Shown: piece after piece, positions 1-64,000 of the stretch
Layout of the letters: each line of letters starts with the position of its first letter
Numbering within the stretch: position 1 is the stretch's first letter
From: Eledone cirrhosa
Lineage: Eukaryota
DNA length: 64,000 bases
Direction of reading: 5' to 3'
Assembly (NCBI GenBank): GCA_964016885.1
Contig: CAXHJY010000343.1
Span: forward strand, 303,019 to 367,018
Notes under the pieces: generated by a model
Databases searched by the model: none
What the model was told of the DNA's origin: nothing
What the model saw: only the letters and a program-made list of their open reading frames with translations
Made by a program: the position numbers and the translations under genes

Positions 1-436
1 ATTCTGCTATAGGAACCAGATCATCAGTATAGAGAAGTTCCCATGGACAGCCAGTCTTAAACTCCTCTGCTATGGCTTGGAGGACTATAATGAACAAGAG
101 CAGGCTGAGGACCGAACCTTGATGTACTCCTACTTGTATCTTGAATTCCTCACTAAACTCCATTCCTACCCTGACTTTACTGACAACACCTCTGTACAAA
201 GTTTGCACTGTCCTCACAAGCCATTCCTCAACACCTAGTTTCCTTAGGGACCACCATGACAGATCGGGGTGCCCTATCAAAGGCCTTCTCTAAGTCAACA
301 AAGGCTCAGTATAGAGTATAGTGGCTTATTCATCTCTAAGAACCTCTCTTGTAATTGTCTCACCAAGAAGAGGGCATCTGTTGTACTCTTCCCAGGCACA
401 AAACCAAACTGCATCTCATCTAGTTTAACCCTTTCA
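1..436 (-). mobile_element. RTE-clade LINE RT fragment (decayed)
   Basis: Reverse strand reads the [19 protein letters not shown] and CPWELLY-DDL motifs; highly similar inverted counterpart at 6010-6540. Confidence 0.85.
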
Positions 437-482
437 TAACCTGATTACCACTTTCATAACCTGATCCACATATATATATATA

Positions 483-1746
483 TGTCTAAGACTAAAGTCC
501 TAGTTTGTAGAAAGGAAAATAGGGCACAGGTACCCCCAGGGAAATGGCCATGCTCAGTGTGTAGGAAAGGAGTAGGCAGAAATTCCATTTTATGTCCCAA
601 ATGCAATGTATGGGTACATAAAAGATGTAGTGGGATCACAGGTAAACTATCTAAGAACGTAGACTTTATATGTGGCCGATGCTCAGGTGCAATAAGTAGC
701 AAGTGTCCACAGGATACTAGCTCCTTTTATTGCCCAGATGGTTCTATAGAAATAGTAGACACTTTCCGTTACCTGGGTGACGAAATCAGCAGTGGTGGAG
801 GGTGCTCTGAAAGTACAATAGCCAGAGTCAGAACGGGATGGAAAGAGTTCAGAGAGCTTATACCACTATTGGCCGCTAAAGGTTTCTCTCTAAAAATGAA
901 AGGCATATTGTATGATGCTTGTATATGACCAGCAATGCTACATGGCAGTGAGACACGGGCATTGTGTGAAGAGGACCTGCGTAGACTGGAAAGGGACGAA
1001 GCATGCATGCTCCGTTGGATGTGTAATAGTAATATACGTGAACGGCAAAGCATAAATGAACTAAGTCAGAAATAAGGAAAAAGAGGGATCAGATGTGTTT
1101 ACTCGAGAGAAGACTACGTTGGTATGACCACGTGATGCGCATGCAAGACGACAGCTGCATAAAAAAGTGCAGGGCGATCAAAATTGATGGTAGTTACGGA
1201 GTAGGTAGACCCAGAAAAACCTGGGACGATCTGATAAATTCCGACCTCACACACTTGCACCTCTCTAAGACAATGTCACTGGACCGAGATCCTTGACGCT
1301 ACGCAGTAATACAGAAGACCCGCCTTCCCTATGTACACAGTGAAACCTACAGTCAGTAGGCACCTCTTAACCAAATATACACCCCAATCCACTACCCCTA
1401 CCCTATCCTCCCACTACCACCAACACCACCCTCTCTCTATAAAGTTGGTACCACAACATCCAGTCCAAATAAATGAGATAATGAGATCGAGATCGTGTAG
1501 GTATCCTAAAAAAAACACACAGTCCACGCTGTAATGTGGTTATGTAGGTAACACGGTAAAAAGTTCCCAGTTCCACACTGTAAATGTGGTTAGTCTTAGG
1601 AAGGGCATCCAGCCGTAGAAAACCTGCCAGATAGTCCTATATGAGCGAGACACGGTCACCCGACCAACCTTGCCTCAAGTGGGACAACTCCCGTCTAATC
1701 CATGCTAGCGTGGAAAATGGATGTTAAACGAAGATGATGATGATGA
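483..1746 (+). mobile_element. RTE LINE 3' portion (PHD-like finger, thumb, 3'UTR, (GAT)n tail)
   Basis: ORF 482-928 has KTKVL, CSVC..CPKC..HKRC..CGRC and FRYLG; ERRLRWY downstream; ends ccatgctagcgtggaaaatggatgttaaacgaagatgatgatg; flanked by (TA)n. Confidence 0.9.
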
Positions 1747-1821
1747 TACATACACATATATATATATATATATATACATATATATACATATATATATACA
1801 TATACATTTGTATATATATAC

Positions 1822-2630
1822 ATATATACATGGCTTGTATAGCTCTCATAAGCGTTTCATCTACACCTAGTTTTCTAAGAGCCCACCAGATAATGGAGCG
1901 GAGGTCTCTGTCAAAGGCTTTCTCCAGGTCTACAAAAGCTAAGTAGAGGGGTTTACTTTTAGCTAGGTACTTCTCCTGTAGTTGCCGTACAAGGAAAAGA
2001 GTGTCTGTGGTACTTTTACCCGACACAAACTCAAACTGCATTTCATCTAGATCAATTCGCTCTCTGAAACCTTGATGACCTGGTCAACTAACTTAATGCC
2101 TCTATAGGTTCCCCTATCTAGAGCATCCCCTTTACAGTTAATGACTGCTACACCAGTCCTTTGGTATGACTCCATTCTGTATTACTTGGTTTACTATCTG
2201 GGTGACCATAGTGTGTCCCACCATACCAGATGCCTTCAACATCTCAGCAACTATCTCCGAAGGCCCAGCTGCCTTGCCTGTCTTCATATCTTTGATTGCC
2301 TTACTTACTATACTACCTTTAACTTGCACCGCTGGTCCTTCTATTGGATCGATTTGGGGCAGACTATCTTTTACCCAGTTATTCTCCTCATTTAGTAGCC
2401 TCTCGTAGTGACACTTCCAAGCTATCTTCTTATCAGTATCAGTGAGGCTAAGTACACCATCATCATTACAGACTCACTTCTCCCCGACAATATCACGATT
2501 TTCCTTGACACATTGCCTAGCAATCCTGAGCACCTCACGTTTTTGGTCCTCTTGTTGTAGAAAATGCTTGATCTTTCTATCCTCTGCTTCCCCCTTTGCA
2601 AGGTACACTTGTCTCCTAGCTTCTCTCCAT
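1822..2630 (-). mobile_element. RTE LINE internal RT fragment
   Basis: ORFs 1724-2041, 2138-2329 and 2474-2683 match the RTE ORF at 43667 ([31 protein letters not shown]). Confidence 0.88.
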
Positions 2631-3102
2631 AAAAGAACTAGAGAACAAGTGACCCTCTGCATATGTAGGAAAGGAGTAGGCATAAACTGTACACAATGAT
2701 AGCTTCTTGCTATCTAGGTGGAGAGAAATGGAGCAACCATGCTTCGTTGGATGTGCAACGTAAATGTGAGAGGAAGGCACAGCTTGGATAAATTGAGGAA
2801 GAATTTGGACTTCAGAGGAAACCTAAGTGGTGTGCAAGAAAGAAGAATGCTTTTGTAGGGATATGTGATATCCATGGATGGTGATCACTGGTTAAAGAAG
2901 TGCCAGGTAATATCAAAGGAGGGAAACGATAGTAGAGGTAGACCAAGGAAGACCAGGATAGATGTGGTGAGAGCTGATCTCAAATTGCTGAGACTCAAAG
3001 AGGAGATAACGAAGGAACAAGCGAGTGGGGAGATGTTGTGCTTAAAAGAGCCCATCCAACCCATGCCAGGAGTGAAAAACGGGCGTAAAATTATGATGAT
3101 GT
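2631..3102 (+). mobile_element. Older, deleted RTE LINE 3' end
   Basis: CICRKGVGINC, MLRWMC-like segment, GRPRKT, cccatgcc...gatgatg tail. Confidence 0.75.
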
Positions 3103-3162
3103 AGATCAAGTAAATTATATCAAAATAGATTTAGACTAAAACGAACAAAACTTCCCTGAAAA

Positions 3163-3480
3163 AACAACAAGGTACAGCTAAATATAAACTATATTATATA
3201 ATGTAAGGTAGTGAACCACATAATTAAATAGACGGAGGTAATTTAAATGATAAATATATCTTTAATTTACTTAAAGCAACAACAAGGTACAGTTAAATAT
3301 AAACTATATTTTATAATGTAAGGTAGTGAACCACATAATTAAATAGACAGAGGTAATTTAGATAATAAATATATCTTTAATTTACTTAAAGCAATAACAA
3401 GGTACAGCTAAATATAAACTATATTTTATAATGTAAGGTAGTGAACCACATAATTAAATAGACGGAGGTATTTAAATAAT
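3163..3480. repeat. 115-bp tandem repeat, ~2.8 copies
   Basis: ggtacag recurs at 3171, 3286 and 3401 with near-identical intervening sequence. Confidence 0.95.
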
Positions 3481-4107
3481 AAAGACAGTCATGATAACAA
3501 TATATTTTATATCACATGTAACAGTGGAATCTGGTTAATTACTGGATCGTTGTAGGGGTCACATAATTATATTATTTACACACATTAATATAGACATTAA
3601 GTAAATCTTTGTCAACTTACCTCCTTCACATATAATCAATGTGTTGTGTTGTTAGTTGTTACTAGACAACCAAAGAAATAATCTCTTTGTTATCAAATTA
3701 GAAGTTTCAATGTCATCAGCTTTATTTCACGACATTAACGTTGGTGTATCTTCTTCATCTTTAGTCATAAATTGATATCTTGTCAGAATGAAGTAGTGAG
3801 GCTGACTTTATGTCTTTAGCTACAGATTTGATAGGAAATATATATATATTAGGTTGATATCTGGTCTAAAATATATATATTGTCTATAAATGACTGATAG
3901 CAGATGTTCTGATGAAATAGTAGTTTTACTACTACAGATTGTAATGGAACTCTTAGTAGACACAATTGTAAAGTAAGAATAGATATGACAGTGTAAGATA
4001 TGACAGTGTAAGACTGATGTCCGGGAGAAAAAACTGTGTATATATATATATATAATTGTTACACAAGATATAATTAGATTGAGAAGGCAACAGGTACTCG
4101 ATGTCGT

Positions 4108-4185
4108 TGGAAATGATTTAACTCCCTTACCGGTGTCATTAATTAAAAGTCCCTGATATAATTTAATACATTCAGACAGTTCCAA
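4108..4185 (-). other. Diverged homolog of the putative non-coding first exon of the ZNF paralogs
   Basis: accggtgtcat..ttaaaagtccc..ataatttaatacattcaga is shared with 19695-19745, 32030-32075 and 35505-35555; minus strand has a ccg|gtaagg donor-like site. Confidence 0.5.
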
Positions 4186-4918
4186 TCGTATTTAACCGAT
4201 AGTAAATGAAAAGGTATCACTCAGTAAAATATCAATTATATATCAATGTAGTGTCTCTGACTGCTAGAAATAGCAGTGAAATTATCCATTACAGACTTTT
4301 CTTTCTTTAAACTCTTACGTTTAGTAGATGTTTGTGTTGAGAATGTGTGTATTTGTGTATTGTATGACGGAAGTCACCATTGAAGATGTTAAAAGCAATG
4401 TTGTGGAAAATAGCATAGTACGACTTTATAATTGTTTATATATAATTTATTTACAGATTAGAAAGGTTAGAAGAATGTCTCTTGAGAGGATAGTTAATGT
4501 TATCAATAAAAAGGTTATAAAGATTTAAAGACATACGGTCAAATGGCTGAGGCGTTAGCCAGACCTGTAGTGATATCTGTTGCTACATATTGTCTATGCT
4601 TGAGGAAGGAAAGCAAGAGATGTTTACCTTCACGGTGTCGAGCTGCAAGAGAGAGAGTTTCGAATCTCCGCGGGAATTTTTCCTTCTGGGCGGAGGTCGA
4701 GATACATTTTCCTTCACTGGTAGTGATTGGTTGAACTGAGCCAAACAATGCACAGAGAATGTATCCATGAGCCCTCGGTATGTAAGTCACTACAATACCC
4801 TCCATTTAGTCTGCAAGATGATATATAAGATTGAATCAGCAGAAAAAAGGATTAAAGAGAGGACATCAATGAATATATATGTATATATATATGTATGTAT
4901 ATATGATATATATATGTA

Positions 4919-5876
4919 CAGGTGTGGACGATATTTGGTCGCAATTTTCAACTACTAATTTTATGCAAACTTCTTTTACTTCCGTTGTCACTCTTGTCCT
5001 CATAAAAACAGTGACTATATTTCCATAATTTATTTTCAGAATAATTGATTATGAATAATTTTGAACCTCCAAATTTGTGGAAGAGACACGGAGTTCTTCT
5101 TGGAATCCGCGCCGGGAGGGCAAATAAGACCAGAAGATCAACTCCCAGAACAACAGGTGGCTCGCTGTCTCATCCAAAGACGTGCCCAGAGTCATGCAGA
5201 TAAAGTTTCGACCGACAACATTGGTCTTAGGTGTCGTCAGCAGTCAAGGTGACGTAATGCCACATGACTGCTTCCCTGAGGGTCTCAAGCTGAACACCGA
5301 TGGCTACATTCGCGTTCTGAGCGAGGTAGTAAAGCCCTGGATCAACCAGGTAGGGCATACGTGGAAATGATTTAACTCCCTTACCGGTGTCATTAGTTAA
5401 AAGTCCCTGATATAATTTAATACATTCAGACAGTTCCATAGTTTTCATACGTGTGGCTGCAAGACTCAGCGCCCTGCCATACCAGCCAAAAGGTCCAAGC
5501 CTGGCTGTCAGAGAACTTCATCGACCTCACCTCCCCTGACATCTGCCCTCCCAGCTTACCTGACTGCAATCCTTTCGACTTCTTTGTGTGACGCACAGTG
5601 GGATGAGACACCAACAGATCCAGCTGCAATACGAAAGACGATCTGAAGGCCAGGATCACAAGTGCCTTTAGGGGCCTAAGTTAGGGGACAGTGACGAAGG
5701 CCTTTAGCCGGTTTCGAGGCTGTCATCAAAGCCAATGGCAGGGTTATCGAGTGAGATTGAAAGAACAAGTCATGAAGACAAACTGACCCAAGTTTGATAA
5801 ATAAATCTTAAAAAACAAAACTATTGTTATTTTTTCCTAGACAGTAATCTTGCGAATAATTATCGTCCGCACCCTG
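4919..5876 (+). mobile_element. Tc1/mariner DNA transposon, DD37D (maT-type), internally deleted
   Basis: Imperfect TIRs caggtgtggacgatatttggtcgcaa / ttgcgaataattatcgtccgcaccctg; TA target on both sides; transposase remnants VLGVVSSQGDVM..VVKPWI and YVWLQDSAPCH..PPSLPDCNPFDFF with 37 residues between the last two Asp. Confidence 0.9.
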
Positions 5877-5967
5877 TATATATACATATATAATATATGA
5901 TATATAATATATATATACTTTGTTCATACTGCCTCTCTGTTTTGTTCCCGTTCAATTTTTCACTATA

Positions 5968-5998
<31 letters not shown>

Positions 5999-6009
5999 GT
6001 GTGTATATA

Positions 6010-7212
6010 TAAAAAGGGGATGCTCTGGAGAGGAACAATTATAGGGGTATGAAACTGATGGATCGGGTTATGAAGTGGCAGAAAGGATATTAACACAACT
6101 AATTAGAGAAAGGGTCAAACTAGATGAAATGCAGTTTGGTTTTGTGCCTGGGAAGAGAACAACAGATGCCCTCTTCTTGGTGAGACAATTGCAAGAGAGG
6201 TTCTTAGAGAAGAATAAGTCACTATACTTAGCCTTTGTTGACCTAGAGAAGGCCTTTTGATAGGGTGCCCCGATCTGACATCTGATGGTCCCTAAGGAAA
6301 CTAGGTGTTGAGGAATGGCTTGTAAGGACAGTGCAAACTATGTACATGGTGCTGTCAGTAAAGTCAGGGTAGGAATGGAGTTTAGTGAGGAATTCCAGAT
6401 ATAAGTAGGAGTACATCAAGGTTCGGTCCTCAGCCTGCTCTTGTTCATTATAGTCCTCCAAGCCATAACAGAGGAGTTTAAGACTGGCTGTCCATGGGAA
6501 CTTCTCTATGCTGACGATCTGGTTCTTATAGCAGAATCAGTAGAGGAGCTAGAGAATAAATTCTGGCTATGGAAACAGCAGTTGGAAGCAAGAGGACTGA
6601 GGGTGAACCTAGCTAATACAAAAGTGTTGATGAGTAGAAAAGAGGACAAAACCCTCATTCCGTCAGGGAAATGGCCATGTTCGATATGCAGAAAAGGAAC
6701 TGGCATAAATTCTATAAAATGCGCACAATGCAGATCCTGGGTACACAAGAGATGTAGCAGGATAGCAGGCAAACTAACAGGTAGGGAGAAATATGTATGC
6801 AGTAGATGTACAGGGAAATTAGACAGTAGAAGTCGCAGTGATAGACACCTTTTTCAAATGTAGGAGGGTGCTATAGAAGTGGTGGATAGCTTCCGGTACC
6901 TATGAGATCAGATTAGCATGGGATGAGGGTGTTCCGAGGCCATAGTGTCGAGAATAAGGACGGGTTGGAAGAAGTTTAGGGAGCTGCTTCCTCTGCTGAC
7001 GAAGAAGGGTTTCTCCCTGCGTACGAAAGGCTGGTTGTATGATGCCTGTGTGAGGAGCGCGATGCTCCATGGTAGTGAGACATGGGCAGCAACTACAGAG
7101 GAATTACCTACAGAAGACTGTGACAAGTGGAGAGATGCTGTGCTGAATAGGACCCCACCCCCCCTTGCAAGCAGAGAAAAGTGCACGTAAAATGATGATA
7201 ATGATGATGATG
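6010..7212 (+). mobile_element. RTE LINE RT-to-3'-end fragment (decayed)
   Basis: ORFs 6075-6260, 6441-6863 (ELLYADD, PHD-like Cys cluster) and 6945-7190; (GAT)n tail. Confidence 0.9.
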
Positions 7213-7379
7213 AACATAAGCATAACAAAAGTCTATAAAAGCTAGTGCATGGATCAAATATAAATTTAAGAATGTAAAAATACATCTTCAAAGTATATTT
7301 TTAATATATTTATAATAAAAAGTTCAACTACATCTTTCAGTCTTAAGTATATAGATAATCTGTTATACTTCAAATGTAA

Positions 7380-7550
7380 TAATTGTTTCTAATTTTGGCA
7401 CAAGGCCAGCAATTACCCCAGTACATTACTGGTACTTTATTTTATCAAAGGCAAATTATCCTCGGCAGGATTTCAAATCAGAGCGTAAAGGGCCGTAACT
7501 CTGTGCTTCAAAGCATGGTGTCCGACCCTCTACCAATCCACTGCCCTAGT
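7380..7550 (-). mobile_element. tRNA-derived SINE (Nin-domain-like family), internally deleted
   Basis: Matches the fuller copies at 51846-52032 and 59834-60026. Confidence 0.75.
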
Positions 7551-7845
7551 CAAGGTGTAATAATAACAATAATAAATATTAGGGCTAATGATTATACTAG
7601 AGAATTATTTTTAAAATTATTAATAATAATTTTACAATAATATATTAGCAAATACAATAAAATAATTAATCAATGTAGAGTAAAAAGCTGAATATTATTA
7701 AAATTTATAAAAAAATTAATACAAAAAATGTTATTAATAAATTATATTTCACCTCTGTATTATATTTGTTGTTTTACATTGAGCTATTGTCATACTTGTA
7801 ATTGGATAATATTTAATATTACCCACATTATATATATGTATATAT

Positions 7846-8133
7846 CCAGGGAGTGTAACACGGAGTTACTGTAGGTTCACCTGGGTGAGCACTCCATCTT
7901 TAGGTTCACGTCTGTAGTGAAGTGTAGAGCTAGACAGAGTGTAATAGAATAATACAAGGACAAAAGGTTAAACCTTCATTACTTTTATTGGTTGGTGACA
8001 CATGTTTCGTTATTGATCAGCTCAAGGTTTGATCTGTATTGATACAGATCAAACCTTGAGCTGATCAATAGTGAAACATGTGTCACCAACCAATAAATGT
8101 AATGAAGCAGTAACCATTCGTCCTTGTATTATT
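7846..8133. mobile_element. Penelope-like fold-back terminus; arms 7948-8039 / 8042-8133, long arm on minus strand running into a TA-rich tract
   Basis: ~92-bp inverted arms; each carries GAAACATGTGTCACC (3' half of a hammerhead) followed by AATAAA. Confidence 0.7.
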
Positions 8134-8159
8134 ATGTATGTATATATATTAACACAATT

Positions 8160-11100
8160 CATCATCATCGTTTAACGTCCATCTTCCACGCTAGCATGGG
8201 TTAGATGGGAAATGATCGGGTGACCGTGTCTCGCTCGTATAGGACTGTATCTGGCAGGTTTTCTACAGCTGGATGCCCTTCCTAACACCAACCACATTTC
8301 CAGTGTGGACTGGGACCCTTTTCGTGATGACACCTACACGACCTCTTTAGTTTGGACTGGATGTTGTAGTACCAACATAACTTTACAGAGACAGGGTGGT
8401 GTTGGTGTGAGGGGGAGGATGGAGTAGGGTGTGTGGGTTGGGTGTATATTTGGTTAGGAGGGGCCTACTGACTGCAGGTTAACTTTACACATAGGGAAGG
8501 CAGGTCTTATCTGTTACTGTGTGGCACCATAGATCTCGATCCAGTGACATTGTCTAAGAGAGGTGTAAGTGTGCAAGGTTGGATTTTATGTCGTCCCAGG
8601 TTTTTCTGGGTCTACCTACTCCATAACTTCCATCAATTTTGATCACCCTGCACATTTTTATAAAGCTGTCATCTTTCATGCGCATCACATGACCATACCA
8701 ACGTAATCTTCACTCAAGTAAACAGCATCTGATCCCTCTTATTCCTAATTCTCACTTAGTTCCTTTATGTTTTGCCCTTCATGTATCTTACAATTACACA
8801 TCCAACAGATCATACATGCCTCATTCCTTTCCAATCTGTGCAGGTCCTCTGCACACAATGCCCATGTCTCACTGCCATGTAACATTGCTGTTTGTATACA
8901 GGCATCATACAACCTGCCTTTCATTTTTAGAGAGAAACTATTTGTGTCTAGCAGCGGTATAAGCTCTCTGAACTTTCTCCATCCCGTTCTAAGTCTCGCT
9001 CCTACACTTTCAGAGCACCCTCCACCACTGCTGATTTTGTCACCCAGGCAATGGAAAGTGTCCACTATTTCTATAGAACCATCTGGGCAGTAGAAGGTGC
9101 TAGTATCCTGTGGGTACTTGCTGCTTATTTCACATGAGCATCGGCCACATATAAAATCTACATTCTTAGATAGCTTACCTGTGATCTCACTACATCTTTT
9201 ATGTATCCATAGTTTGCATTTGGGACATAGAATGGAATTTCTACCTACTCCTTTCCTACAAACAGAACATGGCACCAGTGCCCTATTTTCTTTTCTACAT
9301 ACTAGACCTTTAGTCTTAGACAAGTTAACTTTAAGGCCTTTTGATTCAAGGCCATGCCTCCATTTCTAGAATTTCTTCTGTAGTTCAGCCATAGATTCGG
9401 CTAGGAGAGTTAGATCATCTGCATATAAAAGTTCCCATGGGCAGCTAATCTTAAAGCCCTCTATTATAGCCTGAAGGGCAATAATAAACAGGAGGAATCT
9501 AAGGATGGGGCCTTGCTGAACACCTACTTTTACACTAAATTCTTCACTATATTCATTGTTAATTCTAACCTTGCTGACTGTTTCTTTATACATGGCTTGT
9601 AGAGCTCTCACAAGCCATTCATCTACTCCTACATTTCTAAGGGCCCACCAGATAATGGAGCGGGTGTGACTGTCAAAGGCTTTCTCCAAGTCAACAAAAG
9701 CTGAGTATAAGGGGTTTACTTTTAGCTAGGTACTTCTGTAGTTGCTGTACAAGGAAAAAAAGCATCTGTGGTACATTTACCTGGCACGAACCCAAACTAC
9801 ATTTCATCTAGATCAATTTGGTCTCTGATTAGTTGTGCTATAACTTTTTCTGTGACCTTCATGACCTGGTCAACTACCTTAATGCCTCTATAGTTTCCCC
9901 TATCTAGAGCATCCCCTTTACCCTTGTAGCAGTTAACGATGATGCTGCTACGCCAGTCATCTGGTATGACTCCATTCTATATTACTTGGTTTACTATCTG
10001 GGTGTCCATAGTATGTTCCACAATTCCAGATGCTTTCAACATCTCAACAACTATCTCCAAATCCCAGCTGCCTTGCCCGTCTTCATATCTTTGATTGCCT
10101 TACTTACTATACTACCATTAAATTGCACCGCTGGTCCCTCTATTGGATCAATTTGGGGTAGACTATCTTTTTCCCATTTATTCTCCTCACTTAGTAGTCT
10201 CTCGTAGTGACACTTCCAAGTTACCTTCTTATCAGTATCAGTGAGGGCAAGTACACCATCATCATTACAGACACACTTCTCCCTGACAATATCACGGTTT
10301 TCCTTGACACTTTGTTTTACAATCCTGAACACCTCACGCTGTAGAACATGCTTCAACTTTCTATTCTCTGCTTCCCTTCTTGCAAAGTACAATTGTCTCC
10401 TGGCCACCTAATAGTGTTCTCTACTTTCCCCATCCCACAATACTTTCCAAGCCTGATTGTCTCCTCCACCTCCAAGTTACTCTCCTCCTGCCTATAGGTC
10501 TGCTCCAGCAACAGATTTCATCTGTCACCTTCAGCAGGTTAACTTTCAAGAATTGCCACTGTTCCTCTATATTGTATGTCTCTAATTGCACCTCTTTACT
10601 GTCAAAAGCATTAACTAATATGCTTTTAAATGTATTACTGGCTGTGAGGTCCTTCAACTACCATCTTCTCCTCAAGATAGTCCTCCTCTGTCGTCGAGTA
10701 CGTCTAGTCCTGACTGTGAGGTCACTAACTACTAAGCTATGTAGGGAGGTGAATTCTTCACAGAGGAGGGACTTAGTGTTTACAACAGACACTCTGTCAT
10801 GTCTTCTAGTAAGGATATCGTATATCGGGCTGGCGTGTTCCCCTGATCTACAGGTGATGAAGTGATTGTCTCGTTTTTTGAAGTTTGTGTTACAGATAGT
10901 TAGGTTATTAGCGTCACAAAATTCCAGGATCCTTAAGCCTTCCTCATTTCTAGTACCAAACCCATAGCCTCCATGGATTCCATCATAGCTATCACTATGT
11001 TGTCCTATGTGACCATTTAGGTCACCAGCAATAATTATGTAGTCACTGAGGTTTATTTGGGAGGAAGTGAACATTAGCAAATCATAGAACCTGTCTTTTA

Positions 11101-11345
11101 TTACGTCAGGTAGACCAGATTTGGGTGCATAAGTGGATATTATTGTCACAGTTGTTATATTTAGAATTAGTCTTATTTTAATTATTCTGTCGTTCACTCT
11201 ATTTACAGCAATTACCTTATCTACCCATTTCTCTGCTAACATAATTCCTACTCCACCCAGCCCTTTGTCATTTCCCACCCAGAGAGGTTTATAGCATCTT
11301 TTTTTACCCACAATGAATCTAGCAGACCCACCCCTGCACCGAGTC
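8160..11345 (-). mobile_element. RTE LINE, long decayed copy (APE endonuclease + RT)
   Basis: ORF pieces with GVGIML, STYAP, AGDLNGHIG (APE), EKAFD, YADD and Cys cluster; multiple stops and frameshifts; (CAT)n tail at 8160. Confidence 0.93.
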
Positions 11346-11389
11346 TATAGAATACACACACATATATATATATGATTTCTATATATCTA

Positions 11390-12485
11390 TACATTGTTGT
11401 TCAAAGGAATGGCTGAAACAGGTTGACACCAATGATGTCACAGCTCATCATTTAATGTCCAATCTGATGAGTTCCACTCCAGTTGCTAAGGTCTGGGATG
11501 TTGAGATTTGTTACAAAAAATTACTAAAACCAAGATACTGAGTTGGTATAACTACCTGGTTTGTATGTGGCGTGGTATGTTGTGGTGTGTTGTGGTATGG
11601 TATGTGTTGGATGTGGTGTGTTGGATTGGCATGATGTGTGTCTGTTGTGTGGTGTGTGTGCAGAGTGATGTGTTGTTGTGTGAGTGTAGTGTATAGAGGA
11701 AATTTTACAAACATAGGACCTAGAAGGGTTGTGAGGACTCTACCCCTACAACCCTCTCAGGAATAAATGGGTGAAGAAAAAGAGAAGAAAGTTGTAAAGT
11801 ATTTTCAAATGTGAATTATTTTTTTCAAAAGTCATAATTTGAACTGCCATGAAAGTACCATCAACAAATATTAAAGTTATAGAATTGTTTTTATTTACAC
11901 ATAAATGTGGATATATTGTCAGATATAAACCAGTTAAGGTTTACAAAATAAACACATAAATCTTTTTTTTTTAATGATGTAGTCATAAGGGTGTCACTGT
12001 GGACATTTGAAGCTTGGTGGAGCCCTTCACTCACCAGGTTTGAACAGTTGATTTCTTCTAGAGAATGAGAGAGGAAGAACAGACCCCAGTGGTAGACTGG
12101 TATTGTTTCTTATCAACCTTGAATGGATGAAAGGCAAAGTTGACCTCAGCAGGATTTAAACTCAGAGAGAAGAGAACCAGAACAAATATGGCGGGAAAGC
12201 ATTCAATCTATTGTTTAAAGACTTTAAATAACTGTTTCTACTTTTAACTCAAGGCCAGCAATTGTAAGGGAAGGAGAAAGTTGATTAAATCAACCCCAGT
12301 GGATTACTGGTACTTTTATTTACTGAACCTCTGAGGAAGAAAAGTAAAGCTAACCTCAGCAGGATTTTAATACAGAATGTAAAGGGCTGTAACTATATGA
12401 CACAAAACATATCGTCTGACACTCTACTGATTCTGCAAATCCCCCACCCTCAACAATGAAATGAGGTGTCTCTATAAGAAACCTT
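11390..12485. repeat. ~1.1-kb local sub-repeat with two decayed SINEs; further copies at ~13612-14695, 16072-16790, 25015-26068 and 32862-33175
   Basis: Shared blocks aatctgatgagttcca, gagaagaaagttgtaaagtattttcaaatgtgaatta and gacatttgaagcttggtgg. Confidence 0.9.
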
Positions 12486-13610
12486 GGGCAGGCGAGATAA
12501 TGGGCAGACAAGGCGAAGGGACAGTTTCAGATTCTCCACGCTGCGAGGGCACTGGAGGCTTCACGCGTTAAGCCATCACAGGTGAGGTGGTGGAAGCAGC
12601 CGCACCCCAAACAGTTCCGGCCCCTCTTCCGTCTATTCGTGGTGCTGCAGGTGATGGAGGAATTTTTTTTGGGGGGGGGGGGGGCACTAACAGGCATCAG
12701 GGGTGAGTGGCTGGTTGTCACCAGCCTAGGTGCTAGGCACAACTGTGTGGGTGGAAGGGAAAGTGCTGATAAGAGGGCCTCATAGCTCACCTACATCAGA
12801 TATGGAGGCGTCAGAAGACAAGAGAGAAAAGAAGGGAATGCATGGAGGGGGGGGGGGCACAACAAGGTAGAATGTTAGCAAATAAATAAATTAATGAATG
12901 GATGAATATACAAAAAAGAAAACAGGGGGTTGTTCCCAGCAGGAAGACCCAGAGTTCAGCACGCACACATGCGAGCATGTTAGCAGTTTCTCATAGAATC
13001 TTGTGGCTAAAGGTGAGTCTTTCAATCCTGAAAACATATGTGTTGTTATTGTCACTGATGCTGGAGTTGGCTTCCTCTTGTTAATGGTAGTGTTTGCTGG
13101 TATATACACATATGTTGTTGTTGTTAATGTCACCGCTGCCTTTGTCTTGTTGGTGGTGGTGGTAGTGTTTGCTGGTAAGTTGTTGGTGTATACACATGTT
13201 GTTGTTGTTGTTAATGTCACCGCTGCTGTCACTGCCTTCCTCTTGTTGATGGTGGTGGTAGTTGAAACTGCTACCTATTCGGGCTGCCAGGCTGGTTGCT
13301 GGGGCTCGAACGCCTTCTTTAACCGAAGATGCGGGGTCGTTGTTATTGTCACTGTTTCTGTCGCTGCCTTCCTCTTGTTAATGGTAGTGATAATTGTTGG
13401 TGCTACCTATATCGGCTGTCAAGCTGGCTGCTGTATCAGCTTCTGTGAGTGACGCTCCAATGGCCTTCTTGACCAAAGATGTAGGTCAATGGCTTTTGGC
13501 ATTGTTTGGCAACACAACGGCAAATAAATATATTTTCTATTTTTTTTTTCTTTCTTTCTAATCCGATTCAATATCATCAATTGGAAAGACCAATGGAAAC
13601 ATTGTTTTCC
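12486..13610 (-). mobile_element. Insertion unique to this repeat unit; probable decayed LINE ORF1/gag remnant
   Basis: Minus strand reads CLGCGCFHHLTCDG (CX2CX4HX4C with last Cys as GGC) and NCPFALSAHYLACP; upstream internally repeated low-complexity coding-like sequence. Confidence 0.4.
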
Positions 13611-13719
13611 TGGTCCAATCTGATGAGTTCCACTCCACTTGCTAAGTAAGGTCTGAGATGTTGAGATTTATTACAAAAATATCACTAAAATCAAGATACT
13701 GGGTTGGTATAACTACCTG

Positions 13720-14065
13720 GTTTGTATGTGTCTGTGGTGTGGTATGTGGTGTTGTGGTGTTTTGATGTGGTGTGGTGTGGTGTGTTGTGGTGTGTGTTGT
13801 GGTGTGGTATGTTGTGGTGTGTGGCGTGGTGTGGTATGTGGTGTGTTGTTGTGTGGTGTGTTGTAGTGTGGCATGATGTGTGGTGTGTTGTGGTATGTGG
13901 TGATGGGGTATGTGGTATGTGGTGTGGTGTAGTGTGTTGTGGTGTGGTATATGATGTGGTGTGGTATGCAATGTGGTATGGTATGTGTTGTGGTGTGGTA
14001 TGGCATGATATGGTATGTGGTGTAGTGTCTTGTGGTGTGTGTGTGTGCAAGGTGATGTGTAGTGT
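13720..14065. repeat. (GTGTG/GTGGT)n compound microsatellite
   Basis: Direct inspection; shorter versions lie in paralogous positions at 11565-11690 and 25185-25300. Confidence 0.95.
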
Positions 14066-14824
14066 AAAGAGGAAATTTTACACACCTAGGACCTACAAGG
14101 GGTGTGTGAGGACTCTACCCCCTACAACCCTCTCAGAAATAAATGGGTGAAGAAAAAGAGAAGAAAGTTGTAAAGTATTTTCAAATGTGAATTATTTTTT
14201 TAAAAAGTCAAAATGTCAACTGTCATGAAAGTACCATCCAACAAATATTAAAGTTATGCAATTGATTTTATTTACACATGTGGATATTTTGTCATAAATA
14301 TAAATATAAACCAGTTAAGGTTTACTAAATAAACACATGAACGTTTTTTTTTTTTTTTAAATGATGTAGTCATAGGGGTGTCACTGGACATTTGAAGCTT
14401 GGTGGAGGCCTTCACTCTCCAGGTTAGAACAGTTGATTTCTTCCAGAGGAGAGAGAATAAGAGGTAGGAAGTGAGATAGAAATATAGAGAGGTAAAACAG
14501 ACCCCAGTGATAGACTGGTATTGTTTGTTATCAACCTTGAAAGGATGAAAGAAAGTTGACCTCAGCAGGATTTAAACTCAGAGAACAGAGAACCAGAACA
14601 AATATGGCAGAAAACATTCTATCTATTGTTTTATAGACTTTAAATAAATGTTTCTACTTTTAACTCAAGGCCAGCAATTTGAAGAGAAAGGGGAATGTTG
14701 TGAGAGCTTAACTCAAATCGTGAAGACTGGAAGAGGAGATGACGAAGGAGCGCATTTAGTGGAGAGATGTCATGCTAAGAAGGACCCGTCCAACCCATGC
14801 AGGCATGGATAGTACGTGTAATGA

Positions 14825-15519
14825 TGATACACAAAATATACATATAAATAATATGTATATAGTGTATGTGCTACATATACACAATATATACACTATATAT
14901 ATATATATAAATAATATGTATATAGTGTATGTGCTACATATACACTATATATATATATAATATGTATATAGTGTATGTGCTATATATACACAAAATATAC
15001 ACTATATATATACATATAAATACTATGTATATAGTGTATGTGCTACATATACACAATATATACACTATATATACATATATATATATAGATAGATAAATAT
15101 ACACGGGTGTGTATGATTGTGTATAGAAGATTATATTAATAAAAGGAATTCCAACTTTGTCTGATTTACTCGTTTTATTTACAATCCTTTAAAATGTTAT
15201 AATGGTATTAGAATGAAATAGTTTGGTAGAATATTAAATGTTAAGTGTTCATTGAACAAGTACTTTCATGCTTTCGCAATCTTCAGGTTCATATTGTGTG
15301 GTGACAGTCAAGTTTGTAATTTTCACAGTTGAAAATTGCAAACTTGGCCCGTCCAACCCATGCAAGCATGGAAACGTAGATATAATGATGATACACAAAA
15401 TATACACTATATATACACATATAAATATGTATATAGTGTACGTGCTACATATACACAATATATACACTATATATAAATACTGCATATATAGAGTATATGC
15501 TACATATAGACAATATATA

Positions 15520-15554
<35 letters not shown>

Positions 15555-15850
15555 CTATGTATATAGTGTTTGTGCTACATATACACTATATATATACATA
15601 TAAATATGTATATAGTGTAAGTGCTACTTATACACAATATATACACTATATATATACATATAAATAATATGTATATAGTGTACGGGCTACATATACACAA
15701 TGTATAAACTATATATATAAATACTATGTATATAGTGTAAGTGCTACATATACACAGTATATACACTATATATAAATACTGCATATATAGAGTATATGCT
15801 ACATATAGACAATATATAAACTATATATATACTACATACACATTATATAT
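14825..15850. repeat. ~55-bp TA-rich minisatellite (tatgtatatagtgtatgtgctacatatacacaatatatacac), interrupted at ~15080-15385
   Basis: Repeated unit visible about 10 times; short version at 32495-32640. Confidence 0.9.
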
Positions 15851-17151
15851 AATGTTGTCCAAGGGAATAGCTGAAACAACTTGGCACCAATGACAACATA
15901 GATCATCATTTAATGTCTACTTTCCCTGCTAGCAAGGGTGGGACAGGTCTTTACAAACCAGGTTGCATATGGTCCCACATTCTACTGAGTGTATTTTATT
16001 GTGGCACCAGTACTAAAGAGGTTGTCATGTCTTTGACAGAACTGAAGGGTCCTACCAAACCCTTGTTTGGCAAGAGAAGAAAGTTGTAAAGTATTTTCAA
16101 ATGTGAATTATTTCTAAAAAAAAGTCATAATTTCAACTGTCATGAAAGTACCATCAACAAATATTAAAGTTATAAAATTGTTTATATTTACACATAAATG
16201 TGGATATTTTGTCATAAATGTAAACATAAACCAGTTAGTGTTTGTAAAATACCACATATAAACACATCAATCTTGTTTTGTTTTTCTTGCACTGATGGAG
16301 TCATAGGGGTGTCACTGAGGGCATTTGAAGCTTGGTGGAGCCCTTCACTCACCAGGTTGGAACAGGTGATTTCTTCCAGAGAATGAGAGAGAGGAAGTGA
16401 GAAAGAAATATAGGGAGGAAGAACAGACCCCAGTGGTAGACTGGTACTTTTTTGTTATCAACCTTGAATGGATGAAAGGCAAAGTTGACCTCAGCAGGAT
16501 TTAAACTCAGAGCAGAGAACCAGAACAAATATGGCAGAAAGCATTCCATCCATTGTTTTATAGACTTTAAATAAATGTTTCTACTTTTAACTCAACCCCA
16601 GTGCATTACTGGTACTTTATTTTACTGAACCTGAGGAAGAAGAGTAAAGCTAACCTCAGCAGGTTTTTAATACAGAACGTAAAGGGATGTAACTATATGA
16701 CCCAAAGCATATCGTCTGACACTCTACTGATTCTGCCAATCCACCACCATCACCAATAAAATAAGATTGTGTCTCTATAAGAAACCTTAATGACAAATCT
16801 GAAGTAGAACATTCTACAGAGTGTATTTGTGGATTACAATACAAAACCTGAGAATAATTTCCAACATATTTCACCATAATAAATGTTCATTAATATATAT
16901 TATTTCGTGGCATTCTTGAGATCATTAATCCCTACCTGAACATCCCTAGACATCTGATCTATGTAGGTCATTTTCAGTCATCTCACTAGGGTTTTACTAT
17001 GTTTAGGTATCCACCACAGGAGCCAGCTCATCAGGTCATCCCTTCATTGGTAGGAATGTCTGGCATATCTTGTCCTTCGCTCCCTAGTTATTGTAGTAAT
17101 CTTCAATATATGGCAGTATACTTCTTCCATTTGATAGAGTATATATATATA

Positions 17152-17595
17152 GATGCATATGAAGGATGACAGCTGCATTAAAAGGTGCAGAGCACTAAAT
17201 GTCGCTGAAAGCCTTGGAGTGGGGAGATCCAGGAAGACCCGGGATGAGGTGATAAAAGCTGACCTTGCCCAATTGCACCTCTCAAAAGCGATGACGCAGG
17301 ACGGTGCCCTCTGGCATCATGCAGTAATACAGAAGACCTGACTTCACACGGCTACAAGCCGAAGCTGAAGCATATAGACAAATATGTCCCCATGCCCACC
17401 CACTGCAAAGTGGTCAACAAAAAAGCCCCCAGCCCCCAGAGTAAAGTGGCTGTGTAGGCACCATGGTAAAAAAAGCACCTAGCACACACAGTAAATGAGG
17501 TTTTGTGTTAAGAAGGACATCAAGCTGTAGAAATCAAGCCAAAATCAGTTCCCGTACGAGCAAGATGAGGTCTCATGACGTAAAACGGTGATAAT
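17152..17595 (+). mobile_element. RTE LINE 3' end just downstream of, and antisense to, ZNF paralog 1
   Basis: MKDDSCIKRCRAL..GRSRKT; 3'UTR; paralogous copy at 33483-33988. Confidence 0.85.
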
Positions 17596-17692
17596 AAGTA
17601 TAAGATAAGGATTTTTCAAGCTTCACATTTATATTCTTCCTTCCAGAGTGTGTCTGTATAGTTGTGTGTTTCACATTTCACAGTGATGGAGT

Positions 17693-18808
<1,116 letters not shown>

Positions 18809-19684
18809 TTACATAAAGGAGTCTCACCACTTTTACTGATACATTAAGAAATGTAGGTATCGTTAATAGATGCCATGTATTCTAATATACAAAGGGTCCA
18901 TAAAAGACTGCAGAAGTCTGCTTTCTTCTTCTACAAGTTGTAATATAGCATTTAATTGGTACAAGTAATAAGACATATGTCAGCGTAAGACTGATCTTGG
19001 ATGAAGAAAAGGCAAGTGTTTATATATATATATGTGTGTGTGTGTGTGTGATTATTGTGGAATATACCACTATTATTATTGTTAAGGTGAGAGAAGCTCT
19101 ATTCACAATAAAATCCTCAGCTCATAAAACAGACGAATAAGACTTCTATAGTTAAGGTTCTTGTTATTGGAGACAATTCAGGTGACAAGAGAATTAATAT
19201 CCATAATTTCAAAAGATGAAGGTTAATATATATACATACATACAGACATACAGTGTGTAGGTATGAGAGAGAGAAATAAATGTGTGTGTGTGTGTGTGTG
19301 TAGAAATATGTGTGTAGGTGTTGTAATAAATCAAGATATTTCACTTCAGATAGAAAAGTTCACACTGTTTGTGTTGTGGTGGAAAAGGAAATAATACGTA
19401 CTTTAGTTGTCAAGACCAAATATAAAGTCAAGAAAAGTTAGTAAAAACTAAATGTTCACTGATTTCTGATTAAAATAATATTTTCCTGTCCTGTAAAATG
19501 TTGAACAACCACTTCAATATTTAATAATACAGGTGATAAAACAACAACTATAAGGTAAATAAGTCACCTTATGTTATTTACAAACATTAACGTCCACCTT
19601 AATATGAAATAATCACCATAAAAGATAAAATTAGATGAGGTTTAAGTTGTAACAATGGAGCTGATATAAATGGTAATATTTCAC

Positions 19685-19760
19685 CGTCTAGTTGACACCG
19701 GTGTCATCACTTAAAAGTCCCCCACATAATTTAATACATTCAGAAACAACTTCCGTTATA
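19685..19760 (-). promoter_or_regulatory. Putative TSS/non-coding first exon of ZNF paralog 1 (paralog at 35496-35570)
   Basis: Minus strand starts at ETS-like ACGGAAGT and ends at donor-like gacg|gtgaaa; block conserved in four paralogous positions. Confidence 0.45.
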
Positions 19761-19764
19761 TGAA

Positions 19765-19900
19765 CTAGCAGAAAACCACCCGAAGGGAGCATGTGTAGTG
19801 TGTATATTGATATTATACGCAGGTATGTATGATACATGTATATATATACCTGCGTGTAATATCAATATACACATGCTACCTTCGGGTGGTTTTCTGCTAG
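19765..19900. repeat. ~136-bp palindrome plus adjacent direct copy of part of one arm (paralog at 35575-35716)
   Basis: ctagcagaaaaccacccgaagg...ccttcgggtggttttctgctag; tagcatgtgtagtgtgtatattgatattatacgca repeated directly after it. Confidence 0.92.
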
Positions 19901-19992
19901 CATGTGTAGTGTGTATATTGATATTATACGCAAGTATATATATATACATGTAGATATGATACATTAAATAAAATCGTAATTTACAATATATA

Positions 19993-20181
19993 ATTGTTTC
20001 TACGTTAGGCACAAGGCCAGCAAATACTCAGTGTATTACTGGTACTTTATTTTATCGACCCCGTAAGGATGAAAGGCAAAGTTAACATCGGCGGGATTTG
20101 AACTCAGAATGGCAAGGGCCGTAACTCTATGCGTCAAAGTATGGCGTCCGACCCTCTACCAATACTGCCAATCCACCGCCT
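19993..20181 (-). mobile_element. tRNA-derived SINE with Nin-like central domain (paralog at 35805-35995)
   Basis: Minus strand: ggcggtggattggcag..gagttcaaatccc (A/B boxes), then ctttgcctttcatccttacggggtcgataaaataaagtaccag. Confidence 0.85.
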
Positions 20182-20760
20182 TAAAGTACCAGTAATGAAC
20201 TTGGTATTTGCTGGCCTTGTGCCTAAAGTAGAAACAAATATATAATACACAGAAATTGAACGAAGACTGTGTTACACTGTCTTATGTAATCAGTAACGTA
20301 ATCCATGATACATTAAAAAAGACGATATTATATATAAACTGCATTAGGAGAAAATTAGTGACAGAAAATTAATAGTTTATTGAAGTGATGGCCAACCGGA
20401 AGTGTTGGCATTTCAGAAATTTTAAAGAAGTGAATCTTTAAATAAACAAAATATATTTAATCAACGGCCACGAAATTTAGTAGATAAATTATGTAATATT
20501 CATTAATTATTTATTCAAAGTAATCCAACTTATTTTACTAATGGGATAAACAATTATAAACCGTACAAGTCCCGTACTCATCCTTTTATTATAGTTTAGA
20601 TTCATACGTTCAATAGATATGCTAGTACTTTATTCAGATTTGAATAAATAACGTTATTAATGTTATATAACTGTTCATATTAAACCAAAACACATTATTA
20701 AAGGTAATAAAATATTTAAGTATTGGAAAAAAAAAAAACGAATCAAGCAACGAAAATAAT

Positions 20761-20940
20761 TGTTTCTACTTTTGGCACAAGGCCAGCAATCATCCTAGTG
20801 CATTACTGGTACTTTATTTTATCGACCTCGTAAGGATGAAACGCAAAGTTAACCTCGGCGGGATTTGAACTCAGATCATAAAGGGAGGAAACTCTATGCT
20901 ACAAAGCATGGCGTCCAACGCTCTACCGATACTGCCAATC
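20761..20940 (-). mobile_element. tRNA-derived SINE with 13-bp TSD (paralog at 36529-36706)
   Basis: caacgaaaataat at 20748-20760 and 20941-20953; the homologous site near 32250 lacks the SINE. Confidence 0.88.
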
Positions 20941-21717
20941 CAACGAAAATAATGGGAGAAGGACAGACTTTATATTTCAGTCTGAGCTGTGATTCAGCCC
21001 CACCCTACAGACAAAATGGCAAAGGTGTTACCACAGAGAATAGCCAGAGACACCCACAGCAACATCCACCCCACCTCATGGGACTACTTCCTCAAGGGGG
21101 CTGCTGTCTTTCTAATTTTGAGAAGGAAATCAGCAGTGTGGGGACAAATAGGAAGTGGTTTGTCAGGCCCCGGTATTTAACTATCTCCCTTTTCTCTCTA
21201 TTGCAGGTAGTAAAGCCTGGGTTTGTGGCCGCAGGGAAAATGTAGGAGGCAGAGAATGATACAACCCATGCTAAACCTCCAACTAAAGCTGATACTTGTC
21301 TTTTTCAGCTGTGGAGATTAGAGACATGTGGAATGATGTGTCTTGCTTAAGGACACAATGTACCTCCCTAACTGACAATTGAAAACATGATATTACCATA
21401 TGTTGTATGACTTCACTATACAATATATATGTGTTTGTATACATATATATAGTATATATTTGTGTATACATTGTCTCATTCCATGAGAGTAACTTGGTCT
21501 GTCTATGAACTTCTCATCCGACCCTTCTATATGTATATACATGTTTGTCAGTGTGTGTGTACATATGTATATAGAATATTGTCACAACTACTATATACAC
21601 CACATATACACTATATATAATATTGTCCAATATATATAGACTATATGTCATGTTGTCCAAGGGAAAGGCTGATATAGATCAGCACCAGTGACATTACAAC
21701 TATTATATACACTATAT

Positions 21718-24700
21718 ATCATCATCATCATTATCATTTAACGTCTGTCTTCCACGCTAGCATGGGTTAGACGGGAATTGTCCCACTTGAGGCAAGATTG
21801 ATTGGGTGACCGTGTCTCGCTCGTATAGGACTGTATCTGGCAGGTTTTCTACAGCTGGATGCCCTTCCTAACACCAACCACATTTCCAGAGTGGACTGGG
21901 AGCCTTTTTGTGATGACACCTACACGACCCCTTTAGCTTGGACTGGATGTTGTGGTACCAACATAACTTTACAGAGACAGGGTGGTGTTGGTGGGAGTGG
22001 GAGGATGGAGTAGGGGTGGTGGGTTGGGTGTATATTTGGTTAGGAGGGACCTACTGACTGTAGGTTAACTTTACACATAGGGAAGGCAGGTCTTCTCTGT
22101 TACTGTGTGGCACCATAGATCTCGATCCAGTGACATTGTCTAAGAGAGGTGTAAGTGTGCAAGGTTGGATTTTATGTCGTCCCAGGTTTCTCTGGGTCTA
22201 CCTACTCCGTAACTTCCATCAATTTTGATCACCCTGCACTTTTTTTATAAAGCTGTCATCTTTCATGCGCATCATATGACCATACCAATGTAATCTTCTC
22301 TAAAGTAAACAGCATCTGATCCCTCTTATTCCTAATTTCTCACTTAGTTCGTTTATGTTTTGCCGTTCATGTATATTACAATTACACGTCCAACGGAGCA
22401 TGCATGCTTTGTTCCTTTCCAATCTGTGCAGGTCCTCTGCACACAATGCCCATGTCTCACTGCCATGTAACATTGCTGTTCGTATGCAAGTATCATACAA
22501 TCTGCCTTTCATTTTTAGAGAGAAACTTTTTGTGTCTAGCAGCGGTATAAGCTCTCTGAGCTTTTTCAATCCCATTCTAACTCTGGCTACTACACTTTCA
22601 GAGCACCCTCCACCACTGCTGATTTTGTCACCCAGGCAACAGAAAGTGTCCACTATTTCTATAGAACCATCTGGGCAGTAGAAGGTGCTAGTATCCTGTG
22701 GGTACTTGCTGCTTATTTCACATGAGCATCAGCCACATATAAAATCTACATTCTTAGATAGCTTACCTGTGATCTCACTACATCTTTTATGTACCCATAG
22801 TTTGCATTTGGGACATAGAATGGAATTTATACCTACTCCTTTCCTACACACTGAGCATGGCACCAGTGCCCTATTTTCTTTTCTACATAGTAGACCTTTA
22901 ATCTTAGACAAGTTAACTTTAAGGCCTTTTGATTCAAGTCTATGCCTCCATTTTGGGAATTTCTTGTGTAGTTCAGCCATAGATTTGGCTAGGAGAGTTA
23001 GATCATCTGAATATAGAAGTTCCCGTGGGCAGCTGGTCTTAAACCCCTTTGTTATAGCTTGAAGAGCAATAATAAACAGGAGGAAGCTAAGAAGCCTTGC
23101 TGAACACCTACTTTTACACTAAACTCTTCACTATATTCATTGTTAATTCTAACCTTGCTGACTGTTTCTTTATACATGGCTTGTCTAGCTCTCACAAGCC
23201 ATTCATCTACTCTTACATTTCTAAGGGCCTACCAGATAATGGAGCGGGGGACTCTGTCAAAGGCTTTGTCCAAGTCAACAAAAGCTAAATATAAGGGGTT
23301 TACTTTTAGCTAGGTACTTCTGTAGTTGCTGAACAATGAAAATAGCATCTGTGGTACTTTTACCTGGCACGAACCCAAACTACATTTCATCTAGATCTAT
23401 TTGGTCTCTGATTAGTTGTGCTATAACTCTTTCTGTGACCTTCATGACCTGGTCAACTACCTTAATGCCTCTATAGTTTCCCCTATCTAGAGCATCCCCT
23501 TTACCCTTGTAGCAGTTAACGATGATACTTCTATGCCAGTCATCTGGTATGACCCCATTCTGTATTACTTGGTTTACTATCTGGGTGTCCATAGTATGTC
23601 CCACAATTCCAGATGCTTTCAACATCTCAACAACTATCTCCAAATCCCAGCTGCCTTGCCCGTCTTCATATCTTTGATTGCCTTACTTACTATACTACCA
23701 TTAACTTGCACTGCTGGTCCCTCTATTGGATCGATTTGGGGCAGACTATCTTTTTCCCATTTATTCTCCTCTTTTAGTAGTCCCTCGTAGTGACACTTCC
23801 AAGCTACCTTCTTATCAGTATCAGTGAGGGCAAGTACACCATCATCATTACAGACACACTTCTCCCCAACAATATCACGGTTTTCCTTGACACTTTCTTT
23901 TGCGATCCTGAACACCTCACGTTGTAGAACATGCTTGAACTTTCTATTCTCTGCTTCCCTTCTTGCAGAGTACACTTGTCTCCTAGCTTCTCTCCTGGCC
24001 ACATGATAGTGTTCTCTACTTCCCCCATACTTTCCAAGCCTTCTTTCTGGCCTTGATTGACTCCTCCACCTTACTGTTCCACTTCCAAGTTACTCTCCAC
24101 CTGCCTTTAGGTCTGCTCCAGCCACAGATTTCATCTGTCGCCTGCAGCAGGTTAACTTTCAAGAAGTCCCACTGTTCCTCTATATTGCACGTCTCTAATT
24201 GCTCTTCCTTATTGTCAAAGGCATCAATAAGCTTTTAAATTTGTCACTGGCTATGGGGTCCTTCAACTTCCATACTCTTCTCCTCAAGGTAGGCCTCCTC
24301 TGTCGTCGAGTACCTCTATTCCTGACTTTGAGGTAACTAACTACTAGGCTATGTTGGGAGGTGCATTCTTCACGGGGGAGGGATTTAGTGTTTACAACAG
24401 ACACAGTCACACCTTCTAGTAAGGATATAATATATCTGGCTGGCATATTCCCCTGATCTACAGGTGATCAAGTGATTTTCTCATTTTTGAAGTTTGTGTT
24501 ACAGATAGATTTCTTTATTAGTGTCACAAAATTCCAGGATTCTGGAGCCTTCCTCATTTCTAGTACCAAACCCATAGCCTCCATGGATTCCATCATAGCC
24601 ATCACTATGTTGTCCAACGTGACCATTTAGGTCACCAGCAATAATTATGCAGTCACTGAGGTTTATTTGGGAGGAAGTGAACATTAGCAAATCATAGAAC

Positions 24701-24920
24701 CTGTCTTTTATTACGTCAGGTAGACCAGATTGGGGTACATAAGTGGATATTATTGTCATAGTTGTTCTATTTAGAACTAGTCTTATTTTAATTATTCTGT
24801 TGTTAACTCTATTTATGGCAATTACCTTATCTACCCATTTCTCTGCTAACATAATTCCTACTCCACCCAGCCCTATGTCATTTCCCACCCAGAGAGGTTT
24901 ATAGCATTGTTTTTACCCAC
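21718..24920 (-). mobile_element. RTE LINE, long decayed copy, duplicate of 8160-11345
   Basis: Same private deletions (ENRALVPCSVC lacking PSGKW; HVLQREVF lacking EDQK) and same downstream flank. Confidence 0.93.
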
Positions 24921-26528
24921 ACACCCCTCCACCTACTCTCTTGAACATATAAATACTGTATATATATATATATGATTTCTCTATATATATATATTACATA
25001 CATACACTATATATAATGTTGGTCAAAGAATGGCTGAAACAGATTGACACCAATGATGTCACAGCTCATCATTTAATGTCCAATCTGATGAGTTCCATTC
25101 CACTTGCTAGAGTCTGGGATGTTGAGATTTGTTACACAAATATCACTAAAACTAAGATACTGGGTTGGTATAACTACATGGTTTGTATGTGGTGTGGTGT
25201 GGAATGATGTGTCTGTTGTGGTGTGGTATGTGGTGTATTGTGGTGTTTTGATGTGGTGTGTGTGTGCAGAGTGATGTGTTGTTGTGTGTGTGTAGTGTAT
25301 TGGAGAAATTTTACAAACAGCACGTAGAAGGGGTGTGTGAGGAGTCTAACCCCTACAACCCTCTCAGGAATGGGTGAAGAAAAAGAGAAGAAAATTGTAA
25401 AGTATTTTCAAATGTGAATTATTTTTTAAAAAGTCATAATTTGAATTCTCATGAAAGTACCATCAACAAATATTAAAGTTATAGAATTGGTTTTATTTAC
25501 ACATAAATGTAGATATTTTGTCACAAATATGAATATAAAACAGTTAAGGTTTATAAAATAAACACATTGATCTTGTTTTTTTTATGATGTAGTTATAAGG
25601 GTGCCACTGTGGACATTTGAAGCTTGGTGGAACCCTTCACTCACCAGGTTTGAACAGTTGATTTCTTCCAGAGAAGGAGAGAGGAAGTGAGAAAGAAATA
25701 TGGAGAGGAAGAACAGACCCCAGTGGTAGACTGGTACTTTTTTGTTATCAACCTTGAATGGATGAAAGGCAAAGTTGACCTCAGCAGGATTTAAACCCAG
25801 AGCAGAGAACCAGAACAAATATGGCAGAAAGCATTCCATCCATTGTTTTATAGACTTTAAATAACTGTTTCTACTTTTAACTCAACCCCAGTGCATTACT
25901 GGTACTTTATTTTACTGAACCTCTGAGGAAGAAGAGTAAAGCTAACCTCAGCAGGATTTTAATACAGAATGTAACTTTATGACACAAAGCATATCGTCTG
26001 ACACTCTACTGATTCTGCCAATCCACCACCCTCAACAATGAAATGAGGAGTCTCTATAAGAAACCTTAATGCCAAATAATATGAAGTAGAACTTCATTGT
26101 GGATTACAATACAAAACATCTGAGCATGATTTTCAACATATTTCACCATAATAAATGTTCATCAATATATCTTATTATTATTATCATTTATTAGGTCAGG
26201 TGGATTTGCCAGAACAATTCTACTCTCCTTCTTTAGATGTCATGATCTTCCATGGCATTCCTGAGATCATTAATCTCCAGCTGAACATCCTGTGACATCT
26301 GATCTATGTAGGTCAAACTCAGTCATCCCACTAGGGTCTTACTATGTTTAGGTATCTACCACAGGAGGCAGCTCATCAGGTCATCCTATCCTCAGTAGCA
26401 ATATATATATTTATATATGTATATATATACACACACAGACAGACACACATATATATATTTATTTTCTTCTTTCCAGAGTGTGTCTGTATATTTGTGTGTT
26501 TCACATTTCACAGTGATGGGGTTTATCA

Positions 26529-26780
26529 CTAGTGTTGACTACATTTGTGAACAACCAGCGAAGAATTCCATGTGAAAGATTTCTCACATATTTCATAATG
26601 GAAGGGTTTTTCACCAGTGTGACCCCGTATGTGGATGACAAGATTAGAATTATAAGTGAAAGATTTCCCACATATATCACAATGGAAGGGTTTTTCTCCA
26701 GTGTGTATTTTCTCGTGTGAGGATAGTTTCAGTCTTGAAGAGAAAGTATTCCTACAAATCTCACAGCTATATTCAGACAT
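26529..26780 (-). CDS. C2H2 zinc-finger paralog 2 (83 aa, 3 fingers; third has Cys->Tyr), possibly a pseudogene
   Basis: MSEYSCEIC start and flanks shared with paralogs 1 and 3; upstream homology ends at ~27676, before the putative exon 1. Confidence 0.65.
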   Translation of the reverse strand: MSEYSCEICRNTFSSRLKLSSHEKIHTGEKPFHCDICGKSFTYNSNLVIHIRGHTGEKPFHYEICEKSFTWNSSLVVHKCSQH

Positions 26781-27021
26781 ATTTCTAGCTAGTGATCTTT
26801 ACATAAAGGATTCTCACCACTTCTACTGATACATTAAGATATGTAGATATGGTTAATAGATACCATGTAGTCTAATATACAAAGGGTCCATAAAAGACTG
26901 CAGAACTCCGCTTTCTTCTTCTACAAAGTTGTAATGTAGCATTCAGTTGGTACAAGTAATAAGACATATGACAGCATAAGACTGATCTTAGAGAAAAAAA
27001 GCAAGTGCTTATATATATATA

Positions 27022-27205
27022 TCATAATCATCACCGTTTTAGGTCCGTTCTTCCATTCTAGCATGGGTTAGATGTGTTGTCCTGTTGTGGGCAGTGTCCG
27101 GTCAGCTGACCTTGTCTTGCTCATACGGGAACTGATTCTGGCTTGATTTCTACAGCTGGATGCCCTTCCTAACACCAACCTCATTTACAGTGAGTGCTGG
27201 GTGCT
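27022..27205 (-). mobile_element. RTE/SINE 3' tail fragment in a (TA)n tract
   Basis: Reverse complement of gttggtgttaggaagggcatccagctgtagaaatcaagcc...acccatgctag; absent from paralogs 1 and 3. Confidence 0.8.
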
Positions 27206-27676
27206 TTATATATATATACATATATATAAGTGATTATTGTGGAGTATACCACTATTATTTTTGCTAAAGTGAGAGAAGCTCTATTCATACTAAAATCCTC
27301 AGCTCCCAAAACCGACGAATAAACTTCTATAGTTAAGGTTCTTGTTATTGAGGACAGTTCAGGTGACAAGAGAATTAATATCCATAATTTCAAAAGATGA
27401 AGGTTAATATATATACACATATATATATATATATACAGACATACAGTGTTTACGTATGAGAGAGAGAAATAGACGTGTGTGTAGAAATATGTGTGTACGT
27501 GTTGTAATAATCAAGATATTTCACTTTAGATACTAAAAAGTTCACAATGTTTGTGTTGTGATGGAAAATGAAATAATACGTACTTTAGTTGTCAAATAAA
27601 GTCAAGAAAATTTAGTAAAAACTAATTATTCACAGATTTCTGATTAAAAAAACATTTTCCTGTCCTGTAAAATGAT

Positions 27677-28080
27677 CAGATGGCAGAAGTTGGGCAGTCT
27701 GCTGTTTCTTGTTATGTAATTCTACCGGAATCTCTTCAGGAGCCTTCGAGATGTTGGTCGAGGCAGTGTTGATCTGGTTCTCTATCAGTGTGGGTGTAAT
27801 TCCAGTGACGTCCGAGTAGAGACTGTCGTAGTTGAGATATTGGTGGGCTCGGTTGTTGTAGGCCTCTCTGGTAATAACAAAATTATTTTCCCTTGTCCGA
27901 TGAGAAGTATACAAGATTCTTAGATCTGAGGTTAACTTAGGGTAGCAAGTTGTGGTCTGGAGAGGTTGTGGTGAGTATGTGTGTGTTTTCGTAGGATCTC
28001 GAGAATAAACTCTCACAGTTAAAACTTACCATGACTAACATCCTACAAAAACACACACATACTCCCCAAACCTCTCCAGA
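27677..28080 (-). mobile_element. Decayed Penelope-like RT N-terminal fragment with short terminal inversion
   Basis: Minus strand reads SSDKGK*FC/VITREAYNNRAHQYLNYDSLY, resembling the PLE DKG..V...Y....HL motif; 27956-27997 is inverted at 28040-28080. Confidence 0.5.
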
Positions 28081-28333
28081 GGTGAAAGCAGTGATTCTTT
28101 GCTTAAACTTTAATCTGTTCTTATAATATATATATAACCAAGTGAAAAGATATATACATATATCTTTTCACTTGGTTATATATACAGAGAGAAAGAGCCA
28201 CATATTGTATAGGATATATGATATATTGCTCTTTCTCTCGCTCTATATATATATTTATATTTGTATTTGGTTGTTATGTCTCTCTCTCTCTCTCTCTATC
28301 TATATATATATATCTTTATATTTGGTTGTTATG

Positions 28334-28364
<31 letters not shown>

Positions 28365-28529
28365 CTTTATATTTGGTTGTTATGTCTCTCTCTCTCTCTA
28401 TATATATATATACATATATCTTTGTATTTGGTCGTTATGGCTCTAGATAAAATCTATTGATCTTGCTTATTGAGTAACACAAAATTCTAAACATATTTGA
28501 TGTGTTTTAATTCATTATTTGAGTATATA

Positions 28530-28654
28530 TATATACAGGAAGCAAAACATGTTCTCCTTAGAGAAGATACATAGAAAATGTATAATTTTTTCCTGATATG
28601 TTGGTAGACTAGCAGGCATATATATACGTATGTATATATCATCATTTCATCATT

Positions 28655-28689
<35 letters not shown>

Positions 28690-28780
28690 CATATGTATGC
28701 CTGCTAGTCACTGATCTGTCCAAATTATACAATTTCTCTGTATTTTCTCTAAGGAGAACATGTGTTGCTTCCTGTTATAC
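28530..28780. repeat. Diverged inverted repeat (~100-bp arms) around a (TA)n spacer
   Basis: caggaagcaaaacatgttctccttagagaa...gactagcaggcata versus tatgcctgctagtc...ttctctaaggagaacatgtgttgcttcctg. Confidence 0.8.
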
Positions 28781-29384
28781 ATAAAACTTTGCATCTTCGA
28801 AATATATATAATGAAATAAAGAGATGATATAAAGTATATATCTTCCGTTTATTACTAATAGTATATATATATATATATACACACACACACATATATATGC
28901 CATTATAGTTTATTGTCACGGCAGGAAAACCTTTAATTATAAGTTTACTTGACCATACCAACCTGGGACTTAATTTAAGCCAGGCGGTGTTGTCTCCCTT
29001 AGCACTAATCACTGAATTAATATCCAGTAACGTCTGCTTTTCTTCTAGGTTTAGTTAAGCCTTTATCATTAACGTTACTCTATATTTACTGTTATATTTT
29101 CCCAGTAAACATAATTATCTCACAAAATATTGTATCTATGAGATTTTGATATTATTTATTTTGGGAACAATACCTTAACATCAGCATGAGCGGCTTGTTA
29201 GGGCCAGTTAGACAGGAAAATGTCAGAGAATTCTGGCCAGATACGGACGGTTTAAATAAATGATTTAATAAATAACAGCTCTATTGAAACACTACTGTGT
29301 TGTTCTGAGATGATTTCAGTAGAATTTCAAATGGTAGAAGGACAAATATATTCTACATTTACTTTAATATAGATTTAAACAAAG

Positions 29385-29870
29385 ATGGTAGAATGACAGA
29401 ATTGGTAGAGTGTCAGATAACCTACCATTGCAGTATTTGTCCTGGTTTTTAACATTCTGAGTTCAAATCCCAGTGAGGTAAATTTTATATTTTATTCTTC
29501 TAGGCTGGATAAAATATATTTATATGTACTATGGTTGATTTAATAAACTTTGCCCTTCCCCCAAAATTGCTGGTCTTCAGCCTAATTTACAAATAAATAG
29601 AGATTTAACAAGTTTGTTGCTTCAAATTTCTCAAAACACTTTTATTTAGTGTGACTAGTGCATTAAATTGGCAGTAATCGGTAGAGCGTCAGACAACAAG
29701 CTTTGCATCATATAGTTATGTCCTGTTACATTCTGAGTTCAAATCATGTGGAGGGTAGCTTTCCCTTTCATCCATACGGGGTTGATAAAATAAAGTACCA
29801 GTAATGCACTGAGGTTGATTTAACTTTCGCCATGCTCAATATTATTGGGCCTGTGCCTACATCAAATACC
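29385..29870 (+). mobile_element. Two old tRNA-derived SINE copies (~29385-29600 and ~29665-29870)
   Basis: ttctgagttcaaatc B box and ctttcatccatacggggttgataaaataaagtaccag domain. Confidence 0.7.
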
Positions 29871-30836
29871 ATTATTTACTGTGTCTAACAACACTCAGTA
29901 ACCTATACTATCACTACCCCAATGATACCAGCCAAGGCAGTGTCTCAAACTTCTCTCTGGCCTGCAGAAACCCAGGTACCAGTTGCCTCATGCTCCTGGC
30001 TAAGGACAGAATGGAGAAAGGGTTAACCTGGAAGATAGTGAGGGAGATGTGTTGAAGTAGCCATTAAAACCTCTGGGGCCTCACAAGTTTTAAAAACAAC
30101 AAAGTTCAATAGAATTTTAAACATTTCAAATACCAATGAAGTGTTTGTGTTTGATTTCTTCTAACTACTTTCAAGATATCATTACATATGGTGTTCTTAA
30201 CAGATATTTAGATGGGAAAATAACAAAAGTATGGAATCACAGACTGGACAAATTCCTCAAATGTAACTCTTTACTTAACACAAATAGATTGAATTTCAGG
30301 AGATAAATATAGTTTATTTAATATGTTATGAAAACCTAATAAATGATTTACGCTAAAAAGACAGAATATAAAAAGCAGGAAAAGACATATACACTCCTTC
30401 AATTAAATGTGTAAGGAATTGAACTAGGAACAGTTATTTGTAAATTTCTATTTCAACACAATAAAGCACAATAAACTGTAGAAATGTGGAACTGGAGGAC
30501 TGTTGATCTGGAGAAATGTTGAACTGAAGAACTGTAAAACTGTAGAACTGATGAACTGAAGAAATGTTGAACTGTTGAACTGAAGAACTAAAGTGAGGAT
30601 GTAACAACAGAAATAATTGTGTACTCCAGTAGCTGTAAGGCTGTACTTCAAACCTGTTGGATAAAATTGTGTACCCCAGTTTAGCTGAAGTATAATAGGC
30701 AAAAATATGAGCACACTTGAAACACATAATTGTGATATGATTGGCTGTCATTAAATAATTGAACCATAACGCAGCACTTGTTAAATGACATACAAATTGA
30801 GTTTAATATGTGATGTTGGTGCTGCTTTGTAATATT

Positions 30837-31395
30837 TCTGAGACAAGACACTGACAGCATTAGTTCAGGTGATAGAGGGTCCCTCAATTACACACCACAA
30901 CAGGGAATGTTGGTGTTGACCTCTAACAGATCTGAGACAAGACACTGACAGCATTAATTCAGGTGATAGAGGGTCCCTCAATTACACACCACGACAGGGA
31001 ATGTTGGTGTTGACCTCTAACATATCTGAGACAAGATACAGCATTAGTTCAGGTGATAGAGGGTCCCTCAATCACACATTACAACAGGGAATGTTGGTGT
31101 TGACCTCTAACATATCTGAGACAAGACACAGCATTAGTTCAGGTGATAGAGGGTCCCTCAATCACACATTACAACAGGGAATGTTGGTGTTGACCTCTAA
31201 CAGATCTGAGACAAGATACAGCATTAGTTCAGGTGATAGAGGGTCCCTCAATCACACATTACAACAGGGAATGTTGGTGTTGACCTCTAACATATCTGAG
31301 ACAAGACACAGCATTAGTTCAGGTGATAGAGACAAGACATATCATTACCTCAGATGATAAAGGGTCCCTCAATTACACATTATAACAGGGAATTT
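30837..31395. repeat. 90-94-bp tandem repeat, ~6 copies
   Basis: tctgagacaaga at 30837, 30931, 31025, 31115, 31205 and 31295. Confidence 0.95.
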
Positions 31396-31609
31396 TAGCT
31401 GTTACAAACAAATAAAAAAAGAAAAAGAATTTTGCAATTATATCATTAAAAATGAATCTAGGAAGACAAAAGTTAGACATGGAAAGGATTTTAATTCCAT
31501 TTAAAAACATATTTAAGAAATTGTGTCTGTAGAAGTGTTATGGTTACATTTTTGAGGTTGGTGGACAATAAGTTTAGACTGGTAAAAGGAAGGGTATCTC
31601 AGGGTTCAC

Positions 31610-31850
31610 AGTTAAATAGTTTTATCCCCAGTGTGTGTTTCTAAGTTACTGTTAGACACAAAATATTTCCCACATGTTTCACTGGGGAAAGTCCTTTTTC
31701 TGCAGTCTGAATATGTGGCCAACTTGAGTAGAATTCTGAATAAAAGATGTCCAACATGTTTCACACTGGAAGTTTCTTTCCTCCAGTCTGAAGACATATA
31801 TGTTTATTAAGTACCAAACTATCTGTAAAAGATTTCTCACATGAAATGAA
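31610..31850 (-). pseudogene. Heavily decayed C2H2-ZNF paralog
   Basis: ETCGKYFVSNSNLETHTGDK remnant; upstream 32020-32340 is homologous to the exon-1 and upstream regions of paralogs 1 and 3. Confidence 0.6.
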
Positions 31851-33445
31851 ATATTTAATCATGTAGGAACACCTACCTTGAAACATGTAGCTCACTCTAT
31901 ATTATCTACACAATATTAACTTTCACTTTAACATGAGATAATTACTACATAAAATATAATTAGATTAATTAAAGTTATACTTAAGATGGCAGGTACGTGG
32001 TGTCGTTGACTGTGTTTCCTTTTCCGGATGGTGACATGACTTAAAAGTCCCCTACATAATTTAATACATTCAGAAACAACTTCAGTTATATTAATTCACA
32101 CATTCAATCAATAAGCTAATCTTTATTCAGATTTGTGTAAATAACATTCGGAATTTTATATAACTGTTCATATTAAACCAAAATACATTATTAAAGGTAA
32201 TAAAATATTTAAGAAATGGAAACGAAGAGAAGAAAAAGGAATCAAGCAATGTCACTAATGGAAGAGGGAAAGGGACAGACACTATATTCCAGTCTGAGCT
32301 GTGATTCAGCCCCACCCTACAGACAAAATGGAAGGAAGCCACAGTAGAGGATGACCAAGAAAATCAGGGTCAAATGTTGTGAGAACTCAAAACGCTAAAA
32401 CTGGAAGAGATGAAGGAACGCATCTAGTGGAGAGATGCCATGCTGAGAAGGACCTGTACAACTGTTGCAAGCATGGAATAGTAGATATAATGATGATACA
32501 CAAAATATACACTATACATATAAATAATATGTATATAGTGTATGTGCTACATTTACACAATGTATACACTATATATAGAGTATATGCTACATATAGACAA
32601 TATATAAACTATATATATACTACATACACATTATATATAATGTTGTCCAAGGGAATAGCTGAAACAACTTGGCACCAATGACATCATAGATCATCATTTA
32701 ATGTCTACTTTCCCTGCTAGCAAGGGTGGGACAGGTCTTTACAAACCAGGGGGCAGTGGTTATTCTACATTCTACTGAGTGTATTTTATTGTGGCACCAG
32801 TACTAAAGAGGTTGTCATGTCTTTGACAGAACTGAAGGGTCCTACCAAACCTTTGTTTGGCAAGAGAAGAAAGTTGTAAAGTATTTTCAAATGTGAATTA
32901 TTTCTAAAAAAAAGTCATAATTTGAACTGTCATGAAAGTACCATCAACAAATATTAAAGTTATAAAATTGTTTTTATTTACACATAAATGTGGATATTTT
33001 GTCATAAATATAAACATAAACCAGTTAGTGTTTGTAAAATAACACATATAAACACATCAATCTTGTTTGTTTTTTTTATATTGATGGAGTCATAGGGGTG
33101 TCACTGTGGACATTTGAAGCTTGGTGGAGCCCTTCACTCACCAGGTTGGAACAGGTGATTTCTTCCAGAGAAGGAGAATAATAAATGTTCATCAATATAT
33201 ATATATATTATTTTGTGGCCTTCTTGAGATCATTAGTCCCCAGCTGAACATCCCTAGACATCTGATCTATGTAGGACATTTTCAGTCATCCCACTAGGGT
33301 CTTACTATGGTTAGGTATCCACCACAGGAGCCAGCTCATCAGGGCATCCATTCTTCGGTAGGAATGTCTGGTACGTCTTGTCCTCGGCTCCCTAGTTATT
33401 GTAGTAATCTTCAATATATGGCAGTATGTTTCTTGTTTGATTGAG

Positions 33446-33482
<37 letters not shown>

Positions 33483-34098
33483 GATGCGTATGAAGGATGA
33501 CAGCTGCATTAACAGGTGCAGAGTTCTAAAAGTCGATGTAAGCCATGGAGTGGGGAGAACCAGGAAGACCTGAGATGAGGTGATAAAAGCTGACCTTGCC
33601 CAATTGTGCCTCTCAAATACAATGACACAGGACCGTGACCTCTGATGTCAGTCGGTAATACAGAAGACCCGACTTCACACGGGTACAAGCCGAAGCTGAA
33701 GCATATAGACAATATCTCCCCATCCCTACCCACTGCAAAAATGGTCATGGAGATATCACGACAAAAAAAGCACCCAGCCCACACTGTAAAGTAGTCATGT
33801 AGATACCATGGTAAAGAAAGCACCCACCACTCACTGTAAATGAGGTTTTGTGTTAGGAAGGGCATCCAGCTGTAGAAATCAAGCCAAAATCAGTTACCTG
33901 ACCTGGCATTGCCCACAACAGGACAACCCGTCTAACTTATGCTAGTGTGGAAGAATGGAGGGAAAACCGTGATGATGATGATGATGATAAGTATAAGATA
34001 AGGATTTTTCAAGCTTCACATTTCATATACTTCAGTCCAGAGTGTGTCTGTATATTTGTGTGTTTCACATTTCAGAGTGATGGGGTTTATCGCAAGTG

Positions 34099-34596
34099 TT
34101 AACTACGTAGGTGAACAACCAGTGACGAATTCTGAGAGAAAGATTTCCCACATATTTCACATGAATAAGGTTTTTCACAAGTGTGTTTTCTTTTGTGTTT
34201 TACAAGATGAGAACTATTAGAAAAAGATTTCCCACATATTTCACAATGGAAGGGTTTTTCACCCGTGTGTGTTCTTTTGTGAACTACAAGTGTAGAATTA
34301 CGAGAAAAAGATTTCCCACATATTTCACATGAATAAGGTTTTTCACCAGTATGTATTCTTTTGTGTTTTACAAGATTAGCAACATGAGGAAAAGAGTTCC
34401 CACATATTTCACATGCAAAAGGTTTTTCTCCAGTGTGTGTTCTTATATGCCTTTTTAAATCACTGTTCAAGACACAAGATTTCCCACATATTTCACAATG
34501 GAAGGGTTTTGCTCCTCTGTGTATTTTCTCGTGTGAGGATAGTTTCAGTTTTGAAGAGAAAGTTTTCCTACAAATCTCACAGCTATATTCAGACAT
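34099..34596 (-). CDS. C2H2 zinc-finger paralog 3 (165 aa, 6 fingers; last His removed by CAA->TAA)
   Basis: Six CEIC repeats; ends VHLRS* where paralog 1 reads VHLRSQHLQ*. Confidence 0.85.
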   Translation of the reverse strand: MSEYSCEICRKTFSSKLKLSSHEKIHRGAKPFHCEICGKSCVLNSDLKRHIRTHTGEKPFACEICGNSFPHVANLVKHKRIHTGEKPYSCEICGKSFSRNSTLVVHKRTHTGEKPFHCEICGKSFSNSSHLVKHKRKHTCEKPYSCEICGKSFSQNSSLVVHLRS

Positions 34597-37479
34597 ATTT
34601 CTAGCTAGAGATCTTTACATAAAGGATTCTCACCACTTCTACTGATACATTAAGAAATGTAGGTATCGTTAATAGATGCCATGTATTCTAATATACAAAG
34701 GGTCCATAAAAGACTGCAGAAGTCTGCTTTCTTCTTCTACAAGTTGTAATGTAGCATTTAATTGGTACAAGTAATAAGACATATGTCAGTGTAAGACTAA
34801 TCTTGGATGAATAAAAGGCAAGTGGCTATATATATATGTGTGTGTGTGTGTGTTTGATTATTGTGGAATATACCACTATTATTATTGTTAAAGTGAGAGA
34901 AGCTCTATTCACAATAACGTCCTCATCTCATAAAACAGACGAATAAGACTTCTATAGTTAAGGTTCTTGTTATTGGGGACAGTTCAGGTGACAAGAGAAT
35001 TAGTATCAATAATTTCAAAAGATCAAGGTTAATATATATACATATATATACAGACATACAGTGTGTAGGTATAAGAGAGAGTAATAGACGTATGTGTGTG
35101 TGTGTGTGTGTAGAAATATGTGTGTAGGTGTTGTAATAAATCAAGATATTTCACTTCAGATAGAAAAGTTCACAATGCTTGTGTTGTGGTGGAAAAGGAA
35201 ATAATACGTACTTTAGTTGTCAAGACCAAATATAAAGTCAAGAAAAGTTAGTAAAAACTAAATGTTCACTGATTTCTGATTAAAATAATATTTTCCTGTC
35301 CTGTAAAATGTTGAACAACCCCTTCAATATTTAATAATACAGGTGATAAAACAACAACTATAAGGTAAATAAGTCACCTTATGTTATTTACAAACATTAA
35401 CGTCCACCTTAATATGAAATAATCACCATAAAAGATAAAATTAGATGAGGTTTAAGTTGTAACAATGGAGCTGATATAAATGGTAATATTTCACCGTCTA
35501 GTTGACACCGGTGTCATGACTTAAAAGTCCCCCACACAATTTAATACATTCAGAAACAACTTCCGTTATATGAACTACCAGAAAACCACCCGAAGGTAGC
35601 GTGTGTAGTGTGTATATTGATATTATACGCAGGTATATATGATACATGTATATATACCTGCGTGTAATATCAATATACACACTACACATGCTACCTTCGG
35701 GTGGTTTTCAGCTAGCATGTGTAGTGTGTATATTGATATTATACGCAAGTATATATATATACATGTAGATATGATACATCAAATAAAATCATAATTGACA
35801 ATATATAATTGTTTCTACGTTAGGCACAAGGAAAGCAAATAACAGTGTATTACTGGTACTTTATTTTATCGACCCAGTAAGGATGAAAGGCAAAGTTAAC
35901 TTCGGCGGGATTTGAACTCAGAATGGCAAGGGCCGTAACTCTATGCGTCAAAGCATGGCGTCCGACCCTCTACCAATACTGCCAATCCACCGCCTTGACA
36001 ATATATAATACACAGAAATTGAACAAAAACTGTGTTACACTGTCTTATGTAATCAGTAACGTAATCCATGATACATTAAAAAGGACGATATTATATATAA
36101 ACTGCATTAGGAGAAAATTAGTGACAGAAAATTAATAGTTTATTGAAGTGATGGCCAACCGGAAGTGTTGACATTTCAGAAATTTTAAAGAAGTGAATCT
36201 TTAAATAAACAAAATATATTTAATCAACAGCCCCGAAATTTAGTAGATAAATTATGTAATATTCATTCATTATTTATTCAAAGTAATCTAACTTATTTTA
36301 CTAATGGGATAAACAATTATAAACTGTACGCAGTCCCATGCTCCTTCTTTTATTATAGTTTAGATTCATACGTTCAATAGATATGCTAGTACTTTATTCA
36401 GATTTGAATAAATAACGTTATTAATGTTATATAACTGTTCATATTAAACCAAAACACATTATTAAAGGTAATAAAATATTTACGTAATGGAAAAAAAAAG
36501 AAAAAACGAATCAAACAACGAAAATAATTGTTTCTACTTTTGGCACAAGGCGAGTAATTATCGCAGTGTATTACTGGTACTTTATTTTATCGACCTCGTA
36601 AGGATGAAAGGCAAAGTTAACCTCGGCGGGATTTGAACTCAGATCATAAAGGGAGGTAACTCTATGCTACAAAGCTTGGCGTCCGACGCTCTACCGATAC
36701 TGCCAATAAAATAACGGGAGAGGGACAGACTTTATATTTCAGTCTGAGCTGTGATTCAGCCCCACCCTACAGACAAAATGACGAAGGTGTTACCACAGAG
36801 AATAGCCAGAGACACCCACAGCAACATCCACCCCACCTCATGGGACTACTTCCTCAAGGGGGCTGCTGTCTTTCTAATTTTGAGAAGGAAATCAGCAGTG
36901 TAGGGACAAAGAGGAAGTGGTTTGTCAGGCCCCGGTATTTAACTATCTCCCTCTTCTCTCTATTGCAGGTAGTGAAGCCTGGGTTTGTGGCTTCAGGGAA
37001 AATGTAGGAGGCAGAGAATGATACAACCCATGCTAAACCTCCAACTAAAGCTGATACTTGTCTTTTTCAGCTGTGGAGATTAGAGACATGTGGAATGATG
37101 TGTCTTGCTTAAGGTCACAATGTACCTCCCTAACTGACAATAGAAAACATGATATTACCATATGTTGTATGACTTCACTATACAATATATATGTGTTTGT
37201 ATACATATATATAGTATATATTTGTGTATACATTGTCTCATTCCATGAGAGTAACTTGGTCAGTCTATGAACTTCTCATCCGACCCTTCTATATGTATAT
37301 ACATGTTTGTCAGCGTGTGTGTACATATGTATATAGAATATTGTCACAACTACTATATACACCACATATACACTATATATAATATTGTCCAATATATATA
37401 GACTATATGTCATGTTGTCCAAGGGAAAGGCTGATATAGATCAGCACCAGTGACATTACAACTATTATATACACTATAT

Positions 37480-38313
37480 ATCATCATCATCATTATCATT
37501 TAACGTCTATCTTCCACGCTAGCATGGGTTAGACGGGAATTGTCCCACTTGAGGCAGGATTGATCAGGTGACCGTGTCTCGCTCGTATAGGACTGTATCT
37601 GGCAGGTTTTCTAAGGCTGGATGCCCTTCCTAACACCAACCACATTTCCAGTGTGGACTGGGAGTCTTTTCGTGATGACACCTACACTACCTCTTTAGTT
37701 TGGACTGGATGTTGTGGTACCAACATAACTTTACAGAGACAGGGTGGTGTTGGTGTGAGTGGGAGGATGCAGTAGGGTGTGTGGGTTGGGGTGTATATTT
37801 GGTTAGGAGGGGCCTACTGACTGTAGGTTAACTTTGCACGTAGGGAAGGCAGGTCTTCTCTGTTACTGTGTGGTGCCATAGATCTCAATCCAGTGACATT
37901 GTCTAAGAGAGGTGTAAGTGTGCAAGGTTGGATTTTATGTCATCCCAGGTTTTTCTGGGTCTACCTACTCCGTAACTTCCATCAATTTTGATATCCCTGC
38001 ACTTTTTTTTTAAGATGTCATCTTTCATGCGCATCACATGACCATACCATTGTAATCTTCTCTCAAGTAAACAGCATCTGATCCCTCTTATTCCTAATTC
38101 TCACTTAGTTTGTTTATGTTTTGCCGTTCATGTATATTACAATTACACATCCAACAGAGCATGCATGCTTCGTTCCTTTCCAATCTGTGCAGGTCCTCTG
38201 CACACAATGCCCATGTCTCACTGCCATGTAACATTGCTGTTCGTATACACGCATCATACAGCCTGCCTTTCATTTTTAGAGAAACCTTTTGTGTCCAGCA
38301 GCGGTATTAGCTC
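37480..38313 (-). mobile_element. RTE LINE 3' portion, third duplicate, truncated at the duplication breakpoint
   Basis: Matches 21718-22555 including its left flank. Confidence 0.9.
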
Positions 38314-40155
38314 ATTGTGACATGTGAGAGAAACCATTCTCTTTGAATGTTACATTAACTACACACAAACATATACATACAGCTGGGAAGCCATATCACT
38401 TTGATATATTTTGTAAATCTTTCTCTAAATGTTGTGGATTCACTATACACTAACATATACAGGAGAGGAACTATATCACTATGATGTCTGTGGTAAATGC
38501 TTCTCTAAATTCTGTGACTTTACTACGCACTAACATATACAGGAGAGGAACCATATCACTGTGATGTCTGTGGTACCTCACTCTCTAAATGTTGTGACTT
38601 CACTACACACTAACATATACAGGAGAGGAACCATATTACTGTGATGTCTGTGGTACCTCACTCTCTAAATGTTGTGGCTTCACTACACACTAACATATAC
38701 AGGAGAGGAACTATATCACTGTGGTGTCTGTGGTACCTCACTCTCTAAATGTTGTGGCTTCACTACACACTAACATATACAGGAGAGGAACCATATCACT
38801 GTGGTACCTCACTCTCTAAATGTTGTGACTTTACTACACACTAACATATACAGGAGAGGAACTATATCACTGTGGTGTCTGTGGTACTTCACTCTCTAAA
38901 TGTTGTGGCTTCACTACACACTAACATATACAGGAGAGGAACCATATCACTGTGATGTCTGTGGTACCTCACTCTCTAAATGTTGTGGCTTCACTACACA
39001 CTAACATATACAGGAGAGGAACCATATCACTGTGGTACCTCACTCTCTAAATGTTGTGACTTTACTACACACTAACATATACAGGAGAGGAACTATATCA
39101 CTGTGATGTCTGTGGTACCTCACTCTCTAAATGTTGTGACTTTACTACACACTAACATATACAGGAGAGGAACCATATCACTGTGATGTCTGTGGTACCT
39201 CACTCTCTAAATGTTGTGGCTTCACTACACACTAACATATACAGGAGAGGAACCATATTACTGTGATGTCTGTGGTACCTCACTCTCTAAATGTTGTGGC
39301 TTCACTACACACTAACATATACAGGAGAGGAACTATATCACTGTGGTGTCTGTGGTACCTCACTCTCTAAATGTTGTGGCTTCACTACACACTAACATAT
39401 ACAGGAGAGGAACCATATCACTGTGGTACCTCACTCTCTAAATGTTGTGACTTTACTACACACTAACATATACAGGAGAGGAACTATATCACTGTGGTGT
39501 CTGTGGTACTTCACTCTCTAAATGTTGTGGCTTCACTACACACTAACATATACAGGAGAGGAACTATATCACTGTGGTGTCTGTGGTACCTCACTCTCTA
39601 AATGTTGTGGCTTCACTACACACTAACATATACAGGAGAGGAACCATATCACTGTGGTACCTCACTCTCTAAATGTTGTGACTTTACTACACACTAACAT
39701 ATACAGGAGAGGAACTATATCACTGTGGTGTCTGTGGTACTTCACTCTCTAAATGTTGTGGCTTCACTACACACTAACATATACAGGAGAGGAACCATAT
39801 CACTGTGATGTCTGTGGTACCTCACTCTCTAAATGTTGTGGCTTCACTACACACTAACATATACAGGAAAGGAAGTATATCACTGTGATGTCTGTGGTAC
39901 CTCACTCTCTAAATGTTGTGACTTCACTACACACTAACATATACAGGAGAGGAACCATATCACTATGATGTCTGTGGTACCTCACTCTCTAAATGTTGTG
40001 GCTTCACTACACACTAACATATACAGGAGAGGAACCATATCACTGTGATATCTGTGGTACCTCACTCTCTAAATTTTGTTGCTTCACTACACACTAACAT
40101 ATACAGGAGAGGAATCATATCACTGTGATGTCTGTGGTACCTCACTCTCTAAAAT
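38314..40155 (+). repeat. Zinc-finger-derived satellite: 22 units of 80/71 bp preceded by two decayed fingers
   Basis: Unit reads TGEEPYHCDVCGTSLSKCCGFTTH*; taacatatac starts at 38451, 38531, 38611 ... 40095. Confidence 0.95.
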
Positions 40156-40808
40156 TTGTTTGCTTTTAAGAAACCACTGGTAAATGAAATAATTGCCTTA
40201 TGTTATTTATTACATAACTATTAAGCTCTGTTACCTACATAGAGCACTCTTTTTTCCTGGACTTTTCCGACGGAATTACTTCACATATATACATATAAAC
40301 GAAAAAAATGAAACGAAATTTCATTTCCCACTCTTAGTACGGCTGTAACTTAAATATAAGTATGTATACGTACATACATATATGTATACAGACGTACAGT
40401 AGTATGTATATATACATACATGCACACATATATATATGTACGTATGGATTCACCAAACATTCATTACAACGCTCAGTGTGTTTGTAAACAAACATCCCGA
40501 ATTAAGCCGTAGTGTCCAGCAACCATCGTTGCTCGTTTGTTCAACACTGACAAAGGAACGCTGTACTAGTTTCAAGCTTGTTAGCTATCGTCAGCAACGT
40601 ATACCTTCCTGCCGATATACAAATTGGGCTACTCAGTCGTTAATATGCATAAGGAAATTATATACTTTCGGACGTTCAACCATCTGGCAGGAAGGTATAC
40701 GTTGCAATTTGTATATAATAGGGGTTAATTTGAAGCAGAAAATGTTGGGGACCACTTAAGACAACAAATCGTTCTTTTTATTTTATAACAATTATTATTA
40801 TTATCATA

Positions 40809-41651
40809 TCTATATATATAAAACTGTGGTTGTCTGTCTGTCTATCGATTTTTGGCACACATCTCCTCTTAGAATCTCTCACGGAATTGCACCGAAATTG
40901 CTATACTTGTACATTGAGCCCTAGCGAAGACATCGGAAAAAAAATATTTCAAATTGACCCGCCCTATCTGACGAAATCGAATATAATGTATCGATTTTTG
41001 AGCGTAAGTGATCAGTTATTTCCCTTTGTTCTGTTTACATTGAGCGTCTTACGTAAAAAATTACGCTGGCTTTACGAACAGTTGTCGAGCCAGCAAAATA
41101 TTGACCTTCAAAATTCATCAGTTCGAACACTAAGCTTCCGTTTTGCTTCATTTCCATTTAAAAGCATTTTAAAACAATATTTTTACTTGAAAACAAGTCT
41201 ATTTAAAGACTACGTAAAACAAGCAAATATTTCGTCGTTAGGCGTGCAGACAGACAGTCGTGCAGACAGACAGTCGTGCAGAGAGGTGATATAGGCGTGC
41301 AGACAGACAGTCGTGCAGAGAGGTGATATAGGCGTGCAGACAGACATAACTGATAATTTGGTTACGCTAATGTTTTTCTCTGCGTTGCAGTGTTTACATT
41401 TTCGATCTTTGTTAATAAATAACCAGTGCAGTTTCTATCCCCAACATCCTCTTTTGTTATAACATTCGGGTTATCGTTATGTTTTCTTAACTTCATAAGG
41501 CATATTGTTGGTTGAGGGAATATTAATCAAAAACACCACATGCAAGTCTGCACAGTAGACACTACAGTTTTTAAGCCAAGAAAGAAACTTAACATTGTAA
41601 CTTTAACACAGCTACTGAGCGACCCCGAGCAACGCCGGGCTTTACTGCTAG
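40809..41651 (+). mobile_element. Non-autonomous Helitron
   Basis: A|TCTATATATATAAAA 5' end; 3' hairpin cccgagcaacgccggg then CTAG|T; internal ~38-bp tandem repeat at 41240-41345. Confidence 0.88.
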
Positions 41652-41715
41652 TATATATATATTTTAGTCTTCAAATTTATTATTATTACTATATATATAT
41701 ATATATATATATATA

Positions 41716-41971
41716 GTACAAATGAGGTCGTGTAGGTGTCACGCCAAAAAAAAATACACAGTCCACGCTGTAATGTGGCCGTGTAGGTAACACGGTAAAA
41801 ACCTCCCAGTTCCACACTGTAAATGTGGTTGGTGTTAGGAAGGGCATCCAGCCGTAGAAAACCCGCCAGACAGTCCTATGCGAGCAAGACAACCACTCTT
41901 GCCTCAAGTGGGAAAACTCCCGTCCAAACCCATGCAACCGTGGAATATGGACGTTAAACGATGATGATGAT
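41716..41971 (+). mobile_element. RTE 3'UTR/tail fragment at the centre of a 32-bp inverted repeat
   Basis: Tail ending cccatgcaaccgtggaatatggacgttaaacgatgatgatg; flanks 41661-41692 and 41970-42001 are reverse complements. Confidence 0.8.
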
Positions 41972-42167
41972 AGTAATAATAATAAATTTGAAGACTAAAA
42001 TCCAAAGAGAGCTCGATAAGGATAAATATATATTAAATATATAAGAACCGTAGAGCAAATATTTATTAAAATTTTTTCAGAAGATCCCACTAGGGGTGAA
42101 AGCAGCGATTCTTTGCTTAAACTTTAATCTGTTATTTTAATAAATATATATATATATATATATATAT

Positions 42168-42416
42168 GCAGAGGTTATATTTAATTTGTTGGGATTCAAC
42201 AAGCTTAAACATTTTTATAACTGATATAAAGCACTCAACACTTAGTGGTGTAACTACACAATATATTAATAAATGGAAACTATATTTATTTTATTATACA
42301 TATTTCAAGGGCCACAATGTCTTTTAGAGAAGAAGAGATCCTAAAGAATGTGGCCCTTGAAATATGTATAATAAAATATATATGGTTTTATAAATATAGT
42401 TTCCATTTATTAATAT

Positions 42417-42420
<4 letters not shown>
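42168..42420. mobile_element. Penelope-like fold-back terminus, same family as 54660-54812
   Basis: Arms ~42259-42316 / 42349-42420; the long minus-strand arm matches 54660-54812 and ends in (TA)n. Confidence 0.7.
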
Positions 42421-42474
<54 letters not shown>

Positions 42475-43193
42475 TGTATGTATATATACACATATATATA
42501 TATGTGTGTGTGTGTACCCCTCATTCCGTTTTTAAAAATACACTCGTTGAACCACGTCATCCCCGTGGCAACACGTGGTTCAAATCATTCGCAGTTTTGC
42601 ATTTGCTGTGTAAACGCAGATGGTTATCTTCTTCTCCTTTGGTGAACATCCAAGTATTTAACTGCTGTGATTTACGGATTAATAGGTGAAATATATTTCT
42701 TACTTAAAGAAATATATACAAAGGAGATTAATCATTTTAAATGGTATCTATATTTGAAGTTCTAGTTAAACTTTAATTAGTTACCTACCTAGCTATGTGT
42801 GCCTACATTCTTTACAAATTATACCCTGTGATTGTTTCATGTATTTATTATATATATATATATGTCAATCTATTTCTAGTTGATATGTAATGCTCGGATC
42901 TAATCTTTGAGCTTATTCTACGGTGGATATGGCGCATGTCTCTCAGACATGACAACCCTTAATTTTAATTTTGGATATATATACATATATATATACATAT
43001 AACATATGTATATATACAAATATACATATAATATATATATATACATATATATATATGTATGAGGTTGGTGTTAGGAAGGGCATCCAGCTGTAGAAATCAA
43101 GCCAGAATCAGTTCCTGTCCTACCCCTGCAAACAGGGAATAACGGACGTAAAAGGATGATGATGATGATACATATATATATATATATATATAT

Positions 43194-43536
43194 AAAAAAA
43201 GATGAAATCAAAAATGCAACTGGAGTCTTATTTTTAAAAAAATATATATATTTATTTGGTTCCTTTACCGGTTTCGCAGTTCTTCCCGCTTTTCAAAATT
43301 AGAGTTGAGATAGAGGGTCTGTGGTTTTCCTCACAAGAGAAAAACCACAGACCCTCCATCTCAACTCTACTTTTGAAAAGCAGAAGAACTGCGAAACCGG
43401 TAAAGGAACCAAATAAATATATATATATTTTTTTAAATAAGACTCCAGTTGCATTTTCGATTTCATCTTTTTTTCTTTATACTTTCACTCGTGTAGGACA
43501 CCTCGGTTATTTTTCATTTTGTAAAAAAAACCTCAC

Positions 43537-43542
<6 letters not shown>
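43194..43542. mobile_element. Penelope-like fold-back element (arms 43194-43332 / 43337-43474, plus-strand tail to 43542) in (TA)n
   Basis: ~138-bp near-perfect inverted arms, each with a hammerhead-like motif and AATAAA. Confidence 0.8.
43370..43405 (+). ncRNA. Minimal type I hammerhead-like ribozyme, U3-A8 core variant (second copy on minus strand at 43262-43299)
   Basis: CTT-TTGAAAA-GCAG aagaa CTGC-GAAA-CCGG-TA-AAG: stem I, core, stem II, palindromic stem III, GUA site. Confidence 0.7.
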
Positions 43543-43573
<31 letters not shown>

Positions 43574-43577
<4 letters not shown>

Positions 43578-46460
43578 ACGGCTTCAATAGAGTACATGGA
43601 GGCCATGGAGTTGGCACAAGGAATGAGGAAGGATTCAGACTTCTAGAATTCTGCGACGCCAATGACATGTCGATATGTAACACAAACTTTAAAAAACCCG
43701 ACAACCACCTGATCACCTATAGATCAGGGGAGCACTCTAGTCAGTTAGATTTTATTCTCATCAGAGGACGTGACAGATGGACGGTCGTAAACACAAAAGC
43801 CTTCCCTAGTGAGGAATGTACATCCCAACATAGCTTAGTTGTCAGCGACCTCACGGTCAGAACTAGACGAGCCCTGAAACAGAGGCCAACCTGGAGAAGA
43901 AAGATCTGGAAGCTGAAAGTCCCCTCAACCAGTAACAGATTTAAAGATATTTTACTCAACGCCTACGACAGTAAAGAAGAACAGATAGAGACATTTAACG
44001 TAGAAGAGAACTGGGAGTTCCTAAAAAATAACTTACTAGAGGCGACGGATGAGGTTTGTGGCTGGAGTAAGACCTCAAGCAGGAGGAGAGTGACTTGGTG
44101 GTGGAACAATAAGGTAGATGAAGCAGTCAAGGCCAAGAGACAGGCATGGAAAGAATGGAAGAACGGGGGGAGCAGGGTACATTACATAGAGACCAAGAGG
44201 GAAGCTAGGCGACAAGTATACTTAGCTAGGAGGGAAGCAGAGGATAGAAAATTCAAGCATGTTTTACAACGTGAGGACCAGAAACAAGAGGTATTCAAGA
44301 TTGCGAGGCAGTGTGTCAGAGATAGTTGTGATGTCATTGGAGAGAAGTGTATCCGGAATGATAAAGGTGAGCTTGCCCTCACAAGTGCTGAGAAGAAAGA
44401 TGCATGGAAGAGTCATTATGATAGATTACTAAATGAGGAGAATGCATGGGAAGAAGAGACCCTACCCCACGTAGACCCTATAGAGGGACCAGCAGTACAA
44501 GTCAGCGGCAGCGTAGTAAGTAAGGCAATCAGAGATATGAAGATAGGGAAGGCAACCGGTCCATCGGGTATAGCTGCCGAGATGCTGAAGGCATCTGGGT
44601 CTGTAGGTCACACTATAACCACACGTATCGTTAACCAGGTAATACTAGAGGGGGCCATACCAAAAGATTGGTGCAGTAGCATCATTGTCAACTGCTACAA
44701 AGGTAAAGGTGATGCACTAGATAGAGGAAACTATAGAGGTATAAAGTTGATGGACCAGGTCATGAAAGTAACAGAAAGAGTTATAGCACAGCTGATTAGG
44801 GACCGGGTGAATATAGACGAGATGCAATTTGGGTTTGTTCCAGGGAAAGGCACCACTGATGCGCTCTTCCTTGTGAGGCAATTACAGGAAAAGTACCTAG
44901 CTAAAAGTAAGCCACTCTACTTGGCATTTGTCGACCTTGAGAAAGCCTTTGACAGAGTTCCACGTGCAGTAATCTGGTGGGCTCTTAGAAAACTAGGAGT
45001 AGATGAATGGCTTGTGAAAGCGGTACAAGCCATGTATAGGGGAGCAGTCAGCAAAGTTAGGATTGGCAATGAGTATAGCGAGGAATTTAGCGTACAGGTT
45101 GGGGTCCACCAGGGCTCTGTTCTTAGCCCTCTCCTGTTCATCATAGTCCTGCAGGCAATAACGGAGGAGTTTAAGACCGGATGCCCATGGGAACTCCTGT
45201 ATGCTGATGACCTCGCACTCATAGCTGAATCTATGGTAGAACTAGAGAATAAATTCCAAACCTGGAAGCAGGGACTAGAGAGAAAGGGCCTCAAAGTCAA
45301 CATGACAAAGACTAAGGTCCTTATAAGTAGACGAGAAAACAGAACCCAGATCCCCTCAGGGAAATGGCCTTGCTCAGTATGTAGGAAAGGTGTAGGTAGG
45401 AACTCCATCCTTTGCCCCAAATGCAAACAATGGGTACACAAGAGATGTAGCGGGATCTCAGGAAGCTTAATTAAGAATGTAGGATTCACATGCAGCAGCT
45501 GTGCTGAAACAGCAAGCAAACAGCCACAGGAAACAAGTACCACCAATCTCTGGGAGGGCCCTGTAGAAACAGTAGACAGCTTCTGCTACCTAGGTGACCG
45601 AATTAGCAACGGAGGTGGGTGCTCAGAAAGTACAATAACTAGGGTAAGAACGGGATGGAAGAAGTTTAGGGAACTACTACCACTGCTAGCTGCAAAAGGC
45701 TTCTCCCTCAGAATGAAAGGCAGACTGTATGATGCGTGTATCCGAACAGCGATGTTGCATGGTAGTGAGACCTGGGCGCTGAAGGTGGAAGACTTACGTA
45801 GATTAGAGAGAAACGAAGCCTGCATGCTCCGATGGATGTGTAACAGTAATATACGTGAACGACAAAGCATAAATGAATTGAGAGAGAGACTGAGCATAAG
45901 AGGAATCAAATGCTGCGTGCAGGAGAGGCGGTTACGCTGGTATGGACATGTGATGCGTATGAAGGATGACAGCTGCATAAAAAGGTGCAGAGCACTAGAA
46001 GTTGATGGAAACCGCGGAGTGGGGAGACCCAAGATGACTTGGGATGAGGTGATAAAAGCCGACCTTACCCAACTACACCTCTCAAAGTCAATGACACACG
46101 ACCGTGACTTCTGGCGTCACGCAGTAATACAGGGTACCCGACCTCCCATGGGTACATGCTGAAGTATATAAACAATATGCCCCCCCCCCCCCACCGCAAG
46201 GTGGTCGTGGAGGTGCCACGGCAAAAAAGCACCCAGCCCACACTGTAAAGTGGACGTGTAGGCGCCACGAAAAAGCACCCAGCACTCACTGTAAATGAGG
46301 TTGGTGTTAGGAAGGGCATCCAGCTGTAGAAATCAAGCCAGATCAGTTCCTGTATGAGCAAGGCATGGTCAGCCGACCAGACACTGCCCACAACAGGACA
46401 ACCCGTCTAACCCATGCTAGCGTGGAAGAACGGACGTAAAACGGTGATGATGATGATGAT
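43574..46460 (+). mobile_element. Young 5'-truncated RTE-clade LINE
   Basis: Starts directly after (TA)n inside the APE domain; uninterrupted ORF; 3'UTR and (GAT)n tail. Confidence 0.95.
43667..46162 (+). CDS. RTE ORF (C-terminal part of APE endonuclease, reverse transcriptase with embedded PHD-type finger), N-terminally truncated
   Basis: 831-aa ORF with [52 protein letters not shown] and RLRWYGHV; the frame is open back to ~43576. Confidence 0.93.
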   Translation: MSICNTNFKKPDNHLITYRSGEHSSQLDFILIRGRDRWTVVNTKAFPSEECTSQHSLVVSDLTVRTRRALKQRPTWRRKIWKLKVPSTSNRFKDILLNAYDSKEEQIETFNVEENWEFLKNNLLEATDEVCGWSKTSSRRRVTWWWNNKVDEAVKAKRQAWKEWKNGGSRVHYIETKREARRQVYLARREAEDRKFKHVLQREDQKQEVFKIARQCVRDSCDVIGEKCIRNDKGELALTSAEKKDAWKSHYDRLLNEENAWEEETLPHVDPIEGPAVQVSGSVVSKAIRDMKIGKATGPSGIAAEMLKASGSVGHTITTRIVNQVILEGAIPKDWCSSIIVNCYKGKGDALDRGNYRGIKLMDQVMKVTERVIAQLIRDRVNIDEMQFGFVPGKGTTDALFLVRQLQEKYLAKSKPLYLAFVDLEKAFDRVPRAVIWWALRKLGVDEWLVKAVQAMYRGAVSKVRIGNEYSEEFSVQVGVHQGSVLSPLLFIIVLQAITEEFKTGCPWELLYADDLALIAESMVELENKFQTWKQGLERKGLKVNMTKTKVLISRRENRTQIPSGKWPCSVCRKGVGRNSILCPKCKQWVHKRCSGISGSLIKNVGFTCSSCAETASKQPQETSTTNLWEGPVETVDSFCYLGDRISNGGGCSESTITRVRTGWKKFRELLPLLAAKGFSLRMKGRLYDACIRTAMLHGSETWALKVEDLRRLERNEACMLRWMCNSNIRERQSINELRERLSIRGIKCCVQERRLRWYGHVMRMKDDSCIKRCRALEVDGNRGVGRPKMTWDEVIKADLTQLHLSKSMTHDRDFWRHAVIQGTRPPMGTC

Positions 46461-46730
46461 GTAGGAGGTGAGTTTTATTGTAGTACAATAAAGCAATGCA
46501 GATATCGGATAAGAAGCACTCTACAGTTTGTAGGACTGGAGTATACATAATATATAAGATATGTTGATTTAAAACTGCACTATCCACAAGTGTTTTTTAA
46601 CCTTCATATCATGTCTTCCTATTTTATCTTATGAAAACACAAATATTATTGCATGATGATGTTTGTTTTTGAAATGCACATAATAAAATACATGGAACTC
46701 TTTTAACCATCTTTTGATCTTATATATTAT
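46461..46730. mobile_element. Penelope-like terminus family Y, copy 1 (hammerhead core mutated to CTTATGA)
   Basis: Same sequence as 48983-49390 and 54842-55302 with most of the left arm deleted. Confidence 0.75.
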
Positions 46731-46740
46731 ATATATATAT

Positions 46741-47079
46741 AGTTAAAAGAATAGAGGTGTAACACACAAGTTATTATATATTGGTAAACGGAATAGAAAA
46801 TGGTGACAAATTGTTCACAGTTGAAAAATGGTTTAATTAGGAATAAAAGAGTATTAGTGATTGTATGGGTTAGTATTCAGTTGTGGTTTTAAGTTTTTAA
46901 GTTTTTACCGGTTGCGCATTTCTAAATGCTTTTCAAAAATAATTTTGAGATAGAGTGTCCGTGTTGATCAGAGCAAACAACACGGACACTCTATCTCAAA
47001 ATTATTTTTGAAAAGCATTTAGGAATGCGCAACCGGTAAAAACTTAAAAACTTAAAACCACAACTGAATACTAACCCAT

Positions 47080-47084
<5 letters not shown>
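46741..47084. mobile_element. Penelope-like fold-back element (arms 46860-46966 / 46978-47084, minus-strand tail to 46741) in (TA)n
   Basis: ~107-bp arms with one visible mismatch; core region homologous to the 43194 element. Confidence 0.8.
47005..47042 (+). ncRNA. Hammerhead-like motif, U3-A8 plus A13C variant (minus-strand copy at 46902-46939)
   Basis: TTT-TTGAAAA-GCATT tagg AATGC-GCAA-CCGG-TA-AAA. Confidence 0.55.
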
Positions 47085-47136
<52 letters not shown>

Positions 47137-47798
47137 TCTCATGCATACACACAGATACTCACATTCACATATATATATTTATATAGTAAAGCACTTTACT
47201 ATTAGGATTATATATATCTATATATGTTGCCTTGGCTGCTATTTCTAGGGCTAAAATTAACACCGGAAGTGGACAAGATGAAAAAAGTTAGCTAAAATTC
47301 AGTCTCAACTTTTTAAATGATAGATTTTTTTATGTCAACAAACGGAGAATATTTGGCAAGAAAGATAACTCTTGTCTTACTTAAAGCCGGAAATTGAGTT
47401 AAAAATTTTGCGGGTCTGCAGTTTATGTAAACCTTCTTATTTGGTCTTGTTAACTGGCATTTGACTGCTGTTTCTAGCATATATTAATAGACACTTTAGA
47501 AATAGCAGCCAAAAGTCAGCTAACAACACTATAGGAAACACCAGAAAGAAGAACTCATGCACACACACACATATATATATATATGTACATGAGTGTGTGT
47601 GTGTGTATATATATATACATGTACACACACACAGACATCTGTGTGTGTGTTTATATATATATATATACACACACACGCACAAATATATTAATATATGTGC
47701 GTATATATATATATAATATATGCATGTGTGTATATATGTGTATGTGTACGTATTCATACATACATATATATGTGTATATATATATATATATATGCATA

Positions 47799-47845
<47 letters not shown>

Positions 47846-47871
47846 GTATATACATATACATATATATATGT

Positions 47872-47904
<33 letters not shown>

Positions 47905-48019
47905 CAGTATATGTGTGTATATGATATATATGTATATGTATATATATATACAGTATATGTATATCTATGTGTATGTGTGTGTGAATATTTATATACAACC
48001 CCCTCCCCCCACACACATA

Positions 48020-48069
<50 letters not shown>

Positions 48070-48777
48070 TATATGTATATATATATACTTTATATATATA
48101 CATATATATGTATATATATATATATATATACACATATATATGTATGTATGAATACGTACACATACACATATATACACACACATGCATACATACATATATT
48201 ATATATATATACTCACATATATTAATATATTTGTGCGTGTGTGTGTATATATATATATATAAACGCACACACAGATGTCTGTGTGTGTGTACATGTATAT
48301 ATATATACACACACACACACTCATGTACATATATATATATATGTGTGTGTGTGTACATGGGTCCTTCTTTCTGGTGTTTCCTATAGTGTTGTTAGTTGAC
48401 TTTTGGCTGCTATTTCTAAAGTGTCTATTAATATATGCTAGAAACAGCAGTCAAATGCCAGTTAACAGACCAAATAAGAAGGTTTATATAAACTGCAGAC
48501 CCGCAACATTTGTAACTCAATTTCCGGCTTTAAGTAAGACAAGAGTTATCTTTCTTGCCAAATATTCTCCGTTTCTTGACATAAAAAAATCTATTGTTTA
48601 AAAAGTTGAGACTGAATTTTAGCTAACTTTTTCATCTTGTCCACTTCAGGTTTTAATTTTAGCGCTAGAAATAGCAGCCAAGGCAACATATATAGATATA
48701 TATATAATCCTAATAGTAAAGTGCTTCACTATATAAATATATATATATGAATGTGTGTATACGTGTGTATGCATGAG

Positions 48778-48860
<83 letters not shown>
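47085..48860. repeat. ~0.8-kb-arm inverted duplication; third direct copy of the unique core at 51100-51570
   Basis: 47120-47780 is the reverse complement of ~48125-48795, including complex microsatellite patterns. Confidence 0.9.
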
Positions 48861-48863
<3 letters not shown>

Positions 48864-48887
48864 TATATGTATATAGGTATATATATG

Positions 48888-48982
<95 letters not shown>

Positions 48983-48983
<1 letters not shown>

Positions 48984-49389
48984 GTAGGAGGTGAGTTTTA
49001 TTGTAGTACAATAAAGCAATGCAGATATTGGATAATAAGCACTCTACAGTTTGTAGGACTGGAGTATACATAATATATAAGATCAAAAGATGGTTAAAGG
49101 AGTTCCATGTATTTTATTATGCGCATTTCAAAGACAAACATCCTCATGCAATAATATTTGTGTTTTCATCATATAAAACAGGAGAATATGTTGTGTTTTC
49201 ATCAGATAAAACAGGAGGATATGTTGATTTAAAACTGCACTATCCACAAGTGTTTTTTAGCCTTCATATCATGTTCTCCTGTTTTATCTGATGAAAACAC
49301 AAATATTATTGCATGATGATGTTTGTTTTTGAAATGCGCATAATAAAATACATGGAACTCCTTTAACCATCTTTTGATCTTATATATTA

Positions 49390-49390
<1 letters not shown>
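48983..49390. mobile_element. Penelope-like fold-back terminus family Y, copy 2
   Basis: Arms ~49069-49190 / 49270-49390; minus-strand tail ends ...actcacctcctac in (TA)n. Confidence 0.8.
49282..49348 (+). ncRNA. Minimal type I hammerhead ribozyme (canonical core)
   Basis: TTTTAT-CTGATGA-[36-nt stem II hairpin]-GAAA-TGCGCA-TA-ATAAAA: 6-bp stem I, palindromic stem III. Confidence 0.85.
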
Positions 49391-49420
<30 letters not shown>

Positions 49421-49431
49421 GTATATATATA

Positions 49432-49772
49432 GGCACATGGCTTAGTGGTTAGAGCGTTGGCCTTGCAATCGAAAGGTTGTGAGTTCAATTCTCAGACCTG
49501 GTGATGTGTTGTTTCCTTGAGCAAGTCACTTTATTTCACATTGCTCCAGTTTACTCAGCTGTAGAAATGAGACGATAGGGACTGGGGTCCATATCATTCC
49601 ACTGTAAAGTGGTCGTGGAGGTGCCACCGCAAAAAAGCACCCAGCACTCACTGTAAATGAGGTTGGTGTTAGGAAGGGCATCCAGCTGTAGAAATCAAGC
49701 CAGAATCAGTTCCCGTCCCACCCTTGCAAGCAGGGTAAAAGCGGACGTGAAATGATGATGATGATGATGATG
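49432..49772 (+). mobile_element. tRNA-derived SINE with RTE-like 3' tail
   Basis: A box tggcttagtgg, B box gagttcaattc, central ttgtttccttgagcaagtcacttt domain; 3' part matches RTE 3'UTR 46200-46350; (GAT)n tail. Tail-only copies at 43060-43169 and 50982-51079. Confidence 0.88.
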
Positions 49773-49783
49773 ATATTATATGT

Positions 49784-49815
<32 letters not shown>

Positions 49816-49988
49816 GCTATATGCTTTGGACTATATTTGTAATATGGTACAAAATGTTATACACCTCCTTAGTGATTTTTATTATATATTTTTACCCATA
49901 ATCTTGCAATACTTTAGTGTATGTACACTCCATATTCTTCGTATTTTTCGGCTTGTATTGGCCGATAGTGCTTCTTGTAGTTTTAATT

Positions 49989-50026
49989 GCCCTGATGAGT
50001 CCTTAATAGGACGAAACATTGTTGGC
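49989..50026 (+). ncRNA. Minimal type I hammerhead ribozyme within a 49816-50177 insert in (TA)n
   Basis: GCC-CTGATGA-GTCCT taat AGGAC-GAAA-CATTG-TT-GGC, then AATAAA at 50028. Confidence 0.85.
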
Positions 50027-50173
50027 TAATAAAGACTTTTGATGTATTGAAGGCTTCTTTGTTTTATTTTCATAATTCTTCGGCTCTGTTTAATTACATT
50101 GAGCTATACCTTTTACTGTCATTTCTATAATACGAAGAGGGTGTTTAAATCCAACACGCTCCAGTATTTTAAT

Positions 50174-50232
<59 letters not shown>

Positions 50233-50235
<3 letters not shown>

Positions 50236-50493
50236 GTTTGAATATGTGTAATAAGGCCAAGACAATGCAGGTATGGACATAGAAAAAAGAATGCAATAGT
50301 GAAAGATATTGATGTGAATTCGTCTTTCACCTTGAATTTAAATAAATTCAAGGTGAAAGACGAATTCACATCAATATCTTTCACTATTGCATTCTTTTTT
50401 CTATGTCCATACCTGCATTGTCTTGGCCTTATTACACATATTCAAACGTTTATACCTCATTACACAATGCTTCAAGTGAACTATAACCTCCTC

Positions 50494-50496
<3 letters not shown>
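50233..50496. mobile_element. Apparently perfect ~107-bp-arm palindrome with one-sided 3' tail in (TA)n; Penelope-like
   Basis: Arms 50234-50340 / 50343-50449; the plus-strand tail ends aacctcctccc(AT)n. Confidence 0.75.
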
Positions 50497-50549
<53 letters not shown>

Positions 50550-51082
50550 CAATGGCTGTAAGACTGGTGTCTACAGGATGGGTGGGGTTCAATGGTTTAA
50601 AGAAAAGGGAAATTCTTTAGAAGCTAATTCTTTAAGGCTGAAATAAGGGTGACAAAGGCAGAAAGGGTTCCATCAACAGATTCAAATGTCGGGGTGAGAC
50701 CCCCCCCCCTCTATTGATATATATTCTTAATATATATTCCAGGTGTCGAGAAACACATTCACACTCGCCCACTTACACACGTACACACACACAACAAACA
50801 TACTTAATGGTACACATACACACATACATATATACAAATATATACACATATATATATACACATACATACAAATATGTGTACACACACATATATATATATA
50901 CATATAACATATATAAATATGTATATATATACATATATACATATAACGTATATATATATATATACATATATATATATGTAGGAGGTTGGTGTTAGCAGGG
51001 GCATTCAACTGTAGAAATCAAGTTCCCGTCCCACCCTTTCAAGCAGGGAAAAGCGGACGTAAAATGATGATGATGATGATAC

Positions 51083-51117
<35 letters not shown>

Positions 51118-51539
51118 CTCATGCATACACACGTATACACACATTCATATATATATATTTATATAGTAAAGCACTTTACTATTAGGATTATATATATCCA
51201 TATATGTTGTTCTTGGCTGCTATTTCTAGCGCTAAAATTAAAACCTGAAGTGGACAAGATGAAAAAGTTAGCTAAAATTCAGTCTCAACTTTTTAAACAA
51301 TAGATTTTTTTATGTCAACAAACGGAGAATATTTGGCAAGAAAGATAACTCTTGTCTTACTTAAAGCCGGAAATTGAGTTAAAAATGTTGCGGGTCTGCA
51401 GTTTATATAAACCTTCTTATTTGGTCTTGTTAACTGGCATTTGACTGCTGTTTCTAGCATATATTAATAGACACTTTAGAAATAGCAGCCAAAAGTCAGC
51501 TAACAACACTATAGGAAACACCAGAAAGAAGGACTCATG

Positions 51540-51572
<33 letters not shown>

Positions 51573-51845
51573 GTACATGAGTGTGTGTGTGTATATGTAT
51601 ATATACACACACACAAATACGTGTGTGTGCGTTTATATATAAATATATATGTATATATATTTATATATACACACACATACACACACACAAATATATTAAT
51701 ATATGTACATGAGTGTGTGTATATATATATATATACACACACACAAATACGTGTGTGTGCGTTTATATATAAATATATATATATATATATTTATATATAC
51801 ATACATACACACAAATATATTAATATATGTGCGTATATATATATA

Positions 51846-52032
51846 ATTGTTTCTATTTTAGGCACAAGGCAAGCAATTACCAGTACATTACTGGTACTTT
51901 ATTTTATCGACCCCGTAAGGATGAAAGGCAAAGTTAACCTCGGCGGAATTTGAACTCAGATCATAAAGGGACGTAACTCTATGCTTCAAAGCATGGTGTC
52001 CGACTCTCTACCGATACTGCCAATCCACCGCC
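51846..52032 (-). mobile_element. tRNA-derived SINE, Nin-like domain
   Basis: Full copy of the family seen at 19993 and 59834. Confidence 0.88.
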
Positions 52033-52050
52033 CTATATATATATAATATA

Positions 52051-54090
52051 CTAGCTGAATGACCCGGCGTTTCCCGGGTTACTGCTGTTTTTATTCAGAT
52101 TAGGAAACAATAAATATGAAGAATTTTTTTTTCTCATATTCACTTTACATAAAATATGTGAAAGTTGTAATGATAATAGAATTGTGACCAACCGAGCACG
52201 GCGGGCTGTTTGATGTTCTGCGGCACGGGAGGCGGCGGTGGATACAGCGTTCTGGGACCTTCGGATGGCTGTCTGTATCTCGGTCTGGGATGCTCTGGCA
52301 GCTGCCTTGGAGGCGGAGCCCTTGGACCTTCGGATGGCTGTCTGTATCTCGGTCTGGGATGCTCTGGCAGCTGCGGTGGAGGCGGAGTCCTTGGACCTTC
52401 GGATGGCTGTCTGTATCTCGGTCTGGGATGCTCTGGCAGCTGCCTTGGAGGTGGAGCCTTGGACCTGAGGATGGCTGTCTGTATCTCGGTCTGGGATGCT
52501 CTGGCAGCTGCCTTGGAGGCGGAGTCCTTGGACCTGAGGATGGCTGTCTCCTGGTCGGTTTCTGCGGCACGGGAGGCGGCGGTTGAAGCAGCGTTCTTTG
52601 ACCCTCTGGTGGCTGTTTGCTGTTTAGTTTCGGAGGCCCTTGCAGCAGCAGTAGTTGCAGCATTCCTCGCCCTACGAAGAGCTCTTTGGCTGTCACTCTC
52701 TGCTGCCCTAGAGGCGGCTGTTGCAACTGCATTCCGACAATTACGAATGGCACGATTCGAAGCGGTAACCGTAGATAGAGAGGCGCTGGGTTGGGCTGTG
52801 CTAGGGGTACTTAAGTTTGAAAGCGATGTAACAGGGGTTTGTGGCCAAAAATGCAGTCTGGCATCCGTAGACTGCTCATTCAATCGCCTTTTTTGAAACA
52901 ACAGACGATGTTTTCCTACGGCTAAGGGTACTCTTTCTTTTCAGTGGCATGGTTGCAATAGTACAGTAAACAGTAAAGGGGAAGCAGGTTTAGAGCAAAG
53001 GCAAAACAGCGAAGGTGATAAGCAGTATTTTGGGGAAGGTAAAAAAAAGTGACAAATTGTTACAATTTTAAGCAAGAAAAAAGTAAACAAAAAACGTACT
53101 GGGAATGGCAAAGTCCGAAAGCGAGGTCACAAAATGTAATGCAGTGAGAGTGAAGCACACGTCTACACAGTAGCCTAACCAAGTAGCAAGTGTAGCGTTT
53201 GAAAACCAAAGCTTTGCAGGCCACTCAAATCAACGATAAGAGTCTGCAGAATATTTTGATAGCAGTCTTGCCAAAACAGAATAAAAGCTGCCACTTCCAA
53301 CCGTACAGGACATTTTTTTTTTATTCAAGGCGAAAATTTGTCCACTTCTCGACCGAAAGAAAGCAAAAACTGACTCAACTGGTGCCAGGTGGTCAGAACT
53401 GGCAGCAACTGGTTTGTGTCACGTGAAGCTGTAACTATAGCAACAGTGGTTCCCTCGGTCTCAAAGACCAAAGTAAGTGGAGAGGGGAAGGTAATGTTAC
53501 TGTAACACCAACAACGTCTCTCTCTATATTCCTCGCTCAATAAAGGGGGAGGGGGAAGGTAATGTTACTATAGCAACAGTGGTTCGCTGACTGACCAAAG
53601 TGGAGAGGGGAATGTAATATTTCTGTGACACCCAAAACTTCTCTCTCTCTCTAAAGAAGGGGTAAGGGGAAGGTAATGTTACTATAAGACCTGTTATTCC
53701 TGTCTCTCTATATACGAAGTGGAGATTCGACCTCGAGCTTCACTCTCGACCAAATTTCGAAATGATTCGAGCACGTCAAAATAATTTAGACACTTTTCTA
53801 CCCATATTAGCAAAAAACTGGGTCAAAAAACTCAAAAGGAAGAATTTTTCACGCGTGCATAAAATGCAACCTCATCTCCCGATTTCACCCAAAATAGACA
53901 AAAAGGTGGATTGCTGGCCCCTGGGGGGACCTATCAAAAAACAAAGTAGCCTAAGCAATGTAAAGGGTCATGAGGAGTGATGTATGCAAATTTTAGCGAG
54001 ATCGGGCGAGCGGTGTAGACGCCAACCTCGAATAATGTAGCATCTACACACACACAGACAAACACACATCCTCTGTTTTATATATATAGA
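52051..54090 (-). mobile_element. Helitron deletion derivative retaining the N-terminus of RepHel
   Basis: Minus strand: A|TCTATATATATAAAACAG 5' end at 54090; 3' hairpin CCCGGGAAACGCCGGG then CTAG|T at 52051. Confidence 0.9.
52140..52950 (-). pseudogene. Truncated Helitron RepHel N-terminal region with 66-bp (22-aa) repeats
   Basis: MPLKRKSTLSRRKT start at 52950, a frameshift, then RAAESDSQRALRRARN / RASETKQQTATR / RAAETDQET repeats; no Rep or helicase motifs remain. Confidence 0.7.
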
Positions 54091-54091
54091 T

Positions 54092-54808
54092 GCGATAGAT
54101 AATCTCTCTAGCAATATATATATTTTATAATGTTTAAATTCCAATTTTTAATATATTAATCTCAATTTTAAACTAAATATCTAATCATAATTAAACAATG
54201 CGTAATTTCTCATATTATATATCTATATTCCATTCATGAATATTAATATTTCTAATTTTATTTATGCTTTTCATCTCAATTGTTAACTCAACTTAATATG
54301 ACATAACTTAAGGTTTTCGTTCTCTCCCCCCTCTCTTTATCTCTATATATCTCTCTCTTGAGTTCTTTCTCTGTCTGATGGTTTGATATCTCCCCGTTAT
54401 TTTTCCTCTGTTCTCTTTTATTTTTTTGCTTTCTTCTTTTTCTTTATCTATCTCTCCCTTTCTTTCCTCCACGTTTCTCTCTCTCTCTCTCCATCTTTTT
54501 ACTTACTCTTAACACTATGACTTACTAAAGTAAACTATCCTGATGGCCTCCAAAAGCAACGGTCAATTTTTTAAAAGGGGTACGTCAATGTCTATTTATA
54601 AAGCTGTTATATATTGTATTTTGTCTGATGAAGGCATACCAAGATTTAACTTGGTATCCTTGAAATATATATAATGAAATAAATATGGTTTTATAAATAT
54701 AGTTTCCATTTATTAATATCGTATATCTACTCCAAATATTTGTCGAGTGCTTTATATCAGTTATAAAAATATTTGCTTGTTGTATCCCAACAATTTAAAT
54801 AAAACTTT

Positions 54809-54812
<4 letters not shown>
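54092..54812 (+). mobile_element. Penelope-like 3' region with degenerate hammerhead (54621-54675)
   Basis: CT-rich tract, then CTGATGA-AGGcATACCAAG atttaa CTTGGTAT CCTT-GAAA; stem I poorly paired; AATAAA; ends in (TA)n. Confidence 0.6.
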
Positions 54813-54841
<29 letters not shown>

Positions 54842-54844
<3 letters not shown>

Positions 54845-55298
54845 GGAGGTGAGTTTTATTGTAGTACAATAAAGCAATGCAGATATCGGATAAGAAGCAC
54901 TCTACAGTTTGTAGGACTGGAGTATACATAATATATAAGAACAAAAGATGGTTAAAAGAGTTCCATGTATATTATTATGCGCATTTCAAAAACAAATATC
55001 ACCATGCAATAATATTTGTGTTTTCATCAGATAAAACAGGAGGACATGATATGAAGGTTAAAAAACACTTGTGGATAGTTCAGTTTTAATTCAGCATATC
55101 ATGTTTTAAATCAACATATCATGTTTTAAATCAACATATCATGTTGATTTAAAACTGCACTATCCACAAGTGTTTTTTAACCTTCATATCATGTCCTCCT
55201 GTTTTATCTGATGAAAACACAAATATTATTGCATGATGATATTTGTTTTTGAAATGCACATAATAAAATACATGGAACTCTTTTAACCATCTTTTGTT

Positions 55299-55302
<4 letters not shown>
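54842..55302. mobile_element. Penelope-like fold-back terminus family Y, copy 3, with hammerheads on both strands (54970-55036 minus, 55202-55268 plus)
   Basis: ~160-bp inverted arms; both have intact CTGATGA and GAAA; 20-bp tandem catatcatgttttaaatcaa at the centre. Confidence 0.85.
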
Positions 55303-55334
<32 letters not shown>

Positions 55335-55524
55335 GATAAATCTACCAAGAGTTTACGGTAGTGTCCAATCCGTATGAAGAACTCAATGTAATAATATATA
55401 TATGTATGTATAATATGTATGTAATAATATATATATGTATGTATATATATATATATGTATGTATATGTATACGTGTGTATATGTATGAGTGTGTATATAT
55501 ATACGAGTGTTGTGAGTGTATATA

Positions 55525-55567
<43 letters not shown>

Positions 55568-56045
55568 ATATATATATATATATGTATGCGTGTATGTGTA
55601 TATGTGTGTAAAAATATATATATATATATATATATATATGTGTTTATGTGTGTATGTGTCTATGTATTTATATGTGTATATGTATGTGTCTCTATATGTA
55701 TGCGTCTATGTATGTGTATGTGTATTTATATGGTATGTGTATGTATATGTATGTGTATGTATGTGTTTATATATATGTGTATGTATATGTATGTATATGT
55801 ATGTGTGTGTATGCGTGTGTATTTATTTATATGTCTATATGTATGTATATCGATGTATACTTTATATTTTACTTGTTTATATATATATGTGTGTATATAT
55901 ATGTGTGTATATATATATACAAGTGTGTGTATATATGTGTGTGTATATATGTGTATGTGTATGTGTATGTATATATATATGTGTGTATATATGTGTATGT
56001 ATATATGTATATGTATATATATGTGTGTGTGTGTGTGTATGTGTG

Positions 56046-56081
<36 letters not shown>

Positions 56082-56683
56082 CTTGATATATTTCTTTTTT
56101 CTTTTTTCTTTTTCTTTTCTTTTTATTTCTAAGTTTATAGATACATCTATAAATAGGCAGTCTGCCGAAACCGTTGAATACTGACCTCTCCCCCCTCCCA
56201 CCTAATTTCTGTATCCTGATCTAAATATGTGTGGCAGTGTTTATGTGCGTGCATTAATGTCCATATGCTTATGATAATACTATATGCACATATATATGTG
56301 TGTGGGGGTGTGTGTGTGTATGTATGTTCGTAGTTATGTGTATGTTTATGCATATACGCGCGTGTGGGTGTGAGTGTACGAATATGTGTGAGTATATGAA
56401 TGTGTGTATACATTTGTTTCATATTTATGTGTCTATACGCATTTTATCTGTGGATTATAGACTTACAGAGACATTAGCCTTGAATTTTTGTATTTGCATA
56501 CATCTTTTTGGCATGCGTATGCATGTGAACATATATCTTTATGTAAATATGTGTATGAAGTTAATTACATGTATATACACACACCAAACTGCATAAAATT
56601 TTTTGTATTTTCATTGGTCAATTTGAACTCTGTTCCCAAACGGACCTGAAATTTTGAATTGTTGTTATTATCAATAAATATAT

Positions 56684-56838
56684 TTCATTATTTCTGAAGA
56701 CGGCATATATATGTGTTGGGTATGTATATTTAATTTTGATAGTTTGTATAATTTTGTATAATTTTGTACATAGATCTGTTGAATATGCATACCAATTCTA
56801 ACACATATATATCCTAGAAACGATCGTTAAATAATGAA
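56684..56838 (+). ncRNA. Type I hammerhead ribozyme with very long stem II
   Basis: TTCATTATTT-CTGAAGA-[116 nt, self-complementary ends]-GAAA-CGATCG-TT-AAATAATGAA: perfect 10-bp stem I, palindromic stem III. Confidence 0.8.
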
Positions 56839-56892
56839 CTTTTTTTGTTTAATATAAGGAACTGTTTCATTGTTTTATTCATTATTTTTTTA

Positions 56893-56954
<62 letters not shown>

Positions 56955-57239
56955 AGTTTATATGGGGAGGGGGGGTAAACATCGAGAAAGAGAGACAGTG
57001 TTCTTTCTTTCTTTCTTTCTTTATGTAAGATTGTTTTTCTGTGTGCTTATGTGTAAGATATATCGTGGACACTATTATGTGTAAGTGTGTGTGTGTCAAT
57101 GCATTTGTTTGTGTGAGAAGTAGCATGGATACAATGATTGTCTCTCACACACACATACACACATATTTATATATAAGTGGGTCTGTGTATGTATGTGTGT
57201 GTGTAAGAAAGTGTTTGGGACAATGTGTATGTGTGTGTA

Positions 57240-57401
57240 AAAGTGTATTTGTTGTGTGTGAAATTTAGCGTAGTTACAGTTGTGTGTATATATATATATG
57301 TATGTATATACACGAGAAAGTATATATGAGAGACAGTGTGTGTTATACATTTATTTATTGTGTGTGTATTTGTTGTGTGTGAAATTTAGCGTAGTTACAG
57401 T

Positions 57402-57461
<60 letters not shown>

Positions 57462-58090
57462 CACGAGAAAGTATATATGAGAGACAGTGTGTGTTATACA
57501 TTTATTTATACATATGTATATATACAAGAAAGTATGTAAGACAGTGTATGTGTGTGTATGTATATATATATATATTTGTATTTATTTGTGTGTATTTGTA
57601 TATATATGTGTGTGTGTATAGAAGAAAGTATGTATGAGAGTGAGAGACAGTGTATGTATGTGTATGTATATATATATATATATATTTGTATTTATTTGTG
57701 TGAATGTGTGTGTGTGTGTGTATAGAAGAAAGTATGTATGAGAGTGAGAGACAGTGTATGTATGTGTATGTATGTATATATATACATTTGTATTTATTTG
57801 TGTGTATTTGTATATATATGTGTGTGTGTATAGAAGAAAGTATGTATGAGAGTGAGAGACAGTGTATGTATGTGTATGTATATATATATATATATATTTG
57901 TATTTATTTGTGTGAATGTGTGTGTGTGTGTGTATAGAAGAAAGTATGTATGAGAGTGAGAGACAGTGTATGTATGTGTATGTATGTATATATATACATT
58001 TGTATTTATTTGTGTGTATTTGTATATATATGTGTGTGTGTATAGAAGAAAGTATGTATGAGAGTGAGAGACAGTGTATGTATGTGTATG
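57240..58090. repeat. ~100-130-bp microsatellite-derived tandem repeats (agaaagtatgtatgagagtgagagacagtg core)
   Basis: Core recurs about eight times. Confidence 0.9.
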
Positions 58091-58117
58091 TAATATAGCG
58101 TTGGTACAATGAAATAT

Positions 58118-58870
58118 GTGTGTGTGTGTGAGAGTGTGTACGTGTGTGAGTGTGTATGGGTACGTGTGGGAGTGTGTATGGGTACGTGTGTGAGTGTGTA
58201 TGGGTACGTGTGTGAGTGTGTATGGGTACGTGTGTGAGAGTGTGTACGTGTGTGTGTGTGTATGGGTACGTGTGAGAGTGTGTATGGGTACGTGTGTGAG
58301 TGTGTATGGGTACGTGTGTGAGAGTGTGTACGTGTGTGTGTGTATGGGTACGTGTGAGAGTGTGTATGTGTACGTGTGTGAGAGTGTATGGGTACGTGTG
58401 TGAGTGTGTATGGGTACGTGTGTGTATGGGTACGTGTGTGTGTGTGTGTATGGGTACGTGTGTGAGAGTGTGTACGTGTGTGAGTGTGTATGGGTACGTG
58501 TGTGAGAGTGTGTACGTGTGTGTGTGTGTATGGGTACGTCTGTGAGTGTGTGAGAGTGTGTACGTGTGTGAGTGTGTATGGGTACGTGTGTGAGTGTGTA
58601 TGTGTACGTGTGTGAGTGCGTATGGGTACGTGTGTGAGAGTGTGTACGTGTGTGAGTGTGTATGGGTACGTGTGTGAGAGTGTGTACGTGTGTAAGTGTG
58701 TATGGGTACGTGTGTGAGTGTGGGAGTGTGTACGTGTGAGAGTGTGTATGTGTACGTGTGTGAGTGTGTATGTGTACGTGTGTGAGTGTGTATGGGTACG
58801 TGTGTGAGAGTGTGTACGTGTGTGAGTGTGTATGGGTACGTGTGTGAGTGTGTATGGGTACGTGTGTGGG
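58118..58870. repeat. ~18-24-bp minisatellite (gtacgtgtgtgagtgtgtatgg)
   Basis: Direct inspection. Confidence 0.95.
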
Positions 58871-59714
58871 AGATGTTCACTGTCAGTACATGTGGTCGGT
58901 ATGACGTAACCACACACTAACCGTTGTTTCCTACAGCAACAATAACAACCACAACATCGACGACATAACAACAACAACAACGTCAACAGCAACAATAACA
59001 ACAATAACAACAACTACTACAACAGTAACCAAACAAAACTCTCGCTTGTCCCGACTGTCAGCTGACATTCACGTCTCTCCCCCTCTCTCTCTCTCTCTCT
59101 CCCTCTCTCTCTCCCCCCCTCTCTCTCTCTTACTCCCACAGTATCACTGTCTTTCTATTACACCCTCTCCTTTACTTTTATTTCTGTCTGTCTGTCTGTC
59201 TATATATAACATTATCTCTCTCTCCGTCTTTAACTCTTACACTTTACCTCTCCCCCTCTCCATCTCTTACTCACTGTCTTTCTCTCATTCCCACTCCCCC
59301 TCTCTCTATACAACCCTCGCCTTCTTCATCCCTTTCTCACCGTCTACTCTGTTTTTCTCTCTATCTCTCATTCTCGCTTCCCCTCTCTCTATATATATCT
59401 ATCTCTCCCTCGCCTTCTCCATCTCTTACTTACTCACAATCAACCTCCCTGTCTCTCCGTCTCTCCCTCGCCTTTTTCATCTCTTTACTCACTCACCGTC
59501 TACCTCTCTATCTCCCACTCCCCCTTCCACTATCTATCCCTCCTCCCATCCCCCTCTCTATATCTCTATCGTAATTCCCTCTGTCTCACCTTTTCTCTTT
59601 AGTTCCGTCCTTAACTCGCCCCAAAACAGATCGGAGTTTTGTTTACACTTTTCACCGAATCTTCCCATTCCATCTAACATGACGTGACAAACTATTATCA
59701 TTATTATTTTTACT

Positions 59715-60030
59715 ATCAGGCCGAGGTTGACTTTTCCTTTCAACATTACGGGGTCGATAAAATAAAGTACCAGTAATACACTGGTTAATTGCTGGCCTTG
59801 TGCCTAACGTAGAAACAATTAGTTTTACTATCAGGCGGTGGATTGGCAGTATCGGTAGAGGGTCGGACGCCATGCTTTCCAGCATAGTTACGTCCCTTTT
59901 CGATCTCTGAAGTATTCAAATCCCGCCGAGGTTGACTTTGCCTTTCATCCTTGCGGGGTCGATAAAATAAAGTACCAGTAATGTACTGGGTAATTGCTGG
60001 CCTTGTGCCAAAGGTAGAAACAATTATTTT
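59715..60030 (+). mobile_element. One partial (59715-59820) and one full (59834-60026) tRNA-derived SINE in tandem
   Basis: ggcggtggattggcagtatcggtagag head and Nin-like domain; ttttactatca repeated at the junctions. Confidence 0.85.
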
Positions 60031-60279
60031 TACTATCATCAATAATACTATTCTTTACGGTTATTGTTACTGTCGTTTGAATATCTCTACTCAGGGGCGA
60101 CTTTATTACGATAAAATAACTACCAGTCAAGTTGTACTGAGGTTTTCCGTCTAAAATATATACATACATAAAACACACCGTATATATACATATATACACA
60201 CACCTATGTATATATATTATATGTACAGATTAAAGTTTAAGCAAAGAATCGTACATACAAACTCAATTTGTCTAGTTCG

Positions 60280-60968
<689 letters not shown>

Positions 60969-63135
60969 GTAACTTTGAATAACTTTGAAATGTTTTGGCC
61001 AGTATTGGCCCAGGCCATGTCTAACTTAATAGCACCACCTGGCGAAGTCTTTCAATTCAGGATTTGGGCACCATGGCCCATTCGAGAAGAGAATTACTGT
61101 TTGCGGAGACATATCCGGGTGTGGGTGGTTTGTCCGGGATTACTTGGAGGAATTTGTCCAAAGACTTCTTGAATTTTGTGTGGTCAGTTTCTGTTTTGAC
61201 GTGTCCTGGTGTGATGTTGAAGAGAGCAGGGCCGATTGAGGTGAAATAATTGTGCCGTATTGTTGTTATGAGTTGCGATTTAGATTTTTGAATGGGACGG
61301 ATAGCACGGGGCCCAAGCCTTGGGTGTATCTTGAAGGCGATGCCAACATCATTTGGGCAGTGATGATGGAACATTTTCCACATCATGCAGATAATATAAC
61401 GCTCACGGCGACGTTGGAGTGAGTAAAGTTTCAGGTTTTCCAATCGACCCCAGTAGTCAAGGTCTGACATGCCATCTATCTTTTTCGTGATTGCCCTTTG
61501 AGGAGCTTCAAGTTTCATGATACTTTGTTTCGTGTGGGGAGACCACAGTGGACAACAGTATTCAAGGTGTGGTCGGGCGAAAGTAGAGAAGAGAAGGATA
61601 ATGGTGCGGGAATCTCTCGACTGGAAGGTTCTGAGGATCCAGGAACACATTCTGCGGGCCATGTCAACTTTGCTGCTTATATGCGTGGTCCAGCTTATGT
61701 TGCTGTCCACGGTTACTCCCAAGTCTCTGATGTTGTTAGATGCCACGAGAGTTTCCCCGGAGGGAAGGGAGTACGGGAGTTTCAGAGCATCCTCTTTTCC
61801 AAAGTGGATCAGTTCGAATTTGTCTTCGTTCAGTAACATGTTGTTCTTTTCTGCCCATTGGGTAACAGCCAGTAGGTCTGACTGAAGGCTTATCCGGTCA
61901 TCCACGCCATTGATGACCTTTTGGAGCTTGGAATCATCAGCGAAAATTTTAATGTTGCTGTGTTTGATGGTGTCAGTGATGTCATTAATATAGATGATGA
62001 AGAGAAGTGGGCCCAACACAGTGCCTTGTGGGACTCCACTACTGACTTTGGCTGGGCTTGATTTGACTCCCTCAACTACAACATGTTGGGTTCTGTTTGA
62101 CAGGAAGCTCTTGATCCACTGCAGCAGCTTTCCAGTGACACCAATATTGGACAGCTTTCTCAGTAGAATGTTATGATCAACCCTGTCAAAGGCCTTGCTG
62201 AAATCAAGGTAGATAACATCAGTGTTGGAACCCTCTCCCAAGGCTCTCAAAATGTCATCAAAGTGATGCAGTAGTTGCGTCAGGCAATCCCTTCCATTAC
62301 GGAATCCATGCTGGTTGGAGTTCAGCATATTGTTACTCTCAAGGAAGTGGGTCATTCGCGATCTCACCACTCGCTCAAATACCTTAATGATATGAGAGGT
62401 GAGTGAGATTGGACGGTAATTCACGGCAAGGGATTTGTTTCCCTTTTTGAAAACTGGGACAACAGACTGGGATAGAAGGTTTCTCTGGCACATATCCAGC
62501 ATCCAGTGAGTTCCGCCACAGATTGGCAAGAGGAGAAGCAAGTTGGTGTTGACACGCCTTCAAGACACAAGCAGGGAACCTATCGGGACCTACTGCTGAA
62601 TTATGCTTGATTTCCTTTATTGCCGCCAAGACATCAGGGGCGCCAAACGTTATGTCCGATAAGGTGTAATGGGGAGTAACATCGCCGATACAGCCCAGAT
62701 CGGCCATATCAGGATTGCTGAAAACAGAGCAGTATTGTTTCTGCAGTATCTCACCCATGGTTTTAGCATTGTCTTGAAGAGTGCCATTTTCATCAATTAG
62801 AGGGCCAACAGTAGAGCCAGTGATTTTGTGTTTTTTTGCAAATGAAAAGAACACTTTGGGATTGAGTTTGATCTTCTCAATGGCCCAGGCCTCTTCAGCT
62901 CTTCTCTGATTGTTGATGAGGGACATTATGTTGTTTTGGAGGTTATGTTTTTTAATCTCTAGTGATGAAATGGCAGTCAAGTTGATGTGTTGCTGCTGAC
63001 AGTATTTCAGATTGTTGATTTTTTTGTTCGTTCTCTTAATTTTTCTGATGAGCGTTTTTCTATTTCTAGGGATTCTGCTCTTAGATTTGTTTATAGTTCT
63101 TAATGGGGTGTGTTTAGCACATATGTTTGTAACAG
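60969..63135 (-). mobile_element. Young 5'-truncated CR1/L2-group LINE in (TA)n
   Basis: RT motifs [43 protein letters not shown] and YSLQRRRERY; one apparent frameshift near 62480; short 3'UTR ending (ttcaaagtta)2. Confidence 0.92.
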
Positions 63136-63262
<127 letters not shown>

Positions 63263-63284
63263 GTCACTACGTGTATATATATAA

Positions 63285-64000
63285 GTGTCACTACGAAAGG
63301 CTTCTAAATGAGGAGAACAAATGGAAGAAAGACAGTCTCCCCCAGATCGATCCAATAGAGGGACCAGCAGTGTTAGTTGAAGGTAGTATAATAAGTAAGG
63401 CAATCAAAGATATGAAGGCGGCTGGGCCTTCGGAAATAGTTGCTGAGATGCTGAAGGCATCTGGTTTGGTGGGACACACCATGGTCACCCGGATAGTTAA
63501 CCAAGTCGTACAGAATGGGGTTGTTCCGAAGGAATGGCGTAGCAGCATCATCGTTAACTGCTATAAGGGAAAAGGAGATGCCCTAGATAGGAGTAACTAT
63601 AGAGGCATTAAATTAATCGACCAGGTCATGAAGGTCACGGAAAAAGTAATAGCGCAACTAATCAGAGAGAGAATTGATCTAGATGAAATGCAGTTCGGGT
63701 TTGTGTCAGGCAAAAGTACCACAGACGCTCTTTTCATTGTACGACAACTACAGGAGAAGTACCTAGCTAAAAGTAAACCCCTATACTTAGCTTTCGTCGA
63801 CTTGGAGAAAGCCTTCGACAGAGTCCCCCGTTCCATTATCTGGTGGTCTCTTAGTAAACTAGGTGTTGACGAATGGCTTGTGAGAGCTATACAAGCCATG
63901 TATAAAGAAACAGTCAGTAAGGTTAGAATTAACAACGAATATAGTGAAGAGTTTAGCGTAAAAGTTGGTGTCCATCAGGGCTCTGTTCTTAGCCCCCTAC
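63285..64000 (+). mobile_element. RTE LINE internal fragment, 5'-truncated, runs off the window
   Basis: [27 protein letters not shown]...QFGF...DLEKAFDR...[10 protein letters not shown]. Confidence 0.92.

Follow-up and report, generated by a model that had tools for sequence, protein, structure and literature searches.

What kind of element carries the two hammerhead-like motifs at this locus, and do the motifs, one of which has a changed core base, cut RNA in cells? The window (the whole stretch of Eledone cirrhosa DNA that was analysed, 64,000 nucleotides) contains two fold-back elements, E1 and E2 (Table 1). The first-pass annotation, made from the letters alone, had read a U3-A8 hammerhead in each and had proposed a retroelement lineage with a variant core. 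We found both motifs as they had been described: CTT-UUGAAAA-GCAG/CUGC-GAAA-CCGG-UA-AAG in E1 and UUU-UUGAAAA-GCAUU/AAUGC-GCAA-CCGG-UA-AAA in E2, the latter ending one base before the 47042 originally given.

Table 1. Coordinates of the features of E1 and E2 in the window
Feature	Position	Strand	Description
E1 fold-back	43194..43542	.	Inverted pair of 5'-truncated pLTR ends, Penelope-like family 1; full-length relative L107
E1 mirror motif	43263..43299	-	Private changes in helices I and II; position 3 at 43296
E1 minimal type I hammerhead	43370..43405	+	U3-A8 core, A13, palindromic helix III; helix I 43370-43372, core from 43373, predicted cut after 43402
E2 fold-back	46742..47084	.	Inverted pair of pLTR ends, Penelope-like family 2; full-length relative L088
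E2 mirror motif	46903..46939	-	U3-A8, C13; position 3 at 46936
5' end of E2 right arm	46966..46978	+	Recurrent 5' boundary of family 2; putative transcription start
E2 minimal type I hammerhead	47005..47041	+	U3-A8 core and C13; helix I 47005-47007, core from 47008, predicted cut after 47038

Each motif had been said to occur on both arms of its palindrome. Mirror motifs are present on the minus strand, and C13 is read in both E2 motifs, as had been claimed for the second family. However, the motif on the left arm of E1 is degenerate in the window (helix I of 2 bp, one G-U pair) and fails the descriptor. Both elements are flanked by (TA)n runs and are asymmetric palindromes, bigger than first flagged. 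The left arm of E1 is short and its right arm is long and tailed; in the window copy of E2, the left arm is long and the right arm is curtailed. The stems, described as covarying, do show a double change between the two families in each of helices I and II, but this is thin by itself. An Rfam search placed no hammerhead family among the best 150 of 254 matches; these consisted of hairpin models for miRNAs and of three-prime noise. Between E1 and E2 is an unrelated RT-encoding LINE (43575-46461; Pfam RVT_1, E=6.8e-32). Because paralogous loci have E1 and E2 ~780 bp apart without the LINE, the proximity of the two elements is no functional evidence.

The variant core is common in this genome. 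We did the genome-wide descriptor search that the annotation had suggested, using a pattern that covers both motifs, and found 25,845 exact matches in 3.0 Gb; the reversed-pattern control had 0. C13 was present in 11,374 of these matches, and family 1 accounted for ~14,500. In contrast, a pattern with this helix III but a canonical core had 2 matches in the genome (control pattern, 146). In 124 copies of the E2 backbone position 13 is not C but a mixture of A, G and T, the pattern that mutations acquired since insertion would leave. That is, the variant is the master state. The annotation had allowed for a canonical CUGANGA family consensus, from which the copies in the window would have decayed. 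The 25,845 variant against 2 canonical matches and the scattered bases at position 13 rule this out. When 694 kb of loci were shuffled, a relaxed descriptor had 0 matches in each of 3 shuffles; with the empty reversed-pattern control, this shows that the motifs are not chance occurrences.

Both motifs are in the pLTRs of full-length Penelope-like elements that encode RT and GIY-YIG, which bears out the proposed retroelement lineage. For family 2, L088 contains two direct E2 repeats 4.8 kb apart that enclose a 455-aa ORF, RT and GIY-YIG (Pfam RVT_1, E=9.8e-7, just below the cut-off; GIY-YIG, E=8.8e-8). Its E1 counterpart, L107, contains a 775-aa RT-endonuclease frame. There were intact copies by the dozen in both families, with a single frame of 775 aa in family 1 and 784 aa in family 2. 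The 92 scored E2 RT matches were all 98-100% identical; 35 had the 784-aa frame, 2 of these with a stop. Among 61 scored E1 RT matches, 47 had the 775-aa frame, 12 of these with stops. In the contig alignment, the pLTR end was ~100-fold deeper than the ORF.

The two families have the features of EN+ Penelope elements: RT with a C-terminal GIY-YIG, pLTRs, tandem and inverted 5'-truncated copies (inverted motif pairs in L084, L087, L089 and L092-L094), and a two-site 3' tail. In the translations, both families have a CX4CxxC linker and a CCHH endonuclease with the GIY-YIG at the C terminus. These properties are like those of the Neptune clade as characterized in the relevant sections of Craig et al. 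2021 (PMC8557442): RT, then the linker (CX2-5CxxC in the clade), a C-terminal GIY-YIG with CCHH, the DKG motif, tails, inverted 5'-truncated copies and (TA)n targets. In E1 and E2 a separate upstream ORF overlaps ORF2 at a conserved T6A site; in Neptune a frameshifted ORF1 is optional (PMC8557442, Fig. 1 legend). By this description, and by a tree of the relatives examined, E1 and E2 are best placed as sister Neptune-like Penelope families. A literature search for such elements in octopus genomes found no paper other than PMC8557442. Membership in Naiad, with its N-terminal endonuclease, or in Hydra, which lacks the CCHH, fits neither family. We also rejected non-LTR retrozymes, which are head-to-tail arrays of short non-coding hammerhead units; the copies here are scattered arms, solo or inverted, that belong to coding elements.

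The motif appears to be under selection. The RT-endonucleases of the two families are 56% identical (431/774), and 92 of 134 four-fold sites differ. The motif block has 30 identical columns out of 35, and beyond the cut site the similarity is gone. Conservation of the block at this distance, with the likeness ending at the cut, indicates selection on the motif. E2 subfamilies differ at 7-9% of four-fold sites, too few to reveal constraint after the change to C13.

We compared the motifs to those of related elements. A protein search had 500 matches, the best being 66-74% identical. We found descriptor matches, all on the sense strand, in 24 of 123 related loci from other organisms. U3-A8 was present in 7 of the 24, and position 13 was changed in none of them; all 18 distinct external motifs keep A13. 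A quickly built tree of 26 rows has E1 and E2 as sisters (support 100), with U3-A8 at several separate places. Based on its scatter in the tree and on the unchanged position 13 in relatives, U3-A8 is a compensatory switch that has arisen repeatedly; C13 was derived in E2. The annotation had called U3-A8 a rare natural variant. It is natural, but it recurs among relatives, and minimal U3-A8 hammerheads of Penelope elements, including the UUGAAAA core, have been published (Cervera and de la Pena 2014, PMC4209133).

A covariance model, also suggested in the annotation, was built from the 18 external motifs with E1 and E2 left out. It recovered E1 (E=0.0033 in L107 and 0.12 in the window) but scored E2 at only 1.6-1.8. 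It also picked up L147, L157 and L155, three relatives whose core is canonical and whose helix III is the same. The covariation score among the 18 external motifs was 0.81, which is circular and so not independent support, because the descriptor itself selected these motifs. Both E1 and E2 have the 3-8 Watson-Crick pair, G10.1-C11.1, an NUH triplet and palindromic helix III that define the minimal hammerheads of PLEs. G12 A13 A14 A15.1 is present in E1 and fails in E2 because of C13. Judged by sequence, E2 is a derived variant outside the PLE minimal hammerhead consensus.

The hammerheads most like these are the minimal type I motifs of metazoan Penelope-like elements, among them the U3-A8 form in Cercyon of Schistosoma mansoni (PMC4209133). 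They share with E1 and E2 the position in the pLTR, a 3-bp helix I, G10.1-C11.1, palindromic helix III and the U3-A8 core. Inverted pairs of Penelope hammerheads 100-700 bp apart are also described there for metazoans. Unlike those hammerheads, E1 and E2 lack a bulged base before helix II. In contrast to C13 of family 2, the alignment in the supplement of that paper has GAAA in every row (one AGAAA). A13 belongs to the strict core that has been used for rejecting candidates (PMC3088659, relevant section), and in the part of a type III pairwise scan that concerns positions 3 and 8, activity was rescued only by a G3-C8 swap (PMC9901934). Our literature search found no report of hammerhead A13C. 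What is new here is a family that is both young and successful and in which C13 is fixed; there is nothing unusual in U3-A8.

The ends of the short copies point to the RNA from which they were made. In E2, 16 of 45 arms had a 5' end 41-45 nt upstream of the core. In E1, 22 of 48 arms had one 38-45 nt upstream, although 22 of these 48 were motif-picked and hence biased; the anchor-picked E1 arms gave 14 of 26 (all arm counts include both arms of fold-backs). These ends cluster ~30 nt past a TATA-like box common to both families, and we infer that transcription starts ~43 nt upstream of the core, in a pLTR promoter. No ordinary copy ended at the predicted cut in 93 arms (0/45 for E2 and 0/48 for E1, including 0/26 of the anchor-picked E1 arms). 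The 3' ends fall at two sites, 36 nt apart in E2; E1 arms differ by ~70 nt at the 3' end (usual tail, 30-40). This two-site 3' tail has been traced to internal initiation by RT in an Anolis Poseidon element, PAc (Frangieh et al. 2024, PMC11167929, in the sections on initiation). Together, the clustered upstream 5' ends, their absence from the cut and the two 3' sites indicate that most of the short copies derive from uncut RNA. Most likely, these copies are the 5' part of uncut transcripts that folded back during insertion.

PAc is similar in several respects, according to the same sections: two internal RT starts give the tail, targets are AT-rich and uncut RNA is the main template. It differs in having C3-G8, a hammerhead that overlaps the start of the ORF, and no RNA ends detected at the cut site. 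If most copies come from uncut RNA, the motif could be a catalytically dead relic, maintained for a role near the promoter, in dimerisation or in protein binding. Between the putative start and the core, too, there is partial conservation across the families, and Naiad elements thrive without canonical hammerheads (PMC8557442, in its account of Naiad). A dead relic, however, would leave unexplained the six exact U6 junctions described below, and we consider it very improbable.

Structure predictions are consistent with cleavage by a dimer of two sense RNAs. In predicted cofolding, the minimum-energy dimer consists of helix II and an intermolecular helix III; helix I, which is 3 bp, is missing from the predicted dimers. 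The hammerhead fold is above the predicted dimer by 3.4 (E1) and 5.1 (E2) kcal/mol. The annotation had noted the motif on both arms of each palindrome and a dimer mode of action for such hammerheads. The two arms of one palindrome are not the dimer: they are antisense to each other and the core would be masked, with 97-100% of it paired in a predicted transcript through the palindrome. The dimer partners would instead be two sense copies.

Penelope hammerheads are weak in vitro, no RNA ends were seen at the cut site in Anolis, and some clades have no hammerheads. Hammerhead cleavage leaves a 5'-OH end, and we found what appears to be a genomic trace of such ends. When the whole genome was searched for E2 arms whose sequence departs from the family at the predicted cut, there were 83 matches. 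In the first 30, the core is retained in 14 (repeat expansions) and is lacking in 16, and 2 start with the 3' end of U6 snRNA (Rfam U6, E=2.5e-8 and 2.5e-4, both below the gathering score). There was no U6 in 20 hand-picked arms from the other 53. We then have a list of U6 3' ends drawn up blind to the partner, with partners assigned by eye (and at 48 loci also by BLAST against retrieved loci). It had 93 genome matches, 19 of them in a U6 gene cluster. Five run into E1 or E2, and 5/5 do so at the first base after GUA. At most ~1% of ordinary E2 arms end at the cut (no more than 69 out of 6,246 or more), so five of five joins there would have a probability by chance of <1e-9. Many of the other U6 partners are SINE- or LINE-like or have no assignment.

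Targeted searches found four U6 chimeras of family 1, all exact at the cut, and three of family 2, two of which are exact and one of which has two altered letters and is compatible with the cut. That is, six of seven U6 chimeras with E1 or E2 are joined exactly at the predicted GUA cut. For E2 the junction is uncertain by one base, as its subfamilies differ in the run of A that follows the cut. U6 joined at the putative transcription start was not seen by eye in the 93-match list, nor among the best 100 of 190 matches from a looser U6 3'-end search. Two of the chimeras are fold-backs and most end at the usual 3' ends of the family in (TA)n, indicating that they were copied by the element's own RT.

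U6 is joined at corresponding positions in other families of the same genome. In a canonical-core family it follows directly after GUA (L513 and L503; weakly in L509); a canonical-family chimera, L522, is one base off. In a family where GAAA, GUC and a paired helix III were seen but the core was not, it follows GUC (L501, L502 and L527). RtcB joins the cyclic phosphate of U6 to 5'-OH RNA (PMC6789731), and hammerhead products are ligated by RtcB (PMC7229834), according to the relevant sections of these papers. The U6 fusions would be best explained by ligation of U6 to the 5'-OH cleavage product by RtcB. It is likely, from the position of these junctions, that both variants are cut in living cells, including that of family 2 with its normally invariant core base changed.

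The chimeras resemble U6/LINE-1 chimeras, in which a retroelement fragment follows the U6 3' end with its U tail and the whole has been retrotransposed (Moldovan et al. 2019, PMC6789731, passages on chimera structure). The L1 partners there are variably truncated, whereas the E1 or E2 partner starts at one ribozyme-defined base. Position-exact U6 chimeras are not ordinary; we do not assert that chimeras of U6 with Penelope are absent from the literature. They also supply genomic evidence of cutting in vivo, which the Penelope hammerhead sections of PMC4209133 do not contain.

Template switching to U6 is an older model for U6 chimeras. A protein, either a structure-recognising nuclease or an RT that stalls at the dimer helix and jumps to U6, might make the cut or the junction without RNA catalysis. 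Several non-U6 junctions are near the site, and the 16 of 30 inspected arms that lack the core would fit. However, the junction is at the exact scissile position in E1, in E2 and in the canonical-core family, which have different stems, and stalling would pile up ordinary copies at the cut, where 0/93 arms end. We regard this explanation as improbable.

It is also conceivable, if unlikely, that E1 is the working ribozyme and that the C13 core of E2 is dead, with E2 RNA cut in trans by the E1 core. In a double hammerhead, the core comes from one RNA and the GUA strand from its partner, and the palindromic helix III is common to both families. The predicted E1:E2 heterodimer (-18.2 kcal/mol) is comparable to the homodimers (-19.1 and -17.3 kcal/mol), and A13 is invariant in all relatives examined. 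Against this, an E1 core on an E2 substrate has just a 2-bp helix I, ~11,000 E2 copies retain the whole core and helix II, and the number of chimeras per copy is similar in the two families (3 per 11,374 for E2 and 4 per ~14,500 for E1).

The notion that we favor, with reasonable though not strong confidence, is that the palindromes are truncated fold-backs of two sister Penelope families whose motif cleaves itself in cells, with low efficiency and probably as a dimer that is assisted by protein. A Poseidon hammerhead is protein-assisted (PMC11167929, relevant section). Several points count against this notion: the place of A13 in the strict core and its presence in all 18 external motifs, rescue by G3-C8 alone in the type III scan, a helix I that is short and missing from the predicted dimers, the low model score of E2, the small number of E2 chimeras (three) and the off-by-one junction of L522. 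In the proposed cycle, the pLTR promoter would start transcription ~43 nt upstream of the core, and the element's RT would initiate within the transcript, at either of two sites that lie downstream of the motif. RT would mostly copy uncut RNA back to the start, giving short copies that are often fold-backs. A minority of RNAs would dimerise through the 6-nt palindromic helix III and be cut after GUA. The 5'-OH product would occasionally be ligated to U6 by RtcB, and the chimera would be retrotransposed into (TA)n.

We lean slightly toward a broader proposal: that in an active retrotransposon a naturally occurring hammerhead carrying U3-A8 together with C13 cleaves itself in vivo, and that U6-Penelope chimeras could be a genome-readable record of cleavage for any animal hammerhead variant. 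U6 fusions at the exact scissile base would then be a fossil 5'-OH trap for which an assembly is all that is needed. Self-cleavage by the C13 family would mean that the core can bear a change at a position regarded as invariant, and that the usual descriptors overlook ~26,000 motifs in the E. cirrhosa genome alone. Separately, a scan of viral contigs with the motif pattern had 84 single matches.

Both Penelope-like families represented by the fold-back copies E1 and E2 carry an upstream ORF that overlaps ORF2 (RT-endonuclease) in the -1 frame; the overlap lies at a T6AG site that is conserved. We also found a T6AG site near the start of ORF2 in four of the 20 related elements checked from other organisms (L146, L147, L150 and L153). 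The overlap is likely a -1 ribosomal frameshift site. Alternatively, T6AG could serve as a 3' splice site rather than as a frameshift signal. There was no strong hairpin downstream of the T6AG site.

Features of the window and of the full-length elements L088 (E2 family) and L107 (E1 family)
Feature	Location	Strand
ORF overlap with T6AG site, E2 family	L088 3904-3973	minus
ORF overlap with T6AG site, E1 family	L107 2755-2845	
Hammerhead-like motif, canonical core	window 15250-15294	
Hammerhead-like motif, canonical core	window 49280-49350	
Hammerhead-like motif, canonical core	window 49984-50031	
Hammerhead-like motif, canonical core	window 54968-55038	
Hammerhead-like motif, canonical core	window 55200-55270	
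5'-truncated LINE with (GAT)n tail; open frame of 861 aa encoding RT and a PHD-like finger	window 43575-46461	

At six loci (L461, L467, L468, L487, L488 and L489), E2 sense ORF sequence was fused directly at or near the predicted hammerhead cut site. These could be RNA fragments ligated to the 5'-OH cleavage product, or they could be template jumps.

Further fusions of the U6 snRNA 3' end had recurrent junctions into other TA-flanked families (L507, L516, L505, L520 and L521), and these junctions are candidates for additional hammerhead cut sites. Within the list of 93 U6 3' ends, ~20 had junctions with a single SINE-like repeat, all lying no more than a few bases from one position (e.g., L539). 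U6 genes also occur in a tandem cluster, spaced ~1.8-2 kb apart (G000:C19:31778865-31840381).

The window contains more hammerhead-like motifs, with canonical cores, that belong to other repeat families, some of them within palindromes. Other long fold-back palindromes adjoin TA repeats (7945-8136, 35571-35719, 47083-48832 and 50211-50472) and are possibly products of further Penelope-like families.

Duplicate copies of the E1 and E2 neighborhood (window 43060-47084) occur at about nine places in the genome, with flanks in common (L002-L009). The LINE between E1 and E2 is missing from the paralogous copies. Eukaryotic Penelope-like elements were also found in contigs labelled as bacterial genome bins (L221-L268), evidently as contamination.
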